Below, piece by piece: positions 1 to 64,000 of a stretch of 64,000 bases of DNA; the first letter of the stretch is position 1, and every line of letters begins with the position of its first letter. The translations under genes and the position numbers were made by a program. Source of the stretch: Curvularia clavata. Taxonomy: Eukaryota. The notes beneath the pieces were generated by a model. It was not told the origin of the DNA. It saw only the letters and a program-made list of their open reading frames with translations, and did not search any database. The DNA lies in contig CP089276.1 in the NCBI GenBank assembly GCA_023920165.1, positions 3,348,001 to 3,412,000 on the forward strand, given 5' to 3'.

Positions 1-12
1 GGGAGAAGCCAT
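1..12 (-). CDS. possible start (MASP...) of a minus-strand gene running off the window edge
   Basis: ATG at 12-10 in context AACATGGCT, preceded by a pyrimidine-rich leader and divergent from the gene at 680. Only 4 codons are visible. Confidence 0.25.
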
Positions 13-679
13 GTTAACAGAGGGATAATCCCAATTTGAATTAGTAGTTGAGGTGCAAGAAAGACTAAGAATACAACGCAGTCCAGGTATGAGATTTGAC
101 TCAGTATCATTCTGAAATACAATAAAAAGGGATGAAGTCTGTCAGCTTCCTTTCTTTGTCTGTTTCATGGCGAGTGACAAGTGACAATGACGATGACGCC
201 GTCAAGGGTCCAGCTAAGCCACAATCGTTTAGCGTCACAGCCACAGCCATTCCGAACTCAACGCTCACTGCTCATACTCTAGCCAGGGCACGCGCTATGA
301 CCAGTGAAGTATCTCATAGACAGACCGTAGACTCAAAACAAAGGAAAGGTGAAGACAGGATGCTGTGCCCTGGCCAGCCAGACCTGAAGGTCTCCACCAC
401 GTGATCAGCGTTAGTGCCTTTGCGCACAGACCAATCGGTCGCGACTCCCGGAAAACTTGCGCGCTGCACTCAGTTGTCACTCCGCAAACACGACTGACTG
501 CGACTGCAATCAACTTCACTTGCTCGCCTGCTCCTTCACTGAGGAACTATCCAGCTTGGTGCTCCTTCTTACCTTCCTTACTTATATCTTTTTAATGGAA
601 TAAACCCTGCGACAGACGTCACTCACCGTTGTTCGCGCGACAGCCTAAGCCAAAGGTCGCGAACTCGCAGACATTCATA

Positions 680-3600
680 ATGGCAAACCCAACAGTCGAT
701 CCCAAGGCGGCACCGCTCGCCGACGAGCTGAAGGAACTTGCTCTGTAAGCGCTTCTCTACTGAGTCTACTATGGCACTACTGACTTGAATAGATCACTTC
801 CAACAACTGTCTTTCCCAAAAACTTCTTCTGCGCTCTATGCAACCAACTGGCTTTCGACTCATACAAGCTAATCTGCTGCGCGAAATCAATCTGCTCATC
901 ATGTATGCACACACACCATCGTTTCCTTGGCTGAATTTCGACCCCACTCTAACATGCATTTAGGTCAAGCAAACCTTCAGTTCCCTACAACATGTCCGTC
1001 GTGTGATCATTCGCCTCTCGAAGCCGATTCGTGTACGATCAACAAATCGCTCCGCAATACCATGCGTGTCTGGCTGCAAAAGCAGAAGAAGAAGGAAGAG
1101 GCCAAAGCTGCGGCACAGGCAGCTACCCCACCTGTGGAGGGCACACCAACTGCGCCAGAAGTGCAGCCTGTGAGCGATGGCGTAGAGAAGCCTGTAGAAA
1201 GCGTTGAGGAGCCGCTCAAGGCAGAGAGTGGCAACGCTGAAGAAGCTACTGGTTCTGCGGGGAACGCGGAAGAGACTGGACAGCGTGCCGGCTCTGCTTC
1301 GGCCCAACCCAACGAGGTAGGTCTTGAATGTCTGTTTCTTTGTTCTCGCAGAGGCATTTTGGAGTTATACAATAAAGAAGGAAGAAAAGAAAGGAAGACG
1401 AGGAAGAGAAGCCATTTCTTGAAGAATGCAAGAATTGTTGCCATACGTGCCAATGACCATGAATTTTCTTTTTTTCTATTCACGATTGCTAACTTGCAAT
1501 TAGGAAAGCACATCTGCTGAGGTTGGATCTGAGCGACGCGGCAGCACTGCCTCCCAGAACGTCCCGAAAAGCACGGAGCCTGCAGCTGCTGAGGCCTCGA
1601 CCGAGGAACGAGGCAACACTCCTGGCGCTAATGGCATGACGGGCAACAACCCTATGATGAACAATATGCAAGGCCAAATGGGCTTCGGCTTTCCTGCTTC
1701 AGGTGGTTTCAATAATGGAATGAGTTGGAACGGGATGCCTAACATGATGGCCAACGGTAACTGGAATGGCATGAATCCTATGGGTAAGTTGCGCCTTTGA
1801 ATATCATAGCAACCGAACAGCTATTGATCTTTCTCTAGATTTCAACGGAATGAACGGCATGCCCAATGGCATGTACGGCAACTTTGGGGGAAACATGGGC
1901 ATGGGCATGAACGACATGTCTGCCATGAACATGATGCAGTATGGAGGCGGCTTTGGCAATGGTTGGAATGGCATGGGCGGTGGCTATGGAAACTTCAGCG
2001 GGCCCAATCAGATGGGTGGCTATAATCAATCTGGAGCATATCCCGAGATGATGAACCAGTTCCCCAAGAATAATTTCCCAAACCAGAACCAGAATCGTTT
2101 CCATGCCAATCAAGGGGGAACAAATCCCCAACGAAACAACAGAAATGGCAGCCAGGGAGGCTTTGGTCCAGGTTTTCAGGGCGCGAACACTCGTCCGGTC
2201 AGCCACAGCGGCCCTTCGCAACACGTACGTTCCATCCAACAACACTTTCGGCCATTCCCACATAAGCGGGTTGGCAAAACTTGGAATATTTCGACTGACA
2301 CCAACCTTCCTACACAGCGTGACGGCCAGTCGCCTGACGGAAACGCAGACACTGCTCCTGAGGCCAAGGCTGAAGGTGAGCAGGAGAAGGCGTCCGCAGA
2401 GTCAACTGAAGAAGGTAAGGAGAACCTTGATTCTGCTGCAAACTCCACCGAAGCCCAAAACCAGGAGACAGGCGTCGGCCCTGATGCAAATCAGACCACT
2501 GCCGACGATACTAATCATACAGAAAACGGCACCCAAGAGACAGCACAGGATGACGGTCCAAAGCCAATTCAAACCGTCGACACTGGCAGTGCAGACATGC
2601 CAGATTACGCCCAGTCAATGATGGGTAATGGTATGCACTCTGGCATGCCGTATACACCCATGATGATGAATCAGTTCCCCGCTCAACACATGAATGGACC
2701 ATTTGATCCTAGCATGAACATGAACATGAATATGGGGTACAACGGTAACTTCGGTCCTCGTGGCGGCTTCAACAGTGGCGCTTATGGTTCAGCCACGGTT
2801 TTGACAGGCCAACCTACTGAGCCCATTGGTGTCGGTGTCAAAGGCGCACCCACCGGACCACGGGCGATGCGAGAAGGCCGGCCTAATACTGGATTCTCAA
2901 GCCGCATTAATAGTGCTCGATACGCACAATCCCAAGCGCCACCACCCCCCAAGAGCGTTGCGTCTACTCAAGAAGCTGCAGCCGCTAGCCCGCAGCGCAG
3001 GGTTCGATCGTAAGTAGTTGGTCTATGGACTGTGATATTCTTTGATTGACTGTTGTACAGGAAATCTCCTTTGCGAGATGAGAGTATGCGTGTAAAGGAA
3101 CGCTCAGCTACCCGCTCTCGGTCAAGGTCGCGAGCCAGAGAAGAGGACAGGGAAGAACACCGTGACCGATCACGTTCTGCAGACCGCCATTCAAGACGTG
3201 ATGATCGTGCTCGATCTCCTACGCCGGCAGAGGATGACTATGACAACCGCAAAGAACGCAAACACCACCGCTCAGCGCGCTATGACGATCGTGAGCAGGA
3301 GTATGATGATCGGTACCGTGATGAAAAGAGCAGTCGCGGTGACCGGACACGCTCCGCTTCAGCAGACTCAAGGTACCGTAGCAGCCGTCGTGATAAAGAC
3401 AAGCACCGCTCATCACGATCGCATCGCGACCGAAGCAGAGAGCATCGACGCCGCCACCGCTCTCGATCTCCCCGCAATGAGGACAAGTATGACGATGACG
3501 ATGCGTACGTCAATGGCGAGAAGGACTCCGATGGTAGCTCTCGACGCAGGCATAGAAGTCGCGATAGAGATAGGCATCGCGACCGATCGCGTGATCGATC

Positions 3601-4531
3601 GCGTGATAAAGAACGTGAGCGAGATCGCAAGGACCGAAAAGAGCGAGAGCGTGACTATGACTACGATCGTGAGAAGGACCGTTCGAGAGATAAAGACAAA
3701 GAACGCAGACGCCGCCGCGATCGTGATGCCGAAGAGGATGAGCGCGACTACGATGATGACAAGTATCGTTCCTCTCGTCGTAGCCGCAAAGACAGGGACC
3801 GGGAGCGACGCGACTACGATGACCGTGACCGAAAAGATAAACCACCTGTTACCGAAAAGGAGGAAGACGTTGTTGGCCAGATGATGAAGAAGCGTGCTGT
3901 TTCGCCTCCCTTGAACGCGCCAACTGGTCCGTCCGCAAACGGCTTCAGCATCAAGGGTCGCTCGAAGAACGCAATGGCCCCGCCGACGCAGCCTCCCACA
4001 GGTCCTCGAGCATTCCAGCCTCCTAAAGGCCCAGCTGCAGATCGTAACAAGGACCGGAGCAGTGATTCCCGAGATCACCGCCGAAGGAGTAGTGCAAGCT
4101 CGATCTCCACACCCCCAACTGGACCGGCTGCAAAGGAAAAGGAGACCACACAAGACCACTACGCCGCTGAGCGAGAACGAAATGCTCGAGAGCGTGATAG
4201 TCGAGATCGCACTGAAAAACCTTCCAGCAAGTCTCTACACTCGCGCATGTCTTCATCATCTTCTCGTCCCATTCTTTCAACTAAGCGCTCTCTCGACGAC
4301 CTAGATGACGAACCTTCTGTTCCTAAAGGACCAAAGGCGGATGTCAAGCCCCCTACTGGACCTGCGTCACACCGTGACAAGCGACGCAAGAGTGGCGCTG
4401 CAGGAGACGACAACATTGCCAACCTGTTCACTGCTGGGCTACGGAAGAACGCAAAAGCTCGACGTGGCGGTGTCAGGACTGAAGGAGATGTGGAGCGCGA
4501 AATGATGGAGCGAGAAAGAGAGAGGAGGTAG
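680..4531 (+). CDS. RING-finger protein with G/M/N-rich and R/D/S-rich low-complexity regions (RBBP6/Mpe1-like RING; likely nuclear RNA processing)
   Basis: Frame-consistent exons 680-744, 793-902, 964-1316, 1504-1783, 1839-2224, 2318-3009, 3061-4531. Spliced N-terminus contains CALC...ICC...ICSSC...CPSC. C-terminal half is RD/RS dipeptide-rich. Confidence 0.8.
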
Positions 4532-4839
4532 CACGATACCTTGATCTTGAAAGTGAGGCGAATGGATAGTGAAAAGTCTGGATGTGCAGTGAGTTGCTGG
4601 AGTTGCGATATGGGATGGTTAATCTGCTTCTTTTTCGTATTATACCCTTCATTACCTGAGTGGCACGAGAATGAGAGTATGCATGCTGTAATGAGCTTGG
4701 GCACACATATGTACCAATGAGAACAAATTTGCCCGAGCAAAAAAAGATTTTAAGATTTTTAATATAAAATTCGTGGTATCATTTACACTACTATGTTTTG
4801 TGTGTTTTTCACGCAGCCGTGTCCTCTCCAATAGCGGAT

Positions 4840-5991
4840 CTATCGCCTGTGGTTTACAAACTCCTTTTGCTCACCGCCCAACCTCGATGCGACGACAGTA
4901 GCCTCCCTGATAGCCTTTGCAACGGCACCTCTGACACCGTCCTCCTCGAGGGACATCAAACCACCAATGGTGCAGCCTCCTGGAGTCGAGACCTTGTCCT
5001 TGAGCACAGCGGGATGCTCGCCATTGAGCACCAAGCCAGTTGTACCCCTCATAGTCTGCGCAGCCATCATCTGAGCCTCTGCCCTAGGCAATCCCATAGC
5101 AACAGCGCCGTCCGCCGCAGCCTCAAGCATCAGTGCAAAGAACGCGGGACCAGAGCCGCACAGCGCAGTTGCGACGTCCATGTTGGCAGGTGGGAGCGTA
5201 GTAACGCGGCCAATGGAGCTGAAAACGAACTCGACGAGCTTATACTGCGCCTCGCTCAGCGGTGGATCTGAAGTCTGAATTACAGACATAGATTCTCCAA
5301 CAAAGGAAGCCGTGTTGGGCATTACACGGACAACTCTGCATGCATTCTCCGTCTTCTCGGGGCCATCCGGGTACAAGAAAGCCTCGATTTGCTCTCTTGT
5401 TACACCTGCCAATATACTGACAAGCACTTTGCCCTTGAGCGCCTCCCTCATGCCCTCCTCGCCTAGAATGGTCTTGAAACCGTGGGGCTTGCAGCTCAGC
5501 AGGACGATGTCGGCTTGTTGGACGCCCTTGAGGTTCTGGTTTGTGAGGGTCTGGAGCGGGAAGTTGTAGTGACCGAGGGCTTTGCGGACGTTTTCTTCGG
5601 CGGGGGCCCATTGGTCGCAGGCAATGAAGTTGGAGAGGTTGGGAACGTCTTTGGGGGCGGAGGAGGGGTCCAGTGTCGCTTTTGTGCGGGCAGAGGCAAG
5701 AGAGGACATTACGCCGCCCATGATGGCGATACCCATTGTTCCTGAGTCATAGGTTAGGGATTGTCTGAAGTAATAGGGTGTAGTGCAAAAGAAAGGGAGA
5801 ACAGCTTATGAGAAATTTAAGGTAGAGAGAGGAGTTTAATGCTGGAAAGTCATGATTGTAAACTTTGGACATAGGTTCTCATCCATCCCATCCTCTTACG
5901 CGGGGCATTGGGAAATATAAATGGGAAATCGTAACATACCCGAACCGAGAACGGTCAATGTCAAGGGCTTAGACTCCTGAGTGCTCGCCAT
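4840..5991 (-). CDS. PRO3: pyrroline-5-carboxylate reductase
   Basis: Exon 1 5991-5940, intron 5939-5742, exon 2 5741-4840. Rossmann LGSGTMG, RVMPNT, GSGPAF and STPGGCT motifs. Confidence 0.95.
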
Positions 5992-6283
5992 GTTGAATAC
6001 TGTTGTGTAGAAATCTCTCCAGGCGGTAGTGAGTAAATACGGAGGAAGTGCTGACTGGAAATCACTTGAACGCGAGATCGGCGGCTTCCCCCACGTTAAA
6101 TGCATCTTAAGCTATGACCACCAGCCGACGATATGCGCGTGCAACTGTCCAAGCTCTCCACTTCGACACACGCCAAACTGTAGCCTACCAGATTATTCCC
6201 GGCCTGTCTCAGCTATCGTTACCGCGCCGAAGCCTAGACGTTATTCCAAGCCGAAGACTCGTATACCAAACGACTCGCCCATT

Positions 6284-6994
6284 ATGGCCGACCCCTTCGA
6301 AGTCCGCCAGCGCTTCACGACGCTCCTCTCGCACCTCAGCGCATCGCACACGTCGCTCCAAAAGGCCGCTCTGTATGCGCTGAAAAACCGGGAAATGGAC
6401 GAGGACCTGCATTCGTGTATCCTCGAGCAACTCGAGCGCAACAATATGAATACCCGCGCCAATATCATGTTCTTCATCGAGTGTCTATGCGAATACGCGG
6501 TCAAAGAGAACAATGCGGGAGATAGCAGCGCAATGGGCTACGTGCGCATGCTACAGCGCGATATTCTGGCCGTGGTAGAATGCGTAGTAGGCGAGGAAGG
6601 CGCAAATGTTCGTGTGGTGCGAAAAGTGTTAAAGACACTGGAAAATCTGAATATTCTTTTGAAAGAGACGGTACAGGAGCTTGAGGCTGTACTCAAATCA
6701 AGGGAGGTCGCGCATCCGTTCATGGCGACTGATAGCGCGGGCGGTGGTAAAGACAGTCCCGCGGCGGCTGGGAAGAATGGTGGGCAACGCATGGATAAGC
6801 GACAGATTGAGCAAAGAATTGAAGAAGATAGAGAGAGACATAAAAGGCTGAGAGAAAGCATCTGGGCAGTTCCGGGGGAGGGTTTTGAGGAGCTGGAAAA
6901 GCTGTGGGAGGAGGCGAGTGATGTTAATGAAGATGACTATGTCACAGCGAGAGAGGATGCGGAAGAGAGGCGAAAAGTCATTGCGTATGGATAG
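6284..6994 (+). CDS. CTK3: CTD kinase subunit gamma (Ctk3)
   Basis: MADPFEVRQRFTTLL N-terminus, EDLHSCILEQLE, NTRANIMFFIE and RIEEDRERHKRLRESIW, all typical of fungal Ctk3. Confidence 0.9.
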   Translation: MADPFEVRQRFTTLLSHLSASHTSLQKAALYALKNREMDEDLHSCILEQLERNNMNTRANIMFFIECLCEYAVKENNAGDSSAMGYVRMLQRDILAVVECVVGEEGANVRVVRKVLKTLENLNILLKETVQELEAVLKSREVAHPFMATDSAGGGKDSPAAAGKNGGQRMDKRQIEQRIEEDRERHKRLRESIWAVPGEGFEELEKLWEEASDVNEDDYVTAREDAEERRKVIAYG

Positions 6995-7340
6995 GGTCAG
7001 ACCGATGAAGTTGGAGCATTGCAGGCGCGGAATATGCTGTTGTCGCGGAGCAGTAGCAGCAAGGAGTCTGAATTGGGGTTCACGATGTTTGGCTAAGTTG
7101 ATAAACACGCATTTCTAAGGCGTTCACGGATCTGGAACGGGTAGTCATCGCAGTATAGGTCAGGCGTTACGGTGGAAAGATACCACAGGTTGTCTCGTGA
7201 TACCCTACTGTTGTTGGAGTTTTGAGATATACTGAATACATCTACGATCATTCCATACATATCCTGTACATGCCGGTTAGGCAATGCTATGTTACAATGT
7301 CCGTCTCTTATTTCAACGTTGTCTTTCTGACATAAAATCT

Positions 7341-8087
7341 CTACTCCATGACGACAGTGGCACCAAGAGCCTTGAGTGTCTCGACAATCTTCTCTGCCTC
7401 CTCCTTGGGTACACCCTCCTTCATGACCTTTGGCGCGCTCTCGACGAACTTCTTGCTGTCCACCAAACTCAATCCAAGCATAGCCTTGACTTCCTTGATA
7501 ACCTTGGGTTTCGCGGCGGGGTCGAACTTCTCAAGCTTGAGGTTGAAAAGGGTCTTCTCTTGGGCAGCAGGAGCGGCTTCCTCTTCTTCGACAGGAGCAG
7601 CAGCAGCAGCAGGACCGGCACCTCCTGGGCCGGCAACGAAGCCGCCCATAGGCATGTCAGGGATGTTCAGACGGGTCTGGAGGTGAGGTTAGCTTAACTG
7701 TTTACGTATGATTGCGCCAAAAATGAAATTTTCAAACAATCCGACAAGCTGTGCTTGCATTGCGTGCTATTCTTCCACCCCTCGAGAAGGTTAGGCTTCT
7801 TGGAAGGACGAATATGATTTGCTGCAGGCTCCCATGTCTGTTTCTCACTCTTAATCGCCAATTTTCCGTACCTTCAGTGTTGACACCAGATCTGCAGTCT
7901 CCAACAGAGTCAATTGACTAATCTGATCGACAATGGTCGCAATCTTGGGGTTTGTGGGAGCAGCCGCATCCGATTGCCATCTCCGTTGTATCCTCTGCTG
8001 TGTGGCACCAATTGTCGGTCGTACGTATGCGGTCTGCTTAGCGGTGCAGATACAGCGCCTGAGCGCGCGAGATGCTGGTGCTGCCAT
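7341..8087 (-). CDS. MNP1: mitochondrial ribosomal protein L7/L12 (bL12m)
   Basis: Arg-rich presequence, ISQLTLLETADLV, intron 7871-7677, and C-terminal KVIKEVK...LGLSLVDSKKFVESAP domain. Confidence 0.92.
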
Positions 8088-8333
8088 TGTGCTGCCGAGG
8101 GACGCAAGGCTCGATGAATGGGCGTTGTAGTTGTCTTGCCATCATGAGATTTTGCGGAGCGGATTACGACGAATACGGTTAGCGCCTTGGCGACTAGAGA
8201 GACCCGCAAAAAAGTTAGAGAACTTCGAGGCGCGAAGGCTTCACACACCAACACACCACCTTGCTGGCATATTGAAGCGTCGAAACTATGGGAAGGCGCC
8301 CCGAAAGCGATCCACAGAACAGTCCTTGCAGAA

Positions 8334-11300
8334 ATGGAAGGAATCAATACTCACAATGCCGGTAAAACGGTAGACATCCGTGCGCTTGCCATAGAAGCGC
8401 TGAAGCCCGAATCTACGGATCTTGTTTTTGTTCAACATGGTCAACTTTTACCAGAGCTGTTTGCGCGTTGTATCCAGTCTGGTGCTGAAACTGAGGCCAA
8501 AATCGCGGCTTTTGGGCGCATCCTACCACTTGCGCCTCACCTCGGCGAGCACGTGGAACGATTTCTGGAATCCAATTCAAACTCATCCATAATTGGATCT
8601 CACACCGTGGCGACTGAAAGCGCACTTACGCTCACTTTGCGCGATTCCGAACTAATAGAAGTGCTTCTCGGAACCTTTCGACTCATCAGCTACGATTGCA
8701 AGAACTTTTCTCGCTATGTACGGCTCCGCATTGTGGAAAGTTTGTTCCAGCATCAGAACCGAGTCGTGCGGTATCTGGCTGTACGAGTATTCTGCATGTA
8801 TATCCATGCAGCGGACCATGCGACTCAAGAGAGGATCAAAAGAGTAATGGGAGATGGAGACATTGAGGGACCCTGGGAAGGGCGTCAGATCGATTACCGG
8901 TTTCTATCATTATGGGAAGAAAAGAGATGGAAAGACCTGCAGACTAGTTTGGGACAGCAAAATGCAAGCGCCGCGTTGCATCGCGTATCTAGAGACCAAG
9001 AATTATCGCCCTACACAGTCAATGTCAGTGGCGTGCTTTTGCCCCGACTAGATGGACAACCTTCGCAAGAAAAGCCCTCTGAGGTGGTCTCTACCACCAC
9101 TACAGAAGCCAACCTCAGGAATATTGCCCAGGGCCTTCTCCAACCCAACCCGATTCTGCTCACTGGTCTCGCTGGATCTGGAAAGACTCTTCTCATCCGA
9201 AATTTTGCCTGGGAGCTGAATAAACTAGAGAAGATGGTTACTCTCCATTTGAATGAGCAGAGCGATGCGAAACTCCTGATCGGCATGTACACTACCGGGA
9301 CAAAACCGGGAACATTCAGCTGGCGACCGGGCGTTTTGACCACAGCTGTCCGAGAAGGAAGGTGGATTTTTATCGAAGACTTGGATCGAGCACCGAACGA
9401 GGTCATCAGCACACTTCTTCCACTGATAGAGCGTGGCGAGCTGCTCATCCCCAGTCGAGGAGAGACGATACGGGCGGCGCGTGGATTCCGTATTATTGCG
9501 ACCATGCGAAGCACACTCAATCCCCGAGGACAAGAGATTATACCTCGTCAAAACATGATAGGTCACCGATTCTGGAACCATGTCACTGTGCAAATGCCTC
9601 AGCTTGATGAGTTCAGGCAAATAATACACGGAAGATATCCAGTACTGCAGAAGCACCTACCCGGCATCATGCAGGTCTATGCTCGACTTCTGGAGCTATA
9701 CGCAGATGCGAAGTTCTCATCCGAGAACGGCACATCACTTAGAGCCTTGACGCCTAGGGACTTGCTGAAGTGGTGCGATCGGATATCTGTACTCCTTGCA
9801 CAAGCCGCATCATTCAGCACTGCACAGAAAGACGACATTTTCATGGAAGCTTTCGATTGCTTTGCAGGAAGTTTACGCAGTGAAACAGCCCGTCAGCTTG
9901 TGATGAACTGTGTGGCTGAGGAGCTACACATTGATCCCCAACGACGCGATCATCTCCTAAAGAACCGGGAAGTAAAACTTCATTTGCCTTCGAACACATC
10001 AGCGTCTGGCACCATCCAAATTGGTCGTGCCAGGTTATCCAAGCAGAGGTCATCAAGAAAGACAGGTTCGGGACGGCCGTTCTCTACCAATGATTACACC
10101 TTGCGTCTATTGGAAAAGGTTGCTGTAGCAGTTGATCGTCAAGAACCACTTCTTCTCGTTGGTGAGACAGGTACTGGAAAAACAACGACCATCCAATATC
10201 TGGCTGAGCAACTTGGTCGTAAGCTCGTGGCATTCAATTTGTCCCAGCAAAGCGAAAGCGGTGATCTACTCGGTGGCTTCAAACCGGTAAACGTTCGCAG
10301 TCTCGTTATCCCTCTCAAAGATGAGTTCGATGAGATTTTTGAGACCACTTTCTCGCGGAAAAAGAACCTGCGGTTTCTGGAGATGCTTGGCAAGCGGATA
10401 GCAAAGGGTGAATGGAAGCGTGTTTGTGCGCTCTGGCGGGAGGCGTTGAAGATGGTGGATGCTGCCCGAAAACAGCACGAGTCACAAACTTCATCTCCGG
10501 ATCCTGAAGGTGGGCAGCCCAAGAAGAAGCGAAAAACCGACTCCTTGCCAGCAAACTTCTCTCCTGCGCGATGGGAAAAGTTTGCAGCCGATCTACAAAC
10601 CCTAGAAGCCCAGCTCGCCGGTGGCTCCGAAGCATTTGCCTTCTCATTCCTGGAGGGCAACATCGTAAAGGCAGTGAGAAACGGCGATTGGATTCTTCTC
10701 GATGAGATCAACCTGGCTTCTTCAGATACTTTGGAGGCACTTACCGATCTCTTAGGTGGCGGCCCAGACGGCAATCCATCTATCCTCTTGACTGAGACTG
10801 GAAACGTGGAGCGAGTAGTTGCACACCCAAATTTCAGAGTGTTTGCGGCTATGAATCCTGCGACCGATGTGGGCAAGAAGGATTTGCCCCCAGGTATTCG
10901 ATCAAGATTCACCGAACTATACGTTGAGAGTCCAGACGGGGATGAGAAGAGTTTACGAAACATCGTAGAGAAGTACCTCGGTGGTGATGGCACAGATCCA
11001 GCCATTGTCCGGGTAGCGCGCGATGTCACTAGTCTGTATCTCGAAATTCAGAGACTTGCCAAAGCGAATATGCTAGTCGATGGTGCAGACCAGAAAGCAC
11101 ATTTCAGTTTGCGAACCTTAACCCGAACATTATCATACGCCCGTGATATTGCACCGCTATGTACCGTTCGAAGAGCGTTATTTGAAGGCTTTCACATGAG
11201 CTTCTTGACTTTCCTAGGCAAAGCCTCCGAAGATTTGGTCGCTCCCCTTATCACCAAGCATCTGTTCCCGCAGAGAGCAACCATGAAGGCCGAGCTGGGC

Positions 11301-14300
11301 AAACCACTCCAACAACCATCGGATGGCCGAGGGTATGTGAAGGAGGGTCACTACTGGCTTCGAAAGGGTGCACATGAAGTTCAAGAGCAATCTCATTACA
11401 TCATCACACCGTTTGTGCAGCGAAACATGAACAATCTCATCCGAGCAGCCTCGACACGGAAGTATCCCGTACTAATTCAAGGTCCGACGTCCTCCGGTAA
11501 AACAAGTATGATTGAGTATCTTGCGAAGCGATCTGGCAATACGTTTGTTCGTATCAATAACCACGAACATACCGACTTACAGGAATATCTCGGTTCTTAC
11601 ATCTCTGGCGCCGACGGGAAGCTCATTTTCCAGGAGGGCATCCTCGTGAGAGCTCTGCGGGAAGGCCACTGGATTGTATTGGACGAGTTGAATCTGGCAC
11701 CCACAGATGTTCTTGAGGCACTGAATCGTCTTCTCGATGACAATCGTGAGCTTCTGATACCAGAAACGCAGGAAGTTGTTCGGCCTCACGAAGACTTTAT
11801 GTTGTTCGCTACGCAAAACCCAGCAGGTCTCTACGGTGGCCGTAAGGTGTTATCGCGCGCCTTCCGCAACCGTTTCTTAGAATTGCACTTCGATGACATA
11901 CCTGTTGAAGAGCTCACGGAGATCTTGCACCGCCGTACTATGATCCCGGAGACGTGGTGCAAACGCATCGTCAAAGTCTACCGAGAATTGTCGACCCTCC
12001 GACAAGAGAACCGCATCTTCGAGCAAAAGAGTTTCGCAACGCTTCGTGATTTGTTCAGATGGGCGCAAAGGAAAGCAGACACTATACAGGATCTTGCGAA
12101 TAACGGATACATGCTGCTTGCTGAGCGTGTGCGTAAAGAAGACGAACGAGTCGCAGTCAAAAAGATTTTGGAGACTGTCATGAGCGAGAGAGGCCCCAAA
12201 GTTACGATTGATGAGGATCAACTGTTTAGTGTAGGGAGCTTGTCGAACATCGAAGGTCTCAGCCAGGGAATGTCGATCGACAGTACCAGTGTCGTGTGGA
12301 CTCGCGCGATGCGCAGGCTCTCCGTCCTTGTCGCTTATGCGATCCGCAACAAGGAACCTGTCTTGCTCATTGGAGAAACAGGTTGTGGAAAGACGACCGT
12401 CTGCCAGCTCCTTGCCGATCAGTTCCACAACCAGCTACACGTTCTCAACGCTCATCAGAACACTGAGACGGGCGATTTGATCGGTGCACAGCGGCCTATT
12501 CGAAATCGGGCGGCCATTGAAGAATCAGTCAAAGAGCAAGTGCTTAACGTCCTTGCCAATGTTCCAAGTGGAGCCCTTCAGCACGACCCAAGCACATTGG
12601 GATATGAGGATTTGTTATCTCTCTACGATAGTGTTGTCCAAAATGCTCCCGAGTCGATACCAGATGAGGTCAAGAACAACATCCTTCTCAACCGAACTAA
12701 GGCTGGCGCATTATTTGAATGGGCGGACGGCAGCTTAGTGCATGCAATGAAGCACGGCCATTATTTCCTTCTCGATGAAATCTCTTTGGCCGACGACTCT
12801 GTACTTGAACGCCTGAACAGTGTCCTTGAGCCATCGCGCACTATCTTGCTTGCTGAGAAGGGACCCGTTGACTCGTTAGTGACAGCAAAAGATGGCTTCC
12901 AATTCCTCGCGACCATGAATCCAGGCGGCGACTACGGAAAGAAAGAGCTCTCGCCAGCGCTTCGCAATCGATTTACTGAAATCTGGGTTCCTGCGATGTC
13001 TGATCTCGATGACATCCTAGAAATCGTGCGATCGAAGCTGAAACCTGAGATTGTGCAGTATGCTAGTGTCATTGTGTCATTCTCACAATGGTTTAACGAC
13101 AAGTACAACACCTCGGTCGCATCCTCCATATCCATTCGTGATACCTTGGCATGGGTGTCATTTGTGAACAACTTGGTGCATCACAACCCGATCTTCAGCA
13201 TCGTACATGGTGCAGCAATGGTCTTTATCGACACCCTTGGAGCCAACCCCGCTGGTCTTTTAGCGATTTCTGCATCGACAATTGACACAGAAAAGAAAGC
13301 ATGCCTGCAGCATCTCAGCAACTTACTTGGAACGGATGTTTCCCCAATGTACTATGGGACAATCGAAATTTCAGACACAGCCGAAAGATTCCAACTGGGT
13401 GCCTTTTCTATTCCAAAGTTTGCGCCTGGTTCATCGCAGGCTGCCTTTGCGCTTGAAGCTCCAACTACACGCTCCAATGTTATGCGAGTAGTACGCGCGT
13501 TACAGTTGCCGAAACCAATCCTGCTGGAAGGAAATCCCGGTGTGGGTAAAACTACGCTCGTCACTGCTCTTGCCAAGGCTATTGGAAAGCCACTGACACG
13601 TCTCAATCTATCCGAGCAGACAGATCTGATGGATCTGTTTGGTTCCGATGTGCCGGTAGAAGGCGGAGCAGCAGGTACGTTTGCCTGGCGCGATGCACCT
13701 TTCCTTAAGGCAATGAAGAGTGGCGATTGGGTCTTGCTTGATGAGATGAATCTGGCATCGCAGTCAGTACTCGAAGGTCTCAACGCTGTACTGGACCATC
13801 GCGGTGAGGTCTACATATCCGAGCTAGACCAGACATTTCACAAGCACCCAGACTTTAGGGTGTTTGCAGCACAAAATCCCCACCACCAAGGAGGCGGCCG
13901 CAAAGGTCTTCCCGCTTCTTTCGTCAACCGGTTCACAGTGGTGTACGCAGATGTCTTTCGACCAGAAGATTTGACACTCATCTGCGAGAAGATCTTCCCA
14001 AGCATTGAGAAACAGGAGGTTACTAAGTTGATCAGCTTCGTAGCCGAATTGGATGAGCAGGTCGTGAATCGTCGCGCCTTTGGCAACCTTGGTGCACCGT
14101 GGGAGTTCAATCTGCGAGATACCTTGCGCTGGCTTCAGCTTCTTGCTGGAACTGACTTTCCTGGTTCAGCACGAGATTTTCTCGACATCATCTTCGTGCA
14201 ACGCTTCCGGGCCGAAAGTGATCGCAATCGACTGCTCAAGCTATTTGAGAGCCAGTATGGTAATCATGACCCTCGCATGAGTCTCTTCCACACCTTGAGC

Positions 14301-17300
14301 CCCAGTATGATTCAAGTGGGTCTCGGCTTGCTCCCTCGAGATAGCGCTGTTACACGTCCCGATGCCGTATCTCCACTTAAAGTTTTCCAGCTTGGCCCTA
14401 TGGAAGCACTTGTTGTTAGCGTCAAGCAGAATTGGCCAGCAATTATTGTCGGTCCACCAGGCTCCGGTAAAACAGCCATCATCAATCAACTGGCAAGCTA
14501 CGTTGGTGCTGATCTGGTCACTTTCTCCATGAACGCGGACGTCGATGCGATGGACCTCGTTGGTGGGTACGAACAAGTTGACCCTATGCGAGAACTGCAT
14601 CATTGTGTCCAGAAAGCAGAGGCAGTTGTTCGGAGGCATATCGCAGCGGCCCAGCAGCCGGAACTGGCACATATCGAGCTTCTTGAATCCCTTCAGGCAG
14701 GCTTCGTCGGATATGCTGCCGAGAACTTGCACCCCCTTCTCAGTTTGCTTGCAAATCTGAACGCCGAGGGGGCTGGACTGGCTCAGAGTTTGCAGGTTGC
14801 ATTGCAATCCTCACGTGAGCAAATTGATGGTGCCCGTTTCCAGTGGGTTGATGGCATTCTCATTCGTGCGCTTGAACAAGGCAAATGGCTGGTTCTCGAC
14901 AACGCCAACCTATGCTCCAGTGCCGTTCTTGATCGCCTGAACTCCCTTCTCGAACCGAACGGCTATCTCTCCATTAACGAGCATTCTACTTCGGACGGGG
15001 AAGCGCGCATCGTGCGGCCACACCCGAATTTCCGGATCTTCATGACCGTCGATCCAAAGTACGGAGAGCTTTCCAGGGCTATGCGCAACAGAGCCGTTGA
15101 GATATGTCTGCTTGAGCCGAATCAAGCCAACAAGCAAGAAACCGTATCAGCCGTACAATATGCCCTTGAATCAACCAGCTATCGTTTCCGCAGCTTTCAG
15201 GATCATGAAAAGCACCTCTCGATGACCCTGCAACAGCATTTCGAGGGCCTTTCTGTGCAAGACAGTGACTTGCTAGAGAGTTTTGCCAAACAAGTCCAGA
15301 AAGGACTTGTCTCTGATGCACCAACACAGACAAATGATGTCAACGGCAATGGCAACATGCAATTGGAACATGTTGCACAGACAGCGCGCCTGGAAGATGA
15401 AGTCTCAACTTTTGCTCATTTTTTTACAAGTACATGGGTGTCGCGTGCTCAATCAGTATCAAATCAACTTGCAATTGATGCATCGACACAGTGCCTTACG
15501 GTGCATCCATTGATGAATGAGCTCTTCGTCAATCAAACAGAAACATCCAAAGCTTTCAGCTTACTGAGCGCTTCGCTGTATGAGGTCATGCTCGACCTAT
15601 ACAAGATGCAGAAAGCCATTCAAAACTTGCCGTCTGCGCGATTTGAAAGACGCAAAGAGAAACAGAAACTGCCGGCTTTTCTGCACACTTACTGCCAGGG
15701 ACTGATGAGGCTCGCTGATGGGTTCTGGCAAGGACTCCAAGAGGGCCAGCAAGTCGATCTTGCTTTCCTCAAACCATTGCAAAAAATGTTCTGGGCGTTC
15801 CATACGCTCGCTACTGCGCCAACCTTTGACCGTGCAACGTTCCAGACGTATCTTAAGATGCTGGCGTCTGTAATTCCTGGGTCTGAGCATTCCCTCCCTC
15901 TCATACAAACCTTTTCCGCAAATCTTTCCAAACAAGTTGGTGCTTTCGGATCCGACGTCCAATTAACGACCGGGTTAAGCATGGAACGCGTTTGGCGAGT
16001 GTTCAAGCCATTGACGCCCAAAACTCAACAACAGCTGGCAGCTATCCTCGAACTTGAAGCACTTGCTGATAGATTCGATGCCATCATGTGGCAGTCAACC
16101 TTAGGAGTGGATGACATGGTACAGATACGTGAACGTATAGCCAGTTCCCTTGACTTGGTTCGAAGAGATCAAGCAGATGCCAAGGAGCTCATTACCACGC
16201 TTAGCACCGCTATTCAAGAGCTTGAGCAAGGCATCGAAGAGGACAGTGTCATAGTTACGCCATATTTTGAGGAGGAATTCGAGGGTCTATGCCAATTCTT
16301 GGACGTCACATATCGAAACGAGTCGTCCAGAGAGAACGTGCTACCTACAGCCAACATCGTAGCTGCTCGAGCTAAATCATCGCTTTTCGCACGCAGACCG
16401 ACAAAACTCTCCAGCTTCACAGTTGGTAACCCTGGTAATGCATCGGAGCAATTTGCAAAACTATACCGTCACCTGGGCCTCGCACGGCAGTCAGCAAACG
16501 CGATGGTACTTCAGAGTCGGTTCCACACAGCAATGCTTGCAAAGTTGTCCAGCGTCGATGATGTACAGCTCGCACAACTCGACCGTTTCGAGGCCGAGTT
16601 GCAAGTGCTGTCGCAGCAAATATCGCTGGATGCGGGTCGGATGACTGACGACCAGACCAATGCTTTGCAAAGTCTCTTTACGAACATTTACAACCAGCTT
16701 GTTGTATCGCACTCCAGCGAGGTCTTCCAAAACGTAAACCATGGTCGCATCGAGTTTTCTCCTAACTCAAACATCCCTATCAAATACCGATCGCTCCTAG
16801 AGGACGGCATCGCGTCTTGCTTCAGGGCTGCAGATTCTGTTGTTGATGCAGCAGCTTGGATACAGCTGGGTCTTTTTGGTCTCCAGTTGTACGTTCCCAA
16901 CTACCCACATGACCCTGCTCTGCGACCAATGATCGAACGAGATATGTTCAGTGTTGAAAAGAGCACTCTCCTGAATGCGCTGGGGGCTTTGAGACAATTC
17001 CAAGTCGATATGACTGGTCAGGAAACCAGCCTCCGTATACGATTGATTGAGGAAACCATTGAAAACATGGGCCAAGAGCCACCTGTGCCGGCTATTGTTC
17101 GCCCTAATGATTCTGAGCTTGACAGCTTACAAGGCGAGTTCACCAACCTGCTCAGTACTATACAGCCCCTACTCAATCATTCAATGTCAATGCGAGAGGC
17201 AGCTTGTGATCAAACGCTACAACAGAACCTCGTTCGCATCGTCCAACGACTCACTGAAGGATATCGAGCGTACGACGACATCACAGACACTGTGGTCGGT

Positions 17301-20300
17301 TTCCTTGTTTGTCTCCAAATTGGTCTGGTACTTGGTCAAGTGGAAGAAGATCAAACATCACGCAATGCTGTTGCAAACAGCTTAGCGTACATATCATCAG
17401 CCACACCTTTCTTTGGACGATCAAAACCTTTGGAAACCCCCGAATCGCTTTTAGAGACAATGGAGCAGGGCTTGGGCGAGCCAAACCATGTTATCGACTT
17501 GAGATGGCACACACTGCACTCTATGCTCTTCATGACGAGCACTGATCCCGGTACTATGGATATGGCTGCAGCTAGGAACCTATTGCACGACCTCTTTGCT
17601 AGCTTGTATGGCGATTGGAAGACCAAGCTACTCCAGGACCAAGAAAAAGAAGCCAAGAACTCAAGCTTGTATACGTACCGAGGTATGGATGATGAAGAGG
17701 AAGAGGAGGATCCAAGCCTCTTCCCCGACTACGAAGCCGACGAAGAAGGGCAGGACAAAGCACCCACATTGCCATCAGACTCTCGAAACTATGCTATCCG
17801 ACTTGCCGATATTCATGCAGAGCTCTTTGTAGACGGCAGAGACGCTCAAGACTCGGTCAAGACTTTACTGCAGTGGTGTGCTTCTGAAATGAACCGCGTT
17901 TCCAATGGCAAGAGTCATGGCAGCAAGCACGAGGATGTTCTACCAGCTATCTATCTCGCGCTGGAGAAGAAGGCCAATGCATTATCTTCAAGTCACGCAG
18001 GAAGATACTACAATTTCTACTTTGATTCCAATCTGTATGAAGCCAAGCGTTTCATTGAGCTCATTCATCGAATTCAATCTCGCTATCGCCAGATTCGGAA
18101 TGTGTGGCCCGAGCATGCTACACTGTCAGACGTCCTGCGCACGTGTGAAGAAGCACTCGAGTTCCGGCATGTTGATCCCGTAGCCAAGTTTATTACCAAA
18201 GCTGAGAAGCTCCATGGTTACATGCACGAATGGCAGACCGTTGCCAGCAAAGAGTACAGCGCTGCCAATCTGTATGACGATCTCACCAAGCTTCTTGTTA
18301 GTTGGCGAGAACTTGAGCTCACTACCTGGGCACGACTGTTCGACATGGAAGAGGTCAAGTATCACAATGACGCCAAGAGTTGGTTTTTCGTGGCATATGA
18401 AACCATCATTGCTGCATCGGAAAGCACAAAGGATGATGAGAGCTTTCAAACACATTCAAAAGAACTACTCAAATCACTGGAGAGTTTCTTTGAAAAAACC
18501 ACACTCGGACAATTCGAACAGCGAATCAAGCTCCTCAAACAGCTTCGTCAACATGCGTTCATGCGTATGCAAGATACGGACTTCTTCAGAACTGTTTACA
18601 CGTCACTCGACAACTTCCTCGCCTACTATTCGCGCCTAGAGAAGCCAGTACATGAAACGATCGCTAAAGGCAGGCAAAGCCTTGAGAAGCAAATCACAGA
18701 TGTGATCAAACTCGCGAGCTGGAAAGACACGAACATTGAGGTGTTGAAGCAGAGTGCGAAGAAAAACCATCGGAAGCTCACTAAGCTAGTCCGCAAGTTT
18801 AGGGCACTACTCAATCAACCTGTATCCGGAATCACAAGGTCTGGTCTCCCGGATGAGGCATATCATCTGCAAGGCATCGCCATGGGGGTAGTGAGCACAG
18901 CTGTCAACCCTATTGCGCTTCAACTTTGTGAAAATAGCGTACCAGGATGGGCGAGCCGACCAGCGCGCTTCAAGAACTTAGACGTTACCACTTCAATGAT
19001 GCGCAACCTTGCCATGCCGAATAAGGACTCGGTTGATGGCGCTTCATACATCAGTGATTTCATCAGTGAGCTCTCGACCTCCATTGTCGAGCTTCAGAAA
19101 GCTACACCCACCACACTTACAGAAGAGAATAAGGCATCTGTCCAGCATCTCAAGACGCAGAAACGCAAGCTCTATGCTGACACTATGAAGGAGCTGCGAC
19201 AAATGGGCATCAACTCAAATTTGAGCGTAGATACACTGGCGAAGCAAGACGAACTCTCGACCATTCTTTCGACGATACCAACAGTCAAGAGTGACCGGAA
19301 CATCGGAAGGGCAGCAGAGTACCATCTTCACAAGGCTCTCAACATCATGCCACAGGTCCGTGCAGTGACCAGAGAACACTCTGGGGACCTGACTCCAAAC
19401 GATGTTGCAAGAAGCATTGGCTATTTGGAAGGCTTACTGCATGCTTCGATTCGCCAACGAACGACGTTGAGTAAGGCTGCACAAAGCCTTCACCAGATTT
19501 TCACGCCGCTGTCTATGATTGCAGAGCTCAGTAAACCAGATCTCGGTGGCATTTCTTGGGTGTCAGAGCAGCACCTGAAAGCTCAAGTTCTCACGCAAAC
19601 TCAGCTTCGTTGGCTTTCTGCCATTCTGAGGACGGGTACAGATATTGTGAATGCACAGGCAAAGCTTGGAAAGACCAATGAGCTTGACTCTCTCATCAGG
19701 CAGATGCGAGAGCAGGCTGCTAAGACCTCCGGGCTTGCAGACACACGCAATCAACTTCCAAGGCTACCGTCAGGTCTCAAATCTGAATCACATGAGAGTT
19801 TGAGCAAGTCAATTGAGACTCACATGTCGAACCTTCGGGTCACTTTCCAGCAATGGGTTTCACAAAACGATATTGCGAGGCCTGTTCTTCGACACATTGA
19901 ACCGTTCCTTTTCACCGTTCCCTCTATCAGCGCTGCCCCACTCACAGAAGATTTGCGAATCACAGTTGATTTCCACGTCAAGGATGTGTTCTCTTCTCTC
20001 GATCTTATCCTAGGTTCGATGCAAGATGTGGAAGCTGCTATGCAGACCGTTCCCGTTTCAACCGATGATGCATCATGGCTCGTCAAAGAGGAACAGGCAC
20101 TATCTGCTGCGCTTACTGCCCTACATGTCCCACAAATCAGCAGAAGTCTGACTTCGATACTGGACAAGATGCAGTACCTCTACCAGGATGCTAACCTCAA
20201 ATCTGTAGCAGCGTTACTCTCCTCTATTAAGCCAATCCTGGAACAGTATGCAGCATCACAAGAGTTTATCCTTATGCGCTTCGATGCATTGCACGCATCC

Positions 20301-23021
20301 ACAGCAGATCTGCTTCATCGTTTGTCAAAGTCTTTCATCCAGATCGGAACGCAAGGATTCTGTCAGCCTCCAGAGAAGTCTGATGACAACCAAAAAGGAA
20401 AGGATGACAAGCTCGAATCCGGAACCGGCCTTGGAGAGGGCGAAGGCGCTGAAGATATTTCTAAAGACATTGAGGATGATGAAGATCTTGACGAGTTGGC
20501 GCAAGAACAGAAAGGCGAAAGAGAGGGTAGCATCGAAGAACAAGAAGACGCCGTTGACATGGGAGACAAAGAGATGGAGGGTGAAAGCGAACAAGTTGAG
20601 GAAAAACAAGAGGATGGTGATGAGTCTGGGGAAGAGGGAGATGATGACGCGCAGAGTGAAGTCGGCAGTGTTGATGATCTCGGCCCCAGCGCTGTCGATG
20701 AGAAGATGTGGGACGACGGCGGTAAAGAAGATGATGCAAAGGACAAGGAGGGTAAAGAAGACGTTGGGACTGAGGATCAAAATGAGCAGGTTGCTTCTGA
20801 GAAGAAAGAAAAGGAAAAACCTGGCGAAGAAGGCAAGGATGAGGAGAAGGAAGACCAGAAAGATGGCCAAGATGACGAAGATATCGAAATGGAAGGCGAA
20901 GACCAAGAAGAGAATGTCGGCGCTGGCGAGACCGAACAAATGGATCCTCACGCTAAAGAAGAAGAAACCCTGGACTTACCTGAAGATCTCAATATGGATG
21001 GCCAAGACGACCAAGGCAAGGACGACGACGACTTTGGCGACATGGATATGGGTGATGATCTTCCCGAGGATCAACCAGACCCTGAGATTGAGCCGGATCA
21101 ACCTGATACCATGGACGAGGAAATTGGCCCCGAACAGGAGGGCGAAGAAGAGAAAGAGACGACCGGCCATATTGAAGATGAAGAACAACCTGAGGGTGAG
21201 CAAGAAGAGGAAGCTGATGAGCCGATGGATGATGACGCTGTTCCCCTGCCGGATGAAAATATGCCAGATGACGAACCCCACGACATGAAGGACACGGACC
21301 AAGCTGACACGAACGCGGAAGCCGGGGCTGGTATTGAAGCAAACGAGGAAGCACACAAGAACAAGAACGAACAAGCTTCTGCTAGTGCCGCGAATCAAGA
21401 TGAAGGCCAGGAAGGAGAGTCCGCCCAGCAGCAACAGGCACCTACGACTGAAGAGGGGCAGCTTGGAGAGACGACAGCCCCCGAAGCTGGAGGTCATGGT
21501 GAACAACCTGAAGAATCTCGCGAGAAGCAGTCATTCAAGAAGCTGGGCGACATGTTGGAAAAATGGTACAACCAGCAAAAGCAGATACAGGATGCCAAAG
21601 AGAAGGATGAAACTCAGATCCAGCAAATTGACAAAGAGATTGACATGGCTGATGCAGACTTTGAGCATCTTGGAGATGAGGAACAACAAGCTGATACTCA
21701 AGCTCTGGGTACCGCCAATGAAGACCAAGCCAAGGCTTTGGATCATGACATGGCGATGCCGATGAATGAGGACGAAGAGAAGATGCCCACCCGACCTGAA
21801 GACAACAATGACGAGTTGACGGAGGCCAATAAGGACGTTGATATGGATGATGCAGAGGACCAGAATAGTCAAGAGGAAGACCAAGAGACTCCACCAACAC
21901 AATCCAATGCAATGGAGGGTCAGCCACAAGCCTTTGTTGGAGAACAGCGTCCACCGCCAGAGCAGGAGGATGAGGATATGGCTGATGCTGTTCCCTTTGA
22001 TGACGATGTCGTATCAACTACATCCTCTGCGGACAACATTGAGACTCAGTTGTCTCTGACTCACCTTGATCAATCTTCCATGGACCCTACATCTGCACGC
22101 GCTCTTTGGCTTACGCATGAAGCATCTACACATTCGCTCTCCCAACAGCTTACTGAGCATCTTCGCCTCATCCTTGCACCGACTCTCGCCACCAAGCTCC
22201 GGGGTGATTTCAGAACTGGAAAGCGGCTCAATCTCAAACGTATCATTCCATACATTGCATCGGGCTACAAACGAGACAAGATTTGGCTCCGGCGTAGTAT
22301 GCCGAGCAAGAGAAGCTATCAGGTCATGATTGCGCTCGATAACAGTGGCAGTATGGCAGACAGTGGAGCCAGCAACCTCGCACTTAAGACACTCACACTG
22401 GTCACCCGCTCTCTTTCTATGTTGGAAGTAGGTGAGGTTAGCGTTGTTGGTTTCGGCGATCAAGTGAATGTCGCACACGATTTCGACAAGCCATTCACTT
22501 CCGAGGCAGGTGTACGCGTCTTTGAGCAATTTGGCTTTGATGCAAAGAAAACGAACGTAAGAGGCTTGGTCGACAAGAGTCTGGAATTGTTTAAAGATGC
22601 CAGACAAAAGGGTAGCAGCTCAGCCGGTGAGGATCTCTGGCAATTAATGCTCATCGTCAGCGATGGTATCTGTGACGAACACGCTGAGATCCAACGCCTC
22701 ATACGCAAAGCCCAAGAGGAACGCGTCATGATTGTCTTCATCATCATCGACAGCTCAGCGACAGCTCCTTTGGTGCCGACGCCGAAACCCTCAGATGATC
22801 CTGCGGCGCAGCCACCAGCCCCAGTCAAGGAGCAGACCAAGTCGTCTATTCTGGATCTCGAGTCTGTAGTATTCACCCCTGAGGGCAAGATCGTGAGGCA
22901 CAAGTATATGGAACAATTCCCGTTCAGGTATTACTTGGTAGTCAGGGATGTCAGAGAACTGCCGGGTGTGCTCGCCGGAGCCCTGAGACAGTGGTTTGGA
23001 GAAGTTGCTGGAAGTGTTTGA
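8334..23021 (+). CDS. MDN1: midasin / Rea1, dynein-like AAA+ ATPase of 60S ribosome maturation
   Basis: About 4.9k aa single ORF with six Walker A motifs (GLAGSGKT, GETGTGKT, GPTSSGKT, GETGCGKT, GNPGVGKT, GPPGSGKT), a long linker, a D/E-rich tail and a C-terminal MIDAS/VWA domain (DNSGSM). First in-frame ATG is at 8334. Confidence 0.98.
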   Translation: MEGINTHNAGKTVDIRALAIEALKPESTDLVFVQHGQLLPELFARCIQSGAETEAKIAAFGRILPLAPHLGEHVERFLESNSNSSIIGSHTVATESALTLTLRDSELIEVLLGTFRLISYDCKNFSRYVRLRIVESLFQHQNRVVRYLAVRVFCMYIHAADHATQERIKRVMGDGDIEGPWEGRQIDYRFLSLWEEKRWKDLQTSLGQQNASAALHRVSRDQELSPYTVNVSGVLLPRLDGQPSQEKPSEVVSTTTTEANLRNIAQGLLQPNPILLTGLAGSGKTLLIRNFAWELNKLEKMVTLHLNEQSDAKLLIGMYTTGTKPGTFSWRPGVLTTAVREGRWIFIEDLDRAPNEVISTLLPLIERGELLIPSRGETIRAARGFRIIATMRSTLNPRGQEIIPRQNMIGHRFWNHVTVQMPQLDEFRQIIHGRYPVLQKHLPGIMQVYARLLELYADAKFSSENGTSLRALTPRDLLKWCDRISVLLAQAASFSTAQKDDIFMEAFDCFAGSLRSETARQLVMNCVAEELHIDPQRRDHLLKNREVKLHLPSNTSASGTIQIGRARLSKQRSSRKTGSGRPFSTNDYTLRLLEKVAVAVDRQEPLLLVGETGTGKTTTIQYLAEQLGRKLVAFNLSQQSESGDLLGGFKPVNVRSLVIPLKDEFDEIFETTFSRKKNLRFLEMLGKRIAKGEWKRVCALWREALKMVDAARKQHESQTSSPDPEGGQPKKKRKTDSLPANFSPARWEKFAADLQTLEAQLAGGSEAFAFSFLEGNIVKAVRNGDWILLDEINLASSDTLEALTDLLGGGPDGNPSILLTETGNVERVVAHPNFRVFAAMNPATDVGKKDLPPGIRSRFTELYVESPDGDEKSLRNIVEKYLGGDGTDPAIVRVARDVTSLYLEIQRLAKANMLVDGADQKAHFSLRTLTRTLSYARDIAPLCTVRRALFEGFHMSFLTFLGKASEDLVAPLITKHLFPQRATMKAELGKPLQQPSDGRGYVKEGHYWLRKGAHEVQEQSHYIITPFVQRNMNNLIRAASTRKYPVLIQGPTSSGKTSMIEYLAKRSGNTFVRINNHEHTDLQEYLGSYISGADGKLIFQEGILVRALREGHWIVLDELNLAPTDVLEALNRLLDDNRELLIPETQEVVRPHEDFMLFATQNPAGLYGGRKVLSRAFRNRFLELHFDDIPVEELTEILHRRTMIPETWCKRIVKVYRELSTLRQENRIFEQKSFATLRDLFRWAQRKADTIQDLANNGYMLLAERVRKEDERVAVKKILETVMSERGPKVTIDEDQLFSVGSLSNIEGLSQGMSIDSTSVVWTRAMRRLSVLVAYAIRNKEPVLLIGETGCGKTTVCQLLADQFHNQLHVLNAHQNTETGDLIGAQRPIRNRAAIEESVKEQVLNVLANVPSGALQHDPSTLGYEDLLSLYDSVVQNAPESIPDEVKNNILLNRTKAGALFEWADGSLVHAMKHGHYFLLDEISLADDSVLERLNSVLEPSRTILLAEKGPVDSLVTAKDGFQFLATMNPGGDYGKKELSPALRNRFTEIWVPAMSDLDDILEIVRSKLKPEIVQYASVIVSFSQWFNDKYNTSVASSISIRDTLAWVSFVNNLVHHNPIFSIVHGAAMVFIDTLGANPAGLLAISASTIDTEKKACLQHLSNLLGTDVSPMYYGTIEISDTAERFQLGAFSIPKFAPGSSQAAFALEAPTTRSNVMRVVRALQLPKPILLEGNPGVGKTTLVTALAKAIGKPLTRLNLSEQTDLMDLFGSDVPVEGGAAGTFAWRDAPFLKAMKSGDWVLLDEMNLASQSVLEGLNAVLDHRGEVYISELDQTFHKHPDFRVFAAQNPHHQGGGRKGLPASFVNRFTVVYADVFRPEDLTLICEKIFPSIEKQEVTKLISFVAELDEQVVNRRAFGNLGAPWEFNLRDTLRWLQLLAGTDFPGSARDFLDIIFVQRFRAESDRNRLLKLFESQYGNHDPRMSLFHTLSPSMIQVGLGLLPRDSAVTRPDAVSPLKVFQLGPMEALVVSVKQNWPAIIVGPPGSGKTAIINQLASYVGADLVTFSMNADVDAMDLVGGYEQVDPMRELHHCVQKAEAVVRRHIAAAQQPELAHIELLESLQAGFVGYAAENLHPLLSLLANLNAEGAGLAQSLQVALQSSREQIDGARFQWVDGILIRALEQGKWLVLDNANLCSSAVLDRLNSLLEPNGYLSINEHSTSDGEARIVRPHPNFRIFMTVDPKYGELSRAMRNRAVEICLLEPNQANKQETVSAVQYALESTSYRFRSFQDHEKHLSMTLQQHFEGLSVQDSDLLESFAKQVQKGLVSDAPTQTNDVNGNGNMQLEHVAQTARLEDEVSTFAHFFTSTWVSRAQSVSNQLAIDASTQCLTVHPLMNELFVNQTETSKAFSLLSASLYEVMLDLYKMQKAIQNLPSARFERRKEKQKLPAFLHTYCQGLMRLADGFWQGLQEGQQVDLAFLKPLQKMFWAFHTLATAPTFDRATFQTYLKMLASVIPGSEHSLPLIQTFSANLSKQVGAFGSDVQLTTGLSMERVWRVFKPLTPKTQQQLAAILELEALADRFDAIMWQSTLGVDDMVQIRERIASSLDLVRRDQADAKELITTLSTAIQELEQGIEEDSVIVTPYFEEEFEGLCQFLDVTYRNESSRENVLPTANIVAARAKSSLFARRPTKLSSFTVGNPGNASEQFAKLYRHLGLARQSANAMVLQSRFHTAMLAKLSSVDDVQLAQLDRFEAELQVLSQQISLDAGRMTDDQTNALQSLFTNIYNQLVVSHSSEVFQNVNHGRIEFSPNSNIPIKYRSLLEDGIASCFRAADSVVDAAAWIQLGLFGLQLYVPNYPHDPALRPMIERDMFSVEKSTLLNALGALRQFQVDMTGQETSLRIRLIEETIENMGQEPPVPAIVRPNDSELDSLQGEFTNLLSTIQPLLNHSMSMREAACDQTLQQNLVRIVQRLTEGYRAYDDITDTVVGFLVCLQIGLVLGQVEEDQTSRNAVANSLAYISSATPFFGRSKPLETPESLLETMEQGLGEPNHVIDLRWHTLHSMLFMTSTDPGTMDMAAARNLLHDLFASLYGDWKTKLLQDQEKEAKNSSLYTYRGMDDEEEEEDPSLFPDYEADEEGQDKAPTLPSDSRNYAIRLADIHAELFVDGRDAQDSVKTLLQWCASEMNRVSNGKSHGSKHEDVLPAIYLALEKKANALSSSHAGRYYNFYFDSNLYEAKRFIELIHRIQSRYRQIRNVWPEHATLSDVLRTCEEALEFRHVDPVAKFITKAEKLHGYMHEWQTVASKEYSAANLYDDLTKLLVSWRELELTTWARLFDMEEVKYHNDAKSWFFVAYETIIAASESTKDDESFQTHSKELLKSLESFFEKTTLGQFEQRIKLLKQLRQHAFMRMQDTDFFRTVYTSLDNFLAYYSRLEKPVHETIAKGRQSLEKQITDVIKLASWKDTNIEVLKQSAKKNHRKLTKLVRKFRALLNQPVSGITRSGLPDEAYHLQGIAMGVVSTAVNPIALQLCENSVPGWASRPARFKNLDVTTSMMRNLAMPNKDSVDGASYISDFISELSTSIVELQKATPTTLTEENKASVQHLKTQKRKLYADTMKELRQMGINSNLSVDTLAKQDELSTILSTIPTVKSDRNIGRAAEYHLHKALNIMPQVRAVTREHSGDLTPNDVARSIGYLEGLLHASIRQRTTLSKAAQSLHQIFTPLSMIAELSKPDLGGISWVSEQHLKAQVLTQTQLRWLSAILRTGTDIVNAQAKLGKTNELDSLIRQMREQAAKTSGLADTRNQLPRLPSGLKSESHESLSKSIETHMSNLRVTFQQWVSQNDIARPVLRHIEPFLFTVPSISAAPLTEDLRITVDFHVKDVFSSLDLILGSMQDVEAAMQTVPVSTDDASWLVKEEQALSAALTALHVPQISRSLTSILDKMQYLYQDANLKSVAALLSSIKPILEQYAASQEFILMRFDALHASTADLLHRLSKSFIQIGTQGFCQPPEKSDDNQKGKDDKLESGTGLGEGEGAEDISKDIEDDEDLDELAQEQKGEREGSIEEQEDAVDMGDKEMEGESEQVEEKQEDGDESGEEGDDDAQSEVGSVDDLGPSAVDEKMWDDGGKEDDAKDKEGKEDVGTEDQNEQVASEKKEKEKPGEEGKDEEKEDQKDGQDDEDIEMEGEDQEENVGAGETEQMDPHAKEEETLDLPEDLNMDGQDDQGKDDDDFGDMDMGDDLPEDQPDPEIEPDQPDTMDEEIGPEQEGEEEKETTGHIEDEEQPEGEQEEEADEPMDDDAVPLPDENMPDDEPHDMKDTDQADTNAEAGAGIEANEEAHKNKNEQASASAANQDEGQEGESAQQQQAPTTEEGQLGETTAPEAGGHGEQPEESREKQSFKKLGDMLEKWYNQQKQIQDAKEKDETQIQQIDKEIDMADADFEHLGDEEQQADTQALGTANEDQAKALDHDMAMPMNEDEEKMPTRPEDNNDELTEANKDVDMDDAEDQNSQEEDQETPPTQSNAMEGQPQAFVGEQRPPPEQEDEDMADAVPFDDDVVSTTSSADNIETQLSLTHLDQSSMDPTSARALWLTHEASTHSLSQQLTEHLRLILAPTLATKLRGDFRTGKRLNLKRIIPYIASGYKRDKIWLRRSMPSKRSYQVMIALDNSGSMADSGASNLALKTLTLVTRSLSMLEVGEVSVVGFGDQVNVAHDFDKPFTSEAGVRVFEQFGFDAKKTNVRGLVDKSLELFKDARQKGSSSAGEDLWQLMLIVSDGICDEHAEIQRLIRKAQEERVMIVFIIIDSSATAPLVPTPKPSDDPAAQPPAPVKEQTKSSILDLESVVFTPEGKIVRHKYMEQFPFRYYLVVRDVRELPGVLAGALRQWFGEVAGSV

Positions 23022-23587
23022 AAAGAAAGTTAACAAGGATTTTATAATGGAGTTTAGGTACAGTTTTTCTGCATTTCCCGGCGAAATGGCGTTAAGGTAT
23101 CTTTTTGGTGATGGTTGGTGCATTGTTGGCGCATGTATCTAGGATGATAAATGCACCTTCTTTCTTGATTGTTTCATCAGTCGATAAGTTCATAATGGGA
23201 CCTAAAGCTTTGTCAAAAATGTTCTTCAGAGTATAGTTCATTGGTTCCAGTTCATATAATTGCAGCTTCTGTGCGATATAAGACGATGTGGATCCTGCTA
23301 CCCCGCTGAGTGGCGCAGCAATCAATTACATAGCTATGTGCGCCTCATGGAATACGGTAAGACAACCTTTCAAGCTGTCATGGATGTAGCCTTGGCGCTA
23401 GCAATGCCTCCGCGTGACGTAGATCAGGCTGACAAGCATCGATTGCATGAGGGTGCCTCGTGTCAGCCTTGTTCATATCCTTGAACCTACCTATGTGCTG
23501 CCCAAATTCTCTTTCAACGCACTCTAAGGTGCTCATTTACCACTAAACGATTTACGATCTTCTCCAAAACCTCCCAACCATACAACT

Positions 23588-26445
23588 ATGGCTGAAGTGG
23601 GAGCTGTCGCTAGTGTGGTTCAGCTAGCTGATGTAACCTTGCGCATAAGCGGCGAAGTCTGCAAGTTTCTCGATGCATACAAGAGCACTGATCGCGATTT
23701 GAAGCTGCTGTGGGATGGTAGGCTTGCCTTTTTCTCTGTATACTAGCAATTCTCTGATGATAACAGCACTTCGAGATGTTGAAGCGAACATTCGGAACCT
23801 GCGAGCATATGTTCTACTATTTCAAAAGTCTAACGCCGCCGTTGACGAGTATGAGAATCTTTCTGAGACAATAATCGGGGCACTGAAAGGCTACGACGCC
23901 GACGTACTTGCTGTGAAACGCATACTACCCCCAAAGCCGCTAGAAAGGGTTAAAGACAAGGCTCGCTGGGCATTCAAGAAGCGCGAACGACAAGAGCTCA
24001 TGGAACGTATAACACAACGGAACTCAAGCCTCACCACTGCCTTGGGAATCATGGAGAGGTACATTCGAACAGTTTTCTTTTAGTCCACGCTAATGGTGTG
24101 TAGTCAACAAAGCCTACGCATACGCAAGGATACTCAAGAAATTTTGGCGAAACAAACCGCTTCTGATGTGTTCACTTCGAGAAATCTCGCAGATATAGTC
24201 TCGGAAATGCAGAAACAAGAAGAGAACCACGCTGAGTTGCTTTCTCGATCAAGGAATATCATTACCAGCATTCAATCGATCAAAGCTTCTTCAAATCGCC
24301 AGCGCAAGACTCTCATATCCGTAGCAACTCAACAAGCTGCAATTACAAATGATAGGCTGAAGCGTACGAACAGGTCGGGCTTACGATTAGTCAGAAACAC
24401 TAAACAAGCCAACATCAAACTCGATAAACTCAGCAGACAAGTACAGCAGTCGTCGAAGCAGACTCAGCAAACAATTGATGTAATGATAGCCGACATAAAA
24501 GGGATACACGCGAAAACCACATTCGCAGCCTCTAGCATTGAAACTATCACAAGGTTCGTCCGGGAGGAAATCAGGGCCATCTTTACACCCCTCGTTCAAG
24601 AGGCTCTTGATCAGAAAGAGACACATAGAGAAGAAACGCTACGGCGCCTCGAAAATGTCAATGACGCCGTCACACGGGAAATCGGCTCTGACATATCCGC
24701 TCAACGAACAGTCGAGGCGCGTGAGTGGCACACATTGCATACTCCGAACTCAGATAGGACCATTGCAGACCAAAGGAACAAGGAGTCATGGCGAACGCAG
24801 AGTGAACTCAATGCTGCGCAATCGCTTATCCTGAATCAAGGGAGCGCAAACCTTCACTATACAATCTCAACATATAAGCGTAAATGGTCACAGGAATTCA
24901 GTTTCGGTAGGCTCGATATCGAAATCGAATGCACAAATCATCGCCTCAATGGATCTCCACAATCAAAAAGTTATACATCAATCGAAATACACTTCTGGCC
25001 GGCTCAACGATATCTAAATCTTCCCCAAATTTCTGCCTTTTACAGCACCGCCCCAACATCCGAAGGGTATTATCAACTTGCTCCATCAATTGCATGTTAT
25101 CCAATTCTACCTGATGATCACTTGGTGTTTTCAGTAGTTGAATCTGGAGACCTTGCAGGGCTTCAGAAGATGGTAGCTTCTGGGCAAATACATTTGAGAA
25201 GTTGTGATAGCATGGGACGAACACTATTACATGTACGTACATTATGTCTCCTTCGATGCTTACAATTGTTTCTCCAATTCATCCTTGCTCCTCAGCTCAA
25301 CCCAAGTCCGCATTAATCTTCTTAAATATCCACGCAACCTTCTCTTCAAAGGCATCTAAACTATGGACGTCTTGAAAAATCAATGCCAGTGCTCGAAATC
25401 TCTACTTACAACCTGCTAGAGCGCGGCATGGCATTTAAGTGTGGACATATGCCAATTTCTTCGCAGTCAGGGCCTTTCCTGGTACCAAGAATCGATAGAA
25501 GGGTAAGTTATAAATGTTCACTACGTCTGGTCCTCATTCAATTGATTGGGATACTTATCTTTTGATAGTAGGGATTCTATAGCTATCAAAAATTTGCTCT
25601 TCGCCTACATACATCACCCATGGCAATCATCTATTTTGAAAACACTCTTGGATGTTGTTGACACTATCCAATACTCGAGGCATTACGTGTATGAAGACTT
25701 TTTCTGGTTATGCCACTACTATGCATGTGGGATAAGCAGAGAACCTTACAACTGTCCTCAATTCGAGCAAGACTTTCAACGAAGGTGGCCAGATCACTGG
25801 GAACAATTTAGAGCTGACGTCCTTGAAGTTGCGCTCGCGGGCCAGGGATTTGATCATTCCTCAGATACTATTCAGCGATTGCTCCAGAGCGGGGTGAACC
25901 CAAATGTATTAGAGAACTTCGGGGGGACTCCATTGACATTTGCACTAATGTTGGCTGCTCTTCATAAGTATGATGGCTATGAAGCTATCCTAAATCCGAA
26001 TGAAGAATGGCAACTGCCGCCTCGAAGAACACTGGATCCTCCCGAGCCATCTAGGGAATATTTTGGAGTACCGTCAAGAAGTGCCTACGAAAGATACTTC
26101 CCTTCTATTATAGCACTTATAATGGGTGGTGCAGACATCTACTATATAGAACCAACCTTCTTCGAGTGGGTGGAACAATGGTACCAGTTGCCTTCACATT
26201 CCCAAATAGCGATGGACGAGGGAATCTCCGATTGCTGGAGAACAGCATTGGAGTGTAGTGGACGAGACCCCGACTTGGTCTTTTTAGAAGACGAAAGGCG
26301 CCGAAAACAAGCATTCAGATTGCGTGGCGCCACTCGATCAGGAGTAGATGAAGCAATACTGGATCCACCGCCTATAGAAGGACTTCGCTGCCGCAGATGT
26401 CGTCGAAGATACTGCAATTACCACGATCTTTCGATTTTCGAGTAG
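23588..26445 (+). CDS. HeLo-like (fungal STAND N-terminal) domain + coiled coil + degenerate ankyrin repeats, about 836 aa
   Basis: Exons 23588-23717, 23767-24058, 24104-25232, 25420-25502, 25569-26445 join in frame. N-terminus MAEVGAVASVVQLAD...KARWAFKK fits the HeLo-like pattern. Ankyrin-like DSMGRTLLH-SAAWHL and GVNPN...GGTPLTFA segments. Confidence 0.7.
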
Positions 26446-26535
26446 CTTCGAGAACTCCGGATGTTTATCTATTCATGTTTATCGAGTCAAGGAGCTTGTA
26501 GGAAAATATTTTTTGATTTGTATCAAGATTCGATA

Positions 26536-27661
26536 CTATGCAGCGACTTTTATAACTGCCCGTCCAGCAAGCTTGCCCGCTTGCATTTCTGCGAGAAAAC
26601 GATCGATATCCTTCAACTCGCCGTACGTCAGGATGGGATGGACCAGTCCACGAGCCGTAAATTCGAGTGCCTGGAACACATGTTAGTAACAGTTCTGAGG
26701 TCTTCAACAAGCAGTCCCGGAATACCTCTTCGACATCCTTCAAAGTCCCTGTCACACTACCCACAACATTCAATTTCTTCGCGCACATGAGAAGCGGCGG
26801 AGCACCCGCCACAACGCTAGGATCTTTGGGCAACCCAACGCACACCATGGTACCATTCGGCCTAAGCAAATGCGGCGCCTGGTCGTACGAAGCCTTTGAT
26901 GCTGGGAAGACGAGAACGCCGTGAGCACCGTAGTTTGTAATCTTGGTTACCTCGGATGCAATGTCTGTGCATGTGGTGAAATCGATGAAATGCTCTGCAC
27001 CCAATCGGAGACACAGCTCGCGCTTTGCATCGCCGCCGTCAATTGCGATAACGCGCATTCCCATTTGTTTTGCATACTGCACGCCAAAATGGCCAAGACC
27101 ACCGCCAGCTCCTTGAATAACAACCCATTGCCCTGGAAGGACTTTACTCCTCTTGCACGCAACATATGCTGTTACGCCGCCGCACATGATGGGGCCCGCT
27201 TCCTCGTCTTTGACGCCATCAGGGAGCTTAGTTGCGTACAGGCCGTCCGTCACACAATATTCCTGGAATGTCCCTGCTGTGGTAAAGCCGCTATTGATCT
27301 GTTTGGGACAAGAGCATTCGTCTTGGCCGTTTGTGCAGAATTCACACTTCTGACATACAGAAGCAATCCACTTGATTCCTGCGCGGTTCCCAATTTGCCA
27401 GCGATCCTGCATGTTCGAGCCCACTGCTACGACAGTGCCAGCACCTTCGTGGCCACATACGCCGTTTGTGCATTCGATCATCCTGACGGGCCATTCATCG
27501 TGTAATAAGGATTTGTCCGTGGCGCATAATCCGCTGTAGTTGATCTTGACGAGGATTTGATCGGGGGAAGGACTTGGGACGGGGATTTCCTTGACCACTA
27601 CCGTGGTTTCGTCGCCAGAACCTTGTTTGACAGCGGCTTTCTGAGTCTGGGGTAAATCCAT
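26536..27661 (-). CDS. Zn-dependent medium-chain alcohol dehydrogenase (Adh1-like)
   Basis: GLCATD, GHEGAG, structural Zn CQKCEFC...C and GAGGGLG motifs. Intron 26725-26671 restores the C-terminus ALEFTARG...GRAVIKVAA* (stop 26538-26536). Confidence 0.92.
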
Positions 27662-27779
27662 TGTGAAAATAGGGTAGCGTCAAAAGATCGGAATGGGTTG
27701 AAAGCAAAAGAATCAAATCAGACTAGTAGGGTAAAATCAATGGTATAGACACGTTTTATCTATTTTTTGAGCTAATTTT

Positions 27780-28320
27780 CCCCACAATAGGCTCATTGAC
27801 TCTGTGGGCAATATTGTGGATCCAGATAAGCTACATGCGGGGCTGAACGTGCGCGTACCCCAGACTCGACACGTGAAGACTGCAGATAGTGAGTTTGAGG
27901 TTGCGGATAGTAGGTTTGGTGCCTTGACTTGGCGGCGCTATCCCTTCGGCAGTGTGGGAAATGAGCAGAACCACCGAGCTTCGGCGGTACTCCTCTTGCC
28001 GTGGCCAGTATCCGAGAGACCCGTGACCATGCGGCAGTGCAATTCAACTGGATTTGTCCAGTGCAATACGCGAAGCGGAATAATGCGGAGAGCACGCTCG
28101 ACACTTGCCGGCAGTGATCGAGGGGCCCCAGATACCAAGGGACTGGTTGAGCGGCTGGGGCTAAGCTTTGAGGCAGGGGACCCCATGTATTGGTTGGGGA
28201 TACACACATCGTAGAATTACCTGTTATGACCTTTGATCCATTGTGATTGGGTTCGATTGAGCTGTTGCGGAGACCTTTTGGTGTACATTAAGAAGTGAGC
28301 TCGAAACCCAGTTCTCCAGC
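27780..28320. promoter_or_regulatory. cluster of WGCGG (Zn2Cys6/AlcR-type) and SYGGRG (CreA-type) sites upstream of the ADH gene
   Basis: WGCGG at 27836, 27902, 28030, 28074, 28084, 28150, 28266. SYGGRG on either strand at about 27780, 27837, 28085, 28126, 28155, 28267, 28314. Confidence 0.4.
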
Positions 28321-28550
28321 CATGAATAAACAAGTCGCAAATTCGTGTACGCCGTATATTTTGTATTTCTATTGCTATCCATCTCTTGCAACGGTGGTAT
28401 TGACGAGGGGTTGAACCTCGGCCCTTCTTAGCGAAGAGCGTGCCATAATCATACAGATTTCTTTCAAGCCTATGCCGAAACCTATACGCCCGACCGATGC
28501 AGCCATCTATGTATCCCAAAACGCCACGCTAAAACAAAAACAGTGCTATA

Positions 28551-30231
28551 TTACCATGCAGTGATATCGCCGACCTCTGCCTCGCCAAACGTACTGGTCT
28601 TGGTAGCAACCATCTCAGTTTCGGCAGTGGCAGTGTCTAGAGTTGGCGTCCTGTTCATAATCTCTGGGAGTTCAACGTTAAGGAAGCCAAGCAAATGTTT
28701 GTTAACCTGTTCGAATTCCAACAAAAAGGCGTCATGGCCGTCTGGTGAGTCAATAGTCTTGAGCGCGGCATTGGGAATATAGGCCGCTAATTCTTGTTGC
28801 TCAGCAAAGGTGAAGAGACCGTCTGATTGTATACCAAGCACCAGCGTAGGCTGTTCAATCAAGGATAATGCGTGGTGAAGAGCGGATACTGGATCCAACG
28901 ATTCAGGTGTCTGTCCATCAGGATAACGATGCCGAGAAATGTCGTGTGTGTCCAGCTTCCTTGTGATGGCAATGTAGCAATTGGCGTCAAATCGCTTAAT
29001 GAACTTTTCGCCTTGGTAACGCAGGTAAGATTGCGCGGAGAAATAGTGTGGCGCAGAGGGCCTAGAGGAGCGCGGGAACTGGTGGCTGGTATTTGTTGAG
29101 TTTGGTTTCTGAATTGGCTGCGCAGCAGCGGTGTTTGATGCGTCATGGAATTCAAGATCGGCATGCGACTGTGTAGAGCTGGGTAAGGCAGTACTGCTGC
29201 TTGTTCTCGATAGGGGCCTTGGAGAACCAGCATTCTTGTGTCCATCATTGTGTATCGCCCAGTGCTCGTGCGACAGGTTTGATGGGGATGTCGGGCGCGG
29301 TACGGTGTTGATGTTTTGTTTCTTGGACAGATCAGGAGTATTACGCCCAAATCGCGACTCAAATGAGTCACGACTTCGATAGGTCAGCAGTGCAGACATG
29401 CGCGCCGCTCCAAGGCCAGTGGATGGGGGATCGTCGTAGGAGTAGTAACCATCGTCGTACTTGGGGTCGCTATAAATGCTCTGCCGTTGCGCCTCACCCC
29501 AACTGATACCCCAAGCGCTATAACGGGCAGATGTGGCAATCGGTACGATGGTCTTGACATAGTCCTTTCCGAAATATGCAAACTCGAGAACCAGCATGCC
29601 ACCCATGGAGCCACCAATGACTGCAGCGATCTGCTTCACGCCGAGATCGTCGAGGACGAGCTTGAAGATGCTATTTTTTGTTAGTAGTTTTACGTGAGCT
29701 ATCATTCTAATTTGCAACTCACTTGACATCATCCCGAACTGTTGTCAAAGGAAACTCGGGGCCATAGGGGCCCAATGAAGCATCGCCATCCTTCGCTGTG
29801 ACTGGACTGGCGCTGCCATACGGGCTTCCCAAGCTGTTCATACATACGACGAAGTATCGTGAAGTATCGAAGGCTTTTCCAGGGCCCCCAAGCAATGGTC
29901 CCCACCAGTCTCCTACATCAGCGCTACCTGTCAAGGCATGGCATATGACCATGGCATTATCTCCACCTGGTGCAAGGGTACCATAGGTTTTGTATGCAAC
30001 ACTGACATTGTGTAACACGACACCGGATTCGAGGGTAAACTCTGGTACTATAGCGATAGTTTGGTCGGGAATAAGTTTAGAATAGGGGTTTTCGGGCTGC
30101 GACGATACAGTTTCTGCTCAATTGTTAGCTTTATTCGTGTCAAGTATAGTGTTCATTCATTGACGGAGAGCCAACTTACTGTACTTGCGAGTCCCATTTG
30201 CCGTTCCGTTACCCATTTCCGAAGCATTCAT
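28551..30231 (-). CDS. MET2: homoserine O-acetyltransferase
   Basis: Introns 30179-30114 and 29722-29671. ICHALTGSAD, GGSMGG nucleophile motif, YQGEKFIKRFDANCY and GHDAFLLE. Confidence 0.95.
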
Positions 30232-31269
30232 GTTTGCGGTATCCTTGGGTTGTGAAATAAGGAATGTAGAGCCTGTAAGGCAAGTGGGGGCGTGTGATTC
30301 ACATTGCGGGAGTCATTCTTCAGGTGTTTGATACTCAGCATCCGCCGCTAGACGAGGGTTTTGATGTCTTGGCGATGACGTGATTCAATTCGCTAATGGG
30401 TCCAATCCGGAGACCCCAGCATGAATGATACTCGTAATTACCAAACTTTCCTATTTTGGTTTGCTTCTCTATAGTGTAATATGGAGCCCCAGATTCTCTA
30501 ATGCTCTCGAATGCGAGTGCTCTTTCGCAATATGTCCACCTAAATGTGACCGCTGTCTCTTCACACCTTTTCATGGCTAATAAGATCTGCAAGCGCAGTG
30601 AATCGTAATTAATTATTCTCTGCGGCGCGATTGGTTTTGCGTACGATATCTTTACAAAAAAAAAGTCCTATAGTCCATTCTCTTGCCCATCTTTAAGACT
30701 CTTACAAGCCGACTGGGAGTTTTGTAATTTATAAGTTAGAATGCTTATCCAGTGTCTTCTGGATATTCTCTTTGATCACTCATTTTATAGATCTAGCAAT
30801 CAAAGTAAAGTGACATCAACGCTGTGGAAGTATGCTTCAACTCAAGAGGGCCACGAAGACCATACTCTGAGCCTGATGGGGTCAGTTCACAACGCAAATA
30901 ACCAAAATGCCCACTCTTGTGTTAGGCTTCCGTTTCTATAAGGATGCCATTTTGGTCCTTAGCCATGTGGTCTATATATTCGCTTTGTCTCCGGGTACGG
31001 AGAGCTCAAACGGTCTCAAGGTTATGATGAGAATATGAACAGGCAATTTAGAAAGCGACATAATCCCTCAGAAGAACCCATAGAGTATGATCATGTCAAT
31101 AACTCTGATTTTGCAAATGGTAAGAAGCACAATCGATGATCAATAATGACGGGTGTGAAGGAGCACGCGCCACAGGCTAAGCCACAGGCGGCTTGTATCT
31201 TACGCTAACTCTTTTTGTTCTCATTGAAGCTCTTCCTCTCCCTTCATCAACCACCACCACTGAGATGCA

Positions 31270-32899
31270 ATGCGACGGGTAGTAGTGACAGGTTTAGGGC
31301 TTGTGACACCCTTGGGGCTAGGTAGTTGACTCTATCTCGCGTTCTTATCCCTCTTTATTAATTATCTAGGCGTCCGCCAAACATGGAAAAGCCTGATCAA
31401 CGGACGCTGCGGCATCGTTTCGATCAAAGACAGAAGCCCTGATTTTTCCTTGCTTCCAAGTCAGGTAGCTGGCTTGGTACCGGAAGGAACGAAAGATGAC
31501 GGAAAATGGAATTCTAAAGAGCATTTGAGCCCTACTGTATGTGCGATGCATGTCTCACAACACAATTTGTACAGCCACTGAAAATACGATAGGACGAACG
31601 TCGCATGGCACGATTTGCTCAATATGCTATGGTAGCGTCCGAGGAAGCTCTCAAAGACGCGGAGTGGGATCCGATGAAGGAAGAGGATCTTACAGCTACG
31701 GTATCGAAGTCCAGACTCTTTTTGTGTGCACTCTGCTCATGTCGTCCTAGGGAGTCTACATGGGTTCTGGCATCGGCAGCTTAGACGACGTTTATGACAC
31801 TACAGTGGCATATGAAAAAGGCGTGAGCAATGAACATCCTATGTACAGTACAGACCTGACCTTTTAGGGCTACCGGAAAGTGTCGCCACTATTTGTACCA
31901 CGACTTCTGATCAACCTGGCTGCAGGCCACATTTCCATGCGCTACGGTTTCAAGGTGGGAACCTGGCCCCGATTTGCAGTACATCACTGATCATTCGTCA
32001 AAGGGCCCAAACCATGCAGCTACAACAGCATGTACGACTGGTGCGCACAGTATTGGAGACGCCTCTCGTTTGATCCAGTTCGGCGATGCCGATGTCATGA
32101 TTGCTGGTGGTTCTGAGTCGTGTATTCATCCCCTTGCAATCTCAGGCTTTGCAAGAGCTAGAAGTCTTGCGACCAAATTCAACGACCGGCCCACCGAGTC
32201 AAGTCGACCATTCGACAGGCAGCGCGACGGCTTTGTCATCGGTGAGGGAGCTGGTGTCATGGTTCTGGAGGTGGGTCTATTCTTACTAAGTAAAGTGCAG
32301 AGCTCATGATTGTAGGAACTCGAGCACGCGAAGAAAAGAAACGCACGCATCTATGCAGAGATTGCTGGCTACGGGCTTTCCAGCGACGCATATCACATGA
32401 CGGCACCTCGGGAAGATGGCCAAGGCCCGCAAAATGCTATGAAAAATGCTCTGCGACATGCTGGTATCAAACCTCGCGCTGTCGACTATGTCAACGCTCA
32501 CGCAACAAGTACCCCTCTAGGCGATGCTGCTGAAAACAGAGCAATCAAAGCGCTCTTGTTGGGCGAAGAAGGAAGAGATGCAGCATCTAAGATTAACGTT
32601 AGCAGTACAAAAGGTGCGATCGGGCATCTGCTCGGAGCTGCTGGGAGCGTCGAAGCAATTTTCGCTGTGCTAGGAATACATCACGTACGTCAAGTTCCGG
32701 ATCCTGGTGGCACGAAGTTAACAACTTGTAGAATGTCCTACCCCCAACCCTTAACCTCAGTGAGCCGGGCGACCCAGCTGCTGAATTCGACTGCAATTAT
32801 GTTGCAAATGTTGCTCAGCAACACGAGGTGAACGTGGCCCTCTCGAACAGCTTTGGTTTTGGTGGTACCAATGCTTCACTCTGCTTTCACAAAATTTAA
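31270..32899 (+). CDS. CEM1: mitochondrial 3-oxoacyl-ACP synthase (FabF-like KAS)
   Basis: [16 protein letters not shown] start, TACTTG active-site Cys, [19 protein letters not shown] and [13 protein letters not shown]. About 7 short introns. Confidence 0.93.
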
Positions 32900-33203
32900 A
32901 TGTAGTACAGAGTGATTATATGCATGCTCAATAACTTATTATTTCTCTTATATTCAATCTGGGTGAATTTGCGTGGATTAGTAAAATACTGTTATAATAG
33001 GTCAGTTACCCCGCTAGCTACGCTCGGTCTTTCTACGATAAGATCAATCAACCCCACCCACCTAGTGCCACTTTCCTATGATGCGTTAAAGGAAGATGCA
33101 TTCCTCCGCCATCTTTCTTTTCCGTCTTCTCATTTCCTTTCTTGATGATCGGTAATTTTAGTCGCACCATCTCGAGCGGATTTCTAGACTGAATCCGAAG
33201 GTG

Positions 33204-34614
33204 ATGGCGAGTCCACATGGCGTGCCAACTGCGGGCAGCGACGGCAGCGACCCTGAAAGCCAATCGTCTTTTCTGCGCAGTGCCTCCAAGAAAGCGACTG
33301 AGTACCACGCACAGATTCCATATCTTAGGAGACTCCCCTTTTCTGCGATTGCGATAATCGTCACGCTGATCGTCGTTAATCTGTTGGTATGGGCGGCTGT
33401 TGGAATAGTTCTGGTTCGTAAGAGACTCAGAAAGAAAAAGAGCACATACTAATATCAAGAAGCACTGGCACACGCCCCTCATTTCAACAGCAATTCTGTC
33501 ATACACCCTGGGATTGCGCCATGCTCTAGATGCAGATCATATCTCGGCTATTGATCTCATGACTCGGCGCCTTATAGCTGCCGGCCAACGACCAGTGACA
33601 GTAGGCATGTTCTTTAGTCTCGGGCACTCTACTGTAGTTATCGCTACCTCTCTCGTGGTTGCAGGTACTGCTGCTGCTGTATCAGACAAGTTTGACAATT
33701 TCGAGCGTATCGGCGGCATCATCGGAACATCGGTCTCCGCGGCTTTCCTACTCCTGCTCGGCATCATGAACATCTACATTCTGTACAAACTCATTGTACA
33801 AATGCGAAAGATGATCGCGAGTGATCCTGGAAGTGAACATGAGGAGTTTAGAATCCAGGGCGGTGGCTGCCTCTTCCCGATTTTGCAGAAACTGTTCAAA
33901 CTGGTCGATCGACCCTGGAAGATGTATCCTCTCGGAGTGCTCTTCGGCTTAGGCTTCGACACGTCCTCTGAGATTGCCATACTGGGCATTAGCTCGATTC
34001 AAGCGACGAAGGGAACTTCGATATGGCTCATTTTGATCTTCCCAGTGCTGTTCACGGCGGGCATGTGTCTTCTGGATACGACGGATGGCGCACTGATGAT
34101 GAGCCTATACACGAGTACCCAACTTGCGCGGGACCCAATTGCGATTTGTTACTACAGCATTGTGCTCACAGTAATAACAGTGATTGTTGCGACCATCATC
34201 GGGACTGTCCAGTTCCTCAACCTCATTCTCAATGTGGCTGAGCCCGAAGGCAGGTTCTGGGACGGCGTGGAAAAGTTAGGCGATGCATGGGATATAGTTG
34301 GTACGTATCGAATCCTCGTTACAATTAGATTGTGCCAATGACACTAACAATGCATAGGTGGAGCGATATGCGGCACCTTTGTTGTCTTTGGTGGCCTCAG
34401 TGTTCTGTTGTACAAGCCATGGAGACGACGTATCGACAAAAAGAGAGTCAGCAACGCACATTTTGAGCCACTATCACAAGACCAGGATGCCACAGCTCCG
34501 AGCGAACATTTATGTCATGACGCGCGAGAACCGCCTGCTACACCTACCAAGGATGTGGGAATACACGTTGAGCCTGTCGAATCTACCGGCGCCGTTGGTC
34601 CGGCACACCGATAA
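33204..34614 (+). CDS. nic1: high-affinity nickel permease (NiCoT family, Nic1-like)
   Basis: Signature RHALDADHI, FSLGHS and FGLGFDTSSE motifs with multiple TM segments. Introns 33414-33462 and 34301-34357. Confidence 0.93.
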
Positions 34615-34885
34615 GGCCTACTGAGGAAGCATTAGATACCAATCACCATCAGTTTTAGAAATGAGGCGAAAACAATATCTCGGCTGAATAAACATGTCTT
34701 AAATGCTACATCGCTTCACGTGTTAGCTGATCCAATCACATCCCGTAGCGCGCCAACCAAAATCAACGGCCATAAACCATAGCACAAAACCAAACTCCTT
34801 CGCCGTTGTTCGCCGGAGCGCCATTCGCTAAACCTTAATCATGCATCCATTATATCGTTACCTTTTCTGTCGACAACATCCAGCT

Positions 34886-35227
34886 TCAGTTGTTGTCGAA
34901 CTGTCCTCCTATAAACACCAAGTCAGCATTTTGGGTGGTGGCGTCTTGCGGAGGTGCAACAACGGGTTGCGGAATGTAAGAAGCTGTGGTGCATGCATGC
35001 GTCACGGCGCCGTTTGCACCTCGGACGCAAGAGCAAGTCGCGGCTGTGCTAGAAAGGAGAGTCGGAATGTCAAAAGGGATTTGGAGAATCATGGTGACAT
35101 CCGTTGCTTACGAGATGGCATAGCCCGCTGGAGGAACAGCAGCAGATGAGCTCAGGTAGTTGGCTTGTATTGACGGTGGCCGAGGTTGGGTTACAAAGGA
35201 CCGAGGCTCGTCTTGGATGAAAGGCAT
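34886..35227 (-). CDS. putative small two-exon protein (92 aa) of unknown function
   Basis: ATG 35227, exon 35227-35112, intron 35111-35049 (GTAAGC...TTTCTAG, weak branch TTGAC), exon 35048-34886 in frame. TATAAG at about 35348 followed by a CT-rich leader. Confidence 0.45.
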
Positions 35228-36004
35228 GGTGTATGGTATATGATTGGTCGGACGTCTAATGTCTAAAGGCAATGTCAGTTGTAATGGATGGCTGGTAGGA
35301 TGACAGCAAGAGAAGAATTGAACAGAAAGGGTTTCATCTTCTCTTATAGATCCAACACAGGTGTGTAAAGAAGGACGTTGCGCGCAAACTCGATGGTTAG
35401 CGGACTACCACGCAAGACGGAGCAACACAGTGGATCACCGGCAAGGGTTACCATGCCCGCGGGTCAAGCTCAGAGCTAGGCAAGACTGAGACTTTACTTC
35501 GTAATGAGGGCTCAGCCAATTGATTTTGTAAAATTCAAAAATTCATAGAGTAGCCAAAAAGACTATTGGCTATGTAAGAAGAGTAATTCATCGTGCAGGC
35601 GTCTTGAGGCACAGATTATCGACATGGAATGCATGTATCGATCGGGTGGATTGGAGCGACGGCGCAGACTGAATTCACCGGCGGGTGTTCTTCGGATGTG
35701 GGCCCCTCACACCGATCAGGCGTACTATGGCCGGCCATTGATAGGTCGGCTGAAAAAGCAGGCAACCATTCTTAACGCAAGTAAGTGTGCGGTAAGTGCG
35801 CGCCCACCGCTGTCCACCACTAGGCAACCGTTCCGTCGGGTCTCCCGACAGGGCAGCAGGGGCCAGTAGCGTCTGCTGGGTTACATGGTGGTCGGAATGA
35901 ACCCAGGCCCACGGCCAAGACACGTCTGCCCCCATACTCGGGCGTGTCATGGTGTTGCGACGACCCGCCGACCAAGATTAGATCTCCCCTTGTCCCCTCG
36001 CTCC

Positions 36005-36028
36005 ACACAGACACACATACATACACAC
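36005..36028 (+). repeat. imperfect CA/CATA microsatellite
   Basis: acacagacacacatacatacacac. Confidence 0.6.
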
Positions 36029-36255
36029 CATTTCTTAGCTGCATGCGAGAGCGACGTGCCTTTCCTGCTCGAGGCCGGTTCCTCCGGCTCCCTCGGCCAC
36101 TCAGGCCCTGGAACCATCACATGGAAGTGGATCGGCTGTGGTCTTGTTCTGTGAGTGTTCCGTGCTAGCTGTAAGCCAAGGCCATGCTGGTGATGTATCG
36201 GCCTGAGTCGTATAAAGAACAAAACCCAGCCTAATACTGTCTATTCTTTTTTTTG

Positions 36256-36448
36256 CCAGGACGGTGAAACACTAGCCCAAGTTTCTCGATTATGTGCATG
36301 CTCATTCTCAATAGCTATACGATATCTTGCCAAGTCGCCGAGACAGTCTATCCACGTGTCTTCGAAAGCTGGAACTGTCTCATGGAGTAAGGTCATCATC
36401 TGGTAGGCTACTGAATATAGTTTATACAATCTAGGAGGAGAGCATGCT
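36256..36448 (-). pseudogene. fragment of a fungal Est1/SMG-like (EST1 DNA/RNA-binding) gene
   Basis: AYQMMTLLHETVPAFEDTWIDCLGDLARYRIAIE...RETW closely matches the conserved fungal block AY[SQ]MMALLYETVPAFEDTWIECLGDLGRYRMAIE, recalled rather than searched. Only about 60 codons, bounded by stops. Confidence 0.7.
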
Positions 36449-38899
36449 AGAAGGGCGGAACGGCAATATCCAAGCTGCTCCTCTCCCTTTATTATCCTTG
36501 GCCCTGGGATTTGCTCCTCTGTCTACTAGTAGACGTGCCATTTCCACTTGCTCGTACTCAGATGCCCAGTGCAGTGCCGTTCTTCCGTTGTTATCTGTCG
36601 CTTCAATGTCCGCTCCTCTGTCGATTAGTAGCTGCACAATTGGCTTCTCCCCGTCACTAACTGCCCAATGCAGCACCGTTTCCCCTTGCTCTTGCTTCGT
36701 ATTAACATCCAATCCTTTATCTATTAGCAACTGCACCACTGCCTCGTTCCCTCTCGCTACCGCCATATGTAATATTGTATCTCCATGAACACCCTTCTCT
36801 TTAATATTAGCTCCCCTCTCTATTAGAAATCGTACTGCCGCCTCGTTCCCACATCGAACTGCATAGTGTAGTGCCGTCCCCCCATAATTATCTCCCGCAT
36901 TTACATCTGCCCCTTTGTCTAATAGCAGTCGCAATGTTTTCTCGTTCCCATGGATTCCTGCCAGATGCAACGCCGCCGCGCCAGATCTTGACTTTGCCCG
37001 AATGTCCGCTCCGTTGTCTATAAGACAGCCTATTGTTGCCTCGCTGCTCATACACACTGCCACGTGTAATGCTGTTTCTCCATGAACATCCTTCTCGTTT
37101 ACACGCCGGTAGTTTGCAGGCCAGTAGTACGCAATCTTCCACCTCTCATTTGCTAATAAGGCTTCTATCCATGGTATTATTTGCAAACGGCATGCCATGT
37201 GCAGCAGCGGTGGAGGAAAAAATGGTAAATGCTCCGAGCTCGTTGCAAGCACGTAAGATGTCCACCAGTGAGAGCGTAAAGAAGACTCTTTCTGCAAGAA
37301 AAGCCCAAAGGGGTCAAATAGCTCGGTTGCAAGCATGGAACATTTCTTTGCATGCTCAGGCCAATGGATTATTGCATATCGCAGCAGTGGAGACACTCTA
37401 TTAACTAGCTCGTCGTAATAGTAAATAGAGTCATGCTGTAATTTGCTCTTCGCAATACAGCTGAGGCAGTCTTGCGCCAACTTAAGATGCGCGCTTTCTG
37501 CCTCAAAGCGAAACAGCTCTAGAGCATTATTTTGGTCGGGATCCTCACGCATCAAGTAGTCTCGTGCCGACTGGTGGACCAGAGTAACGTACTTCCCTCG
37601 TATCTTCAGTAGAGGCCCACATTGAGCAACAATGTCGCGGGCTGCTTGCGCTATTGTTATTTCAGGTGATGTCGCCCGAACACCGACTGCCGCCGCTAGC
37701 TCCCGCAGTTGTAGAGGAGTAATAGCCATAGTTACCCAGCGCAGGATCTTTTGACTTGTTTCCCTGTGCCTAGCTGGAATCTGCTGCAGCATGCGGCTAT
37801 ATATCGCTGGGACGCCGCTTGGCAAACTCGTAAGAGCTTCCCAAATCTCAGTGCATGTTTGCTTTTGTGAGAGCTCATGCATGGCGAAGCCTACCCACAG
37901 GAATGTCCCTTCAGCGCGGTCAAGTAGAATTTTCTGTGTGGATGTTCGAAACTCATCATTAAAGCCATCGATCCTAGATAGCTCGGCGACGCGAGAAGAT
38001 ACGAATAGCTCGATATCGCTAGCTACCTTCTCGTCGTTGTCGGGGTCTAGTCGTACTCTAGCGCAATGATGTAGACCCGGTATATCTCGACTGACAATGA
38101 CCAGTTTGAACATGCCGTTTGTTGAAGAAAGGTTGTCTCCACTGAGTAGATTGACAATGCGTGGCAGCAACACTTTCAACGTACTCTCTTCACATTCATC
38201 AAGCCCATCGAGCACACAGAAGATGGTACCAAGCTCTTTATCACTCACAAGCTTGCTGAACATAAGCCACAGCGTCTCCAGTGATGACACCGTCTGCTGA
38301 GCCCTCTCAGGAGGCTCAAAATACGACAGTACATGCTTGGCTAGATGCGGCCGCTTGGTGAGAATCTGATGTACTAGTCCGCGTAGGAGAGCTACGCTCG
38401 TATTTCGCTTGTCGTCTTCGGCGCTGCAGAACTGGAACACCAAGTCCGTGTTATGTTCAAGTGCTGCGTGCCTCTCCAGCTCCTCTGTCAGAAAAACAGA
38501 GAGCATCGTCTTGCCTTTGCCAGGACCGCCTGATATCCATAGTAGGCGTGTGATGTCATTATTGCTGCTGTTCAGCCAAGCGCAGTATTCCTCGCTACGA
38601 GTAATCCATTCGCAGGTACCCGCAACTCTTGTGCCTTTTGCGCTGATTACGCTCTCGCGGTCGACATGGGGATCAGTAAGGAAAAGGGCATTGCGACAGG
38701 CGGCTGCCGCTCGTTCTGCCGCTTCTTAAGGGGAATATGTCAGTAGCAAACAGAGCAAGAGGACATCATCTAGTGTACCTTGGGGATTATGTGAAGCAGC
38801 AAAGTAGACATCTCTTGCGGTGCCTACAAACGCTTGTGAATGGTTCTGAGTGGAGACCCCATGGATTTCCTGGTGCCTGGGGGCCTCGATTTCTGGCAT
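36431..38899 (-). CDS. fungal NLR: short N-terminal motif + NACHT NTPase + winged helix + ankyrin repeats
   Basis: Exon 1 38899-38779, intron 38778-38725 (CTGAC branch, in-frame TAA inside), exon 2 38724-36431. GTCEWI, Walker A LWISGGPGKGKTML, Walker B CVLDGLDECE, AEGTFLWV, LVHQSARDYL, and six full 33-aa ankyrin repeats. Confidence 0.9.
36480..37100 (-). repeat. ankyrin repeat array (six 99-bp units plus a partial seventh)
   Basis: 33-aa periodic G-x-T-A-L-H...L-I-D-x-G-A-D motifs. Confidence 0.9.
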
Positions 38900-41294
38900 T
38901 TGGGCCTAGGATACCCGTAAAGTTGTGTCTGCGCTTTCCGTACCTGCCTCGTGCATGCGACGAAACGAATACGCTCGAGTCGCGCATGGAAAGGATGTTG
39001 TAGTGAAAAGGCACGTTTACGCCTCCGCAGCGAGGACAAGGCCGAGCAAGCATGGGGCTGGGCCTTTCAGCTACTCTGTTCTTCGCCCCCACAGCCTTGC
39101 AGCTTCATGCCGTTCCGTGGCGTTCCCGGGCGCTTGTGATGCAGCTCCCACTGGTGGAAGCTGCCCCGCTCATAAACTACCAGCGAGTGAAGAGACGAAG
39201 AAAATGACATTTCTCTTCACACGATACAGGAATTCTTTCGTCTTCAGTGACTTGGACGAAAGGGTGGACGTAAGGATAGGCTATTGGGCTAAACCTAATC
39301 AGGATACAATCCCTACCGAGTCGTCGACCTAAGCGAACGCTACAGGACTCGGGTCTCATTAGGGCTTATTATGTGTCTTGTCGTCAAGATAACAAAAGGT
39401 GGCATCTTTGAACGCTTGTGGGACTACTGGGAAGTATCTTGGTGAGTATTCACCTGCAAATGAAAAACGCGAGAAACGAAGGCCATTTTGCGTTTATGTC
39501 GACCTTGTACAACGGCGATATCAACGACCTTTAATATTCAGGTGGACTATTTTACAAAGTCTCTGAGAGGCAGGTTTACAGCCGCCGACGAATGCTGTTT
39601 CATTTTAATCGCAAATGCACGAGCATTATACAAAAAGGAGCTAGCGACAAAGCTTTCTCGGCACATTTGTCACATAAGTTGGCAACACTTACATTGATGA
39701 TATTTTACGCTCTAAACCGAGCTAAAGCCATGCATGGTGAAGCACGTCTCTTCTTGAGGTAAATAAGTCCCAGCCTGTATGGTTGTGGATATGTAAAAAG
39801 CCGTCAGTGCAAGCGAGCTCTCGTAGCCTACCAGGACTATCTGCAGCCGGCCGTAGATATTGGGCCAATTCTAGTTTCTCCAATAGTATCGGATTCAGCA
39901 CGCTAGGTAATCTTATATGAGGCGCGATGCACTGTGTCCTTGTAGCGTTATCACTGGCGAGTGGAAGGACAAAGAGACATGATGCATGTCAGTCAGAGCA
40001 ATACGTAACATGCAATGAACGGGACTGCCGACTCACGAAAATGCCTCAACTCAGTGCTGCGATCGTCGCTGTCTGTTCGCTTTACTGGAAAGCTCAAGTT
40101 CACCTGCATATCCGCAGCCCGCGCATGTTCCGAAACCAACGGTCGTGTCGCAAAACGATAGGAAGAAGATGATGAAATTCAACTAACGACTCGTATAGCT
40201 GAAGCATTTCTTTTGCCACAATCTTCCTGCCATGGGTATCCCTACTGCAGTACTCGTGGCGTGCAGTGCAGAGAAGCAACAATATCCGTATCGGGATGCA
40301 CAAGTCAAACACCCCAGAAAAGCAAGGCGTGTAAAGAAGCATGTCACTGAATGCAAGGATACGTAACGGTAAACGGTGCGCACGTTCAAGGCCGCCTGGA
40401 TTGCTTCCACAGCGCCAAGTCTCCACCGGCTGCATTCCGAGCCTATCGGTGAAACAAAACCAACTAAAGAACAAGGCAAATCCCCCACGTGGCAACATCC
40501 TCCATTCGGCTGCATTCTCTTTTTCATCGGATGTGCTATAGCCGCCTTGCACAGTGCCTTGTACGCCTCAAAAGCGATCAGAGATCAATTGCCCATCAAA
40601 GCCGGGCTGGGCTGTGATGAATAATCAACACATTAATTATACGCCTACGGCGACAAACTCAAGCCCAATCAAACCCAGTTTTCCTAATCAGTACGTACGT
40701 AGTCGACATCATCGTCGCACATATCACAATTACGTTTCGCGTATCGGCGTAAGGGATGTATGCACATGATAGACTCAACTGGGCACCCTTGTCTTGATCC
40801 CCTGGCATGTTTCGAGTCTCAGTGGCTGCTGAGTCATCTGGTTAACCGTAATCTTGATAACTAAGAGATTAGCAATGATCACGGCTACAATCGGTATTAT
40901 GATATGTCATGCTGGGATCAAGCGGTACAAGTATATGCGACGTTGGAGGATAGTTAATGGCCAGCTTCAGGAAAAGGACAGACCATGGTAGGGTATCAAT
41001 GCAAGTGCAGACGTTAATCAATGACCAAAAAGATAAGATAGGGAATACTAATACGCTGTCATGACATCAGTGGTAACAAATGAGATGACTGTAGCTCCAC
41101 AAACGAATCGAGATCACATCCCATCAAGGCCTGAACAATCTCGTTCCCTATACCATTTTCCTGAACACCTTTTTTTTTCGAAAAACCAGCCACCTCAATA
41201 TACTACAGCACCGGCAACACATACTCGGCGCCTCAGCTTCTACTATCACATGCACCCACTTCCACCGTAAAACCACATCAAGACAACGCCACGT

Positions 41295-43171
41295 TCAAAC
41301 CTCCCACCCAGCAATCCTCCAAACTGCTTCCTCCGTACCAAAAACCCGCAATGTATTTCCAAACTCGGACCAAAATTTGGAGTCAAAGTGCGGGATAAGC
41401 TCCATGGGGCGTCGCTCCATTTGCTCGAGGGGCGTCCAGGCAGTGTTGCTTCCAGTGGCCTGGTTTGCTTGGTCGTTCCATGTGCTGTGGGTGGTATTTT
41501 CTTTGTTTTGGATTGGACTTTGCTCGTCGTCGTCCGTTGAAGAAGATGAACCGTCCGGATTAAGTGACATCTCACTCAGGGCATCGAATACGTTTTTTGT
41601 TTGGAATCGCTGCGGTTCGGCATTCTTGGTGGCTTGTTTGCTCTTTTTCTGCTGCTTCTTGGGTTGTGGGCTTTGGACAGGTGGTAGAGGGACTGGTTTT
41701 TGGACCTTTTCGCGGCCGTCTTTGATAAAATCCTGGACATCTTCACTTGGTGCTGCACCAATGTGGCCATTCGAGATGTTGGCAGATAGCTTCAAAAGAG
41801 GTGGTAATATTTTCTCCCCTCTCTCGACACCGAGTCTAGCAGCGAGCTTGATCATGATGGTAGCAGTCAACAAGCTGTCGTATCCAGCTTCGTGGAAAGC
41901 CTCGATATCCTGGTACTTGGGATGATCTGGGTGAGTAATGATTTCAGGTAAAGGCTGGTTGCTGAGACCTTGTGCTATATCTTGTAGCGTAGGCGAGGCG
42001 TTGAGGTCACCTTCGGCGAATGTGGCCAGATACTTTGTGTCAATTATCTTGGGAAACAGATCGTGTATAGCGTCTTGGAAGCCGTCCAGCGTGTCCTGGT
42101 CAGTCTCGTTAGCATCTCACAAAAGCACAAATAGAATCTTTCGCAGCGTACAGGTAACTCGCCGACAAATGTACGGTAAAGATACACAATGTCGGTGAAC
42201 ATGTTGTGGCCTACAAGGACAGGCTTCTTGGTTTTGAGGCTCAATATAGCTTGATCGAAGCGGCGCTTGCATTTATCATCTACGTCTGCCATACCAGTGG
42301 GCTGAGCAAGGGAAAGTAGATCAATCCGATTGAAATCGCCGTCTTTTGCCAGAGCCTCAAAGACCCATCGGAAGGCGGTCTGGCGCATTATGGACTCATT
42401 GACACGGCTCTTCATCCTCCGCATATTCTCTGCCTCGCGCACAGGGTCCAACTCGATGATACGAACGCACTCGGAGCGGCCCATGGTTACTAGTTGTGGG
42501 AATTCAGCACGCACAAGCTGGTGAACTAGACGCTTCTCAAATCGCGATATCACTGGAAACTTTGGCGGATTAGGGAGCCCAGTATGGGTTGTGATGTCTA
42601 ATGACGGCGAAGCGCCAGGCTTCCACTTTTTGATGGCTTCCCTCGCACGGCGCATGAAATCAAGAGACTCAACATCGCCCTCCTTGAGTTGAAGGTCAGG
42701 GACGGGATTCTTCTTCTCAAGACGATCCCAAGCCATCTGCCTAGCTCGCTCGGCCTCCTCTCTTGACAGATACTGGACGCCGTTGGCAAAGGGCAAACCC
42801 AGGTCAAAGCCATTGTTGAGTAAAAAGGTACAAGCGCCAGTCTGAAACCTTATTTCACGCTCAAAATCCATGCGCTCGTCGAAGAGAGGGCTGATGCAGA
42901 TGTTGTAAGGCCGCAAGACGTACTTGTTGGCCGTATAGTCGAACCTAGCGCACGTGATTCCTACCTGCAAGATCTGATAGCGATCTGCGCCCATTTTGGT
43001 TTCGGCGTAGCGCTCCTCCATGGTAAATCGTCCGGGGCCACGCGGGGGTTTGTCCTGAATGCGGGACGGGATTCCGGAGAGCTCCAAATCAAACGAGACA
43101 AAGTCAGCCTCGGCGATGTTGGCGAAGAGGCCCAGGAGTTGATGTGGAAAAGTAGCGGCGTCGACGTCCAT
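41295..43171 (-). CDS. CAF1-family / PARN-like DEDD ribonuclease
   Basis: SFDLELSG, YQILQVG, LVGHNMFTD, IDTKYLA and FHEAGYDS motifs. Intron 42151-42096 joins the two ORFs in frame. Confidence 0.9.
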
Positions 43172-43715
43172 GTTTGTGGCGGTGATGGAGACTCTGGCCA
43201 AGGAACATGAGCAATTAGCAATATAGAATGGATTCAGAAGATGTTGCTATAATGTGAATGTGTCGGCGGGGATGAAAGGGATGATGAGGCTGCTGTTAGA
43301 AGTAGTAAGTTAGGCAGCATAGTTTTGGAACTGATGAGGTCAGTAGCGATCAAGCGACAGTGTCTAAGACATTGAGTCACGGCTGGTGGCGAGCAGACAC
43401 GCAAGCAAACATGCCAGCAAACTATCTGGCAAACATTTGTCAACTGAGTGGGTAGTGCATTGCATTCATCTCATCGTGCATGGCCTGGCAATCACGTGCC
43501 GAAGCCGTTTAATGAGGCGGTTGCTGGGAGGGCGACTCGGAGCCAGCTGACGCGCCAAGACGAGCCGACAACCAGCAAAGCCGAGGTTTAATGTTGTGAC
43601 GACGCGGAGAGTCGAATGCGCACCACCGAGCCGTGCCCCCCGTCTTTCACCGCTATGAGCCTGTAAAGTCGCCCAGAACACCTTGCCAGTTACTACATCG
43701 CGTGCGGCGGAGATC

Positions 43716-45074
43716 ATGGCGACTCTGTATGACGATGTCAGCGGGTCGCGCTACCTGTCCACGTCCATCTCGTCGCTGTCGGCATCGCGACAACAAGCCT
43801 CCCAGATCGCCAAAGCCTACCGCCAGGCCGCCCAGCTGTTCCTGACGCGCCGCCTGCCAGAGGCTCTCTCCACGATCGAACCTATCATCACCCCGCCGCC
43901 AATCGACGAATCCAATGGCCCCAATGGCGAGCTCGTCGGCCATGCGCCCGTTGCGACCGCGTCTCGGGGCACCAGGATCAAGGTGTGGAGCTTCTACCTC
44001 ACCTTCCTCAATGCCGTCATCGAACTCGGTGCCGAAGAGGGCAAGCATGCGTTTGGGAGCACCAAGTGGAAGCAGCTCGTCTCCAAATGCCGTGACGGCA
44101 GCGTCTGGGACGAGGTGGTACGAGACGGCTATGCTGGTGTCGAGGGAGACGTCGATGCCGACGTTGTAGTGAACCTGTACGTAGACAGCACACCCCGGGA
44201 ATGATGGGTATACCGAACTAACCTCTAGTCTAGGGCAACCTTATTACTCACCCATGCTCCGTCCCAGAGGTTGAACCAGCAGAAGCTCGAGACCTATCTC
44301 TCCGCCACTGCTACCCCAACTCTCGATGTCGCCTCTCATATGGCCTCCCCATCGTATCTCGAGAAGCGACCCGGCCACCGCAGGCAGCATACCGGAACAG
44401 ACACCCCACGCGATCTGGAGAAGCGCATTAAGCTACTCGAACTGTACACCCTCCACGTCCTGCCTAGAAATGACGAGTGGGACTATGCTCGAGAGTTTAT
44501 CAGCATGTCAGAGGTCTTGGATGACGAGCGCAAGGAGGCCTTTCTTCTTGCACTACACTCACTCAAGGAAGAAAAGGAGGACACAGAGGCAAGAGAGGAA
44601 AAGCTACGCCAGCAACAACAAGAGCAGATGGAACAGCGTCGTAGGGAAACCGAGGCCAAGCGTCTGGAGCAATCTCGTGCAGAAGATGAACGCCGGAAAC
44701 GCGAGGAAGAGAATCGCCGCCAGCCTCGAGGCTCAGATGAGCGTTTCCGCAAGCCCCAATCAACTCCCCAACCCGTACCCTCGCAATCTTCCCGAACTTC
44801 CCGCACTCCCGCCAAGAAACCCATGTCTCCTCCACCAGGCTTCTACGACCGCGCCTCAACCATATTTGCCAATATTCAAAACATGATAGCTAATACCGCC
44901 CACTCCATGACTGCAAATCCCATGGCCTTTTTCCGGACCCTCTTATTTCTGCTTGCCTTTGGGCTTGCATTTGGTAGGAGGGATCTTAGAGAAAGGATAC
45001 TGAGAATCATACGCAATGCATGGGACAAAGTTCGGCGCACCGTTGGTATGGGCGTCAAGGTTTCCTATATTTAA
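43716..45074 (+). CDS. PEX26: peroxin 26 (tail-anchored Pex6 recruiter)
   Basis: AYRQAAQLFLTRRLPEAL, LLELYTLHVLPRNDEWDYAREFI, C-terminal TM and TVGMGVKVSYI. Intron 44177-44233. Confidence 0.88.
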
Positions 45075-45433
45075 TTTGATGACATTTCTTCACAGAATCA
45101 GGTAGTATGGAGAGAAAAGGGTATGCATCTTTCCTATGTTTTGTGCATATATAGTGTATGTATCTCTTTTGTCTTACTAGTGTGTACAAAAATCCGTGGC
45201 AGTATGCCTACGCCCAACGCGAACATGTGTATCTACTTTGACGCCCTGTGATGATTGACAATACCAAACTACACTGACTGGTCGAATGTTCCGAAACCTT
45301 GAGCCCAGATACCCAATGCTTTTGACGTCTTGTGACGTAATCGTGAAAAGCAATATCCAAACTTCGCCATGGAAACGAGATGAACATCCAAATGCAACTA
45401 TCGATAAGCTCGACTGTAGATCCTATCCCTTGC

Positions 45434-46195
45434 TCATGCACTCTTCTGGACAGGCTTCAGCGTCTTTCTCCTCTGCTTCATCATATACGTATACATCGTA
45501 TAAGAACCTGTGACATAGTCAGCATGAAAAACGATCTTGAGCCTGGCCAACGCAATAGTATGACTTACCAGGAATATACAGTGCAAGGAAAAAGTAGAAA
45601 ATCGGCGGAATAACGCTGCTAATCTCCCCTGCTGGCTCGATACTCCTATACAACAACAACCACTCCGCTCCGATACCAATTGGATACAGCGGATAAAACA
45701 TGGTATACCTACTCCAATATCAGCCTCAATTTCTACCACGAACTTCAAAAAAAGGTGGGTAAATTTTTCAACATACCTCAACCAAACCAAACCCCTCGGC
45801 GCCTTTCCATGCAAATTCAACGCCAAGTAAAAATACCTAATCGTATCCGCGGTCGACCACGCCAGGAGCAGTGCCAGATACGCGCGCGACGGCGCAGTGC
45901 TACTCGGAAAGCAGAACCACACCATCCATACTTGAATCACACGCGTAACGACTTGCAGTGCGGTGGTGCCGACAGGCGACTTGATGATGCCGAAAGCAGC
46001 ATGCAGGACCTCGATTAACGAGGCGGTTTGGATCCATCGGGCTTGCGGCTCAGTGGCTCGGAAGAGGGAGTGCGGGCCAGAAGTCGCGTGGGAAAAGGCG
46101 TTGACGAAGACGGAGGCCCAGAGGGAGGCGAAGACGAGGTTGTAGGTGGTTAGGTAGATGAGACGGGTGCGGGACGGTGGTGCTTTGGTTGCCAT
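45434..46195 (-). CDS. PHS1: very-long-chain 3-hydroxyacyl-CoA dehydratase (PTPLA family)
   Basis: YLTTYN, EVLHAAFG, LRYTMFYPLYPIGIGAE after removing introns 45776-45709 and 45568-45508, and YMMKQRRK. Confidence 0.88.
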   Translation of the reverse strand: MATKAPPSRTRLIYLTTYNLVFASLWASVFVNAFSHATSGPHSLFRATEPQARWIQTASLIEVLHAAFGIIKSPVGTTALQVVTRVIQVWMVWFCFPSSTAPSRAYLALLLAWSTADTIRYFYLALNLHGKAPRGLVWLRYVEKFTHLFLKFVVEIEADIGVGIPCFIRCIQLVSERSGCCCIGVSSQQGRLAALFRRFSTFSLHCIFLVSHTIALARLKIVFHADYVTGSYTMYTYMMKQRRKTLKPVQKSA

Positions 46196-46916
46196 GGTTA
46201 ATGTTGCTTCCAGCTCTTTTCTCCTTCTTTTTTTCTTTGCTCTTGCTCGCTCTTCTAAATGCTGACTTTGAAGTAGGGGAGAAACACGTCCCTTTGGGCG
46301 CGAAAGCTAAAATGGAAAATTATCTGCTTCTTGGGTCTTCTAGGTCAAATGCGGATGATGTGCGGCTTATGCCGAGGTATTTTTATTGCTCGTGAGAAAG
46401 AAAAAAGATCCACTTCTGACAAGCCGTCTTGGGCCGAGAGAGGGGCTTTTTTCCATTTGGCTTGGTATACGATGAGGTTGCTGTACTTCTAGTATTCCTA
46501 TTTCGGACAACCATGATTACAAGTTGTTTAATTCTTTGCTGTAATGATAGGGCAGTGATAGTGGGGCGGCGCGTTTAAGGTTCGCCAGGTACGTCAAGCC
46601 AGCCAATGGGAAGAATGGATCGATAGGCTTTGGTAGAAATTGAATCATAATTTGCAACTGCTTACATGATTTTGTTGGTACGACTGGTATTCTGTTGAGA
46701 GAGGGTGCTGGTGACTAGGGTAAAGACTGGAAGTGTCATGATAGACTGAGTATGTCTGGCCGTGATTTCCTGACTCGCTATTCAATTTCCAGCGGGTCGT
46801 CGACACTGTCACGTGTTTGTTATCTCACGCTAATCACGCCCTACCATCAACATCTGAATCCTTCATCAACAAGATAAAGTCGAGTAGCATAAGGCACAAG
46901 AAAACTATTGAACGCA

Positions 46917-47894
46917 ATGTCGTCGTCAGATTGTAACCTTGTCTTGCCGCGCCCAGGCGCAGACCTTGCACCATCAACCGCCCCAATCGTCGGCCCTTCA
47001 GAGGCATCCTTCACATCTACCTTCGGCAACTTGCTCCCGCCGGCGCAGTATCTTACCACCAAGAATGGAAAGGCGGCGTATTACTCGATCCGCCCATCTT
47101 CTTCCCAGGTGCCGAATACGAATTCGCCAGAACGTGTGCTTTTCATCCATGGCGTGCAGACTCCTGCATTGGGCATGCTTCCATTAGCTCGCAAACTGCA
47201 AGCCTCGTTTCCCTCGGCCCACTTTGTCTTGATCGATCTCTGGGGCCACGGGCTGAGCGATACACCTGTTGTTGCCCACGAAGCAGGACTATTTCATGGG
47301 CTCATCGATGCGCTACTAGACCACCTGCAATGGCCTTCTGCGCACCTTGTTGGTTTCTCCTTTGGCGGATCTCTGACGGTTGGTTACGCTGCATCACGGG
47401 CTGAAGGTGTCCAAAGCTATGCGTTGGTTGCGCCTGCAGGTCTTGTCGAATTTGCGTCTCTCCCAGAGGCTGATCAAGCGCATTTTCGAAACGACTGCGA
47501 CGAGGATGCTGCGCAGAAATGGGTAGTAAGATGGCTAGAAGGCGGAGATTTGGTCGTGCCAGCAGATTGGAAAGAAAGAGTCGCGCGGGGAGAGGTCGTC
47601 GCTGAAGCAGTGCGAGACTGGCAGACTCACAACCATCCTGGACATACGTCATCTGTAGTTGCAATTGTCCGAGACGGCGGCGTGATGGATAATCATTCCA
47701 ACTTCAAGAAAGCTGTGGCGACGGGTGTGCCATCGCTTGTGGTGTTGGGTGAGAAGGATGACCTGTGTACAGAGGAAGAGCTAAGACATCTCGGGTTCGA
47801 AAACGTATTTGTCGTCCCTGACGCTGGACATAGTGTGGTCAGGGATCGAGCGGGTGAAGTTGCAAGTTTCATCGGTGATTTCTGGAGGCGATGA
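46917..47894 (+). CDS. alpha/beta hydrolase
   Basis: FIHG, DLWGHGLSD, GFSFGG nucleophile elbow, GEKDD and DAGH. Confidence 0.9.
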   Translation: MSSSDCNLVLPRPGADLAPSTAPIVGPSEASFTSTFGNLLPPAQYLTTKNGKAAYYSIRPSSSQVPNTNSPERVLFIHGVQTPALGMLPLARKLQASFPSAHFVLIDLWGHGLSDTPVVAHEAGLFHGLIDALLDHLQWPSAHLVGFSFGGSLTVGYAASRAEGVQSYALVAPAGLVEFASLPEADQAHFRNDCDEDAAQKWVVRWLEGGDLVVPADWKERVARGEVVAEAVRDWQTHNHPGHTSSVVAIVRDGGVMDNHSNFKKAVATGVPSLVVLGEKDDLCTEEELRHLGFENVFVVPDAGHSVVRDRAGEVASFIGDFWRR

Positions 47895-48855
47895 ACGACG
47901 TTGTTCTGCATTACCGCCTACGTAAGCGCGTCTACACTGTCGATCATACACGGAATCCAATACGCCAAAAGCTGCCCATCCCCCGACGGATAGCATACAC
48001 TCTTGAATGAATATATTTTACATAAGCCGTCATTTGCTTTTGCTGACGATGCACCATGTTCTTTCAACCATTCAACCGCATGAGGCAATTAGTCAACTAA
48101 GACAAGCAATGTTACCCGAATCAACGGAAAAGAAACATTCTCTTGGCCGCGCTGACGTTGGAGAGGACGCAATAATATAGTACATGGCTGACCAGGCCTG
48201 TACAACAGCTATGATATGGCGTAATCGTAGAGACCAAGTCCAATCAGAAATCAGCAAGGCAAAATCAAGAACCTTATTCAACTAGTACAAGAGGCTTAGT
48301 CAGTGTGCTCCGATATGCGGAGGCAAAGCTTATGACGCCTCTGATAAACATTGGTAGAGATCTGCGGGGTAGGCATGCTCGGTTGGAGAGGGTTTCATGC
48401 ATGCGTGCTTGTGGAAGTATAACCATGATGCTGCGGGTGGGGCGAGAACAGGGTACAACACGTTATCTGCATGTCGGTAGAGGGTGCCAGCGGCCATGCC
48501 GTCACGCACGTTTTCCGTCGCACAAACAAGAACTCCCTCCCATGACTGTAAACATGTTGCTTTTTTCGAGGACAGGTCAACTCTGGGCTGGGCCAAGAAG
48601 AAGCATCAGCGCATCATGGCTGCGTGGCGGCTCACGCACTAATGCTTGGCCCAAAAGCAGTCCCGTCTATCGCTCACCTGCCGCTTTGGGGCTAGCAGCC
48701 ATATAGGGTAGTCGCGAGTCTATCGAGCATAAGCATAACTCCATGTGCGTCCGCGTGGCTATATCAATGCTATAGGCTGCCAGTCGAGGCAGGCGCTACC
48801 TTCCACCTTGATCCCACTGCACCGCGGACCAAGGACGTCGTTGTCAGTCAACAAC

Positions 48856-50598
48856 ATGCATCTCACAACGTTGGCTGGCTGCATCGGCGGCGCAGCAACA
48901 GCAGCAGTAGCGACTACAGGAGTGCGACTCAGTAGTGCCTATGCCGACATTGACGTCCAAGGCATTGCACGCAACGACATTGAGATCTTCCTGGGGATTC
49001 CCTACGCCCAAGACACCAGCGGCAAGAACAGATTCAAGCCTCCGATTCCCTACGAGTACGACCCAAGCAAACCCATTGATGCTACCAAACCTGGTCCGGC
49101 TTGCCCTCAGCCGCTAGGAGTTCTTTTCGCACCGCTTGGACTGGGTAATATCACTGAAACCTCTGAGGATTGCCTAAACCTGAACATCGCAAGACCCAAA
49201 GCCGAGGACAGGGAGGGAAAAGGACCATTGCCAGTGCTAGTATGGATCCATGGTGGATCCTTCTGGTTCGGCAGCAACACCGAACCGACAACGGCTCCAG
49301 ACGGAATGATCAAGCAATCAGTGGAAAATGGACAGCCCATCATGCACGTGGCCATGAACTACCGCCTGGGATTCTTTGGTTTCGGCAACTCGGACTCGCT
49401 CAAACAAGAAGGCAGCATGAACGCTGGTCTCCGTGATCAGCGCGCCGCTATCGAGTGGGTTCGTGACAACATTGCCGCTTTCGGCGGGGACCCGGAGAGG
49501 ATTACCATTGCTGGCCAATCATCTGGCGGTCTGGCCATTGGCATGCACATCATGGCTTATGGTGGAGAAAAGCCTCTTCCGTTCCAACAAGGCATTGCGC
49601 AGTCGCAGTCGCTCGAGCCGGGTATCACAGGTACCTTTGCCAGGGATGCCATGGCGGCGGTGGTAGACTATGTCGGATGCAACACAACCAGTCTCGATGC
49701 CCCAGAGACGATTGAGTGCTTGCGGGGCCTGGATACACAGACACTGTTCAATGCTTCTGAGGCGACGTACCAGAGTGACATTTCCCACAACATCGGCGAC
49801 ATCTGGTTGCCCCAGGTAGATGGTGATTTCCTGCCAGCTCCGCCCAGTCAGCTCATCGCCGAAGGCCGGTTCGGAAACGCGACCTTCATGTCAGGCTGGA
49901 TGGAAGGCGATCTGAACGTCTATACGAACACCTCCATCGCCACCGATAAAGACACGTACGACTTCGTCCGTGGCTATCTCCCAGGCATGTCTGAGGAGCT
50001 GTTAAGTGAACTACTCGACATGTACCCAGTCGAAGAATTCGGAACTAGCGTAAACTTGACCCAAGAGTTCTACCGCTCAGCCCGTATCTTCCGCGACATC
50101 CTCATGGTGTGTCCATCGCTGTATCTCGGCACAGCAATCGACGACCTCTACAATCCCCCCGTTTACTTTTATGACTTCAACCAGACTATTCTCGATCCCA
50201 TACTCGAGTTTGCCGAGCATATCGCTGGCTTTGGAGTCGTACATACTTCTGAGTTTGCGTACATCTACGACAGCATGAATGTGTACAAGGATGCTGGATA
50301 CCCTGTCAATCCCGCAGCGTACGACCTCGAGATTGTCATGCGAGCAAGTCGGTCTTGGAGCACGTATGTCAGCCGGGGCGTACCGGCAATTGATGGACCG
50401 CAGTCAACGACGCTGCTGAACTGGGATGAGGCGTTCAGTCGGCCTGGTGGACCGTATGTAAGGACGATTGGGGGTTCACATCCGAGCAACAATGCTTTGG
50501 GCCAGGCCAACGCAACCCAGGAGATGGCAGTACAGAGGCTGCAAGAACGATGTGCGTTTTTCAACAGCCCGGAGGTGATTGCCGCCTTGCAGTATTAA
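48856..50598 (+). CDS. type-B carboxylesterase/lipase, probably secreted
   Basis: FLGIPYA, SEDCLNLNI, WIHGGSF, GQSSG and VVHTSE motifs. Hydrophobic N-terminus and several N-glycosylation sequons. Confidence 0.93.
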   Translation: MHLTTLAGCIGGAATAAVATTGVRLSSAYADIDVQGIARNDIEIFLGIPYAQDTSGKNRFKPPIPYEYDPSKPIDATKPGPACPQPLGVLFAPLGLGNITETSEDCLNLNIARPKAEDREGKGPLPVLVWIHGGSFWFGSNTEPTTAPDGMIKQSVENGQPIMHVAMNYRLGFFGFGNSDSLKQEGSMNAGLRDQRAAIEWVRDNIAAFGGDPERITIAGQSSGGLAIGMHIMAYGGEKPLPFQQGIAQSQSLEPGITGTFARDAMAAVVDYVGCNTTSLDAPETIECLRGLDTQTLFNASEATYQSDISHNIGDIWLPQVDGDFLPAPPSQLIAEGRFGNATFMSGWMEGDLNVYTNTSIATDKDTYDFVRGYLPGMSEELLSELLDMYPVEEFGTSVNLTQEFYRSARIFRDILMVCPSLYLGTAIDDLYNPPVYFYDFNQTILDPILEFAEHIAGFGVVHTSEFAYIYDSMNVYKDAGYPVNPAAYDLEIVMRASRSWSTYVSRGVPAIDGPQSTTLLNWDEAFSRPGGPYVRTIGGSHPSNNALGQANATQEMAVQRLQERCAFFNSPEVIAALQY

Positions 50599-50752
50599 GT
50601 GGCAGCGTGGTTTAGGCGCTAAGAAGCGGAAAGCGTGGTACATGAACGCGGAGTACGAATGAGAAATCGGGCGTGACAATTGTAGGCGACATAGCAGCCC
50701 AACATGGATTCCAGTCCCATCCCATGATCTCCGTGGATTTTAACAAATCCCA

Positions 50753-51628
50753 CTACTCCTCTTTTCCATTGTCCTTCTCTTCCCTCTTCTCACTCTCTGC
50801 CAGTCCAAGAATAAACTCCCATTCCTCCTTCCTCACCCTACACACACTCAGCCTCGAATTCGTAACGAGCTGCATATCCCTCAGCGGGCCCCCTTCCCTT
50901 GCATACTCCTTAATCTGATGCAAATCCACCACGTGCTCAAACTCCTTGACAAACTCCACGCCTACACAGAACCATTTTGGCTTGTCCCGATCAGACTTGC
51001 TGTCGTAATAAGGGTCCTTGGGATCAAACGCCGTCTCGTCGACTTTTGCCTCTTCGACGACGCGTAAAATGCCGACGACGCCAGAGGGTTTGGCATTAGA
51101 GTGGTAGAAGAAGCCCAGGTCCCCTTTGCGCATCGCTTGCATGTTATTGCGTGCTTGTGGGTTGCGGACGCCGCTCCAGGGCTCGGGTTCTGTGCATGCG
51201 CGTAGGTCTGAGATGGAGAAGGCGACGTTGACACCATTTTCGTAGCGCGGGAGTGGCTCGGCTTTGAGAAGCCAGAAGACTTCTTGGTTGCCGTCTGCGT
51301 CGCGGTTGGTGGCCGACGAGGGCTCGGGGGGTGGAGCGGGTTTTGATTTGGTGGTTGGGGGTTCTGAGGCTTTGGCTGCGATGTTTGATTTGGATGTGCT
51401 TGTCTTTGATCCCCTGGACTTGGAGGTAGCGGGCTTCTTAGTCGGCGGTGAATCGTCTTTTGTTACTTTATCATCTTCGTCTTCGTCATCTTCACGGGCA
51501 CGTTTGCGACGCGTCGACTTGGTTCCATTGCGCTTTGGTTTTGTCTCTTCGGCGGACGATGATTGGTCTTCGTTGTATTTGGGTGCCGCAGAGGCCTTTT
51601 GGCGCGTGGAGCTGCGTGTTCCAGCCAT
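50753..51628 (-). CDS. EVE-domain protein (THYN1/Thy28-like) with basic low-complexity N-terminus
   Basis: FWLLKAEP, WSGVRNPQARNNM, FFYHSN, PYYDSKS and SRLSV. Confidence 0.92.
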   Translation of the reverse strand: MAGTRSSTRQKASAAPKYNEDQSSSAEETKPKRNGTKSTRRKRAREDDEDEDDKVTKDDSPPTKKPATSKSRGSKTSTSKSNIAAKASEPPTTKSKPAPPPEPSSATNRDADGNQEVFWLLKAEPLPRYENGVNVAFSISDLRACTEPEPWSGVRNPQARNNMQAMRKGDLGFFYHSNAKPSGVVGILRVVEEAKVDETAFDPKDPYYDSKSDRDKPKWFCVGVEFVKEFEHVVDLHQIKEYAREGGPLRDMQLVTNSRLSVCRVRKEEWEFILGLAESEKREEKDNGKEE

Positions 51629-52818
51629 GATGATACTGCAGTGGTGGTGTAGTGCCCGTCAAGTCTGCTGACGCTATGCGACATTTGCGCATCGACCACT
51701 CCGGGATGTCTCCAGCATTGTTTGGACCCTGGCTGGCCCCACACCACACCAGAACTTCCATTCTCCACTATCACTCACAGCTACTCACGCTAATCCGGCT
51801 ACAAGCTCCCGCACATACCTGCCCCACTAAGGATAAGATTCTGGACGAGCGACATGTTACATAAGGTGTCAAACGATGGCTGCAGTGCGACCAAAATGTC
51901 TGAGCATTTGTGGCGTAGCTAGTGTCTCCACCGAACGATGACCACAGTAAAAGGGCAAAGGACCGATTGCTGATACTATGTCGCGCAGCGCTCTCGGGAG
52001 AAGCTCAAACAAAAATATCTCGCTGGTGCTAAGTTCTGGTGGAACCGATAGCGAAATAACAATGCATATGGCCCTTACAAAGGCAAGCCAGTGGCATTTC
52101 ACTGCATAGGCTAAGCTGACATCTGCAATCCCTTCAAAACTTTGCACCCTGGCCGCAGGGAATCTGTATGCTGGCGAAAGTTGGTTCTTCTATGGGTCAA
52201 AGAACCAGCCTAGCCTCGGTGACTTTACATACGTACAAGATCCGTTTCTAGCAGGAGGAGACAAGAGACATCTTGTTGGATGCACGCTCTACTTTCTAAT
52301 TTGGTCCACCGACCGGCCAAGTGGGTCTATAACACACGGAGCTATTACATCATACCGTACTCCCAAGCCTCGGTCCTGCGCCGTATGAGTCTTGTTTGCG
52401 AAGAGGCGAGTCCGATAACAACAAAGCTGCAAAAAGTCTGGTTATGGCGCCGGATTGGCCATTGTGCCAAACCTCGGGATCTGCTCCTAGTGCTTTCCTT
52501 CGTACGAACAGCCCCTGCAATCCAGTTTCTTTACGGCGACTCCGACGCATTGAGATGGGACCAAAATTATACTCAATCCGATTAGCCACATACAAGGCCT
52601 CCGAAGCAGTAGCCCCGCTAATATGGCAGCTAGTGGTCTAGTCTCCGGCGACACAGGTTGCTAAGCGGGCGGTCTTCTATCCTCAATCGTACAGTTGTAC
52701 TAGCAAAACCATCTTGGCATTCAAAGTATAAATGAACTCCTAGTATCCTATTGTCTAGCCCTCAAGTCTCCCATCCACTTGCTTCACCAAAACATACTCG
52801 TAGACAATAAGATACACC

Positions 52819-53817
52819 ATGGACGGCTTCGACAAGAAGACACTCAAGACCTCTCGAGGCTACACTTACACCTACTACACATCCGCTGGAGACTCTTCGC
52901 TCCCAACTCTCTTCTTCCATCACGGTTTTCCTGACCATGCTGCCATGTGGGAACAGGTTGCAACTGGGCTGAAGTCGACCAACCACCCTATTATCATTCC
53001 AGACTTGCTTGGCTATGGCGGAACCGACAAGCCCACTGACCCTGCAGCATACAAGTTCGAACTCATGACCAAGGACATGACTGAAATCCTCGATGCCGAA
53101 GGCGCGCAAAAGTGCATTTCCATTGGCCACGACTGGGGTTCTGCAGCTGCCTCCCGCCTCTACCAGTACCGCCCCGAGCGAGTAGCCGGACTGGTCAACA
53201 TCAATGTGCCTTACATGGCGTTGGCCCGCCAGCCCTTCAATCTCGATGCTTTCAACGCCTTGACAGAGAAGTTCTTCGGCTACCCCGTCTACATGTACTG
53301 GTACCTGCTCACCGCACCAGACGGCCCCGCCGTCCTCGAGGGCGACCTCGAGCTCCTGCACGACATGCTCCATGCCGAGGGCGACACGATGAAAAACTTC
53401 TTCTGCGTCAAGGACGGCATGCGTAATGAGCTCGAGCACAAGACCAAGCACGAATTCACCGTTCGCCCTTACGCAAAGGATCCCGCATTCAAGAAGGCTT
53501 TTGTCGACCGCATGCGCCGTGATGGCTTCGCGGCGCCTGTCTGCTGGTACAGGGCCACAGTCAACAACATTTCCACTGAAACCGACATCAACCTGCCTGA
53601 TGAGAGGAATATCGTCAACGTCCCCACGCTGTACTTTGGTGGCACAGGCGATTTCATCTGCAGACCTGAGATGATGGCCGAGTCGATTCAGAGGGGGCTG
53701 CTCCCTCATTTGGAGAACGCGGGTATGATTGAGGCGGGCCACTGGACGCCGTATGAGGCACCAAATGAGGTTGTGGGTAAGATGGAGGCTTGGTTGAAGA
53801 AGAACTATGCAAAGTAA
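52819..53817 (+). CDS. soluble epoxide hydrolase-like alpha/beta hydrolase
   Basis: HGFPD, PDLLGYGGTDKP, GHDWG, CWYRA and AGHW. Confidence 0.92.
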   Translation: MDGFDKKTLKTSRGYTYTYYTSAGDSSLPTLFFHHGFPDHAAMWEQVATGLKSTNHPIIIPDLLGYGGTDKPTDPAAYKFELMTKDMTEILDAEGAQKCISIGHDWGSAAASRLYQYRPERVAGLVNINVPYMALARQPFNLDAFNALTEKFFGYPVYMYWYLLTAPDGPAVLEGDLELLHDMLHAEGDTMKNFFCVKDGMRNELEHKTKHEFTVRPYAKDPAFKKAFVDRMRRDGFAAPVCWYRATVNNISTETDINLPDERNIVNVPTLYFGGTGDFICRPEMMAESIQRGLLPHLENAGMIEAGHWTPYEAPNEVVGKMEAWLKKNYAK

Positions 53818-54052
53818 AGGGGAGGGGGAAGTAAATATGGGCAGAATATGACAACAAAACATCATTGATTATGTATTTTGAAATAAAAAAATGAACAAAA
53901 GCCTTGAAAGTTACATGTGAGGGTCTCAATAACTGTGTCGTCAAATATATGTTCCCACTGTCATAGTTCTCTCATGAGCCACAAAGACTGCGTCTTGACT
54001 ATAAATTTATTCTTCTGTACATCTCCCTCACTTTTCTCATGTCAATATCTCA

Positions 54053-57045
54053 CTATACAGGCGTAACATGGTTCGCCGGGAAAAGCTTTCCCACACCACA
54101 ATACACGCCCCAATACCAATCACCATTAATATCTGCCGCCTCTCTTATCTCTGCTCCCCTCGGAAAAGCCAGTTCATCATCCACCCCGTCATCCGGCCAG
54201 TACGCCCATCGAGCCAGCAGCCTGAGCCCCAGCCCCCCATCCGCCGGATACCTCGTTACGCGCCCCATATCCTCTTCTTTGAGTGCAAACCCACCGACCA
54301 AATCGCGCACAACGATGCGGCGCTGTGCTCCGTCCCGGTCTTCAAAGCCGACAATGTACATGCGATGGCCTCGTAGACACTTGCGCCACCCGTTTACCCC
54401 GTCTTCCTTGGGGATGCGGCTACTCACGACCAGCTTGTGGTAGCAGCTCATACACATGTCGTAGTCACCCGCGTTGCATTTGAGGCAGTGGAAGCGCGTA
54501 TTGGACGGTGGAATCGGGTACCGGCATACGTTGCAGAGGGTGGTGAAAGTTAGCGGGCGGAAGATGGAGTTCGCGATGGTGAAGTAGCCTGGTCCGCGCA
54601 CTAGAGAGGCGGATTTGGGGGTTAGTGGTGCGGCGACGGGAGTGGTGCCTTCGGGAGTGCTGGGTTCCGGGGGAACAAGGTGCGAGGAGTCCTGGCGGGG
54701 GGTAGAGGGAGCAGAAGGCGTGGTATCGGTGATGGATTGGTGTTCTCTGGTCTTTTTGGCCACTGGAACAAGAGGATGGGTGCAGTGGCGGCCTTGATTC
54801 ACACAGTCGTTACAGTAGCCCCAGTCGCCTTCGTTGCAGTAGTCGCATTTCCAGTAGCAGGCGTTGGCGTAGGCTTTGCAGATTTCGCAGAAGACGCCGA
54901 TTTCGACACGTTGCTTGGGGTCATCTTCGCTCATGAGGACGTGCGGCGGGGTGCTGGACTCAGTGAGCGGTGTCATGGGTCGACGGTAGCGGTGGCCGAT
55001 TAAGATATGGGGCTGCTCGTGGTTAGGGGGATAGCCTCCTTCTGGTGCTTCGCGTTCATAGCGGGACCATGCTGTCCAGCCGAAACCGAACCAGTGTTTA
55101 CATCCCTTGCCCAGACGATAACAGCGGATGCAGATGTTGTACTCGCCACCATCGCAGCGACCGCAGTTGTAGTGCAGCTCGTATTGGATGTCGCTCTTAT
55201 TACAGCGCTGGCACGTGATGTTGGGTTCTGTGTAGAGTATAGGTGCAATTGAGGATGAGGCCGAAGTTTGCCTGGACCGGGGAAGTGGGACACTCAAATC
55301 TGTGGCGGAACGAGAGATTGGGGGAGATGCTATCAGTGGTGGAGTCCCGTTGTTGGAAGTTCGTGATACAGTAATGCGGGCAGGATCAGTCGTACGACGA
55401 GATGTTGGTGGATGGGAAGACGCAATTACGGGTGTGGAGGAAGATGTGGGTGCAATTGAAGTTCCTACGGTAGCCAAAGAGCTTGTTGGACTACCACGGC
55501 CAGGTATGTTGAAGTCCAGCCCTTGGGGTGAGCTGGGATTGGAGCTGGCGTTAGATTGCAAACTGTCACGAAATTGCTGACGCGCATCGAGTCGGCTTCG
55601 CTGCTGATTATCTGACTGGCGTCGCTGTGCTGCTGGTGCCGCATCCGATATCGATACTCGTTCACTACTACTGTTGTTCTGCGAACCCCCAAGGGTCAAG
55701 TTTGGGGTTGGACGTTCTAACCTTCTCGCTGAGCGTGAGCTGCCTTGGCTTGAGGATCGTTGACGTGGTGCCCTTCCACCGCGGTTCGCAGCATCAATCA
55801 AGCCTGGTCGTGATACCGGTGGTCGCAAACTAGCTTGGGGTATTGCTGATCCGCTTTCTGATCTACCGTGATGTCTCCTACGTGGCGCATCCTCGTCGCG
55901 TAGATGAGGACTGCGTGCGGGCTGAGGAAGAAGTGGGGATGATGTGCTTGTGATGCCATCCCTTGCCAGACGGTCTCTCCTTTCCCTTCGCTCTCGTTGC
56001 CGCTCAGCGAGTCTGCTTGCCTGCCGCCGCCGCACTGCTTCAGCAATTCTTTCTGTAATCTCCTCCTCTTGCGCAGTGCCAATCTGGTTTAGGTCGAAAC
56101 CCTCGGATACCAGCTCCTCCAGTACCTGCCGTACGAGGTCCTCATCCACATCTTCGGTATCTAGATCGGAAGAGCTCAGCAAAGAGCGCAGACTCGACTG
56201 GTGTTCAACAGCCCTAGGCGGCCTCGAAGTCCTGGGTGGAGATGCGCCAGATTGGTTGCGGCTGGCCGACGGCCTTGTGTCCCGACTTGTCCGCGAGTCT
56301 GTACTAGTAGCGCGACTCCTTTCTCTCCTTCTGCGCTCCCTGGATGGCCGTAGGTTGTTATTGTTTCCCGATATGCCCGCGTCTCTCAAACTAAGCTGTT
56401 GGGCCTCCTCCAACATTCGCTGATCAACGTCATCGCGTTCGTCTCGTCGCCTAAGCTTGGGAAGCACATTATCACCTGGCTTGTACTTGTTTCGGTCCGC
56501 CTGTTTTTCTTCCTCAGTCTTGCCTCTATCGGGGTTGGATTTTATGAAGATGTCGAGAAGCGTAGTGACAGTCGCATTGGGCTGCGTAGTGCGCACCGAG
56601 GCGCGGCAGGACGGACAAGTGTATGGATGGATGGATGTGGCAGTAGAGGCCTGAAAAGCAAACCATTCTTTCAGACAGGCGCCGCAAAAGGTGTGAAGGC
56701 AATCAAGAAGCGTCAACGGTTGGTAGAGTAGGTCGGTACAGATCTGAGCGCAGCGCAGTTAGCAGGCGCAGCCCTGTGGCTCAAGAGATGTGTGAGAGAG
56801 GCTGGAAAGAACAAAGCAATTCTGCTAATAAACTTTTTACATGTCCATCGGTTCCTGTGCTTCCTCCTTGGAGCCTTCTGGTAGCCTTCAAACTCAGGCC
56901 TGGCACCGTGACAGCCGTGCCGCCTTCTCGCGGGACCACTCCCCCACCTCTGCGCCACTGCGAAACCTGAACCTCGACTTACCGAGCACGTTAATTCCTT
57001 TTCCAGGTCGCCCTGGACGCCGCCAGCGCGCTCGCCCTCTGCCAT
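54053..57045 (-). CDS. RING (C3HC4) + ZZ-type zinc fingers + C-terminal SH3 protein, putative E3 ligase
   Basis: Exon 57045-56983, intron 56982-56744. Spliced CSICTDLLYQPLTLLDCLHTFCGAC...CPSC, three Cys-rich ZZ-like clusters, and SH3 DELAFPRG...DWYWG...LFPANHV. Confidence 0.9.
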
Positions 57046-57619
57046 TTTTGGTCGCAGGCGGAATGTCGTGAAGGGTCGTCATCAGCTGCGAAAGGTGCGG
57101 TCTAGCTGGCTAGCTAGCTGAGCTGTGTGCGGTCAGCGACTCGATGCCCACCATGCACTTGGCGAGGCACCGACTTGGGCGAGGGGACGTGTCATAGGCT
57201 GCCAGCGCATGTGCCCGTTCAAGCAATGCACCGCATCCAAGGAAATGGAACCGCCCTCTCCATTCTGCAGCATCCACTCGTGGGCTGACGTCCTGCAGAG
57301 CCCGACGTCACGCGACTTAGTGTCGTGCTTGGTGCCAGAGGCCGATATATGCCCGACCATGACAGAAAGCCTCCCAGTATTTGTCGCGGTTCACCTCAGG
57401 ATCTACAGGCCCCTCATACTCGTACTGTCTTGAACTCGGCACTTGGCTGCGCCCTTCAAGCTTTCTGATCCTGGTTGCCTCATGCTCTGGGCACCGTTTC
57501 GACTGTGCGACAGTGGCCAGGGCACCAACTCCTGGTCAAAGCAAACGCGAAACAGGACCACATTATTGGGTCGTGCCGGATATACAGCAACCGGGTATAT
57601 CAGGTATCCAGATCTTTGG

Positions 57620-57643
57620 GCCTGAGGTTTCGAAACCTCAGGC
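57620..57643. repeat. perfect 24-bp palindrome GCCTGAGGTTTCGAAACCTCAGGC
   Basis: The sequence equals its own reverse complement. Confidence 0.95.
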
Positions 57644-57804
57644 AAATAACTGTGATGGAGCCGAGACACTTGCATATCAGAAGGCTGTCGAGAACAATGA
57701 TCGTGTGATTTGTTAAGAGCTCTCTTCTTCTCAGTATTGATTGAATCTTGGGTTGATAGTCTCAAGTCTATATGGACATGAAGAAGCGCGTAGAACAACT
57801 TTGT

Positions 57805-59713
57805 TCATGTGAACTTGAGAAGTTGTGGCTGTGGAAGAAAAGTCATGCTTACATCGCTCATCAGACCGTCCAAGTAGCAGTCCCCTAGAAGTCTCCACGA
57901 ATCTCCGGCTCGCCTAATGACAAACGGCACCGCGCATCCTGCGAGGAAGCATATCTCATCGCCTGGCTTTGCAGCCTGCGGTATCCAGGCCAGCTTGCCT
58001 GTTTCTGTGACGCAAAACTTCCGACCTTGTGAAAGCTCAGCAAAGCGGCTCTCATACTCGAAATAGCGACGGTTGGAACTTTCAGAGCCCTCAAAAACAG
58101 CTCTGTGTCTGTCATCTTGTTGTGTTGTCTGTAGCATCCTCTTTCGTAGTGCTTGGAATCCTCCGATATACTCTGCAATTGTTGCATCGTTTTGTCTTGA
58201 CAAGGCGCCACATACCATCGTGCGGCAGAATGCCGCCAGCAATCGATGCCTGCGACATGCTGCATTCTTTGATCGGGCTAATACATAGCACATGTACTGC
58301 CAATTCAACATACCTTCGCCCCATTTATGCGAGACCTGCAGAGGGTTTCGTTCTTCTCGTCGGACGTTTGACAGTACATCTTCCATATAGGGCATAGAAT
58401 CAACAATGACCGAGGGTTTGTCGACGAAGACTCCAGAGATGGACATTGTCTACATGGTTAGATGTTTCAAATCATGAAAAGCTGAGCCCTAGACATACCC
58501 TATTCTCGATAATGGCATCTTGGTACGGATGATCAAAGAAGGATATTCCCAGATAATAGTCCGTTAAAGGAGCGAACCTGATGCCATTTGGTCTCCAATC
58601 TGGGACCCAGCTTGGCAGCTGTGATTCACTCAGCGAGTAGCACTTGCAAGCTAGGAACCTGCTCGATCGATATGTCTTATTTCCCAACGAAATGCGACTT
58701 GGCTGACTGGAAACCTTCGAATGCACAGGTTGTTCAAGTGCTATTGGATGAGTAAGTGCTATTTTCGCGACTTCAGTGTAGACTTCCACTATATCCTTGC
58801 TGTAATCGATCAAATCCATTGGGAGCATGGTTTGAAGAGACAATAATGCGAAAACCCGATCTCTTTCGTCTGTTGCCTCCAGCAAATGACTTCGCTTCCA
58901 TATGTCGTCTATGTCAATGTCTTCCTTTCTAACAAAATATTCATTGTCTTGGGTAATACAAAGATGCAATGGTCTTTGACGAAGCGTTGCTGCTGATAAT
59001 CCACTTTCAGTCTGTATTGCAAAGACATTTTGGATTTCAACGCAAACATTTGTAGCAATAGCGCAATGCATGAGGACTTTTGTCGGTATTTCCACGGCTC
59101 CAGACATGAAAACGGACTCCTTCGCGCTCGAAAACTCTTGCGCAATCCAGACACGTCCAAACCAGGGGCGAATGAGCAAGGACGCCCATCCAACCCATCC
59201 TGTGTCAAAATAAGGCATACCTAATTCCCTCAAACTCTTATCTCGTAACTCTCCCGTGAATAAGAGCTCTGGATGTTTCTGGAAGAAGGTGTTCATCAAA
59301 CGAGCGCCATCTTTGTCGAAATCTTGCTCCTCGCCAAGCCAGAATATCACCTTAGCAGCTCTACTAAATATACCTCGCATCATGGCCACTTGTGCACTCT
59401 TCTCTTCGTCATCCTGCTGATTGATACAAAGCGCATCCACCCAGAGTAGGCAGTCGAATCCCTGTTGTAACAGCTGGGATAACGCGCTGTGTAGATTGGG
59501 TGTGATTGATACTTGATGTCCGTTGCAAGAGATCCAGCGTTGTGGTGTGGGACTGCCCCATACGTAAGACAACGCATTGAATTTGATTGCTGAACTGAGG
59601 CGGAAGGATTTTAATATCACTTCAATGCCGTTCTCATCGTTCCTAGGTTTGAGGCGGATTAGGCGGATAGTATCTTGGTGCTGAAGTGGGGCGTAAAGCG
59701 GCGTGGAAGTCAT
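57805..59713 (-). CDS. HET-domain (heterokaryon incompatibility, HET-6-like) protein, about 619 aa
   Basis: IRLIRL, ALSYVWG, LWVDALCINQ, EKSAQVAMM, WFGRVWIAQE, DRVFALL, LPSWVPDW and GDEICFLAGCAVPFVIR...LLGDCY. Intron 58498-58450. Confidence 0.93.
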
Positions 59714-60457
59714 GACTGAGACGTTGTATGCCGAATGCTGCGCCTGATTGTCATACCATAATACTCAGGCAATCAGACGGATTTGGAACATTTGAGTTTC
59801 TTCCAAAACACTATAGAATAGTGAAAGTTGTAATAAAAATGCAATGGCCTCTAGATTTGAATACTGGCTGGTTAATAGCCCCTTTATCTGCGCATCTGGC
59901 TCGGCTCAGCCTTGCTGGAGGAGTAGGGGTACATGGACTGATGCCTTAGCCTGAGAACAAATAAGTGAGAATACGGTCCGCAGGTGGGGTCATCGTTGTT
60001 GCATACGTAGGCTAAGTGCACGACGACAAGGCACAGTAAGGAGAATATGTTGATGGTTGCATGGTGAGTGTCAGCTACCCCAAGTACTGATCTATACCAA
60101 GGCGCTATCCCAAACGAGGGCATAGTCGTCAGGGATACAGTAGTTGGCGTGCGCCTTCTCTGTTCATCTCCGCAGCCTCGTCATATCATTACACTTTGCA
60201 CAATAAAGAACGAATGAATCATAAGATTGGCAGGCTAATACCTTTTTATTTTCGTAATCTAGCATCTCCGCTAGCAGTACATACAGCTAAGAATATAAAC
60301 TTATTTCCCCCTCCACTGACGACCATTACCTTCCTTAAGCCACTATTTACATGCTAAAAGAGTGACAAAGTTGTGACCAGCACTTTGCAACAAGTCCCTC
60401 CAACATCAATTCTGATATGTCATTACAATTTGTGACGTGAGCTCCTTGGTCAACACT

Positions 60458-61768
60458 CTAAGCCCGGGCGCCATTCTGTTGACCAGCTGCAGCACCGTTC
60501 TGCTTGCCGGCCGCAGCACCGTTCGCACCATTTTGCTTTCCAGTGGCAGCACCGTTAGCACCTTGTGCTCGTTGGCCTTGTTGCGCAGCCTGACCTTGCT
60601 GGGCAGTCTGGCCTTGCTGAGCAGCCTGACCTTGCTGAGCAGCCTGACCTTGCTGAGCAGCCTGGCCTTGCTGAGCCGCCTGGCCTTGCTGAGCCGCCTG
60701 GCCTTGCTGAGCCGCTTGACCTTGCTGGGCAGTCTGACCTTGCTGAGCAGTCTGGCCTTGCTGAGCAGCCTGACCTTGCTGAGCGGCTTGACCTTGCTGG
60801 GCAGCCTGACCTTGCTGAGCAGCCTGACCTTGCTGAGCAGCCTGGCCTTGCTGAGCGGTTTGTCCAGCGGCTCCGTTAGCGGTGCCTGCAGCGCCGGTAT
60901 TACCAGTACCAGCATTACCAGTGCCAGCTGCGGCGTTGCCAGTACCGACATTGCCAGTTCCAGCGTTACCAGTGCCAGCATTGCCAGTGCCGGCTCCATT
61001 CTGAACCAATCCATTGCCGGTTCCTTGAGCAAGGGCCTGAGCAGCTGCAAAAGCGGCAGCAGGGCTACCTGCAGGCTGGCCGGGCTGGGTAGGACCAGTT
61101 CCTTGGACACCACCTTGTACACCAGTCTGGTCACAGACAGTGGGGCGGACAGCCTGGCTAGAGGAGCCAGTAGAGGCCATGTAGGCATCAATGTTGGGAA
61201 GAACGTTGACACAACGGTTCTGGTTGATCAAGTCAATGTTGCCAGCGGCAGCCTTGCCCTGAATGGACATTTGCTGAAGCTTGTCGACGACATCCTGGAA
61301 AGAACCGCCAGTGGCAAGAGTGCTGTTGGCGGCAATGACGTTGGGGTCATTGCCGTTAGCAGCGTCGATGATGGCCTTGTGGTTGAGCTCGTCAACCTCA
61401 GCATTGAAGGCAACGGTAGCAGCCTGCTTGAAGGCAACGTTGTTCTGGATGCTGGCACCGGTGTTGAGGAAGTTGGAGACCATGGAGGTATCGGCCATCC
61501 AGTTGGAGACTGCAGTGGCAAGGTCATTCGCGGTGGGAGTTTGACCGTTCTTAAGACCAGCCCCCAGACCAGTAGGCTGGTTTTGAGCGCCCTGGGCTCC
61601 GTTCTGAGCACCCTGTCCCTGACGCTGGCCGCCATTTTGGGCCTGGCCGTTCTGGTTCTGCTGACCAGTCGCGCCTGCGCCACGGTTACCAGCACCGCCC
61701 TGGACCTGCGCGAAAGGAGCAGCGTAAGCCGCGGAGGTGAGGAGAGAGGCGATGAGAATGTACTTCAT
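60458..61768 (-). CDS. secreted protein with a helical core and Gly/Gln/Asn/Ala tandem repeats
   Basis: Signal peptide MKYILIASLLTSAAYA, a core of about 150 aa with two Cys, GTGNA pentapeptides, 16 QQGQ[ATR]A hexapeptides and strong codon bias. Confidence 0.88.
   Translation of the reverse strand: MKYILIASLLTSAAYAAPFAQVQGGAGNRGAGATGQQNQNGQAQNGGQRQGQGAQNGAQGAQNQPTGLGAGLKNGQTPTANDLATAVSNWMADTSMVSNFLNTGASIQNNVAFKQAATVAFNAEVDELNHKAIIDAANGNDPNVIAANSTLATGGSFQDVVDKLQQMSIQGKAAAGNIDLINQNRCVNVLPNIDAYMASTGSSSQAVRPTVCDQTGVQGGVQGTGPTQPGQPAGSPAAAFAAAQALAQGTGNGLVQNGAGTGNAGTGNAGTGNVGTGNAAAGTGNAGTGNTGAAGTANGAAGQTAQQGQAAQQGQAAQQGQAAQQGQAAQQGQAAQQGQTAQQGQTAQQGQAAQQGQAAQQGQAAQQGQAAQQGQAAQQGQAAQQGQTAQQGQAAQQGQRAQGANGAATGKQNGANGAAAGKQNGAAAGQQNGARA
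60565..60865 (-). repeat. 18-bp coding minisatellite, about 16 units (QQGQAA)
   Basis: Plus-strand unit ccttgctgagcagcctg[ag] repeated with few substitutions. Confidence 0.95.
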
Positions 61769-62971
61769 AATGACTGTGGAGCGGATCTACCGTTTTTGAA
61801 TGAATAAGATTATGTAGAAGGAATGTTAGAAATGCTGAGAGAACGAAATCAAAGATATTAGCCTGTTAGTGATTGAGGAACCTGTCCGATGGCGGTTCAA
61901 TGGGTGGTGGGTCAAAGACTATTTGTACTCGGGTGCTGCTTCCCCTGTGCTGCTCCCCCAGACATGACGATCGTAAGTGCATGACAAGACATGCCGAGAG
62001 ATGCAGGCGATAGTCAGATGATGTAACAGACAAGATACCAAGCTTTTCTTGATACGCCAAACAGTGAGCGGAATGCTTGATGCAACAGTTTCGAAGCATC
62101 ATGTTTGGTGCATCAAGTATCTTCAGGGTCTAGAAGGAAACCAAGCGAGTGCCCGTTGTCCAGAACTGCACACAACCCACTTTGTCTTGCTTAAGGCACT
62201 ATGCTGAATCCGAAAGCGGAATTAGTCACCAATGTTTGGTCTGCCGGTGTCACAGTTTTGGCAGCGTCTGGGAAAAGGTTTCGTTGGCCTTGGCGCGCGA
62301 ACTTAACGCCTTCGCAGCAGATCACCCGCCCGGCCATGTGTCGAAACTCATTCCTAAACGACCCACATCCATCCAGGGATCGATGCAGATTTGCCGTGCT
62401 TATCCAAAGCCCATTGGGCTTCTGCTGAATGATTGCTTGCAGATTGAAAATGGGCCCATGAGTCGCCAATATGCTGTGCGAAATACGATGAATACGGAAT
62501 GCTGCGCGACAAACGGCAGATACGTTTCCAACCAATGCACAAGAGATCTCGCCTGCATGTGTTTTATCACTGGACCACTCTCGCACCAGTAGGAGTCGCT
62601 ATTCTAGAAAATTCCTGGAATAGCTGTGTAGGGAGAAAACCCTCGAGTATGCTTTGATACGCGCTAGAGTACAACTATATGTGTCACCAACCTTCTTGAT
62701 GCAGACAGATAACACGAAAACATCGAATGCATGATGCTGAGTAAATGTTCCCGTATCACACATGCAATACTATACAGCATGGCACGGCGTATAGCTGAGA
62801 GCAAGGACGCAAGGTAGCGCAGGCAACGGGAGTGATGAAACATGCAGGTTTAGGCAGCGAGCCAATGTCGAATGATCAACCCGTTGCATTGACTCAAATA
62901 CTCATGGCGGAGAGAAGCCCGTGGTCGGAGGCGTCGTGATCGCGTATAGTATCCGGCCAGTGACAGTCCCT

Positions 62972-63678
62972 CTACGGCCCCTTGTCCTGTGTAGGATCCA
63001 TACTTGTCTCAATCTTGCGAATAAAACGGGCAGGATTACCAGCAACCACCGTGAAATCGGGAACGCTCTTTGTGACAATGCTGCCAGCACCAACAACGCT
63101 GCCCTTCCCGATGGTGACCCCTGGTAGTATACATACGTTCCCGCCAATCCAGCAGTCCTCTCCAATGTGTATTTCCTTGCCAAGCTCAGGTCCCTGGGTA
63201 CCGTTGCGAAGGGCAGGATCAAGAGGATGAGCGGCGGAGTAAAAACTACAGTTTGGACCGACAAGCGTACGCGAGCCGATGGTGATCAGACATGTGTCCA
63301 GAAAGACAGAGTTGAAGTTGACAAAGATATTCTCGCCAAAACGGACATTATATCCATAGTCCATGGCTACAGGCGGCTCGATCCATGGGTCATTTTCAAA
63401 CAGCTTGTCGTCTTCTTCTGTTGGTTGTACTTGTGGGGGTAGAGGGGTCTTGTCTTGGATGATGCTGGACAAAAAGTGTGAAAATAAAACCTTGCTATTG
63501 CAGTGGCTTACACATACTCTCGAAACAATTCGGTTAGTTTCCTTCGTGAGACGTCTCCGGCCTTGTTGTATCTGGCACAGGCATGTTTGCATCTGGCCCG
63601 CTCAGCTACCAGCTCCGGTGCGAAGGCGTAGTAGAGCTCGCCTCTCTCCTTACGCGCTTTGTTTTCGACGGCATCCAT
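62972..63678 (-). CDS. maltose/galactoside O-acetyltransferase (hexapeptide repeat, Maa-like)
   Basis: GELYYAF, DYGYNV, IGEDCWIGGNVCILPGVTIG and VVAGNPAR. Intron 63517-63465. Confidence 0.93.
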
Positions 63679-64000
63679 GGTAGATTTATGCAAAATTGTG
63701 ATAGTCTGTCTATAGTTTGGGAAACGTTACACTGGATGATGGTTGAGGCCAGAAGTTGCGGGGATGAATGTCAGCAAGCTATGCCACGATGGGACTAGCG
63801 TGCGGATCTCATGGACTTCCGGCTGACAAGATGCGCCATAGAGAACAATGGTCAAAAGTCTAACATTCCTTCGAGCATTGCTATTGTCCTGCCCTGCTGC
63901 AACTCGGGCAACATTCCCGCAGTTGTACGTCTTTTTCTTTGGTGCTGTATAAAACCATGTTCGCAACACCGTCCTCTGCACTTTCGTGACAATACTTCGA

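What the first reader, a model, noticed from the sequence alone, without database searches (positions are those of the whole stretch)
38779..38899. Hidden first exon gives the NLR an N-terminal HET-s/HRAM-like amyloid signalling motif
Seen: a 40-codon exon below the ORF-track cutoff, MPEIEAPRHQEIHGVSTQNHSQAFVGTARDVYFAASHNPQ, splices in frame to the NACHT. An in-frame TAG lies just upstream, so there is no folded effector domain. Known (recalled): HET-s PFD repeats (NSAKDIRTEERARVQLG, NSVETVVGKGESRVLIG) and the NWD2 R0 motif span 17 residues from N to G, with inward-facing residues at positions 3, 6, 8, 12, 14 and 16. QEIHGVSTQNHSQAFVG has I3, V6, T8, S12, A14, V16 and G17 in that register. Inference: this NLR signals by templating an amyloid fold onto a partner, with a variant motif (Q/T in place of the Asn ladders).
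Basis: partly seen in the sequence, partly recalled or inferred. Interest (0 to 1): 0.75.

Follow-up and report, generated by a model that had tools for sequence, protein, structure and literature searches.

The report
Orphaned fungal receptor with amyloid motif
A fungal immune receptor gene starts with a short exon carrying an already described amyloid signalling motif; its usual neighbouring cell-death partner gene seems to have decayed, so it probably signals to a matching partner encoded elsewhere in the genome.

Summary
A 121-nt exon (38899-38779) joins a NACHT-ankyrin NLR over a 54-nt GT-AG intron; one contig from a close relative skips exactly that intron (RNA status only guessed). The peptide is not a new variant. 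It is an r0 motif of the HRAM2 class (Q at position 3), 16/21 identical to r0 motifs published in 2015. A profile built only from effector repeats scores it 22.6 bits, next best -1.6, among 66,155 window 21-mers. A weak, correctly placed and oriented trace of that gene's repeat region remains at 39412-39525. An intact HeLo-like protein on another contig has two repeats matching the motif at 8 of 8 defined positions; that signature occurs only these three times in the genome. Best reading: an orphaned receptor signalling in trans. Amyloid formation, seeding and the partner are inferred, not shown. The scan noted the same motif class before on another genome.

The parts
38779..38899 (-). Exon 1 of the NLR (40 codons + 1 nt)
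   Evidence: same exon and intron position in 6 of 6 close paralogues and in database homologues
38816..38878 (-). HRAM2-type r0 amyloid signalling motif, 21 residues (residues 8-28): Q3, I5, V8, T10, S14, A16, V18, G19 in the published numbering
   Evidence: 16/21 identical to two published r0 motifs (counted by eye)
38725..38778 (-). Phase-1 intron, 54 nt, GT...CTGAC...AG
   Evidence: skipped exactly by one contig of run X2
36431..38724 (-). Exon 2: NACHT domain (about 38620-38087), winged-helix region, six ankyrin repeats (about 37100-36490), stop
   Evidence: Pfam; 99-nt repeat spacing; frame kept in the X2 contig, with part of the ankyrin region diverged
38906..38908 (-). In-frame TAG two codons before the ATG
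38972..39104 (.). Stretch homologous to the spacer between NLR and divergent HeLo-like gene in intact pairs (probable shared promoter)
   Evidence: nhmmer 15.8 bits, E 6.6e-6 in the window, E 5.4e-5 in 523 kb
39412..39525 (+). Probable decayed remnant of the HeLo-like partner gene (end of repeat 1, loop, repeat 2); no trace found of the HeLo-like domain itself
   Evidence: nhmmer 9.9, 5.1 and 6.0 bits with three profiles; protein level only E 0.19, rank 4 of 1827 segments; about 75% likely real

Best explanation
The gene encodes an HRAM2-type amyloid-signalling NLR. Ligand sensing by the ankyrin repeats drives NACHT oligomerisation. [quoted passage not shown] The locus was once a divergent NLR/effector pair. 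The effector has decayed, and the receptor now most likely signals in trans to the intact HeLo-like protein at G000:C6:887.6-888.5k. Shown: exon structure, motif class and conservation, no intact neighbour, existence and sequence match of the C6 protein. Inferred: amyloid folding, ligand-driven activation, seeding of the C6 protein, cell death (by analogy with NWD2/HET-S and FNT1/HELLF), and that the upstream trace is a remnant. Motif identity alone I put at about 0.95; the confidence given is for the whole statement.
For: The motif scores 22.6 bits on a profile from 44 repeats of 22 database effectors, next best -1.6. 12 of 34 homologues with an N-terminal extension exceed the background maximum, and 4 are 15/17 identical. 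Published r0 motifs 16/21 identical sit beside effectors of the C6 type. 5 of 5 metagenome relatives with an HRAM-type first exon and at least 1.7 kb upstream have a divergent HeLo-like gene; in L107 and L108 the r0 is 15/17 identical and the effector is of the C6 type. The window r0 equals both C6 repeats at 8 of 8 defined positions, against 5 of 8 for the second effector on C8. Of 15 genome-wide matches to the six-position DNA pattern, only the window r0 and the two C6 repeats also have Q3 and I5. The r0 has stayed 15/17 identical to other genera, while the remnant matches only 10 of 36 consensus residues in a region where intact effectors are 57-75% alike. That suggests selection on r0 after the neighbour was lost. 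The AlphaFold model of the C6 C-terminus has only two matches at Z>=2 among 48,161 chains: HELLF (6EKA, Z 4.5, rmsd 5.1, 52 aligned) and HET-s (2KJ3, Z 4.2, rmsd 6.4, 58 aligned).
Against: No experiment on this or, in my searches, any HRAM2 motif. The splice evidence is one contig of a relative whose RNA status is guessed. The remnant is weak: E 0.11 in 523 kb with the profile built from other genomes only, where a chance hit scored 5.1 against its 6.0 bits; E 0.19 as protein; the full-length effector profile and tblastn found nothing. The eight-position signature was framed after I had seen the C6 repeats. Core identity is not a proven predictor of pairing: the NLR that is adjacent to the C6 effector matches it at only 5 of 8, and a published pair shows the same mismatch. 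The window peptide has residues at positions 4 and 6 seen in 0 of 12 homologues. The structural Z-scores are below the level the tool calls reliable, and Foldseek gave no match at E<=0.001.
Confidence: 0.62

Rival explanations
1. The motif is a true HRAM2 r0 but now a relic: the receptor lost its partner and signals to nothing, on its way to the fate of two pseudogenised paralogues.
For: 2 of 6 close paralogues carry in-frame stops and degraded motifs, and have no effector beside them. Window-specific changes at positions 4, 6 and 20.
Against: The frame is intact here and in the X2 relative. All eight defined positions are kept while the neighbouring effector trace is heavily decayed.
Confidence: 0.17
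2. HRAM2 signalling here is promiscuous: the r0 seeds the C8 HeLo-like protein as well as, or instead of, the C6 one.
For: Both effectors are Q3-type double repeats. The window r0 scores 17.4 bits on the defined positions of the C8-type profile, above the background maximum of 7.8. Adjacent pairs in this genome match only 5 of 8 and 3 of 8.
Against: It scores 30.6 against 17.4 (defined positions) and 22.6 against 4.6 (all positions) in favour of the C6 type. Near-identical r0 motifs elsewhere sit beside C6-type effectors. The C8-type profile rests on only 12 repeats.
Confidence: 0.1
3. The r0 serves mainly as a homotypic scaffold that stabilises the NLR oligomer, or couples this NLR to other r0-bearing NLRs, with no direct effector templating.
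For: Four intact NLRs with related r0 motifs against two effectors in this genome. PMC9815663 has a section heading proposing a scaffold role for internal motifs (outline only).
Against: The motif mirrors the effector repeats, and close relatives keep the gene pair.
Confidence: 0.07
4. The exon model is wrong: exon 1 is not used, or the TAG before the ATG is a splice acceptor for a longer upstream effector exon.
For: The TAG could serve as a YAG acceptor. No run on record as RNA confirms the junction in this strain. Same-clade NACHTs do occur with PNP_UDP or SesA N-termini.
Against: The X2 contig skips only the 54-nt intron and is continuous over 38779-39400. Annotated homologues of several genera start with the same exon. 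No Pfam or effector-profile match lies upstream.
Confidence: 0.04

Closest known systems
HRAM2 r0 motifs of Pleosporales NLRs paired with HeLo-like effectors (Daskalov, Dyrka, Saupe 2015, PMC4518210; supplement rows Cocca1_9269, Cocsa1_181401, Wesor1_504224, Coclu2_33136)
   Same: Single N-terminal 21-residue motif with Q3, I5, V8, T10, A16, V18, G19; 16/21 identical to two published r0 motifs; the effectors in those rows are close relatives of the C6 protein.
   Different: Those r0 motifs were taken from NLR genes adjacent to their effector. Here the adjacent effector is absent or decayed.
NWD2/HET-S (HRAM1) and FNT1/HELLF (HRAM5) of Podospora anserina
   Same: NLR r0 plus effector r1/r2 layout, hydrophobic pattern and arch glycine; the C6 repeat model resembles their solved fibrils weakly but uniquely.
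   Different: Q rather than N at position 3, no Q at 16; ankyrin sensor; unlinked partner. These systems are shown experimentally, HRAM2 only modelled.
NLR12 (HRAM3-like)/PNP_UDP systems with non-adjacent genes (Wojciechowski et al. 2022, PMC9815663)
   Same: More receptors than effectors in a genome and signalling proposed between unlinked genes.
   Different: Different motif class and an enzymatic single-motif effector. Here a double-repeat HeLo-like effector, with a trace of the lost neighbour.

Membership tests
Fungal NLR | NACHT/NB-ARC domain followed by superstructure-forming repeats | tested here: met
   PF24883 E 5e-37, ankyrin PF00023 six stretches; P-loop and Walker B visible
HRAM r0 motif | Single copy at the very N-terminus of an NLR lacking a folded effector domain | tested here: met
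   Residues 8-28 of 804; no Pfam match for exon 1 at E<=1
HRAM r0 motif | Hydrophobic residues at 5, 8, 10 (or T), 16, 18 and G at 19 | tested here: met
   I5, V8, T10, A16, V18, G19 (definition). The R/K preference at 15 seen in effector repeats is absent (Q15), as in the published r0 rows.
HRAM r0 motif | Resembles the r1/r2 repeats of a HeLo or HeLo-like protein | tested here: met
   22.6 bits on an effector-only profile, next best -1.6 of 66,155; 8 of 8 defined positions equal to both C6 repeats
HRAM2 | Q at position 3, no Q at 16 or 18 | tested here: met
   Q3, A16, V18. The supplement rows carry no class label; the class follows from the text rule and Table 1. The paper's own clustering was not rerun.
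HRAM r0 motif | Forms a beta-solenoid amyloid and seeds its effector | not testable with these tools
   Needs experiment. The model of exon 1 alone was uninformative; the partner's model is suggestive only.
Clustered NLR/HeLo-like gene pair (nwd2/het-S layout) | Intact effector gene immediately adjacent | tested here: not met
   No effector by Pfam, tblastn or effector profile in the window; only a probable remnant. Not filed as an intact pair. The 2015 paper calls adjacency common, not systematic (98 of 155).
HRAM1 (canonical HET-s) | N at position 3 | tested here: not met
   Q3
HRAM3 | H at position 3 | tested here: not met
   Q3; H is at position 2
HRAM4 / HRAM5 | Q at position 18 / 16 | tested here: not met
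   V18, A16
PP and PUASM motifs | NxGxQxGxN; FxGxGxQxxGxGxF | tested here: not met
   Patterns compared by eye with the peptide
sigma motif | Match to the sigma profile | tested here: inconclusive
   No Pfam family matched exon 1 at E<=1; the authors' own motif profiles are in a file type that could not be read

The most novel reading that the evidence does not exclude
A caught-in-the-act rewiring of amyloid signalling. An HRAM2 receptor lost its linked HeLo-like effector, whose decayed tail still lies behind the shared promoter. Its motif was kept by selection because it seeds an unlinked effector, which it matches better than that effector's own linked receptor. Several dispersed receptors would then converge on one or two executioners, with natural core variants (T10/A16/V18 against A10/V16/A18) that test the seeding rules inside one HRAM class.
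Probability: 0.5. Interest if true: 0.5.

Novelty: new member of a known kind. Interest (0 to 1): 0.33.

Why it matters
The locus is still useful. Signalling between unlinked NLRs and effectors has been proposed from genome counts (PMC9815663). I found no experimental work on HRAM2 in the library. This genome gives a small, defined set for a seeding matrix: four intact receptors, two HRAM2 effectors, and HRAM3- and PP-type effectors as controls. It also shows how gene calls miss such exons: 86 of 120 homologues lacked a usable N-terminus.

Tried and rejected
No RNA holder listed: none of the 12 runs is on record as RNA. Runs X1, X4 and X12 do not cover the junction. The AlphaFold model of exon 1 alone gave no secondary structure, pTM 0.30. 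Foldseek found no match at E<=0.001 for the C6 repeat model; 2RNM ranked first at E 3.5. phmmer against PDB sequences found nothing. tblastn and the full-length effector profile found no effector trace in the window; only DNA profiles and a C-terminal protein profile did. No transposon-like terminal repeats and no Rfam match around the gene. Other effectors with this motif: in 115 own-genome loci (445,335 21-mers, including HeLo, HeLo-like, SesA and PNP_UDP hits) the only repeats at effector C-termini were those on C6 and C8; three loci picked by the pattern search and one other 21-mer also scored 12-22 bits but lack I5 or Q3 and are treated as chance. The family searches score only their best candidates, so these are lower bounds. 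The first profile picked repeats with a pattern and was partly circular; redid it from alignment columns. The tree (34 rows, chosen by me for having informative N-termini) leaves the window's closest sister unresolved, so I draw no order of duplications from it. The HET-domain gene at 58475-59764 scored nothing on the profile. A long uORF-rich leader was considered (14 ATGs in the 800 nt upstream, about the chance number) and not supported: contigs give no strand or start. The motif profiles and FASTA files of PMC9815663 could not be read and may already contain close homologues of this NLR.

Full report
1. Observation. The minus strand has an ATG at 38899, a 121-nt exon, a 54-nt intron (38778-38725; GT, CTGAC branch, AG) and a second exon to the stop at 36431. 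Together they give an open 804-aa frame. An in-frame TAG sits two codons before the ATG, and the unspliced frame stops after 57 aa. Exon 2 encodes a NACHT-type domain and six ankyrin stretches; exon 1 has no Pfam match. The homologues are mostly Pleosporales proteins of 50-67% identity. I laid 4 of 12 listed runs on the gene. One contig of run X2, from a close relative, skips exactly 38725-38778 with intron-type ends and is otherwise continuous from 38779 to 39400. It is a single contig, the RNA label is a guess, and genomic intron loss is not excluded. The intron lies at the same place and phase in all six close paralogues of this genome.

2. Is the motif more than chance? A family profile settles it. 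I aligned 22 database homologues of a HeLo-like protein and built a matrix from their 44 C-terminal repeats, with no NLR sequence in it. The exon-1 21-mer scores 22.6 bits; the next best of 66,155 window 21-mers scores -1.6. Of 120 NLR homologues listed (of 727 found), 34 lacked my P-loop anchor and 52 had fewer than 25 residues before the NACHT; these 86 were set aside. Of the remaining 34, 12 score above the background maximum (7.8 bits in 31,242 21-mers), and four are 15/17 identical to the window motif. The other 22 carry, by eye, more diverged motifs, PP-like motifs, PNP_UDP or SesA domains, or misread introns. In the 12, positions not used for selection are also conserved (Q15 11/12, S9 10/12, F17 9/12), while the window's residues at positions 4 and 6 occur in none. 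Against the C6 paralogue the differences fall 8/5/12 on codon positions 1/2/3 over 27 codons, a mild coding signature.

3. What it is. Daskalov, Dyrka and Saupe 2015 (PMC4518210; whole main text read; supplement file 2 part 1 of 5 and matched rows) define HRAMs by hydrophobic residues at 5, 8, 10, 16, 18 and G19. They separate classes by position 3 (N, Q, H for HRAM1, 2, 3) and by Q at 18 or 16 (HRAM4, 5). The window motif has Q3, I5, V8, T10, A16, V18, G19: HRAM2. Two r0 motifs in their table are 16/21 identical to it (counted by eye), and the effectors in those rows closely resemble the C6 protein below. So the 'variant with Q' is a class described in 2015.

4. Surroundings. No effector gene lies in the window: Pfam on 36 long frames, tblastn with both HeLo-like proteins of this genome, and a full-length effector profile found none. 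The neighbours are a nickel transporter and a CAF1-family nuclease. Relatives differ. I examined the 13 best of 80 metagenome loci. Five have an HRAM-type first exon (two of them judged by eye) and at least 1.7 kb upstream, and all five have a divergent HeLo-like gene 0.4-0.7 kb away; the other eight have other N-termini or too little upstream DNA. An Amniculicola effector and NLR have consecutive accessions. DNA profiles from such pairs match the window at 38972-39104 (spacer, 15.8 bits) and at 39412-39525 on the plus strand, at the part coding for the end of repeat 1 through repeat 2 (9.9, 5.1 and 6.0 bits with three profiles). In 523 kb of own-genome DNA this was the best match outside real HeLo-type genes for all three profiles, though a chance hit came close in one (5.1 against 6.0). 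The best of 200 shuffles of the region scored 0.7 against 5.1. As protein it aligns without gaps over 36 residues but ranks only fourth of 1827 segments (E 0.19). Position and orientation are those expected, so I rate a remnant at about 75%.

5. Candidate partner. The genome has two HeLo-like genes with Q3-type double repeats, on C6 (295 aa) and C8 (298 aa), each next to a paralogous NLR. The window motif (QEIHGVSTQNHSQAFVG) equals both C6 repeats (QDISNVITSADSKAFVG, QRISNVRTEGGSTAHVG) at all eight defined positions, and the C8 repeats at five. A genome-wide scan for six of the positions gave 15 matches (reversed control 29); only the window motif and the two C6 repeats also have Q3 and I5. 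I framed this signature after seeing the repeats. The C6 effector's own neighbour matches it at only 5 of 8, and the C8 neighbour matches its effector at 3 of 8. That makes the window's fit notable, but it also shows that linked pairs tolerate mismatch, so identity does not prove pairing. A third intact paralogue (C6:2171k, 6 of 8) and two paralogues with stops have no effector within their 20-kb neighbourhoods. An AlphaFold model of the C6 C-terminus (pLDDT 76.5, two strand-rich rungs) matches only HELLF and HET-s fibrils among 48,161 chains, at low Z (4.5 and 4.2); Foldseek gave nothing significant.

6. Mechanism. By analogy with NWD2/HET-S and FNT1/HELLF (PMC4518210; PMC7889193 and PMC5485727, passages; bioRxiv 10.1101/2020.07.06.188508, passages), activation clusters the r0 motifs into a beta-solenoid seed. 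The seed converts the r1/r2 region of a HeLo-like protein and triggers cell death. Here the target must be unlinked, most likely the C6 protein. The main argument that the motif is still in use is the contrast in decay: r0 is 15/17 identical across genera, while the neighbour's trace keeps 10 of 36 consensus residues in a region 57-75% conserved among intact effectors. Rivals are a relic motif (0.17), signalling to C8 (0.10), a scaffold role (0.07) and a wrong exon model (0.04).

7. Novelty. The motif class and near-identical instances are published. Signalling between unlinked genes was proposed for another HRAM class (PMC9815663; sections 6, 19, 24, 45, 61 and two supplementary tables read). 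Searches for HRAM2 returned four relevant papers; in what I read of them HRAM2 appears only as a sequence class or a homology model. A search for unlinked or pseudogenised partners (listing only) showed no report of a decayed HeLo-like neighbour. PMC12261475 (passages) added nothing specific. The library lacks most subscription papers, and some supplements could not be read. Verdict: a real feature, new member of a known kind, with a testable twist. Interest 0.33.

Noticed in passing
L098:1007-1896 (+) and L098:281-655 (-) (G000:C6:1293.9-1295.5k): A close paralogue of the C6 HeLo-like effector (43% over 106 residues of exon 2) ends in a single PP-like motif instead of the HRAM2 repeats, and faces an NTPase gene that starts with the matching PP-like motif: the same effector scaffold with a swapped signalling module.
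   Followed up: partly
L036, L037, L033, L034, L186: Two HeLo proteins end in H3-type (HRAM3-like) double repeats, two in PP-like motifs, and one SesA protein in an N/G-rich tail; the genome seems to run several parallel amyloid channels.
   Followed up: no
window:36755-37032: In the X2 relative this part of the ankyrin region is diverged at equal length while the flanks are about 90% alike, as expected of a diversifying sensor.
   Followed up: no
window:38900-39700: 14 upstream ATGs on the NLR strand, two opening frames that overlap exon 1 out of frame and one 16-codon frame ending at the TAG before the start. The X2 contig runs about 190 nt beyond 39400, near the end of the remnant, which could reflect divergent transcription.
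   Followed up: partly
L044:2807-2895: A branch-site and acceptor-like stretch lies just before the C8 NLR's start, downstream of the tandem effector gene; a 5' intron or an effector-NLR fusion transcript is possible. That NLR's r0 is degenerate, 3 of 8.
   Followed up: no
P0047, P0054, P0024 in the tree: Within the same well-supported NACHT clade the first exon is replaced by a different short peptide or by a PNP_UDP domain, pointing to N-terminal module exchange at the conserved intron.
   Followed up: partly
window:58475-59764 (-); window:24084-26445 (+): A HET-domain gene, and a gene of no clear family with a helical N-terminal part and one weak ankyrin match.
   Followed up: no
window:34890-35335 (-): A small, apparently intron-containing gene for a cysteine-containing peptide with a hydrophobic start lies 1.1 kb downstream of the NLR (seen by eye).
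   Followed up: no
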